A stretch of DNA of 41,124 nucleotides, from positions 1 through 41,124 of the IMG/VR virus record IMGVR_UViG_3300017645_000007, one strand, 5' to 3'. The position numbers and the translations under genes are program-made. Positions 1-41,124 of this stretch are shown here, piece by piece (within the stretch, counting starts at the first letter, position 1; each line of letters opens with the position of its first letter). A model generated the notes under the pieces. It had not been told where the DNA came from, searched no databases, and saw only the letters and a program-made list of their open reading frames with translations. The DNA comes from a virus (lineage: Duplodnaviria > Caudoviricetes).

Positions 1-332
1 ATCCGCTTCAGAAGCGCATCATCGATCTGCTGGATGTCGAGCGGATCGAGCCAGGGCCGCAGCTGACCGATGCTGACGCCGTAGCGTTTTATGGTGGCGG
101 GCCGCGCGCCGGAACGCTGTATCCACGGCAGCCAGCCGACGAAGGCTTCCTTCCAGCTGGTCGGAGGCGCTTCGCCGTAGATGATCTGGTTCTGGATCGC
201 CTCGCGGCGCGCCTTCAGGCGCCGTTCCGCGACTGCTTCAGAGCGAGTTCGTAGGCTTTCTCGATATTCGATGCCGGCGACCTTGAAACGCGCCCAGCAG
301 ATGCCGCCCCGCCGGTAGATGTTTTTGGCCAC
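1..332 (-). CDS. int: Tyrosine recombinase/phage integrase, N-terminal part (runs off the window)
   Basis: Manual translation from GTG at 332: MAKNIYRRGGICWARFKVAGIEYRESLRTRSEAVAERRLKARRE...SWKEAFVGWL...RPATIKRYGVSIGQLRPWL, resembling arm-binding plus core-binding domains; overlaps the xis-like gene; catalytic domain not in window. Confidence 0.8.
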   Translation of the reverse strand, partial: MAKNIYRRGGICWARFKVAGIEYRESLRTRSEAVAERRLKARREAIQNQIIYGEAPPTSWKEAFVGWLPWIQRSGARPATIKRYGVSIGQLRPWLDPLDIQQIDDALLKR

Positions 333-538
333 GGCCCCCGCCCCTTCACCTCGGTCGCGCGCGCGAGTCGGCGCAGCGCCGCAATATCATAAGTCCACCG
401 GCCGAACATTTTCGCCGCCCCCGGTATAAGGCCACGCGCGGCCTTTTCCTGCAGGACGCGCCGCCCCAGTCCGGTGATGGCGGCCGCCTCCGCCGTGCGG
501 CACCGCTCCGGAGCAACCGGATCAGGCGATCGGGCCAT
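215..538 (-). CDS. xis: Excisionase-like wHTH protein
   Basis: ATG 538; CRTAEAAAITGLGRRVLQEKAARGLIPGAAKMFGRWTYD is a MerR/Xis-type HTH; overlaps the int 5' end. Confidence 0.75.
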   Translation of the reverse strand: MARSPDPVAPERCRTAEAAAITGLGRRVLQEKAARGLIPGAAKMFGRWTYDIAALRRLARATEVKGRGPWPKTSTGGAASAGRVSRSPASNIEKAYELALKQSRNGA

Positions 539-539
539 T

Positions 540-1229
540 TCAGCGCTGCTCTCCCCCGGCGCGCGCATCACATGCCGGATTTTCGTTCGCCGCCTTTGGC
601 CGGGGCGGTATCCAGAAGGTGGGCGCGTATGGCAGGCGGGGTGCCTGTTTGTCCCAGACGAGCCACATATAATCGACTTTTCCGCCGGAAAAGGCGCGCT
701 TGCCGAGATGCTCGATCCTGTCACCCGGCGGCATCGAGGGCCGTTCGCCGAGGATGTAGATCGAGGGCGGAAAATCGGTGAACAGGCGGACGCGACCGGC
801 GCTGGCGAGCCATTTGACGGGCAGGAGAGCCGCGACCTTGTGGGTGGCGATCGCGAGCGCCTTGCGGACGAACCGTTCGGCCAGGCCGCGCACGAGCTGG
901 CCATTCTGGCAGCTGAAGGGCGGGTTCATGATGATCGACAGCGGGTGCCAGTGCTCGAGCAGGAGCATCTGATCTCCGAGGAAATCGTGCTCGTTGAGGA
1001 AGAGCGCGCTGTCGGTGCGCCGGAATTTGTCGGTGCCGAACGCCATGAGGCCGCGATCGGCGAGCACTGTCGGGATGGTGCAGGACCCGCACGCCGGATC
1101 GATATAATGGACGTGAAGCTCGAGGGTGACGAAGTCACAGAGGCGCTCGGTCACCCATGGTTGTTCGACGTAGAAGTCCCATGGGTGTCGATCGCCGCCG
1201 GCGGGCGGAGCGGAGAGTTCGGCGTTCAT
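540..1229 (-). CDS. Orphan DNA amino-methyltransferase (probably N6-adenine)
   Basis: Motif I IDPACGS followed by motif IV IIMNPPF; ATG 1229 overlaps the upstream stop. Confidence 0.85.
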   Translation of the reverse strand: MNAELSAPPAGGDRHPWDFYVEQPWVTERLCDFVTLELHVHYIDPACGSCTIPTVLADRGLMAFGTDKFRRTDSALFLNEHDFLGDQMLLLEHWHPLSIIMNPPFSCQNGQLVRGLAERFVRKALAIATHKVAALLPVKWLASAGRVRLFTDFPPSIYILGERPSMPPGDRIEHLGKRAFSGGKVDYMWLVWDKQAPRLPYAPTFWIPPRPKAANENPACDARAGGEQR

Positions 1230-1450
1230 CGGCCGACATCCCCGAAGCCGCATGGATCGAATGTGCGCTGACCGTCTTCCTCCATGCAAATATCGACGTG
1301 CAGGCTATTCGGATGCGAGGGATCGAGTTCAGAGGCGCTGTACGCCCTCTCCATCCATTTTTCAGCCGCCCATCGGGTGCCGAATTTGGCGACGTCGCAC
1401 TCGCCCTGATATCCGGCGTTTTCTACGACCACATACTGAATGCCCATCAC
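1226..1450 (-). CDS. Hypothetical phage protein
   Basis: 74 aa ORF coupled by start/stop overlaps on both sides. Confidence 0.65.
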   Translation of the reverse strand: MMGIQYVVVENAGYQGECDVAKFGTRWAAEKWMERAYSASELDPSHPNSLHVDICMEEDGQRTFDPCGFGDVGR

Positions 1451-2820
1451 AGCGCTCCTGTGGCGACGCCGCCCAGCGTGAAGGAGGGGTCGGCGCGGTG
1501 GAGGGGGGTGTTGCTCACGAGGCGTGCGCCGGCGCGCGCGGCGGCGAGGCGCTCCTCAAAGCTCTTGGGGCGCGCGGCTTCGGCGCGGCGCGCGGCGGCG
1601 AGTTCGGCGAGGAGGATTTCCTTCGCGCGATCGGCGCCATGCTCGCGGCAAAGCGCGCGGTAGCGGTAAATGTTCGCGGCGCCGGCCGGGAGCCATTTGG
1701 CTTTGCGTGCCGCCTTCAGCGCCGCCGGCGATCGGCCGCCGCGATCGGGCGGTGGCAGGTGCTCGCCCTTGGCCGAGAGCTCGGCGGCGAGCTGATCCCG
1801 AATGCGGTAAGCGCTGGATTTGCCGATTGCGAGCTCGTTGGCTGCACGGGCCACCGGTTCGCGCGCGAGGAGCCGCCGGCGCAGCTCGGCAACGAGATCC
1901 GGCGGAATGAAGCTTACCGAGTCACGAATGACGCGCCGGCGGCCGGCGGCGTCACAGCCGGGCAGCGTCTGCCCTTTGCGCGCGAGACGGCGGACCAGCC
2001 TGGAACGGATGCGCAGGCATTGGCTGTGGCTGATGCCGGTCTTCTCCGAGATTTTCGCTGATCCGTATCCCTGCAGGAACAGGGCCTCGGCTTCGCGCTT
2101 GAGTGCGGGGGAGTGCTTGCGCCCCGAATAGGTTTCGCCGCCACCATGTGCCGGCAGGAGCCGCAATTTTCGCTGGGCTTTCAGATCGGCCTCCAGCCGC
2201 CGGCGGTGATGGCTGATGCAACTGGCGCTGATGCCCATCTGCCGCTGAATTTCGACGTGGCGGGTGCCGGCGAGAAGCATTTCGCGCAGGCGCTGGACGT
2301 CGCGGGCGAGAAGGCCGCCGGCATCGTCGCGCTTCGCCGGGGTGCGACCGGCTGCGACGCATTCGGCGTAGGTGATGGCGTTGGTCGCCGTCGATTCGCA
2401 GACGCCGAACTCGCGCCCGATCCGGGCATAGCTCCAGCCCTGCCGGCGAAGATCGAGGGCGCGCCGCATGTCCTTGCCCTCGAGCGGCGGCCGGCGCCCG
2501 GCAGGAACAGCCAGGGGATACTTCATGCCGCGTTTGATGGCCTGCTGCCGGATCGCCAGGATATTACGCGACGGCAGGAGGGCCGCGCAGGCCTCGGCGC
2601 CCTGCACGGGATAGGTGCGCTCGAGGATATCGACCTCGGCCGCAGTCCAGCGGCGCTTCGGGTTGATCTCGACTGCAAGGCCCAAGCCAAAGGCGATCTG
2701 CGCGATCGCGGCACGGCTGCGATCGGGAAGCGCCTCGACGCACCCATCGATGCCTCGTTTCGGGTAGATTTCACGGACGAGCGCCTTTTCGTCCTCCGTC
2801 CATCGTTTGCCACGCATCAT
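1447..2820 (-). CDS. DNA-binding protein with two Myb/SANT-like repeats and several HTH repeats
   Basis: RWTEDEKALV and RWTAAEVDIL repeats, then HTH-like segments (GWSYARIGREFGV, RHVEIQRQMGIS, GSAKISEKTGIS, VARAANELAIG). Confidence 0.75.
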   Translation of the reverse strand: MMRGKRWTEDEKALVREIYPKRGIDGCVEALPDRSRAAIAQIAFGLGLAVEINPKRRWTAAEVDILERTYPVQGAEACAALLPSRNILAIRQQAIKRGMKYPLAVPAGRRPPLEGKDMRRALDLRRQGWSYARIGREFGVCESTATNAITYAECVAAGRTPAKRDDAGGLLARDVQRLREMLLAGTRHVEIQRQMGISASCISHHRRRLEADLKAQRKLRLLPAHGGGETYSGRKHSPALKREAEALFLQGYGSAKISEKTGISHSQCLRIRSRLVRRLARKGQTLPGCDAAGRRRVIRDSVSFIPPDLVAELRRRLLAREPVARAANELAIGKSSAYRIRDQLAAELSAKGEHLPPPDRGGRSPAALKAARKAKWLPAGAANIYRYRALCREHGADRAKEILLAELAAARRAEAARPKSFEERLAAARAGARLVSNTPLHRADPSFTLGGVATGAL

Positions 2821-3008
2821 GGCCGTTTCCTTCCTGAACCGGGTTTTCGGCCGAGGCGTTTGAGGCCCAGCTCACTCGCGGCGGCGCGGATGGCGCATTT
2901 GGTGCGCCGGGGAAGGGCGGGCGCGCAGAGGCGCGTGCCGCCGGTGGGATAGAGGCGGGCGAGGAGACGGACCTCCTCCCCCGTCCATTCGGGGGCGAAG
3001 CCGGGCAT
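2817..3008 (-). CDS. Small single Myb/SANT-like repeat protein
   Basis: EWTGEEVRLLARLYPTGG...LPRRTKCAIRAAASELGL matches the repeats of the downstream gene. Confidence 0.7.
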   Translation of the reverse strand: MPGFAPEWTGEEVRLLARLYPTGGTRLCAPALPRRTKCAIRAAASELGLKRLGRKPGSGRKRP

Positions 3009-3520
3009 CAGAAGGGCACCTCGTCCTCAGCCGCGCGGCGGTAGCGGACAATGCCGTGGGTCGCGATCGTGATCTCGAAAGTCGGTTCGAGCACGAAGAG
3101 GGGGCATCCCGGATTGGCAGCCGAGAGCCGCCGGGCCTCGCGCTCGGCCGCTTCCTGTGTAATGTGCTGAAAGCGCGGTGGCGTCTTGCCTTCGGGTGAC
3201 CAGACGACGCAGAAAACCGGCTCCTGTTCCAACTCGGACCGGCCTTTTGCTGCGCGCTGATCGGCGAGTTTTTCGCCAAGGCGGCGCACGTCATCATAAC
3301 GGTAGAGAAGGACGTTATCGCCCGCCTCGAATTTCAGCCGGTCGCTAGAGAGCAGGCTTGTGATGACGAGCGGTGCCGCGAGCTTCAGCGCTTCCCTGAC
3401 GTCTTCCATGTCGTTCGCAACGATGTGGTGGCGGGCGTGAAAATGGTTGGCGAGCGCGTGATGCGTTCGCGTGTCATACATGTCATCTTCCGCTGCGCCG
3501 AAGAGGATGGTGGCGGGCAT
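3008..3520 (-). CDS. Hypothetical phage protein
   Basis: 170 aa ORF, translationally coupled, ends in DEVPF. Confidence 0.7.
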   Translation of the reverse strand: MPATILFGAAEDDMYDTRTHHALANHFHARHHIVANDMEDVREALKLAAPLVITSLLSSDRLKFEAGDNVLLYRYDDVRRLGEKLADQRAAKGRSELEQEPVFCVVWSPEGKTPPRFQHITQEAAEREARRLSAANPGCPLFVLEPTFEITIATHGIVRYRRAAEDEVPF

Positions 3521-3813
3521 CAGGCTTCTCCTGCTCTTTTGCGCGCGGCGCGGAGCCAGTTGTGGAGCGCGCCGGCAATGCCGCTGGTGCTGGTCGAGCG
3601 TATGCCGGCGATCTTGACGCCGCAGCCGTCCGAGCGGTTGTTAATGGTGGCGCCGACGCTGTCGTGAAGCGCCAGAGCGAGGTTCTCCATCACGTCGCGC
3701 CGGCGGCGGTGCCAATCGCTTATGTCCTTGGCGGCCGAGTAAGGGCCGACCTCGGCATCGGCCCGTTCGAGCGCGTCGCGGACGTGGTCGATCAGGGGCT
3801 GAAGGCGGCGCAT
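3520..3813 (-). CDS. Hypothetical phage protein
   Basis: 97 aa ORF with TGATG overlaps. Confidence 0.7.
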   Translation of the reverse strand: MRRLQPLIDHVRDALERADAEVGPYSAAKDISDWHRRRRDVMENLALALHDSVGATINNRSDGCGVKIAGIRSTSTSGIAGALHNWLRAARKRAGEA

Positions 3814-4052
3814 CAGGCCAGCCCCAGCGCGGCGGCGTAGGTTTCGAGGAGGGCGTTCGCCTCGTCGCGCGTGTGCTTTTCCATGCGGCGCAGCTTGACG
3901 ATCTGGCGCATCGTCTTGCCGTCGAAGCCCTGCGATTTCGCCTCGGCGTAGACGTCGCGGATGTCGTCGGCGAGGCTGCTCTTCTCCTCCTCGAGGCGCT
4001 CGATGCGTTCGATGAAGAGGCGCAGCTGATCGGCTGCAACGATGTCGGGCAT
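3813..4052 (-). CDS. gapR: GapR-like (DUF2312) nucleoid-associated DNA-binding protein
   Basis: AADQLRLFIERIERLEEEK...DIRDVYAEAKSQGFDGKTMRQIVKLR is the DUF2312/GapR signature; RBS GAAAGGA upstream. Confidence 0.92.
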   Translation of the reverse strand: MPDIVAADQLRLFIERIERLEEEKSSLADDIRDVYAEAKSQGFDGKTMRQIVKLRRMEKHTRDEANALLETYAAALGLA

Positions 4053-4066
4053 GCTGTTTCCTTTCG

Positions 4067-4324
4067 TTAAAGTTGGGCGTGGAGGGCGGTGAGCTCGGCG
4101 ATCAGGACGCCGAGCTGGTCACGGGTCAGCGCGGTCATCAGCGCGTCGGGTTCGAAGGCCGGATCGTCGGCTTGCGGGCGGAAGAGGAGCACGGCGCCGC
4201 CGGCCTCGGCGGCCGGCCAGGCGGTGAGGCGCAGGCCGGTGTGGACGAAGGTGCGCCACGGCTCGCTATCGCCGGCGGTGAAGCGGCCGTAGCCCTCCGC
4301 GTCGACCAGGAGGGGCGCGATCAC
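4067..4324 (-). CDS. Hypothetical phage protein
   Basis: 85 aa ORF overlapping the upstream stop. Confidence 0.6.
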   Translation of the reverse strand: MIAPLLVDAEGYGRFTAGDSEPWRTFVHTGLRLTAWPAAEAGGAVLLFRPQADDPAFEPDALMTALTRDQLGVLIAELTALHAQL

Positions 4325-4530
4325 AGCAGCACCACCGCGATGAGGGCCACGAGGACGCTCGACACGAAGCCGACCGTCAGGCCGTCAAAAAAGGCGTGCG
4401 GGTGGGCCGGTCCGGCGTCGCGGCGAGCGGGGGCGGTGCGGACGGCAAGCGGCGGCTTGCACGCGCGGCAGCGGCACCATTCGTCGTGGATGGTGCCGGC
4501 GCCCCGGCCGGGCAGTCCTTCTTTGGGCAT
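4321..4530 (-). CDS. Small protein with CxCxxC motif and C-terminal TM helix
   Basis: ATG 4530 (TGATG overlap): MPKEGL...WCRCRACKP...LTVGFVSSVLVALIAVVLL. Confidence 0.6.
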   Translation of the reverse strand: MPKEGLPGRGAGTIHDEWCRCRACKPPLAVRTAPARRDAGPAHPHAFFDGLTVGFVSSVLVALIAVVLL

Positions 4531-4958
4531 CACCGCCTCCCGCCCCGGGCGAGGTCCTGCTCGCAGCGCGTGCAGAGCGTCGGGTCCTCGGCCGACCAGC
4601 TGGTGTCGTCCCCTGCGCGATCGGGCTGGACGGTCCATTCGTCCCAGCCGCAGCGCCGGCAGAGGCGCGGATGCTGCTCGGGCGGCAGGGAGGCGAGCTG
4701 GACGTAGACGTCGGCGCTGAACGGGAAGGCGCGCGGTATGTCGAGATCGTGGACGCGCTTCATCACCGTGCCCGTCTGCTCGAAGAAGCGGAGGTTCTCC
4801 TCGCAGTCGGCGCGATGCTCGGGGCGGTGCCAGAAGGGGCGCGCGGCCTGCTCGATGGTGAGGCCGGCGGCTTCGCGGCGCAGGCGCAGATAGTCCCACG
4901 GCCGGATCGGATCGGGCCGGAACAACTCGGGTGCGCGCGCGGCGGTGGCGTGACGCAT
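4530..4958 (-). CDS. XRE-type HTH protein with C-terminal zinc finger
   Basis: YLRLRREAAGLTIEQAA HTH; CRRC...CTRC; RBS AAGGAG. Confidence 0.75.
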   Translation of the reverse strand: MRHATAARAPELFRPDPIRPWDYLRLRREAAGLTIEQAARPFWHRPEHRADCEENLRFFEQTGTVMKRVHDLDIPRAFPFSADVYVQLASLPPEQHPRLCRRCGWDEWTVQPDRAGDDTSWSAEDPTLCTRCEQDLARGGRR

Positions 4959-5016
4959 GGTCAGTCTCCTTGAGGATGGCGCGGACGGGGCCGCGACGGG
5001 AACGGGGCGATGAACA

Positions 5017-7749
5017 TCAGGCCGCGCCCCTCGGCTCGCCGCCGGGGCGGCGGAAAATCCAGCAATGCACCGATTTGCCGGTGCGGCTGTTGACGGAGCC
5101 GACGCCTACGAAGGGCCGGCTTTTCGAGGTTTTCAGGTGACGGAGGAGATCGGTGTGGGCCGGGATCGTCAGCCGCCGATCGGCGCAGCGCTGCTCGAAC
5201 TCGCCCAGGCGGACGGCTATCAGGCCGGGATCGCGGTGGTGATTGATCGGGTGGCTGCTGTCGGCGCCCTCCAACTCCTCGAGGAAATCATAGCGCTCCC
5301 AGAACAGCGCTACGTCGGGATGCTCGGCCGAGACGGCGAGCTGGCGCTGGCAGGCCATGTCGCGGATCAGCTGCGCGGTTTGCGCGTGCTGCTCGCGGGT
5401 CAGGCTGGGGAGGATCAGGCGGAGCGCATCGAGGAAGGCGAGCAGCTGGCCGTGGGTTTTGGCGAGACGGTTGGTGCGGATCTCGGGCAGGCCCAGCAGG
5501 GCATGTTCGTAACGGCCGAACGCCTGGCGAAAGCAGGTGAGGATATCGGCTTCGCGGCGGACGGCGTGGATGATGAAGCCCGACACCTTCTCGATCGGCC
5601 ATTGTTCTAGGCGCTGGGCGGCTTCCTTGGTGTCGTCGGACCAGCCGGTCATGTCGAAGCCGAGTGACATGATCCGCTCGAGGATCGCGCGGCTGGCGCT
5701 GACTGGCTCGTTCTGCTCGATGACGATCGCGCCGCGAAAGGGCGGCTCGAACGTCTCCATGCCGCCATTCTTGACGCCGCGCGAGCGGACAGACCGGCCG
5801 TTATAGGCGGTCTTCAGCTCCTCCCATTCGAACTTGCGGGCGTGGCTCGCCTCGTCGCGGCGATCGCCCTCGATCAGGACGACGGGGAGGTTGCCCACCT
5901 TGCCGAGGTTGCGCGCGATCGCCGCCGGCGTGGCCTTGGCGGGGTCAAAGCCCTCGTAATTTTCGCGGCCGAAAAGCTTCCAGAGGAACTCGACAAGTGT
6001 GGTCTTCCCGGTGCCGGGGAGGCCGAACATTTCGAGGAATGGGAAGCTTTTTTGATCGCGGCGAACCTGCTCGGCGAACAGGCTGGCGAACCAGAAAGTG
6101 AGGACGACGATCCCTTTCGCCCCGTAGGCGGTCCAGAGATCCGAGAGCCAGCTGGTGTCGAGCGCCTCGGCGTCATAATCGATGTCGAGCAGGCGTTCGG
6201 ACGTGCCGAGCTTGAGCGCGACGTCACCCAGCTCGAAATAGGCTTCCTCGTTTGGCTTGTAGACGCGGCCCTTGCGGACGGCGATCTCGCCGAAGACGTA
6301 GGATTCGCTGTCGCGATCGTAGCCGGTGAAGGCAAGCGGCTGGACGTCAGCGATCCGCGGCGTTTGCCGCTGCATGATGCGATCGAGATGATATTGCGAG
6401 CCGGTCCAGATCGCGCCGGTGCCGATTGCGAAGAGGCGTTTTTTGAACTCGGCGGCGGTGGTGAGCGCGGCGGCGGAGAAGGCGCCCTTGGTCGACGGGC
6501 GGCCGCGCGAGCTTCCGGCGGGAAAATCGACCTGCAGGAAGTAAGCTGTTTCATCGGTGGCGTCGTCGCGCTGCCGATAGAGGGCACGGAAGGTGACGTT
6601 GGCTATCTTCTCGATCCGCAGCGCCTCGCGCGCGGCCTGTTCGCGGATTTCGGCCTCGCGCGCCGGATCGGGCTCCTTGAGCTCCTTGCCGCGCGTGGCC
6701 TGTCGGTAGGCGTCGACGCGCTCCTCGACCTCGCCGGCGTCGATCGACGCCCAGTAGGTTTCGGTGCCGAAGGTGAAATGGAAGCTGGCGAGGCGGTGGC
6801 GTTCCCAGATCAGGTGGGCCTTGTCTGTCGCGGTCGGCGCAATCAGGACCTCGCCGTTCCACAGATAATCGGCGCGCCGGCCGGCATCGAGGCGATCGCG
6901 GATGAGGCAGTCGTTCCAGTCGAGCTTCTGGCCGTCCTCGCCCTCCTCGCGCGTCTGGGCGGCGCCGCAGGTCCAGCCCTCCTCGCGGGCGCGCTTGACA
7001 TATTCGCGGATGTACCTGGTGCCGGTGCCGCCGAGATCGAGCGCCCAGATCAGCTTCGGTGATTTTTGCGGGGTCGGCCCCTCGGCGATCGCGATGCGGA
7101 GCTGGCGCAGCGCGTCCTCGGGGTAGAAATAGGCCGACATGATCGAGACGGCGCGCTGGCCGGCCTGCTCGAGCGCGAGCGCGTCGAAGATGCCTTCGAC
7201 GATCCAGATGGTGTCGCCGGCGGCGAGCGCGGCGAAGCTGACGTCGGGGCGCTGCCACCACTGGCCTTTCACCGTCTTTCCGGGGCAGAAACGGGCCTTT
7301 CGATCGAAGCGGCCGGGCTGGTCGATCAGCCTTTCCCACCATCCGCCGCCGGGGAGCGGGAAGCGGACGGTGGCCGAGACGCGGTTCGTCGTCTGGCAGC
7401 GATAGGTTTCCTGCGCGTAGGCGCCGCGCAGGCCGCGCAGATCGAGGCCGCGCGCGTGGGCGAGATAGGCGTCGGCGGCGGCGTTCGGTTCGGCCTCGCT
7501 GGCCTGGTAGCGGTTCGACCAGGAGTCGAATATCTCGGGGTAGAGTTCGCGGACCGACCGCTCGTAGCCGCAGCTGTTCTGGCGGCCGCATTTGACGACG
7601 CGGGGCGTCACCGCGTGCGTGTAGACCTCGTTCTTCTTGCAGTCGGGGCAGCGGCCGCCCGACAACCAGGTGCCGCCCTTCTTCTTCCACCGGAAATCGG
7701 CGTCGAGGCGCTTGAGCACTTCGCTGTGTATGTCTGTGCTCGTCGTCAT
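5017..7749 (-). CDS. Primase-helicase (Zn-binding + TOPRIM + helicase), P4 alpha-like replication protein
   Basis: CPDC...CGRQNSC Zn finger; TOPRIM IWIVEGIFDALAL and DWND; Walker A GLPGTGKTT, Walker B VLIEGD. Confidence 0.92.
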   Translation of the reverse strand: MTTSTDIHSEVLKRLDADFRWKKKGGTWLSGGRCPDCKKNEVYTHAVTPRVVKCGRQNSCGYERSVRELYPEIFDSWSNRYQASEAEPNAAADAYLAHARGLDLRGLRGAYAQETYRCQTTNRVSATVRFPLPGGGWWERLIDQPGRFDRKARFCPGKTVKGQWWQRPDVSFAALAAGDTIWIVEGIFDALALEQAGQRAVSIMSAYFYPEDALRQLRIAIAEGPTPQKSPKLIWALDLGGTGTRYIREYVKRAREEGWTCGAAQTREEGEDGQKLDWNDCLIRDRLDAGRRADYLWNGEVLIAPTATDKAHLIWERHRLASFHFTFGTETYWASIDAGEVEERVDAYRQATRGKELKEPDPAREAEIREQAAREALRIEKIANVTFRALYRQRDDATDETAYFLQVDFPAGSSRGRPSTKGAFSAAALTTAAEFKKRLFAIGTGAIWTGSQYHLDRIMQRQTPRIADVQPLAFTGYDRDSESYVFGEIAVRKGRVYKPNEEAYFELGDVALKLGTSERLLDIDYDAEALDTSWLSDLWTAYGAKGIVVLTFWFASLFAEQVRRDQKSFPFLEMFGLPGTGKTTLVEFLWKLFGRENYEGFDPAKATPAAIARNLGKVGNLPVVLIEGDRRDEASHARKFEWEELKTAYNGRSVRSRGVKNGGMETFEPPFRGAIVIEQNEPVSASRAILERIMSLGFDMTGWSDDTKEAAQRLEQWPIEKVSGFIIHAVRREADILTCFRQAFGRYEHALLGLPEIRTNRLAKTHGQLLAFLDALRLILPSLTREQHAQTAQLIRDMACQRQLAVSAEHPDVALFWERYDFLEELEGADSSHPINHHRDPGLIAVRLGEFEQRCADRRLTIPAHTDLLRHLKTSKSRPFVGVGSVNSRTGKSVHCWIFRRPGGEPRGAA

Positions 7750-7844
7750 AAGCGGGTGGCGATCTCTCGGGGCAAGGGGGCGGCGGTCCCGCCGACAGGG
7801 CCGGCGGGCGGGGATGTTTCGAAAAGGCGGGGATCAGGCCGGCG

Positions 7845-8189
7845 TCAGCCGGTGGCGCTGGCGCGCGTCACGTCGTCATTTGCCGGGCGCGGCACCTCCG
7901 GGCCGCCGGGATCGTTCGCCGGGCGCGGCGGGCCGGCCGGCCGCGTGTAGACGGGCAGGTCGAGGCCGGGCTTCGGCGTGGCGCTGGGCGCGAGCGTGTG
8001 GACGAAGCTGAGCGCGGCCTTCCAGCGATGGCCGCAATCGAAATTTCTGCATTCGTAGAACAGCTCGTCATAAGTCGCGGTGATCGATTTTCGGCTGGCC
8101 ACTCGTGCGATCCAGTCGCAATGCGGGCAGCGGCTGAAGACATTCCGCACGGTCGGGCGGCCGCGTGTGCGGCCGGAAAGTTTCGGCAT
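7845..8189 (-). CDS. ogr: Ogr/Delta-like zinc-finger late-gene activator
   Basis: ATG 8189; CPHC...ELFYECRNFDCGHRW...TLAPSATP. Confidence 0.9.
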   Translation of the reverse strand: MPKLSGRTRGRPTVRNVFSRCPHCDWIARVASRKSITATYDELFYECRNFDCGHRWKAALSFVHTLAPSATPKPGLDLPVYTRPAGPPRPANDPGGPEVPRPANDDVTRASATG

Positions 8190-8668
8190 CAGGGCAATCC
8201 CCCCTCGTTCACGTCGTTCCGGCGCCCCGCGCGCAGGATGGCGAGCGTGTTTGTGAGGGCGTCCATCGCTTCGACGACTTCCTTTTCGGCGATCGCGCGT
8301 TCGGCGGTTGAGGCGCCCGGTCTTGTGGCGGCGACGAGGGCGGCGTGCGCCTCCCCGCCTTCCTTGATGACTGTGACGGTCTTGCGCGCCAGTTCCTCGG
8401 TGCAGGCGGCGAGCGCGACCGAGTCGGCGCGCAGGCGCAGCGCGTAGCAGGCGAGCAGCGGCGCGCCGTCGCCGCCGGCGGCGGTGTAAGCGGCGTCGAG
8501 GGCGAGGGCGGCCTCCATCGTGACGGCGGCGGCGATCTCGATCTCGCTCCACGCGCGCACGGTGCGCTCGGAGCGCCTGGCGTGGCGGGCGACATCGTCC
8601 CAGCCGATCACGCCGGCGATCTTGGCGATGGCGGCCTCGAAGCTGAGCGGCGGGCGAAGCTTGGTCAT
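8189..8668 (-). CDS. CII-like phage regulatory protein
   Basis: ATG 8668; N-terminal HTH (VARHARRSERTVRAW) and helical C-terminus; position downstream of cro. Confidence 0.65.
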   Translation of the reverse strand: MTKLRPPLSFEAAIAKIAGVIGWDDVARHARRSERTVRAWSEIEIAAAVTMEAALALDAAYTAAGGDGAPLLACYALRLRADSVALAACTEELARKTVTVIKEGGEAHAALVAATRPGASTAERAIAEKEVVEAMDALTNTLAILRAGRRNDVNEGGLP

Positions 8669-8766
8669 CGCGCGCCGATCCCGATCGCGAGCGTGCCCCA
8701 CAGCGTCAGGCAGGCGAGGAGGATCAGGATGCGATCCCAGCGGGGCGAGAGGCGGCGGCGGTTCAT
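8665..8766 (-). CDS. Small membrane peptide (33 aa), absent from the ORF track
   Basis: MNRRRLSPRWDRILILLACLTLWGTLAIGIGAR; ATGA overlaps at both ends. Confidence 0.55.
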   Translation of the reverse strand: MNRRRLSPRWDRILILLACLTLWGTLAIGIGAR

Positions 8767-9194
8767 TCGCCTGCGCCTTCGGTTTCGGCCGCGGGCTGGG
8801 GGCTCAATCGCCCCCATAGGATAAACTCCTCAAACTCCGCTGCGCGGTCCACGAAATCTTCGCCCCAAGCCATATTTGCCATCGAGCGCAGCGCCATTTC
8901 GAGGCAGGTCTTTCGGATTTCCTGCGCGTAGAAGGCGAATTGTTCGCGCGCCTCATGCGACTTGCGGACGGATGCCTCTATAAGCCTTCGCTGGGCATCG
9001 GGGCTACTGATCGGTGAGAATAGAAGTCTCGCGTTCTTCGCCTCGTTGGCGGCCATTTGTCGATAAGTTTCGGCGGCGGCCGCTTTCGCCGCCTCGGTGA
9101 CGACGGGCGTGAGCGCAGCAGCGAGGGCCCGCGCCGTCTCATCATGAATGAGCTGGCGAACATGCTGCTCGATGGCGACGCTGGCGTTGCTCAC
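8763..9194 (-). CDS. Hypothetical helical protein
   Basis: GTG 9194 overlapping the cro stop; lower GC than its neighbours. Confidence 0.6.
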   Translation of the reverse strand: MSNASVAIEQHVRQLIHDETARALAAALTPVVTEAAKAAAAETYRQMAANEAKNARLLFSPISSPDAQRRLIEASVRKSHEAREQFAFYAQEIRKTCLEMALRSMANMAWGEDFVDRAAEFEEFILWGRLSPQPAAETEGAGE

Positions 9195-9490
9195 AGCGCA
9201 CCCCGCTGCAAAACCACGTTGCGATCGCAAGAGACGTCAGTTCCTCGCTGCCCTACAGCCGCTGAATGAGCACCATCAGGGAGGTTGCGTGGATAGAGGT
9301 CCGGGCGAAGTGCGTGGCGAGACACGCCGGTTGCGGCCTCGGCCTTCAGGACGAACTCTCCAGGGAGATGCTTGCCATGCTTCAGCGCATACGAAACACG
9401 CTGTTGTGCCATGCCGGTCTTTCGCTCGAAGCCTGATTGGCTACCAGCCCGATCTACGGCGAGATGAAAGGCTTCTAGGGGGCTCATCAT
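9191..9490 (-). CDS. cro: Cro-like (YdaS-family) regulator
   Basis: AVDRAGSQSGF...EAATGVSRHALRPDLY; divergent from CI. Confidence 0.88.
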   Translation of the reverse strand: MMSPLEAFHLAVDRAGSQSGFERKTGMAQQRVSYALKHGKHLPGEFVLKAEAATGVSRHALRPDLYPRNLPDGAHSAAVGQRGTDVSCDRNVVLQRGAL

Positions 9491-9572
9491 TCACAACGAG
9501 ATACATCGGATTACAACCATATACAACGCTTTTGTAGCGTCCGACGCTAAAGAATCTTTGTAGCGTCGCCGG
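9491..9572. promoter_or_regulatory. CI/Cro divergent promoter-operator region
   Basis: AT-richer 82 bp spacer; TACAA-N5-TTGTA (9522-9536), GACGCTA-N11-TAGCGTC (9543-9567), four ACAWC repeats at 10-bp spacing. Confidence 0.75.
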
Positions 9573-10259
9573 GTGGATAGATTGGACGACATAGCAACGT
9601 GGGTGCGGCAGAATCGGGAGGACCTTGGTTGGTCAGCCGCTCAGCTGGCCGAGAGAGCGCGTATCCGCGCTCGGGATCGAGGCGACCGGATACAGTTAAC
9701 GCAACAATCCATCTCTGGGTTGGAGAACGGGCGCCTCAAAAAGAAGCCGTATTGGCTGCGTTACGTCGAAGAGGCCATTGAAGAAGGAGGAAGTGATTAC
9801 CGGCGAGATGAGGTAACAAGCTTGTCAGCTGCAGATCACGCGCGGGAAATTGATGCAGTCCTCGTTCCTCATTATGGTTCATGGCTTTCGATGGGTGGTG
9901 GCACGGTGGTTTCGGAACCGGCTATCCTTGAGTATTTTTCCTTCTCGCGCTCGTGGCTTCGTGGCCGCATCCGAGGGATGCCTGAAGATGTCGTTCTCCT
10001 CAATGGTGAAGGAGATTCGATGGAGCCGACGATTCGCGATGGCGATGTGCTACTTGTCGACCGAAGCCAAAGAAATGTGCAGTCGGACAAGATTTATGCG
10101 ATCGCCGTGGGCGACACCGGAATGGTTAAGCGCCTGCGGAAAGAACGGGGAGGCGGGTACACCATCCTTTCCGACAATTCGCTGGTACCACCTGATCATG
10201 CCAACGATGGTGAAATGGAAGTGCTTGGCCGTGTTATTTGGATCGGCCGGTGGAGTTAA
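9573..10259 (+). CDS. cI: CI repressor, HTH + S24 peptidase
   Basis: N-terminal HTH; GEGDSMEPTIRDGD (catalytic Ser) and MVKRL (Lys). Confidence 0.93.
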   Translation: MDRLDDIATWVRQNREDLGWSAAQLAERARIRARDRGDRIQLTQQSISGLENGRLKKKPYWLRYVEEAIEEGGSDYRRDEVTSLSAADHAREIDAVLVPHYGSWLSMGGGTVVSEPAILEYFSFSRSWLRGRIRGMPEDVVLLNGEGDSMEPTIRDGDVLLVDRSQRNVQSDKIYAIAVGDTGMVKRLRKERGGGYTILSDNSLVPPDHANDGEMEVLGRVIWIGRWS

Positions 10260-10291
10260 AGACTGCCTTGGGGGCAAATAAGGGGGAGGTC

Positions 10292-10813
10292 ATGTCGAAA
10301 AAGATCATGGTGGCGATTGCCGCCGTTCTCGTGCTTTGTGGAGCCTGGTATTTCGGCTCGCCCCGATGGACGCTCTATCAGATGCGCTCGGCGGCCGAGG
10401 CGAAGAACGCGGACAAGCTGGCGAGCTATATCGATTTTCCCTCGCTGCGGGATTCGCTCAAAAAGCAGATGAAAGCTCAGTTAGCGGCCAAAACGCTCGA
10501 GGCGGACGACGGATTTGCGGCCTTGGGCGCTTTGTTCGCAGCCAACATGGTGGACGGCTTGATCGACGGCATGATCACGCCTGACAGTATGCGGCTGATG
10601 TTCGATCGTGCGGAAACGGCCGATGCGGGGAAGCAGGTGCAGCGGCCGATGGGCATGGATGCAACCCAGGCGACTTTCGAAAGGACCGGCTTCAGCGCGT
10701 TCCGGCTTCACACCGATGGCAAGAAGAACGGCGGTGCGCTCGAGTTTCACCGGGAGGGGCTTGGCTGGAAACTGGCGGCAATCCAGCTGCCTGCCGATGC
10801 GCTTGCTGACTGA
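10292..10813 (+). CDS. DUF2939-like membrane-anchored protein
   Basis: ATG 10292 after GGAGG; N-terminal TM then SPRWTLYQM...YIDFPSLRDSLKKQ and C-terminal REGLGWKL. Confidence 0.75.
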   Translation: MSKKIMVAIAAVLVLCGAWYFGSPRWTLYQMRSAAEAKNADKLASYIDFPSLRDSLKKQMKAQLAAKTLEADDGFAALGALFAANMVDGLIDGMITPDSMRLMFDRAETADAGKQVQRPMGMDATQATFERTGFSAFRLHTDGKKNGGALEFHREGLGWKLAAIQLPADALAD

Positions 10814-10849
10814 CGGCGGAGGGGCGAGACTGGCGCTGGGGGAACGAGA

Positions 10850-11518
10850 ATGACTGTCGAGTTTGAGGGTTTCGACGTCCAAGTCGGTAGCGTTAATAGT
10901 TTGGAACCTAATATATTTTATAGCGCAGTTCGCCTCGCCAACAGCGCTGGAACCAATTTAGGCTACAGGCAAAAGTGGCCTTTAGCTGGTCCAAATGACA
11001 TAATTTATATACTTGCGAACATGGAGTTTTGGAGAGAGGTTTTGCCGTTTGCTGGCAAAGCGATTGCTGGTGCAATAATTGGCGCGGCTGGACAAGCGCT
11101 TTGGGGGCAATTCTTTAAATCTAAACTTACTCGGGACGTCGAGGCACTAACAGATCGGCAGCGGGCGATGATCGCTGCGCTCGATGAGCTTAATAGCCAG
11201 ATAGCGAAAACGAGCAGATACTGGCAACCTAATTCAGAAATTCGTTTTGGTCTTCCGACCACCATAGGGGCCCATCGTGGCGATGTCGGCTTCACTATTC
11301 GTGATTCCGAACGAGATCCTGCCCTCGCTATCATGGCGCTGAATGTGATTGGACCCGATGTGATGGAAGTGGTCGAGGAACGACGGAAATCAAACGACGG
11401 TGCAGTCTCCAAGCATGTTATGGGCGATATCAAGATCGAGGAAGATGGTTCAGTTAGTGCAGAACTCAACGTTCACGGTACACCTATTGGGATTATCCGT
11501 AAGTCGGTGAGCAAATAA
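10850..11518 (+). CDS. Hypothetical low-GC moron protein
   Basis: 222 aa ORF, visibly AT-rich codon usage, central hydrophobic Gly/Ala helix. Confidence 0.75.
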   Translation: MTVEFEGFDVQVGSVNSLEPNIFYSAVRLANSAGTNLGYRQKWPLAGPNDIIYILANMEFWREVLPFAGKAIAGAIIGAAGQALWGQFFKSKLTRDVEALTDRQRAMIAALDELNSQIAKTSRYWQPNSEIRFGLPTTIGAHRGDVGFTIRDSERDPALAIMALNVIGPDVMEVVEERRKSNDGAVSKHVMGDIKIEEDGSVSAELNVHGTPIGIIRKSVSK

Positions 11519-11552
11519 TCGGGAGCGAAAAAGACGACTGGAAAGGCCCGTG

Positions 11553-11939
11553 TTATCGCCTCGGCCATCTTACGGCGAAGCCCTGTCGCAGCTGCTGTTC
11601 GCCCAGATCGAGGCCGTTGACGGTGCAGCGGACGACGCGGCGGCCGTAGCGGTCGGTGGGCTGGAAGCCGCGCCGATCGGGGCTGGCGTCGACGACGGCG
11701 CAGCGTACCGGCCCCTGTCGAACAAGCCGGCGGAGATTGTCACGGGAAGCGCGGGCGCGTGCGTCGTTACAGTCGGCGCCGCCCTTGGGATAGGGGCGGC
11801 AGCGCGGCGCCGAGGTGAAGTCGGGCGCATCGATGCGGGCGAGGCGCATCGCCTTGCCGCCCCGGCAGCGGATGTAATCACCGTCGTGGACGAAGGGCGC
11901 GGGGCAGGCGAAGGCGGGCGGCGGAAGAGCGGCTGGCAT
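11553..11939 (-). CDS. Thermonuclease (SNase-like) family protein
   Basis: ATG 11939; VHDGDYI, RLARIDAPD and DRYGR motifs. Confidence 0.85.
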   Translation of the reverse strand: MPAALPPPAFACPAPFVHDGDYIRCRGGKAMRLARIDAPDFTSAPRCRPYPKGGADCNDARARASRDNLRRLVRQGPVRCAVVDASPDRRGFQPTDRYGRRVVRCTVNGLDLGEQQLRQGFAVRWPRR

Positions 11940-12088
11940 CAGCCGATGCCTAGCGCATAGAGCAGCAACGTCAACGCGGCGACGGCGAGCACCAGGCGCA
12001 AGATGTCGCCGGCGAGCAGGCGGCCGAGCAGGGCCAAGCCGCCGGCTGGGGCGTCGCCGGCGGCGCGATCGGCGGGTTCGCGCAGCAC
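11939..12088 (-). CDS. Small membrane protein (49 aa), absent from the ORF track
   Basis: GTG 12088: ...LLAGDILRLVLAVAALTLLLYALGIG*; TGATG overlap with the nuclease. Confidence 0.5.
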   Translation of the reverse strand: MLREPADRAAGDAPAGGLALLGRLLAGDILRLVLAVAALTLLLYALGIG

Positions 12089-12094
12089 CGGCGG

Positions 12095-12403
12095 TCAGGC
12101 GGCCTTGAGCGTCGGGATCGCGTCGAGCTGATCGCCCAGCTCGCGCGCGGCTTTGTGGAGATCGTAAGCGTGCTGCATGTTGAGCCACATCTCCGCCCGA
12201 TTGCCGAGCAGCTTCGCGAGACGCAGCGCCATCGGCGGCGTCACCGGCAGCTTTTCGCCCAGGATATCGTACAGCGTCTGGCGCGAGACGCCGAGCAGGC
12301 GGGCGATCTCGGCCTTCGGCCGCTCGAGCGCGGGGATAATATCCTCCCGGAGCAGCGCGCCCGGGTGGGCCGGCGCGAGGCCGGCGAGCAGGGGGTTATT
12401 CAT
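12095..12403 (-). CDS. higA: HigA antitoxin (XRE HTH)
   Basis: HPGALLREDI...VTPPMALRLAKLLG...WLNMQHAYDL; RBS GAGGAGG. Confidence 0.93.
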   Translation of the reverse strand: MNNPLLAGLAPAHPGALLREDIIPALERPKAEIARLLGVSRQTLYDILGEKLPVTPPMALRLAKLLGNRAEMWLNMQHAYDLHKAARELGDQLDAIPTLKAA

Positions 12404-12413
12404 TGCGTCCTCC

Positions 12414-12686
12414 TCAATGATAGTCTTCCAGATCGACATCAATCGCACCCTCGTCCCAGCCAAAGGTGATGCGCCAGTTGCCGCTGACTGACACCGCGTA
12501 ACGCTTCGGTTCGCCGTGCAGGCCGTGGAACTCGAAACCGGGCAGGTCCATATCTTCCGGAACCGTGGCGGCGTTGAGCGCGGCGAGAATGCGGCCGATG
12601 CGCTCGGGCTTTTGCACCGACAATTTTCTGGTCTGGCCGGTGGCGGCGAACAGGCGAAGGCCCTTGTTGCGGATGCTCTTGATCAT
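12414..12686 (-). CDS. higB: HigB toxin (RelE/ParE superfamily)
   Basis: MIKSIRNKGLRLF...VSGNWRITF...VDLEDYH; toxin gene precedes antitoxin. Confidence 0.93.
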   Translation of the reverse strand: MIKSIRNKGLRLFAATGQTRKLSVQKPERIGRILAALNAATVPEDMDLPGFEFHGLHGEPKRYAVSVSGNWRITFGWDEGAIDVDLEDYH

Positions 12687-12691
12687 AGGGA

Positions 12692-12735
12692 ATATGTAAG
12701 GCAACACCTTACATATGTCAAGCGATACCTTACAT
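12692..12735 (-). promoter_or_regulatory. higBA promoter with two tandem palindromic operators
   Basis: ATATGTAAGG-N5-CCTTACATAT (12692-12716) and ATGTCAAG-N5-CCTTACAT (12715-12735); minus-strand TTGACA-N17-TACATA ends 6 nt before the higB ATG. Confidence 0.8.
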
Positions 12736-12805
12736 GAGTGGACTGACCCATTTTTGGAAACGGGCGGCTTATTATGGACTCCATAATAACGCGCGCAACG
12801 CCTAT

Positions 12806-13003
12806 ATGGCCGCAAAGAATCGAGGCCCCAAGGTGGATACGAAACAGGATGAAAAGGCGCTGCGCGCGCGCCTTATAGAAGTTTTAAAAGAATGTCAGGC
12901 TATTGCAGATCAGCTTAGGGAAGCGCGCGTGGCTATCGCTCTCGACGACGCTATCCTTTGGCTAGGTGGCGATCCTGACGAACTGACGTTAGATAAAGGG
13001 TGA
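12806..13003 (+). CDS. Small hypothetical helical protein
   Basis: MAAKNRGP...LKECQAIADQLREARVAIALDDAILWL; convergent with and overlapping the MarR-like gene. Confidence 0.5.
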   Translation: MAAKNRGPKVDTKQDEKALRARLIEVLKECQAIADQLREARVAIALDDAILWLGGDPDELTLDKG

Positions 13004-13436
13004 GAGATTCACTCATTTCTGGCGAGAGCCGGACATAGACACGCCTGCCGTCGTTCGGATCGGCAATGCGGACGAGCCGGCCCTCGTCGGTCAGAAGCTT
13101 GATCCAGCGCAGCCCCGTTGTTGGCGGCACACAGGCGGCGATACACAGGCTGCTAACGCTCACGGGCCGTTCTTCGCGCTCAGCAATGTACAGGTCGAGG
13201 AAGATGTCCCAGGCCGCATCGCTGAAATAATCGCCTGGGAAGTGGCGGTCGCGCCGGCGGCGCTCCTCATAGAGGAGCTTGGCGACTTCACCGAGAGAGA
13301 GAGGCTCCCGTTCCATCCAGGGCGTGCCCCGGGCGCGAGCAGCAACGCGCCGGCACATGTCGTCGGCCAAGAGCGTCGCGTTCGAAAGCGCCGTCCGGAG
13401 CTGATAGAGCACGTCCGTTGTCGATAGCTGTTCCAT
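12951..13436 (-). CDS. MarR-like winged-helix regulator (sphingomonad type)
   Basis: FSDAAWDIFLDLY...VSVSSLCIAACVPPTTGLRWI...DPNDGRRVYVRLS; RBS GGAGG. Confidence 0.88.
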   Translation of the reverse strand: MEQLSTTDVLYQLRTALSNATLLADDMCRRVAARARGTPWMEREPLSLGEVAKLLYEERRRRDRHFPGDYFSDAAWDIFLDLYIAEREERPVSVSSLCIAACVPPTTGLRWIKLLTDEGRLVRIADPNDGRRVYVRLSPEMSESLTLYLTSVRQDRHLAKG

Positions 13437-13476
13437 TTCTGACCCCCTCCGTTATTCCGGATGAGAAACATTAATT

Positions 13477-13497
13477 CGGTAAAATATTAATTTACCG
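13477..13497. promoter_or_regulatory. Palindrome upstream of the MarR-like gene, likely operator
   Basis: CGGTAAA-N7-TTTACCG in an AT-rich tract. Confidence 0.5.
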
Positions 13498-13662
13498 TCA
13501 AAATAGAGGGTTGGCGTCAGGCCCGAGTTTAATGCAGGAATTTCGGCGCTTGCGGTCGATACACTAATGCGCACAAGCGTCGTCTCAAGAGCGGATGGAT
13601 GAGCCATCCACGATAGTACGGAGGCCTTAAATGGATGAGCCCCCTAAAATTCAAATTTCCAG

Positions 13663-13698
13663 TTGACATGCCGATGATGCGCACCTAAATATAGGTGC
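13663..13698 (+). promoter_or_regulatory. Sigma70-like promoter with overlapping inverted-repeat operator
   Basis: TTGACA (13663)-N17-TAAATA (13686); GCACCTA-AATA-TAGGTGC (13681-13698) covers the -10. Confidence 0.75.
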
Positions 13699-13747
13699 AT
13701 CGGATGGCCATTGGGGCCGCCGGGCAAGTCCAGAAAGGGACGGCAAA

Positions 13748-13906
13748 ATGACCTATTTTGTTCACGCATCTGATTTCTCGGATATGCAGGACAGCGATTT
13801 GATCGCCATCGCGGACAGCCTGGAAGAGGCTCAAGCCGCAGTCTCGGCCGGCGATCCGCAAAAATTTCACACGATCACCGATCAATATGGATGCGGGCAC
13901 GAATAG
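13748..13906 (+). CDS. Small acidic protein (52 aa), candidate anti-defence protein; absent from the ORF track
   Basis: RBS GAAAGGGA; MTYFVHASDFSDMQDSDLIAIADSLEEAQAAVSAGDPQKFHTITDQYGCGHE (10 D/E, 1 K, 0 R). Confidence 0.7.
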   Translation: MTYFVHASDFSDMQDSDLIAIADSLEEAQAAVSAGDPQKFHTITDQYGCGHE

Positions 13907-13985
13907 GCGCCGCCCGCGTCATTCTGGCCTGCCGCCAAAATCGGCAGGCCGAAATCTTAGGCCATATCCGCGCTAAGGAGGCAAA

Positions 13986-14501
13986 ATGGCGCTCAATCCC
14001 AAGCACGACAACATCCATTACCTCGTCGGCCGCCTCTGCGGCGAAATCTATCCCGAGAGCGTCGCCGATATCCCGGCCCACACGACAGGCAAGGCGCTCG
14101 CCAACCCGATCGAGGCGATCCCGCTGCTCAAGCTGCCGGATACTGACGCCGTGGCCGAGATCATGGAGACGATGCCCGCCGATCCGCCGAGCTATCCCAA
14201 CGGCGCGCGGATCGAGCTGCAAGGCGAATTTTGGCTCGGCTATTATCAGCAGCGCGCGGCCAAACGCCGGGCCGCCGCGCTTACCCCCGACGATCTGACC
14301 CGCGCAGGACAAGCTCTGTTCGGCGATCGGTGGCAAACCGACCTGGCCGGCGCGCTCCATCTCACCGACTCGGCGCGCATCCGACAGATGCTATCCGGCC
14401 GCCGCCCCGTTCCGCCGGGTGTCGCCGCGGAGATCATGGCGCTTCTCCGGCAGAAATCAGCGGAGGCCGCGGCGATGGCGGATGATCTGGAGAGGCGGTG
14501 A
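13986..14501 (+). CDS. Cas8c C-terminal (Cas11c)-like domain fused to an HTH; candidate anti-CRISPR/Aca fusion
   Basis: RBS TAAGGAGG; MALNP...YLVGRL...ALANP...EIM...QGEFWLGYYQQR, then LTPDDLTRAGQALFGDRWQTDLAGAL...IRQMLSGRRPVP HTH. Confidence 0.7.
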   Translation: MALNPKHDNIHYLVGRLCGEIYPESVADIPAHTTGKALANPIEAIPLLKLPDTDAVAEIMETMPADPPSYPNGARIELQGEFWLGYYQQRAAKRRAAALTPDDLTRAGQALFGDRWQTDLAGALHLTDSARIRQMLSGRRPVPPGVAAEIMALLRQKSAEAAAMADDLERR

Positions 14502-14504
14502 ACG

Positions 14505-15680
14505 GTGCGATGCGCAATCTACACACGCAAATCCGCCGACGAACGCCTCGATAGCCAACTCGGATCAACGACCCGCCAACGCGAACTATGCGAGGCCTAT
14601 GTCACAAGCCAATCCGGTCAGGGCTGGCACACGATCCCAACTGCGTATGAGGATATCGGATTTTCTGGCGGGACACTTAAGCGTCCCGCGTTGGCCCGCC
14701 TGCTCGCCGACGCGGCGTTGGGCAAGATCGATGTAATATTGGTATACAAGATCGATCGTCTGTCGCGGTCCTTGCGTGATTTCCTTGACATGATCGAAAC
14801 ATTTGAACGGCATGACGTTGTATTTGTAGCAATAACGCAGTCATTCGACACGGGGTCGAGCACCGGGCGGCTGATGCTCAACGTCCTGTTGAGCTTCGCC
14901 CAGTTCGAGCGCGAGTTGACAAGTGAGCGTTTGCGTGACTGGCTAGAGGGCGCACGCCAACGAGGCCTGTGGACCGGGCGCGCTCCTTTCGGATATGACT
15001 GCACCGACAAGCGACTGACGATCAACGATGAGCAAGCGCGAGCTGTTCGCCTGGCGTTCCGCCATTATCCTCGCGTAAAATCGTCGCGCGCGATCGCTGA
15101 AATGTTAAATGCTCGCGGATATCTTAACCGTGATGGTCGGCCATGGATGATGCAGGCCGTCAACGACATGCTGCACAATCGGTTGTACAGAGGTGATCTC
15201 GTCCATGACGGGAAGGTGGTAAAGCATCAGGCGTTCGATCCAATCGTCTCGGAAACCGAATTCCGGCGGGCACAAGCTACAATCGCGGAAAGTCCGAGAC
15301 GAAAAGCTGGCATCCGGGGCAGCTGGATCGGAACGTTGGCCGAGCGAATTTATGGCTCGCGTGGCCAGAAACTCATACATCTGGCCCAGCCTCGTCGGGG
15401 CAAAGTATATCGCTACTATGTACCGAGCACGATCCGCTATCGCGTCTACGAACCTCCGCTCGACCGATATCGGGCGGAGGCACTGGAGACGGCGGTTGTC
15501 GATAAGATCGAAGAAATTACCGGTGCTACGCTGGCGACCGATAGACATGTCGCGGCCGGCCAGATCAGGCGGCTTTTGCGGCGTATAGATGTGGAGCCAG
15601 AGCAGGTGCAGCTTGAATTTAACGCCGGAGGTGTTTTTCGTGCACCGCACGATGCAGAGATTAAGGTGCGGAGTGGCTAA
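14505..15680 (+). CDS. Serine recombinase (resolvase catalytic + recombinase domain)
   Basis: CAIYTRKS catalytic Ser; YEDIGFSGGTLKRPAL; YKIDRLSRS; FAQFERE; GRAPFGY. Confidence 0.92.
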   Translation: MRCAIYTRKSADERLDSQLGSTTRQRELCEAYVTSQSGQGWHTIPTAYEDIGFSGGTLKRPALARLLADAALGKIDVILVYKIDRLSRSLRDFLDMIETFERHDVVFVAITQSFDTGSSTGRLMLNVLLSFAQFERELTSERLRDWLEGARQRGLWTGRAPFGYDCTDKRLTINDEQARAVRLAFRHYPRVKSSRAIAEMLNARGYLNRDGRPWMMQAVNDMLHNRLYRGDLVHDGKVVKHQAFDPIVSETEFRRAQATIAESPRRKAGIRGSWIGTLAERIYGSRGQKLIHLAQPRRGKVYRYYVPSTIRYRVYEPPLDRYRAEALETAVVDKIEEITGATLATDRHVAAGQIRRLLRRIDVEPEQVQLEFNAGGVFRAPHDAEIKVRSG

Positions 15681-15780
15681 CCGCTCGCCCCTCACGCCCC
15701 GGGGGTGACCCCGCCGACATAGCAGAAGCCGCCCCGCTATTCTACCGGCCGCCGCCGGCCCCAGCTCCTTAAAATGAGCG

Positions 15781-16794
15781 TCAGGCCGCCGTTTCCAGTT
15801 TGAGCTGCGTCATCAGTCCACGATCGCCGTCGAGGCTGTGCGTGGCTTCGGAGACGAGCCATTTGCGTGACTGGATCGGGTCGGGGAAGCCGGTGAGCGT
15901 CGTCGGCGCTTCGGGAAAGATGTCGGGGCGGCCGAGGGCGAGGGCCATCTCCAGCTGGGCGGCGCCGCGCTGGATGCGGTTCCACTCGGCCGAGGCGGCG
16001 GCCTTCGCGTCGGCCTCGCTGGCGTAGGTGCGCTTGAGGTGCTTGCGGGTGCCGTCGTCGCCGCCGACTTCCACCGTCTTGCGCTTCGCCGCGTCCTGAT
16101 CGTGCCAGGAGGCGGAGACGCCGGCGTAGGCGTCGCGCTGCACCTCGCTCATCCGATAGGTATCGCCGTCACCGACGCTGATCGCGATGTTGGCGATCGG
16201 CTTGCCGGTCGGCGTCGTGCCCGCCCCGATCGGGGCGAAGATAAGCTTGCCGGCCTTGATGGTGGCTACCGCGTCATAGCGGCGGCCGAGATCGCGCACG
16301 AGCGCCATGTCGCTCTGCGCGGTTTGGCCGAGGACCGGTACGGCGATGCCGGCGAGGGCCTCCGCGCAGGCGGGTTTTAGCCCGTTGGCGGCGGCGACTT
16401 TGGCGACGATCTCGCCGATCGTGGTGTTGTGATAGGCGTCATCCTTGCGGACGCGGTAGCCGGCGGTGAGATCGGCCGATCGCGCGCGGATCGTGTAGAT
16501 GTCGGGCGGGCCTTGCAGCGCCACCTCATCAACGATGTATCGCCCCTTATCGATCAGGCCGACGCGCACGTCCTTGCCTTGCCGCCAGCCGAGCTGGACG
16601 GTGAGCGCCGCACCCGTCTTCGGCCAGGTAAGGCGCCCGTCGTGATTGGTCACCTCGAGATCGAGCTGATCGGCCTCGCCGCCGCGTTTCTCGGTGAGGC
16701 GGAGCGTGAGGAGGCGCGGGGCGATGCGATCGGTGAGGTCTTTGCCATCCAGCGTGACGCGCCAGTCGGCGATATTGGCGAGGCCGCCCATCAA
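15781..16794 (-). CDS. gpD: P2 GpD-like baseplate hub/late control protein
   Basis: EKRGGEADQLDL...LGW...QSDMALVRDLGRRYDAVATIKAG; last gene of the tail operon. Confidence 0.92.
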   Translation of the reverse strand: MMGGLANIADWRVTLDGKDLTDRIAPRLLTLRLTEKRGGEADQLDLEVTNHDGRLTWPKTGAALTVQLGWRQGKDVRVGLIDKGRYIVDEVALQGPPDIYTIRARSADLTAGYRVRKDDAYHNTTIGEIVAKVAAANGLKPACAEALAGIAVPVLGQTAQSDMALVRDLGRRYDAVATIKAGKLIFAPIGAGTTPTGKPIANIAISVGDGDTYRMSEVQRDAYAGVSASWHDQDAAKRKTVEVGGDDGTRKHLKRTYASEADAKAAASAEWNRIQRGAAQLEMALALGRPDIFPEAPTTLTGFPDPIQSRKWLVSEATHSLDGDRGLMTQLKLETAA

Positions 16795-17165
16795 TCGTCC
16801 CGCTCAAGCTGGAGGTTGAAGTCGATGCGGCGCGGTACGCCGTTGTCGACAAACCAGCCCTGCCGCTCATCGAGCGCGACGATGACGAAATTGCCGAACA
16901 CGCGGCCGGCGCCGTCGACCAGCGGCCACGCCTCGCCATCGTCGGCCATCGTGCGCAGCGTCTCGAGCGCGGCCTGTCGGCCGGCGATCTCGGGTACGAG
17001 CGCGCCGCGCAGATTGATGGTATCGGGGCCGGGACCGACATATTGGCTGGCGGGCCGCGCGCCGAATCGCGGGACCGACGTGTGGCGCCAATCGCTGCGC
17101 CGCTCCAACTCGTCGAACAGCGCGGTCGGCAGGTCGAAGACGAAGAGGCCGAGGGCGGCGAGCAT
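16791..17165 (-). CDS. gpU: P2 GpU-like tail protein
   Basis: MLAALGLFVF...QYVGPGPDTINL...RIDFNLQL. Confidence 0.92.
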   Translation of the reverse strand: MLAALGLFVFDLPTALFDELERRSDWRHTSVPRFGARPASQYVGPGPDTINLRGALVPEIAGRQAALETLRTMADDGEAWPLVDGAGRVFGNFVIVALDERQGWFVDNGVPRRIDFNLQLERDD

Positions 17166-19573
17166 CAGGCGTCGTCCGAATAAGAGGAGCGCCGCTCCGC
17201 CTGCTGGCGCTGCTCGCGGCGGTCCAGCTCGCGGGCGACGGCCTGGGCGATGGCGCGCGCGTCGTCACCCGGCTGGGCGTAAATGTGGATTTCGTAGCGG
17301 GGCGCGGCGGCGGCCGGGGCGGATGCGCTCGGCGCTGCGCCGGCGGCGGCGGGGATCACGGGCACGGCGGCGACGGCGGCGGCGGTGACGCCGGTGGCGA
17401 TGCCGCGCATCGCGCGGACGGGCAGCTGCGCGCTGCGCGTCAGGCCCTGGGCGAGACCGGCGGACATGAAACCGCCGAGCTGCGCGAACACGCGGCTGGG
17501 CGATTTAATGCCGAGCTTGGCCCGGAACCAGCCGACGACTTTATCACCGAGACCCGTGATCGTGTCCCGCACCGCCGCGATTTTGCCGGTGATACCGGAA
17601 ATAAGGCCGGTGAGCAGGTGAGCGCCCGCCTCCTTGAAGCGCGTCCACAGGCCGGAGATAAAGGCGAGCGCGCTGCTGAAGGCGGCCTTGATCGTATCCC
17701 AGTGCTTGTAGATCAGATAGGCGGCTCCGCCGATCGCGGCGGCGATCGCGACGAAGACGAGAACCATCGGGTTGGCGAGCATCATCAGGCCGGCGCGGAC
17801 CACGCCGCGCGCTAGCATGAGCATACCGACGCGGACGGCACCGAACAGGCCGGGCAGGATACGCAGGATGCGCAGCTTTTCGGCCGCGAAGGCGAGATAG
17901 CCCCAGCCCTTGACCACCTGACCGCCGATCAGGCCGAGCGCCCCGAATGAAACTAGCGCGGCTGCGCTGGCGGCGCCGATCGTCGCGATGCCGGCGGTAA
18001 TTTTCGGAAAGCGCTGGGCCAAGGTGGTAGCGCGTTCGGCGAGTCCGGAGAAACGGTCCATCGCCGCGCTCGCCCAGGGCAGAAGGCCGTTGCCGATGGC
18101 GTGCCCGAGTGTCTGCGCGCTTGCGGCGAGGCGGGCGGCCTTGGCGTTGGCATCGTCGAGCCGGCCGGCGAAGTCACGCTCGACCTCGCCATTGGCGCGC
18201 AGCGCGTCGGCGCGGATTTGGCGATAGAGGCCGAGGTTCTGGATCAACGGACGCAGCGCGCCCTGGACTTGCATGTCGGAGAAGAGGAAGCTGAGTTTCG
18301 ACAGGTCGCCCTTCAGCGTTTTATTCGTCAGCTCGGCGATGGCCTCCATCGGCGTCTTGCCTTCGGCCGCCGCCTTTTTCATGGAGGCTGGCAGATCGAC
18401 GCCGAACTTCGCGAAATTGTCGATCGCCTGCTTGGTGTTGATCTTGGTTAGCAGGTTCTGAATGTTGTTCGCGGCGGTGGAAGCATCGCCGGTGCCCTTG
18501 CGCGCGATCTCGAGCGCGGCGGCGAGGTCGGCCACCGCCGGCGCGCCGCGCTGTCCCAGCGCCTGCGCCTGGGCGGTCAGCGCGGGGAAATATTGCGCCA
18601 TGTCTTTCAGCTCGAACGCGCCGGCCTTCCCAGCAACGGCCATGATATCGAGCACCTTCGACGTCTGATCGATCGGCACCTTCAGGTTGTCGAACGCGGC
18701 GAAGCTGGCGGCCGAGAGGTCCGCGATCTCGGCCTTGTAGGCGGTGGCGGCCATGCCGATCGGCTTCAGCATGCGCATCGCGACGCGCGGATCGAGGCCC
18801 TTTCCGGCAAGATCGTCAAGGCCCTCGGCGAGCGTGGTGGAGAGCTGGCCTACCTTCGGCCCCAGCGCGTCGAGCTGGCGGCCGAGCGCGGCGCCGGCGG
18901 TGCGCGAAAGGTTCACCTTTTGCGCGATATCCGTCATGCGTGACTGGAAATCGCTGGCGCTCTTGCCGGCGGCGAGGAGCGGAAGGCCGGCGGCGGTGCC
19001 CGACGCCATCGCGCCGACACTGGCGCTCTGGATGCGCGATCCCAGCGCCTGCGTCTTTTCGAACCGCTCCTGTGTCGCGCGGTTACGCTCGAGCTGGGCC
19101 TGCTGATCCTTGAGCTTGCGGGTGGCCTCGTAGACGCGGGTGGCGAGGCGGTCCTCGTGGCGTGCGAGATCGGCGACGTCGACGCCGGCGGCCTCAAGCC
19201 TGCGGCCGACCTTGCCGATCTCTTCGGACGTCGTGCCCAGCCGGCGCTCGAGCGCGGTGGACGCTTTCTCAGCGTTGGCGAGCGCGCGGCTCATATTACC
19301 GGTGGGACCTTCGGACGCGGCGATCGCGGTCTTCAGCCGATCGACCTCAGCGCGCTCCTTTGCGAGCGCGCGGGTGTCGGCGCCGAGGCGCGCCTCGAGC
19401 GTCTTGAGCTTGCCCACCTGCGCCTGGGCGGCGCCGAGCTTCGAGATCTCGGCCTTCGTCTTGGCGATCTCGCCGCTCAGCGCCCTCGATCCGCCGCCGA
19501 GCTTGCGCATCGGTGCGGTCAGCCGGTCGAGCGCGGCGAATTTGACGAGGAGCGAGAGGTTGCGATCGGCCAC
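17165..19573 (-). CDS. gpT: Tail tape measure protein
   Basis: 802 aa Ala-rich; coiled-coil N-terminus, TP901-like core, LGIKSPSRVF motif. Confidence 0.93.
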   Translation of the reverse strand: MADRNLSLLVKFAALDRLTAPMRKLGGGSRALSGEIAKTKAEISKLGAAQAQVGKLKTLEARLGADTRALAKERAEVDRLKTAIAASEGPTGNMSRALANAEKASTALERRLGTTSEEIGKVGRRLEAAGVDVADLARHEDRLATRVYEATRKLKDQQAQLERNRATQERFEKTQALGSRIQSASVGAMASGTAAGLPLLAAGKSASDFQSRMTDIAQKVNLSRTAGAALGRQLDALGPKVGQLSTTLAEGLDDLAGKGLDPRVAMRMLKPIGMAATAYKAEIADLSAASFAAFDNLKVPIDQTSKVLDIMAVAGKAGAFELKDMAQYFPALTAQAQALGQRGAPAVADLAAALEIARKGTGDASTAANNIQNLLTKINTKQAIDNFAKFGVDLPASMKKAAAEGKTPMEAIAELTNKTLKGDLSKLSFLFSDMQVQGALRPLIQNLGLYRQIRADALRANGEVERDFAGRLDDANAKAARLAASAQTLGHAIGNGLLPWASAAMDRFSGLAERATTLAQRFPKITAGIATIGAASAAALVSFGALGLIGGQVVKGWGYLAFAAEKLRILRILPGLFGAVRVGMLMLARGVVRAGLMMLANPMVLVFVAIAAAIGGAAYLIYKHWDTIKAAFSSALAFISGLWTRFKEAGAHLLTGLISGITGKIAAVRDTITGLGDKVVGWFRAKLGIKSPSRVFAQLGGFMSAGLAQGLTRSAQLPVRAMRGIATGVTAAAVAAVPVIPAAAGAAPSASAPAAAAPRYEIHIYAQPGDDARAIAQAVARELDRREQRQQAERRSSYSDDA

Positions 19574-19576
19574 GCG

Positions 19577-19696
19577 TCAGTCCTCCGTTTGGTGGCGCTC
19601 GAGCGCGAGCGCGTGCCAGCGCATCAGCTCGCCCAGCGGCATCGCGGCGCAGACTGCGGGGGTCCAGCCCGCAAAGATGACGAATAAATTCGCCAT
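19577..19696 (-). CDS. GpE' tail assembly chaperone extension (reached by -1 frameshift)
   Basis: MANLFVIFAGWTPAVCAAMPLGELMRWHALALERHQTED; in frame with gpE after -1 slip at TTTTTTG. Confidence 0.85.
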   Translation of the reverse strand: MANLFVIFAGWTPAVCAAMPLGELMRWHALALERHQTED

Positions 19697-19704
19697 CACC
19701 GGCT

Positions 19705-20004
19705 CTATTCGGTCGGGAAGAGCGCCGCCTTCTGCGCCTTCGACAGCAAAAAATCGGTAATGATGTCCCCGATCGCCATCAGATCGGGCAGCTCGATCGC
19801 GGCGGCTTCGACGGGCGAGATCAGCGGCGTCGCGATCCGGGGAAGCAGCTTCAGCAGCTCGTCGACGTCGACCAGGCCGATCTTGGCGAGCGAGAGGCCG
19901 CGCAGATCGCCGGCCACTGGCTTGCGCAGCTGAAGCTCGCCGACTTCCGGCGCATCGCCGACCTTGATCGGCGTCTCGAGCGTGATTTTGCGCAGTTCGG
20001 ACAT
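19705..20004 (-). CDS. gpE: GpE tail assembly chaperone
   Basis: ITLETPI...LRKPVAGDLRGLSL...LLPRI...DFL. Confidence 0.9.
   Translation of the reverse strand: MSELRKITLETPIKVGDAPEVGELQLRKPVAGDLRGLSLAKIGLVDVDELLKLLPRIATPLISPVEAAAIELPDLMAIGDIITDFLLSKAQKAALFPTE
19747..19753 (-). other. Programmed -1 frameshift slippery site TTTTTTG
   Basis: GAT TTT TTG near the end of gpE; the -1 frame is open into gpE', as in P2 E/E'. Confidence 0.85.
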
Positions 20005-20028
20005 GTTCGGGCCTTTCGGGTGGGCGGA

Positions 20029-20541
20029 TCAGGAGAGGAGGAGGGCGGCGCGGATCTCGGCCATCCGGTCGACGCCGTCGATCACGCAGACCAGATTGAT
20101 GAAGTCGATCTCGACCCAGACCTGACGGTTGACCGACAGCTTGTAATAGCTGCAGGCGGTCTTCACGGCCTGCTTGCTGTCGTCGCCGGCCTTGCTGTCA
20201 CCGAGATCGATCTCCTCGTGGCGGCCGCGCACGATGACTTCGACCGCGTCGACCGCGCCGGTGCTGTCGGATTGATAGGCGCCGGCGAAACGGATCTGTT
20301 CCGAATCGATGGCGTTGGACGCGAAGCCCGAGAAAATGGAGGGTACGATCCCGCCATATTCATGCTCGAAATCGATGGCCTTCAGGCCCTTCGACCATTT
20401 GACGGGGCCGAACATGCCGCCGCCCTGATATTCCTCCATATTCATCGAGAGGACGGGGAGCTTGATCGTGGTGGCCTCGCCCACCAGCGGGCCGCCGTTT
20501 ACCGAAACGAGGAAATTCTTGAGCTTGGAGGGGAGCCCCAT
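20029..20541 (-). CDS. gpFII: Tail tube protein FII
   Basis: MGLPSKLKNF...EEYQGGGMFGPV...CSYYKL...EIDFIN. Confidence 0.94.
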   Translation of the reverse strand: MGLPSKLKNFLVSVNGGPLVGEATTIKLPVLSMNMEEYQGGGMFGPVKWSKGLKAIDFEHEYGGIVPSIFSGFASNAIDSEQIRFAGAYQSDSTGAVDAVEVIVRGRHEEIDLGDSKAGDDSKQAVKTACSYYKLSVNRQVWVEIDFINLVCVIDGVDRMAEIRAALLLS

Positions 20542-20582
20542 GGGTCAGGTCCTTTCGAGGAAAGACGGAAAAGCGGCGGCGA

Positions 20583-21728
20583 TCAGCCCGTGAGGCCGTC
20601 GCCGAGGTTGGCGAGATATTTGTCGGTGAGCCGCTGGTTGAGGGTGATGGCCTCGGCCGGCGGGCAAGGCGTGTAATCATAGTCGATGACCAGCTTGCCG
20701 GCGGCGAGATCGGTGGAGGCGTTGTTCGCCGGATCGTACCAGGCGTTGGCGTCGATGATCCGCCCTTGCGCCTTCAGGCTGCGGAAATCGGCGTTGATCG
20801 TCTCCTCAAGGTCGCGGATCAGGCCCGCGGTGATGGGCTTGTCCACCGCCCAGGCCACGCCGTTTGCGATCGAGTCCATCAGCGCCTGGGCGGTGCGGAC
20901 GGTGGACTCGAAGGCGTAGAGCGGCTCGTCGGAGGTGGTGCGATTGCCCCAGAAGCGGAAGCCCTCGCGCCTGATCAGCGTCGTCACCGGCGCGGCGTTG
21001 AGCAGGCCGGCGTCGTTGTTGGCGCTCTGCAGGTCGAAGAAGACGTCTTTCGACAGGCCGGTGACGCCGTTGACCGCGACGTTCGACAGCGTCTTGTGCC
21101 AGCCGGTCTGCTGGTCGATCAGCGCGCGCAGGCCAAGCGCACGGGCGATCGCGTCGCCGCCGGCGGCCGAGAAATCCGGCCAGATCAGCATCAGCTCGCG
21201 CGCGCCGAAATTGTCGCGATATGTGATGGCGCCGGCCACGTCGTTCGCCTGGGCGGCGCAATAGGCCATGCCGCGCAGCCGCTGCGCGATCGTCACGAGC
21301 GCGGTGGCCACCTCCTGCGTGTCGAGCCCGGGCGCGCCGAGGATGCGGGGGCGGACGCCGAGCTGCGCCTCGGCCGCGAGGAGCGCCTGCATCCCCGAGT
21401 AAGCGCCGCCGGCGGACCCGCCTATCACGTTGGTGGTGGTGGCTTCGGCGTCCGCTCCCTCCTCGACACGGACGACGACGATGATCGGCGAGGTCTGGTC
21501 GGCGATCGCGGCGAGCGATTTGGCGAGGGTGCCGTCCTCGCCGGCCTTGCCGAGCGCGGTTCGGACATCGGTGACGAGGGCCGGTTTGTTGAGCGGGAAG
21601 GTGGTGGCGTCGGCGTCTTCAGCGGTCGCGACCAGGCCGATGACGGCCGAGGCAATCTGCTGGATCGGGCGGGCGCCGGAAAGGATCTCCGAAACGCGGA
21701 CGCCATGGTCGATGGAATTCACGGGCAT
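20583..21728 (-). CDS. gpFI: Tail sheath protein FI
   Basis: HGVRV...GVRPRILGAPGLD...GWHKTLSNV...GFRFWGNRT. Confidence 0.95.
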   Translation of the reverse strand: MPVNSIDHGVRVSEILSGARPIQQIASAVIGLVATAEDADATTFPLNKPALVTDVRTALGKAGEDGTLAKSLAAIADQTSPIIVVVRVEEGADAEATTTNVIGGSAGGAYSGMQALLAAEAQLGVRPRILGAPGLDTQEVATALVTIAQRLRGMAYCAAQANDVAGAITYRDNFGARELMLIWPDFSAAGGDAIARALGLRALIDQQTGWHKTLSNVAVNGVTGLSKDVFFDLQSANNDAGLLNAAPVTTLIRREGFRFWGNRTTSDEPLYAFESTVRTAQALMDSIANGVAWAVDKPITAGLIRDLEETINADFRSLKAQGRIIDANAWYDPANNASTDLAAGKLVIDYDYTPCPPAEAITLNQRLTDKYLANLGDGLTG

Positions 21729-21743
21729 GGGCTCTTGCTCCTG

Positions 21744-22103
21744 TCAGGCCGCGCCCAGGCGCAGCGGTACGGTGAGGCGGGTGAAGCTGTTGGCGGCGGG
21801 CCGATCGGTGCGCGCGCCCTCGATCGTCACGACGAAGGCGCCGGACGCCTCGCCGGGATCGATGCCGACGCGGGTAAGGCGGATGCGGGGTTCCCAGCGT
21901 TTGAGGGCGATCGCGGTCGCGGCGTAGATTCGCAGCTTGGTGGCCGCATTGAAGGGAGCGTCGATCAGGTCGAACAGCGCCGAGCCGAAATCGCGGCGCA
22001 TCACGCGCGTGCCGATCGGGGTGGAGAGGATTTTGCCGATCGACTGGGCGAGATGCGCGTCGCCATCGAGGGCGCGGCCGGTGCCGGCATCCATCCCGAT
22101 CAC
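21744..22103 (-). CDS. gpW: Baseplate protein GpW (gp25-like)
   Basis: HLAQSIGKILSTPIGTRVMRRDFGS...WEPRI. Confidence 0.93.
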   Translation of the reverse strand: MIGMDAGTGRALDGDAHLAQSIGKILSTPIGTRVMRRDFGSALFDLIDAPFNAATKLRIYAATAIALKRWEPRIRLTRVGIDPGEASGAFVVTIEGARTDRPAANSFTRLTVPLRLGAA

Positions 22104-22237
22104 GCGAGCACCGCCCAGTCAATCAGCTGCGCACAGCCCCAGCCGGCGAGCATCGTCGCGGCAAGAACAGCCCACGCCGCCGCAATCACGGCGAGCGCGT
22201 GGCGCAGACAGGTGGAAAAGGCAGGGGCAGGCCGCAT
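22100..22237 (-). CDS. Small hydrophobic protein (45 aa), absent from the ORF track
   Basis: MRPAPAFSTCLRHALAVIAAAWAVLAATMLAGWGCAQLIDWAVLA; GTGA overlap with gpW. Confidence 0.45.
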   Translation of the reverse strand: MRPAPAFSTCLRHALAVIAAAWAVLAATMLAGWGCAQLIDWAVLA

Positions 22238-22280
22238 CGCGGCGCATGGTGGCGCGCGATGCGTCCAGGCGCGCGGTCAT

Positions 22281-22309
22281 CGCGTCTTGGAACCGGGCTT
22301 TAGGACGCG
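22281..22309. promoter_or_regulatory. Late-promoter activator (Ogr-type) site, copy 1, upstream of W-FI-FII
   Basis: CGCGTCTTGGAACCGGGCTTTAGGACGCG, imperfect palindrome, repeated at 29509 and 35647. Confidence 0.8.
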
Positions 22310-22316
22310 GCGGTAA

Positions 22317-25220
22317 TCAGGCGAGCTGCTGGGTGCGGAAGGCGGTGACGACCGGGGAGAGCCACGAGCGGAGGCCGACCTTGCTCGACACGGTGACGTC
22401 CTGCGTCGAGATGTCGATCGCCGACCCCGATGGCTCGCCATCGACAAAGCAGCGCACCGTCCGCTTGCCGCCTTCTATTCGGCTCTCGATACGGAGTGTG
22501 AAGTCCTGCCCCGTCGGCCGCGTGCCGAAATTGGCGATGTAATCGGGCGTGCTTCCTTTGTTGAGGCTGATGGTACCATTGTAAGCGATCTGGATGTAAT
22601 AGCTGTCGTCCAGATCATTGAAGCTGAAGGCGATGTAGCCCGGCCAATAATCACCGCTGCTCCATTCGGCGTTCCAGGCGAAATCGACCTCGATTGCAAA
22701 CTGTTCGCCGCCCGCATCGCGATAGAGCACCTCGTTCTGGCGGTGCTTGACGCTGCCGAGAATGCCGGCCGATGCCTGAAAGCTCCCCGGCGTCGTCTCG
22801 TGCCATCCGTTCTCACCGTCGAGGCTGGTCAGGTCGGCGGCGAAATCGTCCTCGAAGACGACCAGGTCGGCAGCCGTGGGCGTGGCGTTCACCGTCTCGA
22901 ACGTGTGGCTCCCCCATGCGTTCGTCATCACCGTCCGCCGGTTGAGGACGTGCCCAACGTCGTCGGCGGTAATGAGATAGGTGGCTTCCGTTGCGCCGTC
23001 GATGTCGGCGTCGGTGTCGGACCAGAACCACTGATGCGAAACCGTCTCCGCGCCGTGGATGCGCGTGTCGTTGACGCCGATCGTCTCATCGACTTCCAGT
23101 GAGCCGGTGAGCGTCGCGGCGCCCGCATAATAAGGCGGCGTTACCCCGGCAATGTAGCTGAGCGCAGCTTGCAGCTTGGGCGCGTCCGCGTCGATCGCCG
23201 ACTGATCAGTTTTCAGCCCCCAGGCACCAGAGGAGCCGGGCCGACTGACGTCGTTGAAATAGAAGAGGATCGAGTCGTCACCGATACGGCGCTTCAATTC
23301 GGCCAGCCACACGCCAGTCCAATATTTGATGCGCGGATCGGCCGCGACTTTGCCGGGGATGGTCGCATCCGAACCAGATGTGTTGGCGGTGACGTGCATC
23401 CCGCCCTCATACATCACATAATCCAGGCCGTTGCTCGCGGCGAGCGCGGCGACATTCGCCGCCCACTGGACCGGCTCGTCGATTGTCGGCCAGACGTCGG
23501 CAAAGACGTCCTCGGCCGACGCGGCGCTATCGATCATGAGGAAGTAGGGCGCGGTGGAGAGCGCGTCCGTCGCCGCGAGCGCGCCGAGGCCGAGCATCGT
23601 CGTAAGATCGTCCGTATTTCCGTTCTGCCAGGCGAGCACGCGGACCAGCCGATCCTCCGCTCCCTCCCACTCGGCCGCTACCAGCCCCATCACCTCCGCA
23701 TGACGAGTGGCGTGCGCGGTAACAACCTTCGTCCAGTCGTCACCGGTGATCCCATGGGCGTTGGCATAGCGGAGCGCCGCCCCATAGCTGTTGAGGCGGG
23801 TGTTCCAGACCTCGTTGCCGAGCTCGACGTGCCATTTGCAGTTCCCCGGAAGATGGGCGCGCATATAGGCAGCCATCGCGCTGACATAAGCGTCCTCAAC
23901 ATCCCACGGAACGCAATTCCAAAGATATTCGTAGCCGGCGAGCGTCGCCAATTCGGCCATGTCTTCCCAACACACGCCATCGAATTTACCCGTTTTACTA
24001 TCGACCAGATCGCCCGGCAGCATTCGATTGGCGAGCGTCTGCGTCTGTTCGGTGTTGAGGTTGGTGTTCTGCCAGTCCATCGTGCGCGCGCCGGCGAATT
24101 GGGAGGCCCAGGCGATGTAGGCCGGGTCGAATGTCGTGCCGGAATCGTTGCCGACCTCCACGCATTTGAGATTGCGGGGCGGATCGGCATTGAAGGCCGC
24201 CGCATCCGCCGGATCATCAAGGGTGAAATCAACGTGCGCGAAGGCGTCTTCGCCCGCACGATCGACCCACGTGAGAGGACAGGTGATTTCATGGTCGCCA
24301 AGCGTGTTCGCGCCCGCCGCAGCGCCACCAATGGAAACCCTCGCACCCGAGCCCCCTTCCCACGTAAACTTCACCGTGGCGGGCGCGATCGGCATCATCA
24401 GCATTTTGTAGATGTTCGTCGCGCCGGACGCCGCCGGAACGACGGCTTCAGGCTCCCCCTTGCTGGTGACGGCCACGCTCGCGCCCTCCCCCTGCGCCGC
24501 CCAGGGCGCATCCTGCGACTGGAGAAGGTCGTTGTAGATTTTCGGCCCCGAATAATAGGTCGATCGGCCGAGATTGACGGCGAAGCGCGCCGCCCCGGGC
24601 TCGCCCGGATCGGCGGCCTCGCTGACGGCGACGGTGAAGGCGCGATCGGCGGTGGCGCCGTGGGCGTCGGTGACGCGCGCGGTGAAGCTGTATTCGCCCG
24701 GATCGAGCAGCGCGCCGGCGGCGGCGCCGGTTTCGGCATCGATCTCGCCGGCGATCGGCAGCGCGCCGGCGGCGAGGGTGAAGCTGTAGGGCGGGTGGCC
24801 GCCGGTAGCGGTGAGCTCGAGCGACCAGGCGGCGCCGCTGACGCCGCCAGCCGCCGCGCCAGCGAGCGCGAGCGGGACGTCGCCGGCCGCGATCGTCACG
24901 GTGACATCGAAATCGGTGACGTTGCCGGCGGTATCGACCGCGCGCAGCGCGCAGACGTAGCTGTCCTTTTCAGGATCGTAGGCTTGCGCCGCCATCGAGA
25001 GCCGCGCGTTGGCGAGGGTGAAGGCGGCGGCATCCGCGCCGCCCATCTTGAGCCAGACGACGGGCTGATCGGCCACGAGCGTCGTCGCGAAGGCCGCGTT
25101 GGCGGCGATCGTGGTTTCGGTCTCCGAGAGGATGGCGGGCGGGGTGCGATCGGGGCCGGCCGATCCGGCCGCCGTCGCGTCGATTTCGAAAATGCGGATG
25201 CCATGCTGAAGGAGGATCAT
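22317..25220 (-). CDS. 967-aa multidomain protein: cadherin/Ig-like + glycoside-hydrolase-like TIM barrel + Ig + lectin-like; probably virion-associated
   Basis: ATG 25220 overlaps the gpV stop; ATGGHPPYSF Ig domain; RTMDWQNTN, VELGNEVWN and YEGGMH motifs; ATYLITADDVGH Ig repeat. Confidence 0.75.
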   Translation of the reverse strand: MILLQHGIRIFEIDATAAGSAGPDRTPPAILSETETTIAANAAFATTLVADQPVVWLKMGGADAAAFTLANARLSMAAQAYDPEKDSYVCALRAVDTAGNVTDFDVTVTIAAGDVPLALAGAAAGGVSGAAWSLELTATGGHPPYSFTLAAGALPIAGEIDAETGAAAGALLDPGEYSFTARVTDAHGATADRAFTVAVSEAADPGEPGAARFAVNLGRSTYYSGPKIYNDLLQSQDAPWAAQGEGASVAVTSKGEPEAVVPAASGATNIYKMLMMPIAPATVKFTWEGGSGARVSIGGAAAGANTLGDHEITCPLTWVDRAGEDAFAHVDFTLDDPADAAAFNADPPRNLKCVEVGNDSGTTFDPAYIAWASQFAGARTMDWQNTNLNTEQTQTLANRMLPGDLVDSKTGKFDGVCWEDMAELATLAGYEYLWNCVPWDVEDAYVSAMAAYMRAHLPGNCKWHVELGNEVWNTRLNSYGAALRYANAHGITGDDWTKVVTAHATRHAEVMGLVAAEWEGAEDRLVRVLAWQNGNTDDLTTMLGLGALAATDALSTAPYFLMIDSAASAEDVFADVWPTIDEPVQWAANVAALAASNGLDYVMYEGGMHVTANTSGSDATIPGKVAADPRIKYWTGVWLAELKRRIGDDSILFYFNDVSRPGSSGAWGLKTDQSAIDADAPKLQAALSYIAGVTPPYYAGAATLTGSLEVDETIGVNDTRIHGAETVSHQWFWSDTDADIDGATEATYLITADDVGHVLNRRTVMTNAWGSHTFETVNATPTAADLVVFEDDFAADLTSLDGENGWHETTPGSFQASAGILGSVKHRQNEVLYRDAGGEQFAIEVDFAWNAEWSSGDYWPGYIAFSFNDLDDSYYIQIAYNGTISLNKGSTPDYIANFGTRPTGQDFTLRIESRIEGGKRTVRCFVDGEPSGSAIDISTQDVTVSSKVGLRSWLSPVVTAFRTQQLA

Positions 25221-25741
25221 TCGGGCTCTCCCGAGGTGTCGGTGCCGGCCCTGACGAGGCCGTGCTTGTGGTGGGCGAGGCTGATGCCGGCGGCGGTGGC
25301 GTCCTCGCTGACGGTGAGCGCACCGGTGATCGAGACGTCGCCCTCGATCGTCAGGCCGGCGGGCGCGACCAGGCGCGCGGCGGCGCCGGCGGGCAGGATC
25401 GCCTCGAGCGCATGCGCCTCCGGATCGTAGGCGAGGACCGCGCCGTCCGAATATTCGATCAGCTCGCGCGCGCTGTCGCCGGCCGGCGGATGGGCGGCCG
25501 AGGCGATGCCGCGCAGCGCGATGCCGGCGGCGATCTCGCCCTCGGCGCAGATCAGGAGGACCTGCTCGCCGGCCGATGGCGGCGACCAGCTGCGCGTCGC
25601 GCCGGCGCGCGCCTCGATCCAGCGGATCGGCCCGGTGACGAGATCGCCGGCGCGAACGGTGCAGCGCGCGGCCGCGAGATCGACCGACTCGATCGAGCCG
25701 AAGCGGATCAGATCGCCGAGATCGCGACGCGCATCCGCCAT
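25217..25741 (-). CDS. gpV: Baseplate spike GpV
   Basis: LIRFGSI...WSPPSAGEQV...ISLAHHKH metal-binding tip. Confidence 0.93.
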   Translation of the reverse strand: MADARRDLGDLIRFGSIESVDLAAARCTVRAGDLVTGPIRWIEARAGATRSWSPPSAGEQVLLICAEGEIAAGIALRGIASAAHPPAGDSARELIEYSDGAVLAYDPEAHALEAILPAGAAARLVAPAGLTIEGDVSITGALTVSEDATAAGISLAHHKHGLVRAGTDTSGEPE

Positions 25742-25971
25742 CAGGCTTCAGGCTCGCTCTCGGGCTCCGACGCCTTGATGACGCCCAGCTCGATCTTTGC
25801 CGCCACGCCGAGCGCGACCTTCGCAACCCGCGCGGCGGTAGCCTCGGGGGCATAAGCGCCGGCGTCGTCGAGACAGGCGTTGACATCGCGCTTGTGGATG
25901 ATGTCTCCCTCAATAAAAGAGACGGCCACCGTCCTCTTATCCTTGTCGAATTTTCCGATAGTCGTTTGCAT
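25741..25971 (-). CDS. Hypothetical protein after the tail fibre (possible chaperone)
   Basis: 76 aa ORF, RBS AAAGGA, coupled to gpV. Confidence 0.7.
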   Translation of the reverse strand: MQTTIGKFDKDKRTVAVSFIEGDIIHKRDVNACLDDAGAYAPEATAARVAKVALGVAAKIELGVIKASEPESEPEA

Positions 25972-25983
25972 GTGAAGTCCTTT

Positions 25984-28005
25984 TCAGACGCCGCGCGTAT
26001 GCCAGTAGAAATTGACCGCTTCCCCATTGCCGTTTTTCACAGTGAAGCCGGTCGGCGGGTTGCCGACGACGGTGCGGACGCCGAGGTTCATTTCGTCGGC
26101 GGTCGCGCGCGCGCCCGAGCCGGTGGGCACGCACCAGCTGGTGTGCGCCACGGGCAGATTGACGGTGACGAGTCCTTCTGCGGGGACGGTGACGACGCCC
26201 CAGCATTCCTTGTAGCCGTCGCTGTGCACCCGGTAGCCGCCATTGGCCGCGAGGCTGGAGTCGACGACGCGGGTGTAGGCGGAGCCGTCCAGACCATCGA
26301 GCAGATCGGCATCGAGGCCGGAACCGGCGCCATCGTTCCCGACGTCCCAGACCGTGTTGCCGGCGCGCGTGATCGCGGCGCTCACATTCAGCGCGCCGCC
26401 TGCCGTCATGGACATCAGAACGGCGCCGCTGGTGTTCTCCCAACTCCATGCCGCATTGTTGAGCCATCGCATCGGCGAGACGCCGGAAACCGACGCCCAA
26501 TTGTTGGAGTAGATCACCTTGTCAGGCGCGGACATGACGATCGCGCCGGTATAGGTAGCGCCTGTCAGCAGGGCGAACTCACTCGCCTGCCGTCCGTCGA
26601 GCATATCGGCGTCGAGGCCCGAACCGGCGCCGTCATTGCCGGCGTCCCAGATCTTATTGTCCGCGCGGGTCAGTGGCCCGGTGCCGGTCAGGAAATTGAC
26701 GCCGGCGGCGCACTGTATCTTCAGCGGCTCCGAAAAATTCTGGTCGCCGACATAGGCGAGCTGGCGACCGGCGCTGTCGCGGAAGGCCAGATAGCCGGCC
26801 TGCGTGACTGTGCCGGGCGCCAAGATGGCCGCACCGAGCCCCGCGGCAGACGCCAGCACGAAAGGCGCAGAGATACCGCCGGTATAGATCGCGCCCGACA
26901 GCAGCGCGAACTCGCTTGCCTGCCGCCCGTCGAGCATGTCCGCATCGAGGCCGGAACCGGCGCCGTCGTTGCCGGCGTGCCAGAGCTTGTTCGTGCCCCA
27001 CGCCGGATAGGTCGGGTAGATGCGCAGCCCGTTCGTATTGGCGAAGGCGCTGAAGATGGTGGCCCCGCTGGCCGCGAAACCATAAGTGACGCCGGCATCA
27101 TCGCCATAGCCGCCGAAAAAGAAGCGCTCAGTGGCGGCAAGCGTGCCGCTAATCCCATAACCGCGCGCCCAGACCCCCACGCTGCCATCGGCAGCGGCCG
27201 ACGTCACCAGCGTGGTGTCCTTCACGTCGAAGACGACATCGACGCCTTGCTTTTTCAGGTAGACGCCGTCGTGATTATGCGTCGCCGGCGCGTAATAGGC
27301 GCCATGCTGTCCGTCGAGCAGGTCAGCATCGAGGCCGTTGCCGGCGCCCTCCGCCTTGAGGCCGGCCGACTTCAGCCCGATCGCCGCGCGGAAGGCGACG
27401 ACGCTCATCGAGGTGAGCAGCCCCTTCACATAATCGGAGGGCGCGCCGGCGCCGAGGCGCGCGTCGAGCCAGCTCACCACCGCCGCCTTGAGGCCCTTCG
27501 GCGTCACCGCACGCGCGGCATCGGCGCCGGCGGTCGCTTCGGCTTCGGTCGCCAGCTCGACGACGCCCTGGGCGTCGGCCGTCGCCGGCGGATTGATGAA
27601 ATTCGCGTCGCCAAACGCCAGCTCGGTCGCGTCGATATCCGCGAAGCGCACGTCGATCGCGAGGAGCATGATCGACGCGGCGGTCTTTTCGAGGATCGGT
27701 TCGGCCTGGCCGTAAAGCGCGAACAGCGTGCCGTCGCCCAAATAGAGCGCTAGCGACTTGACCGTGTACGTGTCCATGCCTTCGTCACGCACGATCAGGT
27801 GGATCGTGTCGTCGGCCACGACGGCGCCGGAAAGCGTCGCGATCCGCTTGATCTCGCCCGGCAGCGTGGTGTCGGTCTTCGCGGCGGCGATCGCGGTGGC
27901 GGAGACGCCGGCGGCCGCGATCGTCACCGGCGCGGTGCCGTTATTCTGCGCGTTGACCAGCGCGGCGCGGCCGGCGTCGGTGACGACGATGGTGACGTCG
28001 CTCAT
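25984..28005 (-). CDS. gpH: Tail fibre protein H
   Basis: Follows gpI; ATADAQGVVELAT linker; four GLDAD(L/M)LDG repeats; C-terminal gp53-like domain. Confidence 0.88.
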   Translation of the reverse strand: MSDVTIVVTDAGRAALVNAQNNGTAPVTIAAAGVSATAIAAAKTDTTLPGEIKRIATLSGAVVADDTIHLIVRDEGMDTYTVKSLALYLGDGTLFALYGQAEPILEKTAASIMLLAIDVRFADIDATELAFGDANFINPPATADAQGVVELATEAEATAGADAARAVTPKGLKAAVVSWLDARLGAGAPSDYVKGLLTSMSVVAFRAAIGLKSAGLKAEGAGNGLDADLLDGQHGAYYAPATHNHDGVYLKKQGVDVVFDVKDTTLVTSAAADGSVGVWARGYGISGTLAATERFFFGGYGDDAGVTYGFAASGATIFSAFANTNGLRIYPTYPAWGTNKLWHAGNDGAGSGLDADMLDGRQASEFALLSGAIYTGGISAPFVLASAAGLGAAILAPGTVTQAGYLAFRDSAGRQLAYVGDQNFSEPLKIQCAAGVNFLTGTGPLTRADNKIWDAGNDGAGSGLDADMLDGRQASEFALLTGATYTGAIVMSAPDKVIYSNNWASVSGVSPMRWLNNAAWSWENTSGAVLMSMTAGGALNVSAAITRAGNTVWDVGNDGAGSGLDADLLDGLDGSAYTRVVDSSLAANGGYRVHSDGYKECWGVVTVPAEGLVTVNLPVAHTSWCVPTGSGARATADEMNLGVRTVVGNPPTGFTVKNGNGEAVNFYWHTRGV
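26285..27350 (-). repeat. Four degenerate direct repeats within the tail fibre gene (approximate span)
   Basis: W.AGNDGAGSGLDADxLDG-type coding repeats near 26300, 26600, 26950 and 27320; 26566-26658 and 26898-26991 are highly similar at DNA level. Confidence 0.8.
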
Positions 28006-28021
28006 GGTGCAAATCTCCGGA

Positions 28022-28570
28022 TCATGCGGCGGCCGCGACGGTGTTGAGGCGCGCGTAGGTTGCGGGGCGCGCGACGGCGATCAGGCCCACGGCGCCAGCG
28101 AAATCGAGCGACTGCGTGAAGGTAAAGTGCGATCGCACCGGCTTGGTGCGGGTGATGTCGGCGATCACCTGATCGACATAGTCGGCGCTCGGCGCGCCGC
28201 CGGCGACGTTGGCGAGACTCAGGATCAGGCTGAAAGTGTGCGGATCGCCGGCAGGATCAGTCTCCCACCATTCACGCAGCGCGATCGCGCCGCCGAGCGC
28301 GGCGACGACGGCCCGCACCGAGCTGATCGTGCCCTTCCAGCGCTGGATCGGGATCGCGCGGCGGATACGCTCGCGCTTCACCGCTTCGGGCCATTCGGGC
28401 GACCAGATGTCGATCGACAGCGCCCAGGCGAGATAGGGCAGCAGCTCGACGGGGCAGGTATCGGGATTCCAGAGCGGCTCGATCGGCGTCGGCACATCCG
28501 AGAGCCGCGCGGTGGCGGCTTCGAGCGCGCGCTCGAGCGGGGTTGCGTTGGGCGGGAGCAGCGTGGTCAT
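28022..28570 (-). CDS. gpI: Tail/baseplate protein GpI
   Basis: LLPPNATPLERAL...LWNPDTCPVELLPYLAWALSID...KPVRSHF. Confidence 0.94.
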   Translation of the reverse strand: MTTLLPPNATPLERALEAATARLSDVPTPIEPLWNPDTCPVELLPYLAWALSIDIWSPEWPEAVKRERIRRAIPIQRWKGTISSVRAVVAALGGAIALREWWETDPAGDPHTFSLILSLANVAGGAPSADYVDQVIADITRTKPVRSHFTFTQSLDFAGAVGLIAVARPATYARLNTVAAAA

Positions 28571-29466
28571 TCGCCGAGACCCGCGTGCATGATCGTGATC
28601 CCGGTGCAATGGGCGGCCTGGGTGCGATCGAGGACGATATCGGCGGCCGGGCTGGTGAGGACTATATTCTGGACGCCGGCGCAATGCAGCGCGGCGAACA
28701 GGCCGGAGCGCGTCACGTCGCGGCCCAAGCGTGCGCTTTCGGCGATGTAGGTTTCGACCTGGGCGCGAGACTGGGCGAGGACGATCGATGAGTCGGGGCC
28801 GGCGAAGGTCGTGATGCTCGCCTCGACCGCGTAGGGCTCGATATCGGCCGACTGGACGATGACATTGTCGGTGAGCGGGCGGCGCGTCTCGGCGCTGAGA
28901 TAAGCGTCGACGGTGGCGAGCAGATCGGCCGAGGCGGTGCCGTCGCCGCCGCGCGCGAGGATGCTGACGACGACGGTGCCCGGCGTCGGGCTGGTCGCGC
29001 TCGCATCGAGCACCGCCGGATCGGCCGAGAGCGCGTGGAAGATGTAGGCGCCCTCGGGGCCGGCCACCGAAAAGCCCTCGGGCGCGAGGACGAGGCGGCG
29101 GCGCAGATCGGCGTCGCTCTCCATTTCGGCGGGCGTGCCGGCGTCGGCATCGGCAGGCGTGAGCGTCAGACGGACGACGCCGAACAGGGCGGCGAGATTG
29201 TCGAGATCGGCGCCGGTGGCGAAGGCCGGCATCACCGCGCGCGCGGCGTCGTTGACGCGGCCACGGATGAGCGTCTCGCGATAGGCGGCCACCTGCAGGA
29301 TGATGACGGCCGGGTCCGATTCAACGGTGGCATCGAACGTCGGCAGCAGCATCTGCACGTTGGCGAGCATGTCTGCGTAGATTGTCTCGAAAGACAGCGC
29401 CTCGACCACGGCGGGCGGCGGCAGGCGCGAAAGGTCCACGGCCGTGAAGGGCGAGCTGTCGGTCAT
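28567..29466 (-). CDS. gpJ: Baseplate assembly protein GpJ
   Basis: VDLSRLPPPAVVEALSFE...SVAGPEGAYIFHA...RPLTD. Confidence 0.95.
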   Translation of the reverse strand: MTDSSPFTAVDLSRLPPPAVVEALSFETIYADMLANVQMLLPTFDATVESDPAVIILQVAAYRETLIRGRVNDAARAVMPAFATGADLDNLAALFGVVRLTLTPADADAGTPAEMESDADLRRRLVLAPEGFSVAGPEGAYIFHALSADPAVLDASATSPTPGTVVVSILARGGDGTASADLLATVDAYLSAETRRPLTDNVIVQSADIEPYAVEASITTFAGPDSSIVLAQSRAQVETYIAESARLGRDVTRSGLFAALHCAGVQNIVLTSPAADIVLDRTQAAHCTGITIMHAGLGE

Positions 29467-29508
29467 CGCGCCGATCTCGCCCGCCGCGCGCGCGTGGTGC
29501 CACGCTGC

Positions 29509-29537
29509 CGCGTCTTGGAGCCCGTCTTTAGGACGCG
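29509..29537. promoter_or_regulatory. Late-promoter activator site, copy 2, upstream of gpJ
   Basis: CGCGTCTTGGAGCCCGTCTTTAGGACGCG. Confidence 0.8.
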
Positions 29538-30019
29538 ATCAGCGCGAGCAGGTGATCGAGGATGCGCTCGCGATCGGCGCCGGCGAAACCGAGGAGGCGG
29601 CGCATTGGATAGAGCGCCTCGGCGGTGCTGCGCTTCGGATCGACCTTGTCGCGCAGCCCCTCCTGATGGACACGCGCGATCCGCGCCGCGCGGCCGCCGA
29701 AGCCGACTTCGGCGCTGTCGGCGGTGCTGCGCGCCTTCAGGTAGCGCGTCGTCCGCAACTTCGCGAACATCGCGCGGCGCACGGTGCGCCCGCCGCGCGC
29801 GGCGGCCTTGGCGGAGACGCCCTTGTGATGATCGGCGAGGCGCGGTTTGCGGGGCTCGAACGGCACGCCGTCAGGGTTTACCTGCGCGGCGATGCGCTGC
29901 GCCTGGGCGCGGCGCAGCTCGGCGGCGATCGCGCGCGTGGCGCGGCGGCGCTGCGCGGGGTTCAGGCCGTCGACGATCCGCGCCAGCGTGGCCTCGAGTT
30001 CGGCGAGGTCCTCGGCCAT
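29528..30019 (-). CDS. gpS: Virion morphogenesis protein GpS
   Basis: RIAAQVNPDGVPFEPRK...MFAKLR...ARIARVHQEG...YPMRRLLG. Confidence 0.92.
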   Translation of the reverse strand: MAEDLAELEATLARIVDGLNPAQRRRATRAIAAELRRAQAQRIAAQVNPDGVPFEPRKPRLADHHKGVSAKAAARGGRTVRRAMFAKLRTTRYLKARSTADSAEVGFGGRAARIARVHQEGLRDKVDPKRSTAEALYPMRRLLGFAGADRERILDHLLALIAS

Positions 30020-30507
30020 CAGTCGAGCGGTAAAATCCGGTCGGCGTCGGCGGGAGGCTGCTCCATCCACAGTTCGCGCAGCACGCCCGTGGGATCGCCG
30101 TCGATCGGGCCGGGCTCCTCAAGGTGCTCGAGCTGGTAGCCGCCATCCTCTTTCTGCGTGACGGTGACGGTTTCGGTCAGCTGCAGCTCGATCGAGATGT
30201 CACAACGCTTATCGTCGAGCAGGTCGACCTCGAAGCGGATGGCGTCACCGCGCAGATCCTCGTTGAGGAACTGCTCGGGCTGGTTGGCGCGCATCCACTC
30301 GAGCAGCGGGAAGAGGATCGCGTCGGCCTCGCCCTCATAGCTCAGGAGGAAGAGGGTGAGCTGATAGCGATATTCGAAGCCCAGCGCCGGCGTCGCGCGC
30401 GCGACGAGGCGGCCGCGTTCGACATAACAGCGAAAGCGGTCGGGATCGGTGATGAGGTCGGGCACGACGCCGGCGAGCGCGGCGGCAAGGCTCTTCGGCT
30501 TCAGCAT
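30019..30507 (-). CDS. gpR: Tail completion protein GpR
   Basis: MLKPKSL...FEYRYQL...WMRANQPE...DISIELQLTE. Confidence 0.92.
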   Translation of the reverse strand: MLKPKSLAAALAGVVPDLITDPDRFRCYVERGRLVARATPALGFEYRYQLTLFLLSYEGEADAILFPLLEWMRANQPEQFLNEDLRGDAIRFEVDLLDDKRCDISIELQLTETVTVTQKEDGGYQLEHLEEPGPIDGDPTGVLRELWMEQPPADADRILPLD

Positions 30508-30824
30508 CAGCGTTTGTCCGTGCAGGCGCCCGGGCTGTTCCATTCGATCAGGCGGCCGAGCTGGGCGGTGACGGCGGCGAGTGCGGTGACGACGCGGATC
30601 GCCGCCTCGCGCACCGCCAGCGGCATCGTCGCGGCAGCATCCTCGGGAAAACCGGCCGGCGCGACGGGGCAGGTGAGAAGATCGGCCGGCGGCGTGTCGC
30701 GCACCGCGATCGCGGCGGGTGCGGCCGGCCGGCTATCAGCCGCCGGGTGCGCGCAGCCCGCCAGCGCGGTTGAGAGCACCAAACCAGTTGCCGCTAACGC
30801 GATCGTCCGAACCCACTTGAGCAT
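30507..30824 (-). CDS. o-spanin (Rz1-like lipoprotein)
   Basis: ATG 30824; signal peptide with lipobox LAGC; Pro-rich; overlaps the i-spanin 3' end. Confidence 0.8.
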   Translation of the reverse strand: MLKWVRTIALAATGLVLSTALAGCAHPAADSRPAAPAAIAVRDTPPADLLTCPVAPAGFPEDAAATMPLAVREAAIRVVTALAAVTAQLGRLIEWNSPGACTDKR

Positions 30825-31209
30825 TGACCTTCTCCATCGTCTCGGCGGCGGCGCGCGCATCGGCCGCCGCCGCGCGCGCGAGGGCCGCGTCCTGTGCTGC
30901 TTTCGCCTCGCGATCGGCCGCCGCCTGGGCGAGTATCCGCGCGCTTTCGGCGGCGGTGTCGCGCTCCTCGCGCGCGAGCGCGGCGACGCGATCGAGGCAG
31001 GCGGCGCCGCGTCTGCCCTCAGCCGGGTCGAGCTTGGCGCCGGCGGCGGCGCAGACAGTCTCGCCCCAGCTGATGAGTCGCGCGCGGTCGGCGCGGCCGA
31101 GCGCCCCCCAGACATAGAGGCTCGCGGCGGCTGCGGCGATGAGCAGCAGCGTGACGTAGCTGCGCTCGCTCCGGACCCAGCCGAGCGCGATTTTCAGCAG
31201 GCCGATCAT
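30736..31209 (-). CDS. i-spanin (Rz-like)
   Basis: ATG 31209; N-terminal TM helix then Ala-rich coiled coil. Confidence 0.8.
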   Translation of the reverse strand: MIGLLKIALGWVRSERSYVTLLLIAAAAASLYVWGALGRADRARLISWGETVCAAAGAKLDPAEGRRGAACLDRVAALAREERDTAAESARILAQAAADREAKAAQDAALARAAAADARAAAETMEKVNAQVGSDDRVSGNWFGALNRAGGLRAPGG

Positions 31210-31547
31210 TGATCCCTCCGCAACCCGAGCCGCTCGAGGAGCGCGCCCGGCAGCGCGCCGGCGGCGGCCGAGACAGACTCGATGAAGCGGGGCGTGGCGC
31301 GGAACGCGACCATCGCGACGACGAAGCCGATGGCCTGGCTGACGAACGGGTCGAGGTGGAGCCACGCGGTGACGCCGAGCGTGACGTAGTAAGAGACGCA
31401 GATCCCCACCGCCCATTGAAGGAGGCGCTGGCCCCAGCTCAGTCCTTTTTCCCATGCCTGGGCGACGGCGGCGCCGAGCGCGGCCGGGGCGAGCGCGGCG
31501 GCGAGCGAGAGGAGGGCCGAGAGGGCTTCGTCGGGCAGCTTGCTCAT
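31206..31547 (-). CDS. Holin
   Basis: 113 aa, about three TM helices, between gpX and the spanins. Confidence 0.75.
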   Translation of the reverse strand: MSKLPDEALSALLSLAAALAPAALGAAVAQAWEKGLSWGQRLLQWAVGICVSYYVTLGVTAWLHLDPFVSQAIGFVVAMVAFRATPRFIESVSAAAGALPGALLERLGLRRDQ

Positions 31548-31554
31548 GTCAGTC

Positions 31555-31770
31555 TCAGTCCCACAGGTTCACAAGGGGGAGGGTTTCGGCGGCCGGGGCG
31601 GTGGCCGGGATCGTCACCGCGTGGCCTTCCGGCAGAGCGGCGGCGAGCGCGGCGAGGCCGGGATTGGCGTCGAGCACCGCCTCGACCGTGCCCGAGGCGC
31701 CGGCGACGGCGCGCCAGACGAGCGCGTCGAGGCTTTCCTGCCCAAGCGCCGTGACGAGGAGATCGGCCAT
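31555..31770 (-). CDS. gpX: Tail protein GpX
   Basis: ESLDALVWR...VLDANPGLA...VNLWD. Confidence 0.93.
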   Translation of the reverse strand: MADLLVTALGQESLDALVWRAVAGASGTVEAVLDANPGLAALAAALPEGHAVTIPATAPAAETLPLVNLWD

Positions 31771-32243
31771 CAGATCAGCGCCACTTTCGAACGGCGCTTG
31801 CCGAGAATGTCTCGGATCGCGTGTAGCGCGTTGCGGCGATGCTGCTCGACTGGCAGCGCCACCTCGGCCGCGCGATGCAGGCCATCGCCGGTAGCGGAGA
31901 TCTCGGCGTGCGTCTCAAGGAGGTCGGCGGCGGCGGCGCTCATCACCGCGCGCGTCCAGGCGCGCACCTTGGTGCTCACCCCGTCGATGGAGTCAGCGGG
32001 CACCTCGGCGAGCGAGTCGTGGCCGGCGGCAAGCTGGGTGGTCGCCCAGGCGGCAAGGTCGCGCTGGACGGTCGCGATCGCGGCGACGATCGCCGCGCGC
32101 AGCCGCGTGGGCGTGACGACGTCGCCGAGCCGCATCGCCGCGCGGACGTCGGCCGGCGCGATCGCCGGGTACCAATCGCCCGCCGAGACGGGTTCACCGT
32201 CGCCGGCGGCGATAGAAGCCGGGATCGAGACCGAGAAGGTCAC
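31770..32243 (-). CDS. gpL: Head completion protein GpL
   Basis: WYPAI...MRLGDVVTPTRLR...AIRDILGKRRSKVALI. Confidence 0.9.
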   Translation of the reverse strand: MTFSVSIPASIAAGDGEPVSAGDWYPAIAPADVRAAMRLGDVVTPTRLRAAIVAAIATVQRDLAAWATTQLAAGHDSLAEVPADSIDGVSTKVRAWTRAVMSAAAADLLETHAEISATGDGLHRAAEVALPVEQHRRNALHAIRDILGKRRSKVALI

Positions 32244-32746
32244 ACCACTTTCCCGCCCGCCGAGGCCGGGGCAGCGGGCGCGAAATCACCGCATTTCGGG
32301 AGTGGCAGCGTGGCGGGCCAGTAAAAGCCGGCGACGCGCGAGCGGGCGAAACGCGCGCGGTTGACCGCATCGCCCTGATTGCCGCCGAGCAGTGTGACGT
32401 TCGCGCGATCGGCGCCGACGCAGAAAGCGACGTGGCCGAGCGAGGGGTGGGGCGGGTTGCGTTCGATGACCGTGATCGCGCCCAGCGCCGGCCCGGCGAG
32501 CCTGACGAAATGCGGACTGCCGCAAAAGCTCTTGGCCGCCGGCGAGCGGGTGCCGCGCACGCCGGCGCGCTCGAGCATCGCGTTGACGAAGATCGCGCAC
32601 CAGGCCACCGCCTCCTCGCTGCCTTTCAGCCAGGCACAGCGGGCGTCGGTGCGGTAAGCGATGATTTTCGGATTTTCCGCCGCGCCCCGGATTTCGTGCG
32701 TGCCCTGCTCGGCGGCTGCGAGGGCAATCCATTTCGGTTCGAACAT
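32240..32746 (-). CDS. Putative endolysin, TIGR02594 / NlpC-P60-CHAP-like peptidase
   Basis: ATG 32746 after GGAGG; AWCAIFVNAML (Cys), GHVAF (His), LLGGNQGDAV. Confidence 0.82.
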   Translation of the reverse strand: MFEPKWIALAAAEQGTHEIRGAAENPKIIAYRTDARCAWLKGSEEAVAWCAIFVNAMLERAGVRGTRSPAAKSFCGSPHFVRLAGPALGAITVIERNPPHPSLGHVAFCVGADRANVTLLGGNQGDAVNRARFARSRVAGFYWPATLPLPKCGDFAPAAPASAGGKVV

Positions 32747-32873
32747 TGTGCCTCCGATGGTTCGCCCGCCCGGCTGTCGGGGGTGAGGAGAGCGACGGGC
32801 TCGATCCGGCCGGGGCCGTCTTGCCGATCGCTTTCCGCCCCCGAGCGCCGGGGGGCGAGCGGGTTGGCCGGGA

Positions 32874-33626
32874 TCAGGCCCCGGCGTCATCCTTCACGGC
32901 GTCGGCAAGGCGCGCGGCTTCGCGCTTCAGCGCGTCGAGCTCCTTCTTGACGCCGACATTGGCGTTGAGCGAGCGCGCGCGCTCGAGTCGCGCGACGGCG
33001 GCTTCGATCGTCGCGCGTTTACCGCCGGCGGGGCCGTCGCCGGCATCGTCGAGCAGCGCGGCCTGACGGGCGAGCTGGCGGCCGAGCGCGGCGTAGAGTT
33101 TCGCGCGGACCTGATCGAAAATATCCTGCCCGTCGACGAGCTGCTCGACGGCGAGGAGGATTTTCAGATCAAAGTCCTCGCCCTGCCCGATCGTCTTCAG
33201 CGCGGCGTCCGCTATTTCCTCGCAGATCAGCGTGGCGGGTGTGCGCTTGTAGCGTTCGGGCAGGGCGAGTCCGTAGCGGAGCATCGCCGCCGCGAGCGGC
33301 AGCGCGCCGAGATAATCACCGACGTCGATCCGCCAGACCATGATGACCGGCAGGATCTCATCGTCCACGCCGCGCCCGGTCTCGGCCATGCCGCGCACCA
33401 CGCCGTGCACCCACGCCTCATAGGCGGGGAGCAGCTCGCGCTTGACCTCGATCTTGCCTTCCACCGACTGGATGTCGTGGAGGCGGCGCAGATCGAGGCC
33501 AAGGCGCGCGCGCAGCAGCTCATATTCGCTCGCCGCGCCGCCGCTGTGCGCGGCGAGGCCGCTGGCGGCGGTGGCGCCCGCCTTGGCGGCGAGGACGCGC
33601 TGGCGATGCTGGCGAGCGGGGCTCAT
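32874..33626 (-). CDS. gpM: Terminase small (endonuclease) subunit GpM
   Basis: MSPARQHRQR...LHDIQSVEGKI...MVWRIDVGD...DQVRAKLY...GVKK. Confidence 0.94.
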   Translation of the reverse strand: MSPARQHRQRVLAAKAGATAASGLAAHSGGAASEYELLRARLGLDLRRLHDIQSVEGKIEVKRELLPAYEAWVHGVVRGMAETGRGVDDEILPVIMVWRIDVGDYLGALPLAAAMLRYGLALPERYKRTPATLICEEIADAALKTIGQGEDFDLKILLAVEQLVDGQDIFDQVRAKLYAALGRQLARQAALLDDAGDGPAGGKRATIEAAVARLERARSLNANVGVKKELDALKREAARLADAVKDDAGA

Positions 33627-34666
33627 CAGACGTCACCCTCCGCTTCCTTCGCCGCCATGGTGATGTTCTCGGCCACGGCCATCAGGCCGTTTTCTTCGAC
33701 GACATAGGCCTCGTTGACGCTGCCGAAATCGGCGATGCGATCGAGATCGGGCTGATCGATGATCGCGCGACGCTCGGTACCCTCCTGCGCGTAGATCGAG
33801 AGATTATCGAGGCGAGTGACTGCGATCTTGCCCGCCGGAAAGTAGGGTACGCGGACTGCCGGCAGGCCGCCGAGCTTCTTGGTCGACAGGATGACGTCGC
33901 GCGCGAGCTGCTTTTCGGCGTCATCGCCGGCGGCGTTGACGATGTTGAAATATTTGTCGTGGACCAGATCGCGGCCGACGATCGCAACCAGCTGCGTATC
34001 GTCGCGGAAGGGCTCCTCGAGCACCTCGATCAGATCGAAGACGAGCGCGTCGAGGTTGACATAATCGGCGTCGCCGGTAGCCGCGACGTAGATCTTGTCC
34101 TCGTCGAGGCTGCCGTGGGACATGATCTGCTCGGGCGCCTGGTCGAGCAAATTCTTCAGCCAGCCCTTGTTGACGTCCTGGAGGAGCGGGTTGTTCGTTC
34201 GGTTCGTCGTCGCGGCGACCGACGTGCCATTCCAGCCGATCATCATCCGGTCGAGACCCTTGCGGGTGGCGATCGCGTCGCGGATGATCGTCTGAAATTC
34301 AGGCTTGTGTGCCCAGGCGTCGAGCTTGGCGTAGCGGATGGCGGTGTCGAAGTTGGTCTGCTCGCAGCGGTAGCTCCGCCCGGTCGTATCGGTCGGGTCG
34401 ATCGGGTTGCGGCGCGTGCCGCCCGACGTGTCGGTGCGGCCGGCGATCGTCGAGGTGATGCCGAGACCGACCTTCTCGCCCTCCTGCTGGACCACCGGCT
34501 CGAAGTTGATCCGCGACAGGAACTGGCTGGAAAGCTGAACTTTCTGCTCGATTTTCTGCGCCACCGTTGGGGTGACGGTGAACTTGGTCGAGACGTCAGG
34601 CACGCCGTTCAGCGCGGCGATGCGCGCAGTGTAGGCGTTCCAGAGAAGGCGGGTTTCGTTACGCAT
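33626..34666 (-). CDS. gpN: Major capsid protein GpN
   Basis: MRNETR...FTVTPTVAQ...LDRMMIGWNG...PLLQDVNKGWL...VNEAYVVE. Confidence 0.97.
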   Translation of the reverse strand: MRNETRLLWNAYTARIAALNGVPDVSTKFTVTPTVAQKIEQKVQLSSQFLSRINFEPVVQQEGEKVGLGITSTIAGRTDTSGGTRRNPIDPTDTTGRSYRCEQTNFDTAIRYAKLDAWAHKPEFQTIIRDAIATRKGLDRMMIGWNGTSVAATTNRTNNPLLQDVNKGWLKNLLDQAPEQIMSHGSLDEDKIYVAATGDADYVNLDALVFDLIEVLEEPFRDDTQLVAIVGRDLVHDKYFNIVNAAGDDAEKQLARDVILSTKKLGGLPAVRVPYFPAGKIAVTRLDNLSIYAQEGTERRAIIDQPDLDRIADFGSVNEAYVVEENGLMAVAENITMAAKEAEGDV

Positions 34667-34717
34667 CGGGAGAGGCTCCGGTCAGTGGTTCGGCGGGCGG
34701 CGGGGCGGCTGGGGCGA

Positions 34718-35560
34718 TCAGCAGTCGGTTTCGATGGTGGCGTCGGCGCCGGTGGCGGCCGGGCGGCGGCTGAAGCCGTTCGGCGCCTGCTCGATCTTGG
34801 CCTCCAAGGCTGCGAGATCGCCGGCCACCTTGGCGATCGCGGCGCTGTTGGTGGCGCTTGACGCCTGGATGGTGTCGGCGAGCTTGCCGAGGCCCTCGGT
34901 CAGCAGCGCGGCGAAATTGTCGTTTGCGGGCTTGGGCTGCTCGATCGGCTTGGGCTCTTCAACCTTGGGCTGGCCGGCAACGAGGCCAGAGAGCCACGAC
35001 TTGAAGGTGTTGATCGCGCCGTCCTCGGCCGCCGGCGGCGCGGCCTCGAACTCGATCGGTTCGCTCAGCTCGATCGCGGAGAAGAGGTTTTCGGGGGCAG
35101 TCTTGCGGCCGTCGAACATCGGCTTCAGCGCCGAAAAGGTAAGCGCCTCGACGCCCAGCGAGGCGGGATTATCGGTGACCGCGAGCCCGATCAGGCCGAT
35201 CTTGCCGGTGCCGGCGAAGTTCGGGCTGATCTCGACCGATGGATAGGGCTTCTGGCCGGCCTTGCGGATCGCGACGAGCTGATCGTTGCCGTCCACCTGA
35301 CAATAGAGCGCGCGGCGTTGGACCGACTTGCCGTCGATCTCGATCGTGTCGGTCTGCGCCTTGACGGCGATGACGTCGCCGTAACCATTGAACGGCGGCT
35401 CCGGGCTGAAGCCCTTAATGTGCTCGCAGTTGATTCGCACCGGCGCGGTGGCTGGATTGAAGTTCCCCACGATCTGATCGATCCAGGCGGCCTCGACCTT
35501 GCGGCCGTCCGAAACGGTCTGCCCTTCAACGAAGGCGCGGAAAAACTTGCTTTTGGCCAT
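34718..35560 (-). CDS. gpO: Capsid scaffolding protein/protease GpO
   Basis: ATG 35560; SKFFR...DGRK...INCEH...GLAVTDNPASLG; ends TDC. Confidence 0.94.
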   Translation of the reverse strand: MAKSKFFRAFVEGQTVSDGRKVEAAWIDQIVGNFNPATAPVRINCEHIKGFSPEPPFNGYGDVIAVKAQTDTIEIDGKSVQRRALYCQVDGNDQLVAIRKAGQKPYPSVEISPNFAGTGKIGLIGLAVTDNPASLGVEALTFSALKPMFDGRKTAPENLFSAIELSEPIEFEAAPPAAEDGAINTFKSWLSGLVAGQPKVEEPKPIEQPKPANDNFAALLTEGLGKLADTIQASSATNSAAIAKVAGDLAALEAKIEQAPNGFSRRPAATGADATIETDC

Positions 35561-35646
35561 GGCGGGTCTCTGCTCCGAATGATGCGGCTCTGGCGCCGGC
35601 GTGTCGGCGGAACAGGGACCGGAGAGGCGGCGACGCGCAACGCGCG

Positions 35647-35674
35647 CGCGTCCTAAAGCCCGGTTCCAAGACGC
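35647..35674. promoter_or_regulatory. Late-promoter activator site, copy 3, between divergent O and P
   Basis: Reverse complement GCGTCTTGGAACCGGGCTTTAGGACGCG. Confidence 0.8.
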
Positions 35675-35718
35675 CGCGCCGCCGCGCGGCGGCGAGCGAG
35701 GCGGCAAGGTCCGGCGCC

Positions 35719-37740
35719 ATGTCGTTGCCGCCCTCGACCATGCCGATCCCGATCGACGCGCGCCGCCAGGCGCGCTCGCTTTATTGGCGTGGGTGGGGCG
35801 TGACGCAGATCGCCGACGAGCTGCAGATCAAGCGGGCGACGATCGAGAGCTGGAAGCAGCGAGAAAAATGGGATGACGCGGCCTCGCTATCGAAGATCGA
35901 AGATGCGCTGGAATGTCGGCTGAACCTGCTGATCGCGAAAGAAAATAAAGAAGGAAAGGACTTCAAGGAGATCGACCTGCTGATGCGCGCCGTCGTCTCG
36001 GCCGCGCGTGTGCGGCGGTATGAGGCGCCCGGCGGTCATGAGGGCGATCTCAACGAGAAGGTCGCGAACCGGAACGCCGGCCCAAAGAAGACGCCGAAGC
36101 GCAATTTCCTAACGCCGGAGCAGATCGAGGCGCTTCGACAGGATTTCTTCGCCAATTTATTCGGCTATCAGGCGCTCTGGTGGGAAGAGCGCAATCAGCG
36201 CACCCGCTTCATCCTGAAATCACGACAGATCGGCGCGACCTGGTATTTCGCGCGCGAGGCGCTGCTCGATGCGCTCGAGACGGGCCGCAACCAGATATTC
36301 CTGTCGGCGTCGCGCAACCAGGCGAACATCTTCCGCAGCTACATCGTCGAGTGGGTCTATGCGGTGACCGGCGTCCAGCTCACCGGCGAGCATCTGACGC
36401 TCGATCGCGGCGATGACGAGGACGGCAAGGCGCTTGAGCAGCCGACGATCTATTTCCTCGGCACCAATTACCGGACGGCGCAGGGCTATCACGGCAACTT
36501 CTATTTCGATGAATGCTTCTGGGTCCACGGCTTCGAGCAGATCGAAGGCGTGGCCAGCGGCATGGCCACCCAGAAGCGCTATCGCGAGACCTATTTCTCG
36601 ACGCCCAGCTCGATCAGGCACGAGGCCTATTCCAAGTGGACTGGCAAGCAGTGGGCGGAGGGGCGGCCCAAGAGCGAGCGGGCGAAGATCGACGTCAGTC
36701 ACAAGGCGCTGAAGGAGGGCGCGCTCGGGCCGGATCGGATCTGGCGTCACATCGTCACGATCGAGGATGCCGAGGCGGCCGGCTGCGACCTGTTCGACAT
36801 CGAGGAGCTGCGCGCGCGCAAGGCGCCCGACGTCTTCGACAATCTCTACATGTGCAATTTCGTCGACGATACGGTGTCGATGTTCCCCTTCGCGCTGATG
36901 CGGCGGGCGTGCGTCGACAGCTTTGACGCGTGGCGCGATTTCGACCCCTATGCGCTGCGGCCATTCGGCGATCGCGAGGTGTGGATCGGCTATGATCCGC
37001 AGGAGAGCGCCAATGGCGACGATGCCGCGTGCGTCGTCGTCGCGCCGCCGGCCGGGCCGAAAGGCAAGTTCCGAGTGCTCGAGAAGCACCGCTGGAAGGG
37101 CAAGGACTTCACCGAGCAGGCGGCGGAGATCGAGAAGCTTTGCGACCGCTACAATGTCCAGCACATCGCGATCGATACGACCGGCGCCGGCGCGGCCGTC
37201 TGGCAGTGCGTCGTCAAATTCTTCCCGCGCGCGGTGCGGATCGACTACAGTCTGCAGGTGAAATCGGCGATGGTCTACAAGGCCAAGCACGTCTTCACCG
37301 CCGGCCGGATCGAGTTCGACGCCGCGTGGAACGACATCGCCGCGAGCTTCATGGCCATTCGCCCGCAGCTCACCGGGTCGGGCCGCCAAATCACCTATGT
37401 AGCGCAGCGCAGCGATGCGATCGGCCACGCCGATCTCGCCTGGGCGATCATGCACGCTCTCTACAACGAGCCTTTGGACGCGGACGATGGTCGACCGCGC
37501 AAGAGCAGACTGAGGATCATCACCGATGACGGACAGCCCAGCCCACGGCAGCGCCGACGCCGCAACCGCGCCCCGGAAGGGCGCCGCCGCCCGGATGTTC
37601 AGCTTCGGCGACCCGGAGCCGGTGCTGGATCGCCGCGACCTGTTCGGCATGCTGGAGTGCGTGCGCAACAGCCGCTGGTACGAGCCGCCCATCTCGATGC
37701 GCGGCCTCGCGCGCGCCTACCGGATCGCGCCGCATCATAG
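35719..37740 (+). CDS. gpP: Terminase ATPase subunit GpP
   Basis: ILKSRQIGATWYFARE, FYFDECFW, FSTPS, WIGYDP, HADLAWA; C-terminal ~70 aa overlap the portal gene. Confidence 0.96.
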   Translation: MSLPPSTMPIPIDARRQARSLYWRGWGVTQIADELQIKRATIESWKQREKWDDAASLSKIEDALECRLNLLIAKENKEGKDFKEIDLLMRAVVSAARVRRYEAPGGHEGDLNEKVANRNAGPKKTPKRNFLTPEQIEALRQDFFANLFGYQALWWEERNQRTRFILKSRQIGATWYFAREALLDALETGRNQIFLSASRNQANIFRSYIVEWVYAVTGVQLTGEHLTLDRGDDEDGKALEQPTIYFLGTNYRTAQGYHGNFYFDECFWVHGFEQIEGVASGMATQKRYRETYFSTPSSIRHEAYSKWTGKQWAEGRPKSERAKIDVSHKALKEGALGPDRIWRHIVTIEDAEAAGCDLFDIEELRARKAPDVFDNLYMCNFVDDTVSMFPFALMRRACVDSFDAWRDFDPYALRPFGDREVWIGYDPQESANGDDAACVVVAPPAGPKGKFRVLEKHRWKGKDFTEQAAEIEKLCDRYNVQHIAIDTTGAGAAVWQCVVKFFPRAVRIDYSLQVKSAMVYKAKHVFTAGRIEFDAAWNDIAASFMAIRPQLTGSGRQITYVAQRSDAIGHADLAWAIMHALYNEPLDADDGRPRKSRLRIITDDGQPSPRQRRRRNRAPEGRRRPDVQLRRPGAGAGSPRPVRHAGVRAQQPLVRAAHLDARPRARLPDRAAS

Positions 37741-38560
37741 CTCGGCTATCGTCGTCAAGCGCAATCTGCTGCTCAAGACCTTCGTGCCGACGAAGCTGCT
37801 GTCGGCGTCGACCTTCGGCCGGTGGGTGCTCGATTATCTTGTGCTCGGCAACGGATATCTCGAGCGGCGTGACAATATGCTCGGCCGGCCGATGGAGATG
37901 GCGCCGGTGCTCGGCGTCTATACGCGCGTCGGCATCGAGGAGGGCCATTATTGGTTCGTCACCGATATGCGCGCGCCGCACGCGTTCGAGCCGGGCAGCG
38001 TCTTCCACATCGCCGAGCCCGATCTCGCCCAGGAGATCTACGGGATGCCCGACTATCTGTCGGCGCTGCAGAGCTCGCTGCTCAACGAGGCGGCCACCTT
38101 GTTCCGCCGGCGCTATTATCAAAACGGGTCGCACGCCGGGTTCATTCTCTATGCGACCGACGCCGAGCTGGACGATGAGGATGCCGACGGCCTCGAGGAG
38201 GCGCTGCAGGGAACGAAGGGTGTCGGCAATTTCCGCAATCTGTTTCTCCACGTGCCGGGCGGGAAGAAGGACGGGCTACAGCTGATCCCGATCGGCGAGG
38301 CCGCGGCGAAGGACGAATTTCTCGGAATCAAGAACACGACGCGTGACGACATGCTCGCCGCGCACCGCGTGCCGCCTCAGCTGCTCGGCGTGGTGCCGGC
38401 CAATGCCGGCGGGTTCGGCGATGTCGAGAAGGCGGCCGACGTCTTCTTTCGCAATGAGATCGAACCGCTGCAGGCGCGTTTCCTCGAGCTGAACGACTGG
38501 CTGGGCGTCGAGGCGGTGCGGTTCCGGCCCTACGATCTGCTTTCGGCCGTCGCGGCCTGA
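37526..38560 (+). CDS. gpQ: Portal protein GpQ
   Basis: FSFGDPEPVLD...WYEPPIS...QEIYGMPDY...AAHRVPPQLLG. Confidence 0.96.
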   Translation: MTDSPAHGSADAATAPRKGAAARMFSFGDPEPVLDRRDLFGMLECVRNSRWYEPPISMRGLARAYRIAPHHSSAIVVKRNLLLKTFVPTKLLSASTFGRWVLDYLVLGNGYLERRDNMLGRPMEMAPVLGVYTRVGIEEGHYWFVTDMRAPHAFEPGSVFHIAEPDLAQEIYGMPDYLSALQSSLLNEAATLFRRRYYQNGSHAGFILYATDAELDDEDADGLEEALQGTKGVGNFRNLFLHVPGGKKDGLQLIPIGEAAAKDEFLGIKNTTRDDMLAAHRVPPQLLGVVPANAGGFGDVEKAADVFFRNEIEPLQARFLELNDWLGVEAVRFRPYDLLSAVAA

Positions 38561-38568
38561 CATCCGTT

Positions 38569-38687
38569 CCCGCCCGGTGACGGCCGGGCGGGGGGAGCCG
38601 CGCGCGAACGCGGCCCACCGGCGAGCGGACACTCGCCACGACCTGACTGGCCGATCAGGCCGCCCCGCACCCGTGCACCGGGCGGGG
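38569..38687 (+). ncRNA. Candidate structured RNA/leader of five adjacent hairpins upstream of the Dam-like MTase
   Basis: Stems CCCGCCCGG/CCGGGCGGG, GCCGCG/CGCGGC, GGCGAG/CTCGCC, CCTGA/TCAGG, CCCCGCaCCCG/CGGGCGGGG. Confidence 0.45.
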
Positions 38688-38709
38688 TCTCCTTGCGTGA
38701 GTGATCCTT

Positions 38710-39516
38710 ATGAAATCGTTAAGCATGCCTGTTTCCCCCGTCTCTCCCGCCGCAGGCTATATCGGCGGCAAGCGCAATCTGGCGCGGCGGCTGGTGTCGA
38801 TCATCGATCGGATCGACTGCGACGCCTATGCCGAGCCTTTCGTCGGGATGGGCGGGATTTTCCTGCGCCGCACGCGGCGGCCGGCGGCCGAGTTCATTAA
38901 TGACGTGTCGGGTGACGTGGCCACCTTCTTCCGCGTGCTGCAGGAGCATTATCCCTATTTCATCGACATGCTGCGCTGGCGCGTGGCGAGCCGCGCCGAG
39001 TTCGAGCGGCTGCGCGCGCTGCCGGCCGAGCGGCTGACCGATCTGCAACGCGCGGCGCGGTTTCTTTATCTGCAGCGGCTGGCGTTCGGCGGAAAGGTGA
39101 GCGGGCGGAATTTCGGCGTAAGCCGGGGACAGGGCGCACGGTTCAACGTCGCGAAGCTCGAGCCGATGCTGGCGGATATCCACGAGCGGCTGGCCGGCGT
39201 CGTGATCGAGCGGCTGGGCTATGGTGAGTTCATCCGGCGTTATGATGGTGCGGGCACGCTCTTCTATCTCGATCCGCCCTATTTCGGGTGCGAGCGCGAT
39301 TACGGCCAGGACGTCTTCGGCCGCGACGATTTCGCACAGCTGGCCGAGCAGCTCGCCGGCATCAAGGGGCGCTTCCTGCTGTCGATCAATGACCGGCCCG
39401 AGGTGCGCGAGATCTTCGCGCGGTTCCGGCACATCGAGGTGACCACCACCTATCAGGTCGGCGATACGCCTCGGCCGGCGCGCGAGCTCATCCTGTCGAA
39501 CTTCGACGCCGCATAG
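38710..39516 (+). CDS. D12-class (Dam-like) N6-adenine DNA methyltransferase; start uncertain (38701/38710/38725)
   Basis: YIGGKRNLA, YAEPFVGMGGIF, FINDV, FYLDPPY. Confidence 0.93.
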   Translation: MKSLSMPVSPVSPAAGYIGGKRNLARRLVSIIDRIDCDAYAEPFVGMGGIFLRRTRRPAAEFINDVSGDVATFFRVLQEHYPYFIDMLRWRVASRAEFERLRALPAERLTDLQRAARFLYLQRLAFGGKVSGRNFGVSRGQGARFNVAKLEPMLADIHERLAGVVIERLGYGEFIRRYDGAGTLFYLDPPYFGCERDYGQDVFGRDDFAQLAEQLAGIKGRFLLSINDRPEVREIFARFRHIEVTTTYQVGDTPRPARELILSNFDAA

Positions 39517-39841
39517 CAGTGTGAGGCGGCGCTTCCGGGCGCCGCCTCGCCTTGGCGGCGGCCAGCCCTCGTGCGCGGCCGCCCAGATCGGCCACCTCGC
39601 GCAGACCCTCCCGGGCGCGGACGTCGCGTTCGGTGTCCTCGGTCGGCGCCGATGACTCGATGTCCACGCCGACGTTCAGATACGTCACCCGATCCCACGG
39701 CTCGCGGCTCCCCAGCTTGCGCGCGACCGCGTCGGCGTGCGCCTCCTCCTTCGTCGCTCGCCACAGGCCCATCGGCCGGCCGAACAGCCGCACCCGATAG
39801 CGCCGCAGCTCGCGCGGCCACTCAACCCCATCCCCCGTCAT
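39488..39841 (-). CDS. Hypothetical protein
   Basis: RYRVRLFGRPMGLWRATKEEAHADAV... reads as protein-like; C-terminal end uncertain. Confidence 0.5.
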   Translation of the reverse strand: MTGDGVEWPRELRRYRVRLFGRPMGLWRATKEEAHADAVARKLGSREPWDRVTYLNVGVDIESSAPTEDTERDVRAREGLREVADLGGRARGLAAAKARRRPEAPPHTAMRRRSSTG

Positions 39842-39892
39842 GCTCGCGTCGTCACTCCCCTGCCCGATCGCACCTTAACCCGCCGCGCGGCG

Positions 39893-39911
39893 CAAGGCCC
39901 CCCGCCTCGCC
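39893..39911 (-). other. cos (19-nt cohesive end) candidate
   Basis: Minus strand GGCGAGGCGGGGGGCCTTG versus recalled P2 cos GGCGAGGCGGGGAAAGCAC (first 12 nt identical); lies beyond the portal gene as in P2. Confidence 0.8.
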
Positions 39912-40124
39912 TGCCCGCTTTTTGGGTCGGTTTTGATGCGCTTCATATCTGTCGATGCATCCGCCTGTAGCCGCCGGAAATAGCGGCTATCAGCCTCGTG
40001 GCGCGCCGATTGGCGTGGCCGATCGCTGATGCGGATTGATGCACCCAGGCGGCCCTAAAGGTCGTCGTGTGCTGGCGAATGATTTTCGCGCACGGCCGCC
40101 TTCAGGGCGAGGGGTGGTCTCGGA

Positions 40125-40380
40125 AAAACCTAACATCCCTGACCACCCCCACCTTTTTGGAATTAACACACTCATTTTATTGGCGTTTCCCTGTTAGGGT
40201 TCACCCCTAATCTGGCCTGACCTTTTTTCCGCAAAAACCTAACCACCGCAGAAATCCGCCGTTTTTTGATCTCGAAATGTTAGGTCTCTCTCACCTAATC
40301 AGGTTAGGTCGATGTTAGGCCCAATGTTAGGTGAAAAACGGCGGAAATCCGCCGATGTTAGGAATGTTAGGTTTTTTGCG
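40125..40380. repeat. Iteron cluster, probable replication origin
   Basis: About 13 copies of TGTTAGG/CCTAACA and variants in both orientations within an AT-richer tract. Confidence 0.75.
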
Positions 40381-40630
40381 AGACTGCCCTCGTATCTGGG
40401 GGAGGATGGCCGACTTTGCCGAAATCGCCATAGCTCCTGCAGCTTCTGGTGATCGTCATGTCAGCAAAGCGCTCCGCTATCTGGTCGGCGAGAAGGTCGA
40501 GAGCCGCTCGGCGCTTCTCGAAATTATCACGGCGGATGTCGGCATAGATGCCAGCCTTAGCCTGGCCGAGGGCAAAGCGGATCTCGAAACGCACGTCTTC
40601 CGGCGCCAGCAGTTGAGGGGGTTGCTTCAC
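40367..40630 (-). CDS. Hypothetical protein (second gene of the LexA-box operon)
   Basis: 87 aa ORF; GTGA overlap with the upstream gene. Confidence 0.6.
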   Translation of the reverse strand: MKQPPQLLAPEDVRFEIRFALGQAKAGIYADIRRDNFEKRRAALDLLADQIAERFADMTITRSCRSYGDFGKVGHPPPDTRAVSQKT

Positions 40631-40848
40631 AGGCTGAGCCAGTCGGTTTCAGCGTCGTCGATCGCGGCGAAGGTGTCTCCCTCGGCCGATAATGAGCGCA
40701 GCCGCGCGCGAACGTCTTCCGGCGAGCCGTCGCGCGGAAAAAGAGGGTCCTTGCGGGCCGAGTTGGCCAGCTCGTCAATCCAATCACCTCGATCGCGCTG
40801 GGCTAAGAGCCAGCGGCCGAATGGTTCACGTTGCATTTTGCGCCTCAC
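40627..40848 (-). CDS. YozE/SAM-like small protein
   Basis: PFGRWLLAQRDRGDWIDELANSARKDPLFPR...AIDDAETDW. Confidence 0.65.
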   Translation of the reverse strand: MRRKMQREPFGRWLLAQRDRGDWIDELANSARKDPLFPRDGSPEDVRARLRSLSAEGDTFAAIDDAETDWLSL

Positions 40849-40876
40849 GAATCGCGTTGAAGCGCAACTTTATCAT

Positions 40877-40920
40877 GTTCCCCTTACGTTCTTAAAGAGC
40901 AACGGGAACAGCCAACGAAC
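40877..40920. promoter_or_regulatory. Two alphaproteobacterial LexA boxes
   Basis: GTTC-CCCTTAC-GTTC (40877-40891) and GAAC-AGCCAAC-GAAC (40906-40920). Confidence 0.8.
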
Positions 40921-40983
40921 AGACTGTGCCGCCTATTGTGACACCACAAACCGATGCTCGCCGCGCGTTTCGCGCTTTCTGCG

Positions 40984-41012
40984 TTGACCTGAAAGCGCGG
41001 TTTGTCTAGGCG
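40984..41012 (+). promoter_or_regulatory. Putative tRNA promoter
   Basis: TTGACC-N17-TAGGCG ending 10 nt before the tRNA. Confidence 0.55.
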
Positions 41013-41022
41013 TTCAGCCGTT

Positions 41023-41115
41023 GGAGACGTGGGTGAGTGGCTGAAACCAGCGGTTTGCTAAACCGTCGTACGATTTAAGGTCGTACCCCGGGTTCGAATC
41101 CCGGCGTCTCCGCCA
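41023..41115 (+). tRNA. tRNA-Ser (anticodon GCT)
   Basis: Acceptor GGAGACG/CGTCTCC-GCCA; anticodon arm GCGGT-TTGCTAA-ACCGT; long variable arm; T loop GTTCGAATC. Confidence 0.97.
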
Positions 41116-41124
41116 CCCACACAT

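Follow-up and report, generated by a model that had tools for sequence, protein, structure and literature searches.

According to the accessible text of PMC13551039, the aca1 and aca2 anti-CRISPR operons begin with the promoter repeat, followed by the start site, the hairpin, and the start of acr; Aca1 has been shown to bind its hairpin, the translational control by Aca2 acts at the leader motif, and Aca10 and Aca12 have so far been described without RNA binding. Among the inhibitors, AcrIB4 of Listeria, a homologue of the Cas8b C-terminus, inhibits type I-B (accessible part of 10.1101/2023.06.24.545427) and has been proposed to replace Cas11 (accessible part of 10.1101/2025.06.06.658234). Here, we analyzed a virus record of 41 kb (41,124 nucleotides, hereafter designated the window) that carries P2-family capsid, portal, sheath, tape measure, and late-control genes, and found in this P2-like phage a two-gene cassette that is most plausibly an acr-aca-type operon, with a predicted self-repressing Cas11c-HTH fusion, a swappable cargo gene, and a likely anti-defence function. 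Across related loci, the promoter, operator, leader hairpins, and regulator are co-conserved while the cargo is exchanged, and the regulator is composed of two folds. The regulator is best read as a Cas11c decoy joined to a repressor of an Aca-like family that was not found in the papers searched, with a swappable cargo. The elements of the cassette and its immediate surroundings are as follows.

13663–13668, plus strand: −35 box TTGACA of a predicted sigma-70 promoter
13681–13698, either strand: predicted palindromic operator, core CCTA-N4-TAGG at 13684–13695 with symmetric 3-bp flanks, spanning the −10 box
13686–13691, plus strand: −10 box TAAATA after a 17-nt spacer, without the last T, in the register of homologous clusters
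13701–13722, plus strand: conserved 5′ leader hairpin 1 (stems of 3 and 4 bp separated by a 2×1 internal loop and closed by a loop of 5 nt), where the regulator is predicted to bind RNA
13723–13745, plus strand: leader hairpin 2, shaped like hairpin 1 with 6 of the 7 pairs, over the ribosome-binding site that serves the 52-aa ORF
13748–13906, plus strand: 52-aa acidic ORF, pI 4.1, 52% GC, in the variable cargo slot
13926–13950, plus strand: GC-rich hairpin of a perfect 9 bp between cargo and regulator, no U tail on either strand
13975–13981, plus strand: ribosome-binding site AAGGAGG of the regulator gene
13986–14501, plus strand: 171-aa fusion of a Cas11c-like domain (about residues 1–98) and an XRE/Aca-fold HTH (about 99–171)
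14505–15680, plus strand: large serine recombinase gene, 57% GC, starting 3 nt past the regulator stop

The phage host is probably alphaproteobacterial, as judged solely by one neighbouring gene whose relatives on plasmids are mostly sphingomonad. The serine recombinase gene sits between the cassette and tail gene D and is possibly co-transcribed with the cassette, since it starts only 3 nt after the regulator stop; it is outside the conserved cassette. The GC-rich hairpin between the two cassette genes may set the ratio of cargo and regulator proteins; a search of it against Rfam gave a weak suhB match alone (E 1.5, below gathering). The same accessory region contains a higB-higA type toxin-antitoxin pair (12095–12686, minus strand), together with a winged-helix regulator at 12951–13436. 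A blastn search of the cassette against phage records returned a single short chance match.

Promoter, operator, and leader hairpins

The initial annotation described a strong consensus promoter with a palindrome over its −10 box. TTGACA and TAAATA, separated by 17 nt, are indeed found at 13663–13668 and 13686–13691, and the sequence agrees with a perfect 7-bp inverted repeat (GCACCTA-N4-TAGGTGC) at 13681–13698 over the −10 box. The description as strong and consensus is not supported, since the −10 box matches TATAAT at just 3 of 6 positions and is without the last T. According to the accessible text of PMC7703639, the last −10 T is present in only 30–43% of alphaproteobacterial promoters, and those without it are weak in the absence of CarD. 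The 3/6 score, which is measured against the E. coli consensus, is also the reason why a consensus scanner omits this promoter; a scan for the window type of promoter found no locus. TTGACA taken alone occurs in the window at chance level (7 found, 6.1 expected). The assignment of TAAATA as the −10 position relies on homologous clusters, four of which have TATAAT at the same register; these four are among 8 other clusters, and the remaining 4 carry TAATCT, TATTGT, TAAATT, and TAGATA there.

The palindromic core CCTA-N4-TAGG occurs once in the window against 0.04 expected, and 4 of 100 shuffled sequences contained it. The operator was surveyed in 179 loci including the window, 177 of them with a gene of the regulator family (119 fusions and 58 HTH-only proteins or other fusions), which were grouped at 70% identity into 30 clusters each, and the counts were restricted to clusters with at least 800 nt upstream (28 fusion and 26 HTH-only). 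Within 1.2 kb upstream, the exact core was found in 17/28 fusion clusters, the window included, and in 13/26 HTH-only clusters, as compared with 2/28 and 3/26 downstream; with the same halves at spacings of 2, 3, 5, or 6, no upstream site was found in either group. A looser rule, which was fixed after the misses had been inspected, raised the counts to 23/28 and 16/26, with none in the control stretch. The flanks of the core differ between loci yet remain symmetric. Among the 30 representatives with an exact site, a TTG[AC] −35 box lies 9–11 nt before the core in 17, so that the operator falls in the spacer, and 21 nt before it in 9, the window among them, so that the operator falls over the −10 box. 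An inverted repeat overlapping the core promoter is thus co-conserved with the HTH family at fixed registers (17/28 clusters). A scan of viral contigs for the cis pattern only yielded 16 loci, 10 of which carry the regulator family within 2 kb; the other 6 comprise one at a contig end, two with a 12-codon ORF, and three that look like chance. This is a weak reciprocal test, because 9 of the 10 loci were already known and were the source of the pattern.

A conserved leader hairpin, which is absent from the description given in the initial annotation, was found immediately downstream of the promoter. Just past the predicted start, leaders of the family fold into stems of 3 and 4 bp with a 2×1 internal loop between them, capped by a loop of 4–6 nt, a shape like that of the Aca1 and Aca2 RNA sites. 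In a set of 37 leaders (one or two per cluster, with near-duplicates and three with miscalled starts left out), all 7 pairs, G-U allowed, were formed in 29, against a mean of 2.6 and a maximum of 7 in shuffled leaders; a perfect hairpin occurred in 29 of 163 ordinary leaders from the same loci. Several pair types are present at every pair position, and a structure-blind alignment contained 41 double-sided changes, as compared with 18.7 in shuffled alignments (0 of 500 reaching the observed count) and 10–21 in slid controls, counts that are inflated by the relatedness of the sequences and by the reading of the structure from those same sequences. RNAalifold gave no consensus structure on the gappy leader alignment, and the folding of the leader by itself is not unusual (z −1.55). 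The asymmetric loop and the G-U pairs suggest that the element acts as RNA rather than as a second DNA operator. Collectively, the cis elements are very probably real and functional, and the chances that the HTH protein binds the leader RNA hairpins, as reported for Aca2 and Aca1, appear evenly balanced.

The Cas11c-HTH regulator

In a Pfam search, the 171-aa protein matched the C-terminus of Cas8c (Cas_Csd1, E 3e-7); it also matches phrog_12690 along its length, and the family profile finds Cas11c chains in the PDB (E 2e-5). Its predicted model (pLDDT 96) superimposes on Cas11c with Z 9.6 and rmsd 2.7 over 94 aligned residues, and its HTH domain superimposes on Aca10 (Z 8.2, rmsd 1.5, 57 aligned), Aca2 (Z 7.5, rmsd 1.9, 73 aligned), Aca7 (Z 6.9), and Aca1 (Z 6.8), scores that non-Aca XRE proteins also attain (HigA2, Z 7.5). 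A Foldseek search of the model gave nothing at E ≤ 0.001, the top rows being type I-C Cascade chains. From the co-conservation of operator and regulator and from the Aca fold, it is very likely that the HTH domain binds CCTA-N4-TAGG.

The Cas11c-like domain is retained at full length in about 40 proteins at 25–73% identity, carries a net negative charge in 36 of the 45 family members, and lacks part of the basic helix seen in the aligned Cas11c. The missing part of the helix and the negative charge point to a domain that would make a faulty Cascade subunit. No CRISPR-like repeats were found within about 3 kb of any of the 119 fusion loci, nor in the window, and the Cas_Csd1 match in the phage record is the only one there. 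A separate Cas8c gene is present in 7 of 13 fusion-bearing host genomes (six whole and one split over two contigs), an eighth match being the fusion itself, against none of 14 control genomes; the remaining 6 fusion-bearing hosts are without one, and the 13 genomes are not independent, as they include two Haemophilus, two Desulfobacterota, and two halomonads, and one MAG that is probably mis-binned. By analogy with AcrIB4, the Cas11-like domain is predicted to inhibit type I-C, an expectation we hold with some reserve and nevertheless regard as probable.

The HTH domain is also found with other partners. In several loci (L069, L071, L067, and L077) and in other proteins, the same operator precedes the HTH joined at its N- or C-terminal side to different, unrelated domains, and the Cas11c domain is thus one of several captured partners. 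The HTH without a Cas11 domain occurs in 683 plasmid records, mostly of Klebsiella and Acinetobacter; in one Klebsiella plasmid (L198:3192-4689), an operator variant and leader hairpins precede a 147-aa gene, and the cassette adjoins methyltransferase and restriction enzyme genes. In L133, the Cas11-like and HTH halves are in separate frames, by natural split or frameshift, with the operator intact. Xanthomonas phage OP2 (L003:2480-3557) carries two tandem genes of the Cas11c-HTH family. Four loci (L011 at 2009, L035 at 3530, L056 at 3266, and L063 at 3317) have a second copy of the operator and promoter right after the regulator with other small genes downstream, and the regulator may therefore control neighbouring operons as well.

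The cargo slot and its 52-aa occupant

The genes upstream of the regulator homologues had been proposed as a test of the acr-aca-like layout, and they proved to be variable small genes. A single ORF lies between operator and regulator in 90 of 92 fusion loci, and the 130 slot ORFs fall into 33 families, a few of which are miscalled or split regulator halves. The layout itself was thereby borne out, more strongly than the initial annotation could show: the operator travels with the HTH family, lies across the promoter, and is followed by small genes that vary. Even close relatives of the window exchange the cargo: the nearest fusion relative with DNA (L084, 51%) has a leader almost identical to that of the window before an unrelated 99-aa cargo, and an HTH-only relative (L142) has a similarly near-identical leader before an unrelated cargo of about 220 aa. 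Acidity, which had been taken as a trait of the slot, did not generalize, as only 4 of the 13 families linked to fusions have a pI below 5, and 2 have one above 8; since acidity is no rule of the slot, DNA mimicry stays a guess.

The largest slot family has weak matches to AcrIE7 (E 2e-4) and to AcrIF23 (E 5e-4), which span about 45–60 residues, and its motif is found upstream in 5 of 30 fusion clusters; the window cargo is not a member. Searches of slot proteins against Pfam (25, 21, and 14 proteins), NCBIfam (25 and 29 proteins), and PHROGs (42 proteins) gave no named Acr, and 7 other slot or operon queries against PDB sequences gave nothing of note. The matches that were obtained include a GNAT acetyltransferase, NinX, and membrane-anchored peptides. 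Acetyltransferase anti-CRISPRs exist, and in Edwardsiella phage EPP-1 (L005:2169-2480) the slot is occupied by an acidic GNAT acetyltransferase with no PDB match. The slot before the tandem genes of phage OP2 is filled by an unannotated acidic 58-aa ORF. Two Pasteurellaceae-type prophages (L185 and L191, at about 1960–2200 on the reverse strand) have the same promoter, operator, and both hairpins; an ORF of 12 codons and a hairpin resembling a terminator follow, and no regulator lies less than 2 kb away. These could be an emptied cassette, or encode a small RNA able to titrate the regulator. A cassette copy on a Xanthomonas plasmid is flanked by methylase and DUF932/SSB genes, gene types that are common in anti-defence leading regions according to the accessible text of PMC11541004.

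In the window, the slot is occupied by an ATG ORF at 13748–13906 encoding 52 residues, and the composition reported for it, 10 Asp/Glu against 1 Lys, agrees with the sequence, which contains no Arg. The initial annotation called it unannotated; this is correct insofar as the ORF track has no call, and incorrect insofar as the exact protein has been called, unnamed, in records of JGI/IMG, Logan, and ENA, which may derive from the same sample. One homologue was found among 5.8 billion proteins, of equal length and 75% identity, which has the same start and is identical at 39 of 52 positions, most of the changes being conservative, and in which the acidic positions are kept or swapped between Asp and Glu; none was found among longer proteins. 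A single viral-contig locus with a match to the 52-aa protein was rejected as a chance match inside another gene. The frame has the top codon score of the six and the third among 81 short ORFs in the window, its value of 0.23 lying within the span of 0.15–0.36 for real genes of the phage, and its start is at the usual distance past hairpin 2. The GC content is 52%, as compared with 67% for the regulator and 66% for the window, and the net charge of −9 is the most acidic among the 81 short ORFs. The ORF is probably a real, recently gained cargo gene, and its features predict with good confidence that it is translated. Judged by its position alone, a role of the protein against a defence system is conceivable, falling a little short of probable.

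The 52-aa protein gave only sub-threshold matches in Pfam, NCBIfam, and PHROGs, and no PDB or BFVD fold match. Its model is a helical hairpin of low confidence (pLDDT 62), and its best match in the Atlas (0.84) is at lead level only. In RNA run X8, the single run with this region, a contig covers 13652–13810; it is uninformative on transcription because it begins upstream of the −35 box, and DNA carry-over is likely in this run because other pieces occur at like depth across the region. Relatives were found in RNA runs X5, X6, and X9, with the 52-aa ORF outside their coverage. The sequence GGCAAAATG, which had been regarded as a mark of the cassette, precedes the 52-aa ORF and the regulator gene and nothing else in the window; its two occurrences compare with 0.26 expected and are reached in 2 of 100 shuffles, for a motif picked after the fact. 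The start contexts of the regulator differ across family loci, and a role of GGCAAAATG as a cassette junction was rejected, as it is not conserved at regulator starts.

Proposed mechanism, rival readings, and known systems

In the reading that we prefer, an acr-aca-type operon, the repressor would be absent on entry of the phage, and host sigma-70 polymerase would transcribe the cargo and fusion genes. The fusion would then dimerize through its HTH domain, bind CCTA-N4-TAGG, and block the −10 box, as the co-conservation and the Aca fold suggest. The leader hairpins would probably be bound by it as well, in the manner of Aca2 and Aca1, hairpin 2 being the one over the ribosome site of the cargo. 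Its Cas11c-like domain, which is acidic and shortened, would take the position of Cas11 in Cascade, in the way proposed for AcrIB4 in type I-B, and the cargo would be a second anti-defence protein. An extended version, in which the fusion is a switch that senses immunity, that is, a Cas11c decoy joined to an Aca-like repressor of operator and leader RNA and titrated by the Cascade of the host, which would free the promoter, is speculative and rather unlikely.

The cassette might instead be a generic autoregulated accessory unit, in which the HTH protein represses a swappable gene with another job such as host takeover or superinfection exclusion, and the Cas11-like domain, as a remnant or an oligomerization module, has no anti-CRISPR activity. 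To this explanation we assign a minor, though appreciable, probability. It accords with the tested slot families, which apart from the largest are without a link to a known Acr, with the use of the same operator by HTH-only proteins and by HTH domains fused to other partners, and with the 6 of 13 hosts that have no separate Cas8c. It accounts poorly, however, for a Cas11c-like domain that stays full length in about 40 proteins diverged to 25–73% identity, for type I-C hosts that look enriched (7/13 against 0/14 controls), for the resemblance of the largest cargo family to AcrIE7/AcrIF23, and for a DNA-plus-RNA layout matching that of the aca1 and aca2 operons as given in the accessible text of PMC13551039. 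A further alternative, in which the fusion gene is all that matters and the 52-aa ORF is mere filler, decayed or idle, is improbable. Against it stand the homologue, with start, length, and 39/52 residues kept through mostly conservative changes, the codon score within the span of real genes of the phage, and the usual distance of the ORF start from hairpin 2, even though there is just one homologue among 5.8 billion proteins, with none among longer ones, and in two Pasteurellaceae-type prophages the same promoter and hairpins are followed by an ORF of 12 codons.

Two further explanations concern the action of the 52-aa protein. It was suggested in the initial annotation to be a DNA mimic, which would plug the DNA-binding site of a Cas or restriction enzyme. 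Acidity is all that speaks for this claim: a net charge of −9 in 52 residues, the highest acidity of 81 short ORFs, acidic positions kept or D/E-swapped in the 75% homologue, a likewise acidic 58-aa ORF in the slot of phage OP2, and the precedent of AcrIC5, an acidic protein predicted to cover the PAM site of Cas8c (accessible part of 10.1101/2025.06.06.658234). A helical model of pLDDT 62, searches of BFVD, PDB, and the Atlas that gave nothing above lead level, and slot families that are as a rule not acidic (pI below 5 in 4/13, above 8 in 2/13) make it a doubtful proposal of low probability. That the protein is instead a partner of the fusion, an antirepressor or antitoxin-like factor binding the basic HTH, is very improbable: the genes are adjacent and the charges opposite (cargo −9, C-terminal domain +4), whereas unrelated proteins of all charges occupy the slot before closely related regulators, and the sharing of one slot by such cargos disfavours a co-evolved cargo-regulator pair.

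If the acr-aca-type reading is true, the cassette would add a family of Aca-like regulators that has a DNA operator and an RNA motif of its own, and a self-regulating counterpart of AcrIB4 for type I-C. The regulator would join the HTH proteins predicted to recognize DNA as well as RNA, and natural compensatory variants exist for it. If the switch version were true, the anti-defence output would be tuned to the amount of host CRISPR complex, and the operator and hairpin would mark a new Aca family with more than 30 candidate anti-defence families, the 52-aa protein included. The cis signature offers a search handle for anti-defence genes without protein homology (33 slot families) in phages and plasmids, and Cascade-Cas3 editing could be turned off with a compact type I-C inhibitor; by itself, the 52-aa protein is a modest lead.

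Compared with the acr-aca2 and acr-aca1 operons of ZF40 and JBD30, the locus has the same arrangement of a sigma-70 promoter under an inverted repeat, one or more small genes, and then an HTH gene, and differs in that the HTH is fused to a Cas11c-like domain and there is usually one cargo gene. The hairpin resembles that of Aca1 in its post-start 3-bp lower stem, up to 2 unpaired bases, and upper stem (accessible text of PMC13551039). In the accessible parts of the sources, the operators of the known families are different: GGCAC-N3-GTGCC for Aca1 (PMC8633003), the Aca2 repeat (PMC9410881), and the 21-bp and 19-bp repeats of Aca10 and Aca7 (PMC9410881 and PMC12658196), which have no core in common with CCTA-N4-TAGG. 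The structural alignments of the HTH give identities of 21% to Aca10 and 18% to Aca7; the family profile finds Cas11/Cas8 chains in the PDB and no Aca chain at E ≤ 1; and one HTH-only relative matches Pfam Aca2_YdiL below the cut-off (E 0.014). By operator and sequence, the regulator is not Aca1, Aca2, Aca7, or Aca10. The accessible supplement text for Aca3–6, Aca9, and Aca11–14 (PMC9410906) holds one match for six variants of the palindrome, without symmetric flanks, and none of the motifs RWQ, WQT, ALYG, and ALFG of the regulator family, and the accessible AcaFinder supplement (PMC9765179) has no Csd1/Cas8/Cas11 entry. The literature searched gave no account of the fusion or the operator, and the palindrome strings returned unrelated papers only in full-text searches; Table S3 of the Katz preprint, with 358 orphan viral cas genes, may list members of the family.

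The fusion resembles AcrIB4 in being an orphan copy of the Cas11 part of Cas8 on a mobile element, away from arrays. It differs in that the donor is type I-C Cas8c/Cas11c, an HTH is fused, the hosts are Proteobacteria and Desulfobacterota, and the inhibition is a prediction. In uniting inhibitor and HTH autorepressor in one polypeptide, with both inhibition and repression predicted here, it is also like AcrIF24, AcrIIA1, AcrIIA13, and AcrIIA15 (accessible text of PMC9410881). The HTH of AcrIF24 aligns with that of the fusion at Z 5.1. To our knowledge, the inhibitor domains of these four proteins are not Cas-derived. In contrast to the known Acr-Aca fusions, the putative inhibitor domain of the present protein would be a captured Cas subunit.

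Follow-up and report, generated by a model that had tools for sequence, protein, structure and literature searches.

The closest described precedent for the gene analysed here is AcrIB4 of Listeria, which is carried on mobile elements outside cas operons and is homologous to the C-terminal region (Cas11) of a large Cascade subunit (10.1101/2023.06.24.545427; 10.1101/2025.06.06.658234; PMC13131331). AcrIB4 is described as a type I-B inhibitor confined to Listeria that shares 38% identity with the 90 C-terminal residues of Cas8b; it blocks DNA binding, and replacement of Cas11 within Cascade is a proposal even for this protein (10.1101/2023.06.24.545427). A sequence-only reading of the DNA studied here had pointed to phage homologues of Cas proteins that act as anti-CRISPRs, and the literature provides that precedent with AcrIB4. 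In type I-C, Cas11c subunits are reported to form the non-target-strand groove, in which basic and aromatic residues, H78, F117 and K118 among them, hold the strand (10.1101/2022.06.15.496202; 10.1101/2023.08.05.552134; PMC7684278), and F117 of the Desulfovibrio vulgaris protein stacks on that strand (10.1101/2022.06.15.496202). We describe here a phage gene that joins a Cas11c-like domain to a helix-turn-helix (HTH) domain of the kind found in anti-CRISPR-associated (Aca) repressors.

Genomic setting of the fusion gene

The window, that is, the whole stretch of DNA analysed, is a 41-kb virus record (41,124 nt) in which a Pfam scan recognised P2-type capsid, scaffold, terminase, portal, sheath and baseplate hub genes together with an S24 repressor; the portal matches only P2-like phages, at about 63%. 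The fusion gene lies just past the tail genes in an accessory stretch of lower GC, with a HigBA pair on one side and a serine recombinase on the other. The window had been said to hold no other cas gene and no array, and we likewise found neither a CRISPR array nor cas7c within it, and no further cas family in the 25 ORFs scanned out of the 273 listed.

The HigB/HigA-like toxin-antitoxin pair (12095-12815) has a 9-bp inverted repeat upstream at 12693-12715, and the divergent MarR-like winged-helix gene next to it (12951-13436) is preceded by an AT-rich inverted repeat at 13477-13497. On the other side, the serine recombinase (14505..15680, + strand) starts 3 nt past the stop codon of the fusion gene; it is possibly co-transcribed with it and could come under the same repressor. 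None of the relatives checked had it behind the fusion.

The fusion ORF (13986-14501, + strand) encodes 171 aa and is preceded by a Shine-Dalgarno sequence, TAAGGAGG, at 13974-13981. Its translation contains the motifs that had been read earlier, namely MALNP (residues 1-5), followed after six residues by YLVGRL (12-17), then ALANP (37-41), EIME (58-61) and QGEFWLGYYQQR (79-90).

A Cas11c-derived N-terminal domain

The proposed likeness of the N-terminal part to Cas11c, the C-terminus of Cas8c, is borne out by searches of several kinds. Residues 55-92 align with the last 35 positions of the Pfam model Cas_Csd1 (PF09709; E 3.1e-7, 29.9 bits against a cut-off of 27), TIGR01863 matches the protein at E 7e-5, and PHROG 12690, whose function is unassigned, spans its whole length (E 3e-30). 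A single-sequence search of the PDB gave no match; a family profile of 18 sequences matches the D. vulgaris Cas11c (7kha_K, E 8.5e-7), and a profile of 33 N-domain sequences matches solved Cas11c at E 1.4e-7, the ten best rows being all Cas8c or Cas11c. An HHalign comparison of 95 family members with 11 Cas11c gave 98.45% (E 4e-15, 95 columns), and in 236 Pasteurellaceae genomes, once fusion and HTH-only genes are set aside, the best profile matches fell on the 3' ends of frames of about 600 codons at cas8c positions. The predicted model of the domain (pLDDT 94, pTM 0.87) tells the same story in Foldseek, a check proposed earlier: all rows listed down to rank 13 are type I-C Cas8c or Cas11c (prob 0.85-1.00, TMq 0.50-0.58, none with E <= 0.001), while the next unrelated match has prob 0.12 and the type I-E small subunit CasB 0.08. 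Fold alignment with VIA superposed 90 residues on Cas11c (Z 7.8, rmsd 3.3), which for a helical bundle is a moderate Z. Residues 1-98 (13986..14279, + strand) are a helical domain homologous to Cas11c, an ancestry that we regard as practically certain. The blank single-sequence search and the Foldseek E-values above 0.001 might suggest that helical bundles happen to look alike, or that the gene is a cas8c fragment in decay, but the Pfam, profile, HHalign and fold results are concordant and the family is intact, at about 170 aa, in many hosts; this explanation is largely refuted and we consider it extremely improbable.

The copy had also been described as internally shorter, and it has about 20 residues fewer than Cas11c between the glycine of helix 1 and that of the GYY motif: 70 in the window protein and a median of 74 in its relatives (68 of 95 parsed), against 89-93 in the 11 Cas11c. 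The placing of this gap varies with the alignment method. Of the claim that the motifs are the same and in the same order as in Cas11c, the order stands, whereas the pairing of ALANP with ASANP is recovered by the N-domain profile but not by the full-length profile or HHalign, which put Pro30 there. Six residues that are invariant in Cas11c (E22, Q25, N33, I36, D38 and H62) have no counterpart in the fusions in the MAFFT register; the family conserves Y-x-x-G, a proline and QG-F-GYY, and retains the core motifs of helix 1 and GYY.

The residues implicated in holding DNA have fared differently. At the position of D. vulgaris F117, placed via the PDB sequence, all 11 Cas11c have phenylalanine, while among the 90 fusions parsed out of 95 a single one is aromatic and 47 have Asp or Glu; the K119 position is basic in 1/90 and that of K120 in 46/90. 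The window protein has R94, A96 and A97 at these positions, which are not the residues expected for contact with the non-target strand. The net charge of the core also differs, from +2 to +7 in Cas11c to a median of -2 in the fusions and -5 in the window protein.

Such changes, the large deletion and the many invariant residues gone, would suit a domesticated fold that only dimerises or polymerises the repressor without any effect on CRISPR, the protein being an Aca and the upstream genes the inhibitors, and some carriers do lack type I-C genes. We find this unlikely, given the conservation of Y-x-x-G, proline and QG-F-GYY, and three observations detailed below: HTH-only relatives retain the operator and leader, the Cas11c-like domain is also found alone, and the carrier hosts are enriched for cas8c.

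A family of phage and plasmid proteins

The fusion is a widespread family of phages and plasmids that has no name. A profile search returned 117 proteins and a search of representatives 482, many of them HTH-only. Among phage records, 22 of 32 cover at least 80% of the protein, and relatives about 170 aa long come from Mannheimia phages and from OP2-like phages of Xanthomonas; near-full-length matches were present in 4 of 686 matching plasmid records, the other rows shown being matches to the HTH only. Relatives were also present at 51 viral loci, in 254 metagenome stretches (a count that takes fusions and HTH-only forms together) and in bacterial genomes. A search for shorter forms of the family gave 4 matches.

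A FastTree phylogeny on 88 columns split 68 fusion domains (parsed from 95 rows) from the 11 Cas11c with support 1.0, on a tree that is not independently rooted and with a small Cas11c sample, 7 of the 11 being from Pasteurellaceae. The split argues for a lineage that has been kept rather than fresh fragments of cas8c. The window protein is encoded by a gene of its own in the prophage, unlike Cas11c, whose translation starts within the cas8c gene of a type I-C operon. It also ends small-gene operons without any HTH in two phage contigs (L052:4995-5270 and L053:5001-5372), the L053 gene keeping the Cas11c-like N-terminus and scoring above the Pfam cut-off, which indicates that the domain has a job of its own.

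Some members depart from the usual arrangement. The OP2-like Xanthomonas phage pXoo2107 carries two tandem fusion paralogues (L001:3983-4540 and 4527-5057) behind one operator. HTH-only relatives are present on hundreds of Klebsiella and Acinetobacter plasmids (H37-H72), in operons that may contain anti-defence genes.

The sequence-only reading knew of no described type I-C fusion of this kind, and we found no published Cas11c/Cas8c-HTH fusion in the literature searched, where subscription papers are thinly covered. The family is not described in the accessible text of PMC12248084, PMC9410906, 10.1101/2020.06.15.151498 or PMC12658196. Katz et al. (10.1101/2023.06.24.545427) are cited for 358 orphan viral cas genes in their Table S3, which may list members.

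An Aca-like domain and its operon

The claim that the C-terminal part is an HTH is confirmed by fold. Residues 99-171 (14280..14501, + strand, stop codon included) match PHROG 3626 at E 1e-19, and in the full model VIA aligns them to Aca10 (7xi5; Z 8.2, rmsd 1.5, 57 aligned) and Aca2 (7vjo; Z 7.5, rmsd 1.9, 73 aligned), with many other HTH proteins at similar Z. At the sequence level, no match to the solved Aca1, Aca2, Aca7 or Aca10 was found in the PDB at E up to 10, and Pfam Aca2_YdiL did not match the fusion protein; out of Aca1-Aca14, this comparison covered the families with solved structures or Pfam models. The same HTH is joined to other cargo as well, to a DNA methyltransferase in P0096 and P0098 (by Pfam) and to an apparent HNH in P0143.

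Upstream of the fusion, a -35-like hexamer TTGACA (13663..13668, + strand), with TTGAC or TTGCA before the operator in relatives, is followed 17 bp later by a weak -10-like hexamer that lies within a palindrome; a strict sigma70 scan called no promoter at the operon start. The palindrome, GCACCTA-N4-TAGGTGC (13681..13698; core CCTA-N4-TAGG), is the only site of this pattern in the window and the predicted binding site of the HTH. It is the 7-bp inverted repeat contained in the stretch that had been singled out earlier for EMSA. In relatives, the core is located mostly some 250-1000 bp 5' of the gene, on the -10 region and before one or two small genes. A relaxed operator rule was satisfied by 27 of 31 hand-picked non-redundant fusion loci, against 4.4 expected from shuffles (the misses are L046, L105, L128 and L152), and by 13 of 16 HTH-only loci, against 2.5 expected. 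These counts are not fully independent, since the rule was written after the first loci had been seen and the AT-rich centre is in part the -10 box; the metagenome loci played no part in defining the core. In L027 (after 5522) and L161 (after 4225), a second operator is located 3' of the regulator gene and before another gene, which suggests control of the neighbouring operon.

The palindrome is followed by two hairpins in the 5'-UTR. The first (13702..13721, + strand) has a 2-bp stem, a 2-nt bulge, a 4-bp stem, a loop and a 1-nt bulge, and the second (13724..13744, + strand), built in the same way, lies over the first gene's ribosome-binding site; such a hairpin is found behind the operator in 17 of 19 loci. 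In an alignment of 15 sequences, 100% of the cells of hairpin 1 are paired and 5/6 pairs change on both sides, with 88% and 2/4 for hairpin 2. Taken together, 95.3% of cells are paired and 7/10 pairs change on both sides, a result that 0/500 shuffles match and that slid controls do not approach (<=58%), bearing in mind that the structure was derived from the same 15 sequences on which covariation was scored.

The first gene of the operon (13748..13906, + strand) encodes a 52-aa acidic protein (net charge -9), a candidate anti-defence gene with no family above cut-off, no PDB match and only Atlas matches under 0.9. An intergenic stem-loop (13921..13955, + strand) lies ahead of the Shine-Dalgarno sequence of the fusion. 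Across many lineages the fusion is the last gene behind variable cargo, the first gene differing from locus to locus. One recurrent upstream family (profile of 10 proteins) resembles AcrIE7 (E 1.2e-4) and AcrIF23 (E 1.4e-4) over partial or short stretches, and three HTH-only loci have NinX-like genes. Most other upstream cargo matches no family; the acidic gene of L128, for example, has no family or PDB match. In the carrier genome G449 the fusion is followed by a gene similar by motif to AcrIE7/AcrIF23 and by more small genes (L183:1002-1337 and 613-1005).

The locus has, by its sequence, the layout of an acr-aca operon, a promoter palindrome followed by two covarying 5'-UTR hairpins. The same layout has been described for aca1 and aca2 operons, with RNA binding shown for Aca1, in a study that nowhere mentions Cas8, Cas11 or Csd1 (PMC13551039). 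What is new here is the combination of an operator palindrome over the promoter and covarying leader hairpins in the fusion loci. Since HTH-only relatives share the operator (the 13 of 16 above) and the hairpins, autorepression through the fused HTH, as had been proposed, has strong support. Operator and leader are conserved and go with the HTH, which very probably represses its own two-gene operon. That the HTH alone carries the same operator also means that the Cas11c-like domain is not needed for regulation.

Type I-C systems in carrier hosts

The proposed check of the host for a type I-C system was made on the bacterial genomes that carry relatives, with a mixed outcome. Full-length cas8c was found in 7 of 10 carriers (G002, G003, G004, G006, G007, G009 and G189), whereas G001, G449 and G008 have neither full-length cas8c nor cas7c, and G001 and G449 are the carriers nearest to the window lineage (the L054 copy is 51% identical). 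From the family backgrounds, which with carriers included are 75/236, 19/201, 19/61, 10/81, 3/4 and 4/61, and with carriers removed, 2.56 genomes with cas8c were expected (P 0.0017 on this sample of 10 genomes). Collapsing carriers to families, with Pasteurellaceae counted as positive, gave cas8c in 5/6 (P 0.0014), and doubling the backgrounds to allow for incomplete assemblies gave P 0.087. A functional type I-C system is described in X. oryzae (PMC8406640).

Two genomes were left out of the count: G010, whose match (L063) is cas8c itself, and G005, a 0.7-Mb Saccharibacteria bin with a Pasteurellaceae-like locus that is probably mis-binned. With G005 included the count is 7/11 (P 0.002, background assumed to be 0.02). 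No further carriers were found in the 201 genomes of the order of G002.

The enrichment for cas8c would also be expected if the protein were a Cascade-sensing regulator, its Cas11c-like domain docking on Cascade to titrate or switch the repressor so that the other anti-CRISPR genes stay on in type I-C hosts. That many lineages maintain the fusion at the end of an operon with variable cargo agrees with such a role. Nevertheless, Cas11c-like genes exist without the HTH (L052, L053), the cargo resembles type I-E and I-F inhibitors, and HTH-only forms share the operator, so that we give sensing no better a chance than the domesticated fold discussed above.

Proposed mode of action

We read the fusion as two modules, a repressor and a cargo, since each part is also found by itself: relatives with the HTH only share the operator, and the Cas11c-like domain exists as a separate gene. 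The cargo would most likely be an inhibitor of type I-C Cascade, and we lean slightly towards the view that it acts as an anti-CRISPR decoy. On entry, with the promoter unrepressed, the fusion and the small upstream protein would be made in a burst. A dimer of the HTH would then switch expression off by binding the palindrome on the -10 region and perhaps, like Aca1 and Aca2, both RNA hairpins as well. Meanwhile the Cas11c-like domain would stack on the C-terminus of Cas8c or on a Cas11 subunit and take the place of Cas11 in type I-C Cascade. With part of the non-target-strand groove missing from the decoy, the R-loop would be incomplete, Cas3 would not be loaded and the target DNA would not be held.

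Dominant-negative action of this kind is a reasonable inference from the context, the co-occurrence with hosts and the lost DNA-holding residue. The loss of the aromatic residue at F117 and the acidic core give the domain the look of a decoy; they also fit a domain no longer associated with Cascade, and since the F117 position borders the fusion point, in the helix running into the HTH, joining the two domains could by itself explain the lost residue. Given the roughly 20 missing residues and the lost invariant residues, contacts between subunits may have gone too. Other observations count against the decoy: the Acr-like neighbours point to types I-E and I-F and not to I-C, the same HTH is found on other cargo (the methyltransferase and HNH), and the nearest carriers, G001 and G449, as well as G008, show no full-length cas8c or cas7c.

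These neighbours and the retention of only some Cas11c surfaces leave a small chance, marginally below that of the domesticated fold, that the domain inhibits CRISPR by another route, sequestering free Cas8c, Cas11c or Cas7c before assembly, capping the Cas11 filament or hitting another class 1 subtype. There is a parallel in AcrVIA2, a viral Cas3 homologue described as inhibiting a different type from its source. Yet every fold and profile match is to type I-C subunits, and the type I-E small subunit CasB reached only prob 0.08. A bolder version of the decoy is about as doubtful as sensing taken singly: the protein would both poison type I-C Cascade as a Cas11c mimic and sense it by docking, which would pull the repressor off operator and hairpins, so that anti-CRISPR genes would stay on in immune hosts alone; the HTH would then also define an unnamed Aca family with dual control through DNA and RNA.

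If the preferred reading, the Cas11c decoy, is true, this would be a type I-C anti-CRISPR built from the system's own hidden small subunit, and the poisoning of Cascade with a Cas11 subunit would have arisen beyond Listeria type I-B. Type I-C editing tools would gain a compact off-switch, and the protein would be a natural probe for telling the Cas11c surfaces that assemble Cascade from those that hold the R-loop. Decoy or not, the operator and leader hairpins flag many variable small-gene operons, from which anti-defence candidates can be drawn directly, and probably mark an unnamed Aca family.

Comparison with known systems

Cas11c and the C-terminus of Cas8c (7KHA, 8DEX, 8G9S) share with the N-terminal domain the fold and the order of motifs. 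The fusion differs in being its own gene with a ribosome-binding site and no cas operon, in its internal deletion, in the non-aromatic F117 position and acidic core, and in the fused HTH. With Aca1, Aca2 and Aca10 it shares the HTH fold, the promoter palindrome, the bulged 5'-UTR hairpins and the position of the regulator as the last gene of a short operon (PMC13551039; also PMC9410906 and PMC12658196, as far as their accessible text goes), but its HTH has no sequence match to a solved Aca and is joined to a Cas-derived domain. The dual-function HTH anti-CRISPRs AcrIIA1, AcrIF24, AcrIIA15 and AcrIE10, as they are described, are similar in that one protein would both inhibit and autorepress; in the fusion, by contrast, the candidate inhibitor domain is a recognisable homologue of a Cas subunit.

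AcrIB4 and the fusion are both orphan homologues of the Cas11 part carried on mobile elements, the fusion domain splitting from true Cas11c in the tree. The two are set apart, going by the description of AcrIB4, by the type I-C origin of the fusion domain, which is about 20 aa shorter inside, by its occurrence in several Gram-negative host groups and by the HTH, since no fused HTH appears in the accessible accounts of AcrIB4. The fusion is thus neither Cas11c proper nor AcrIB4 and, by analogy, would work like AcrIB4 joined to an Aca.
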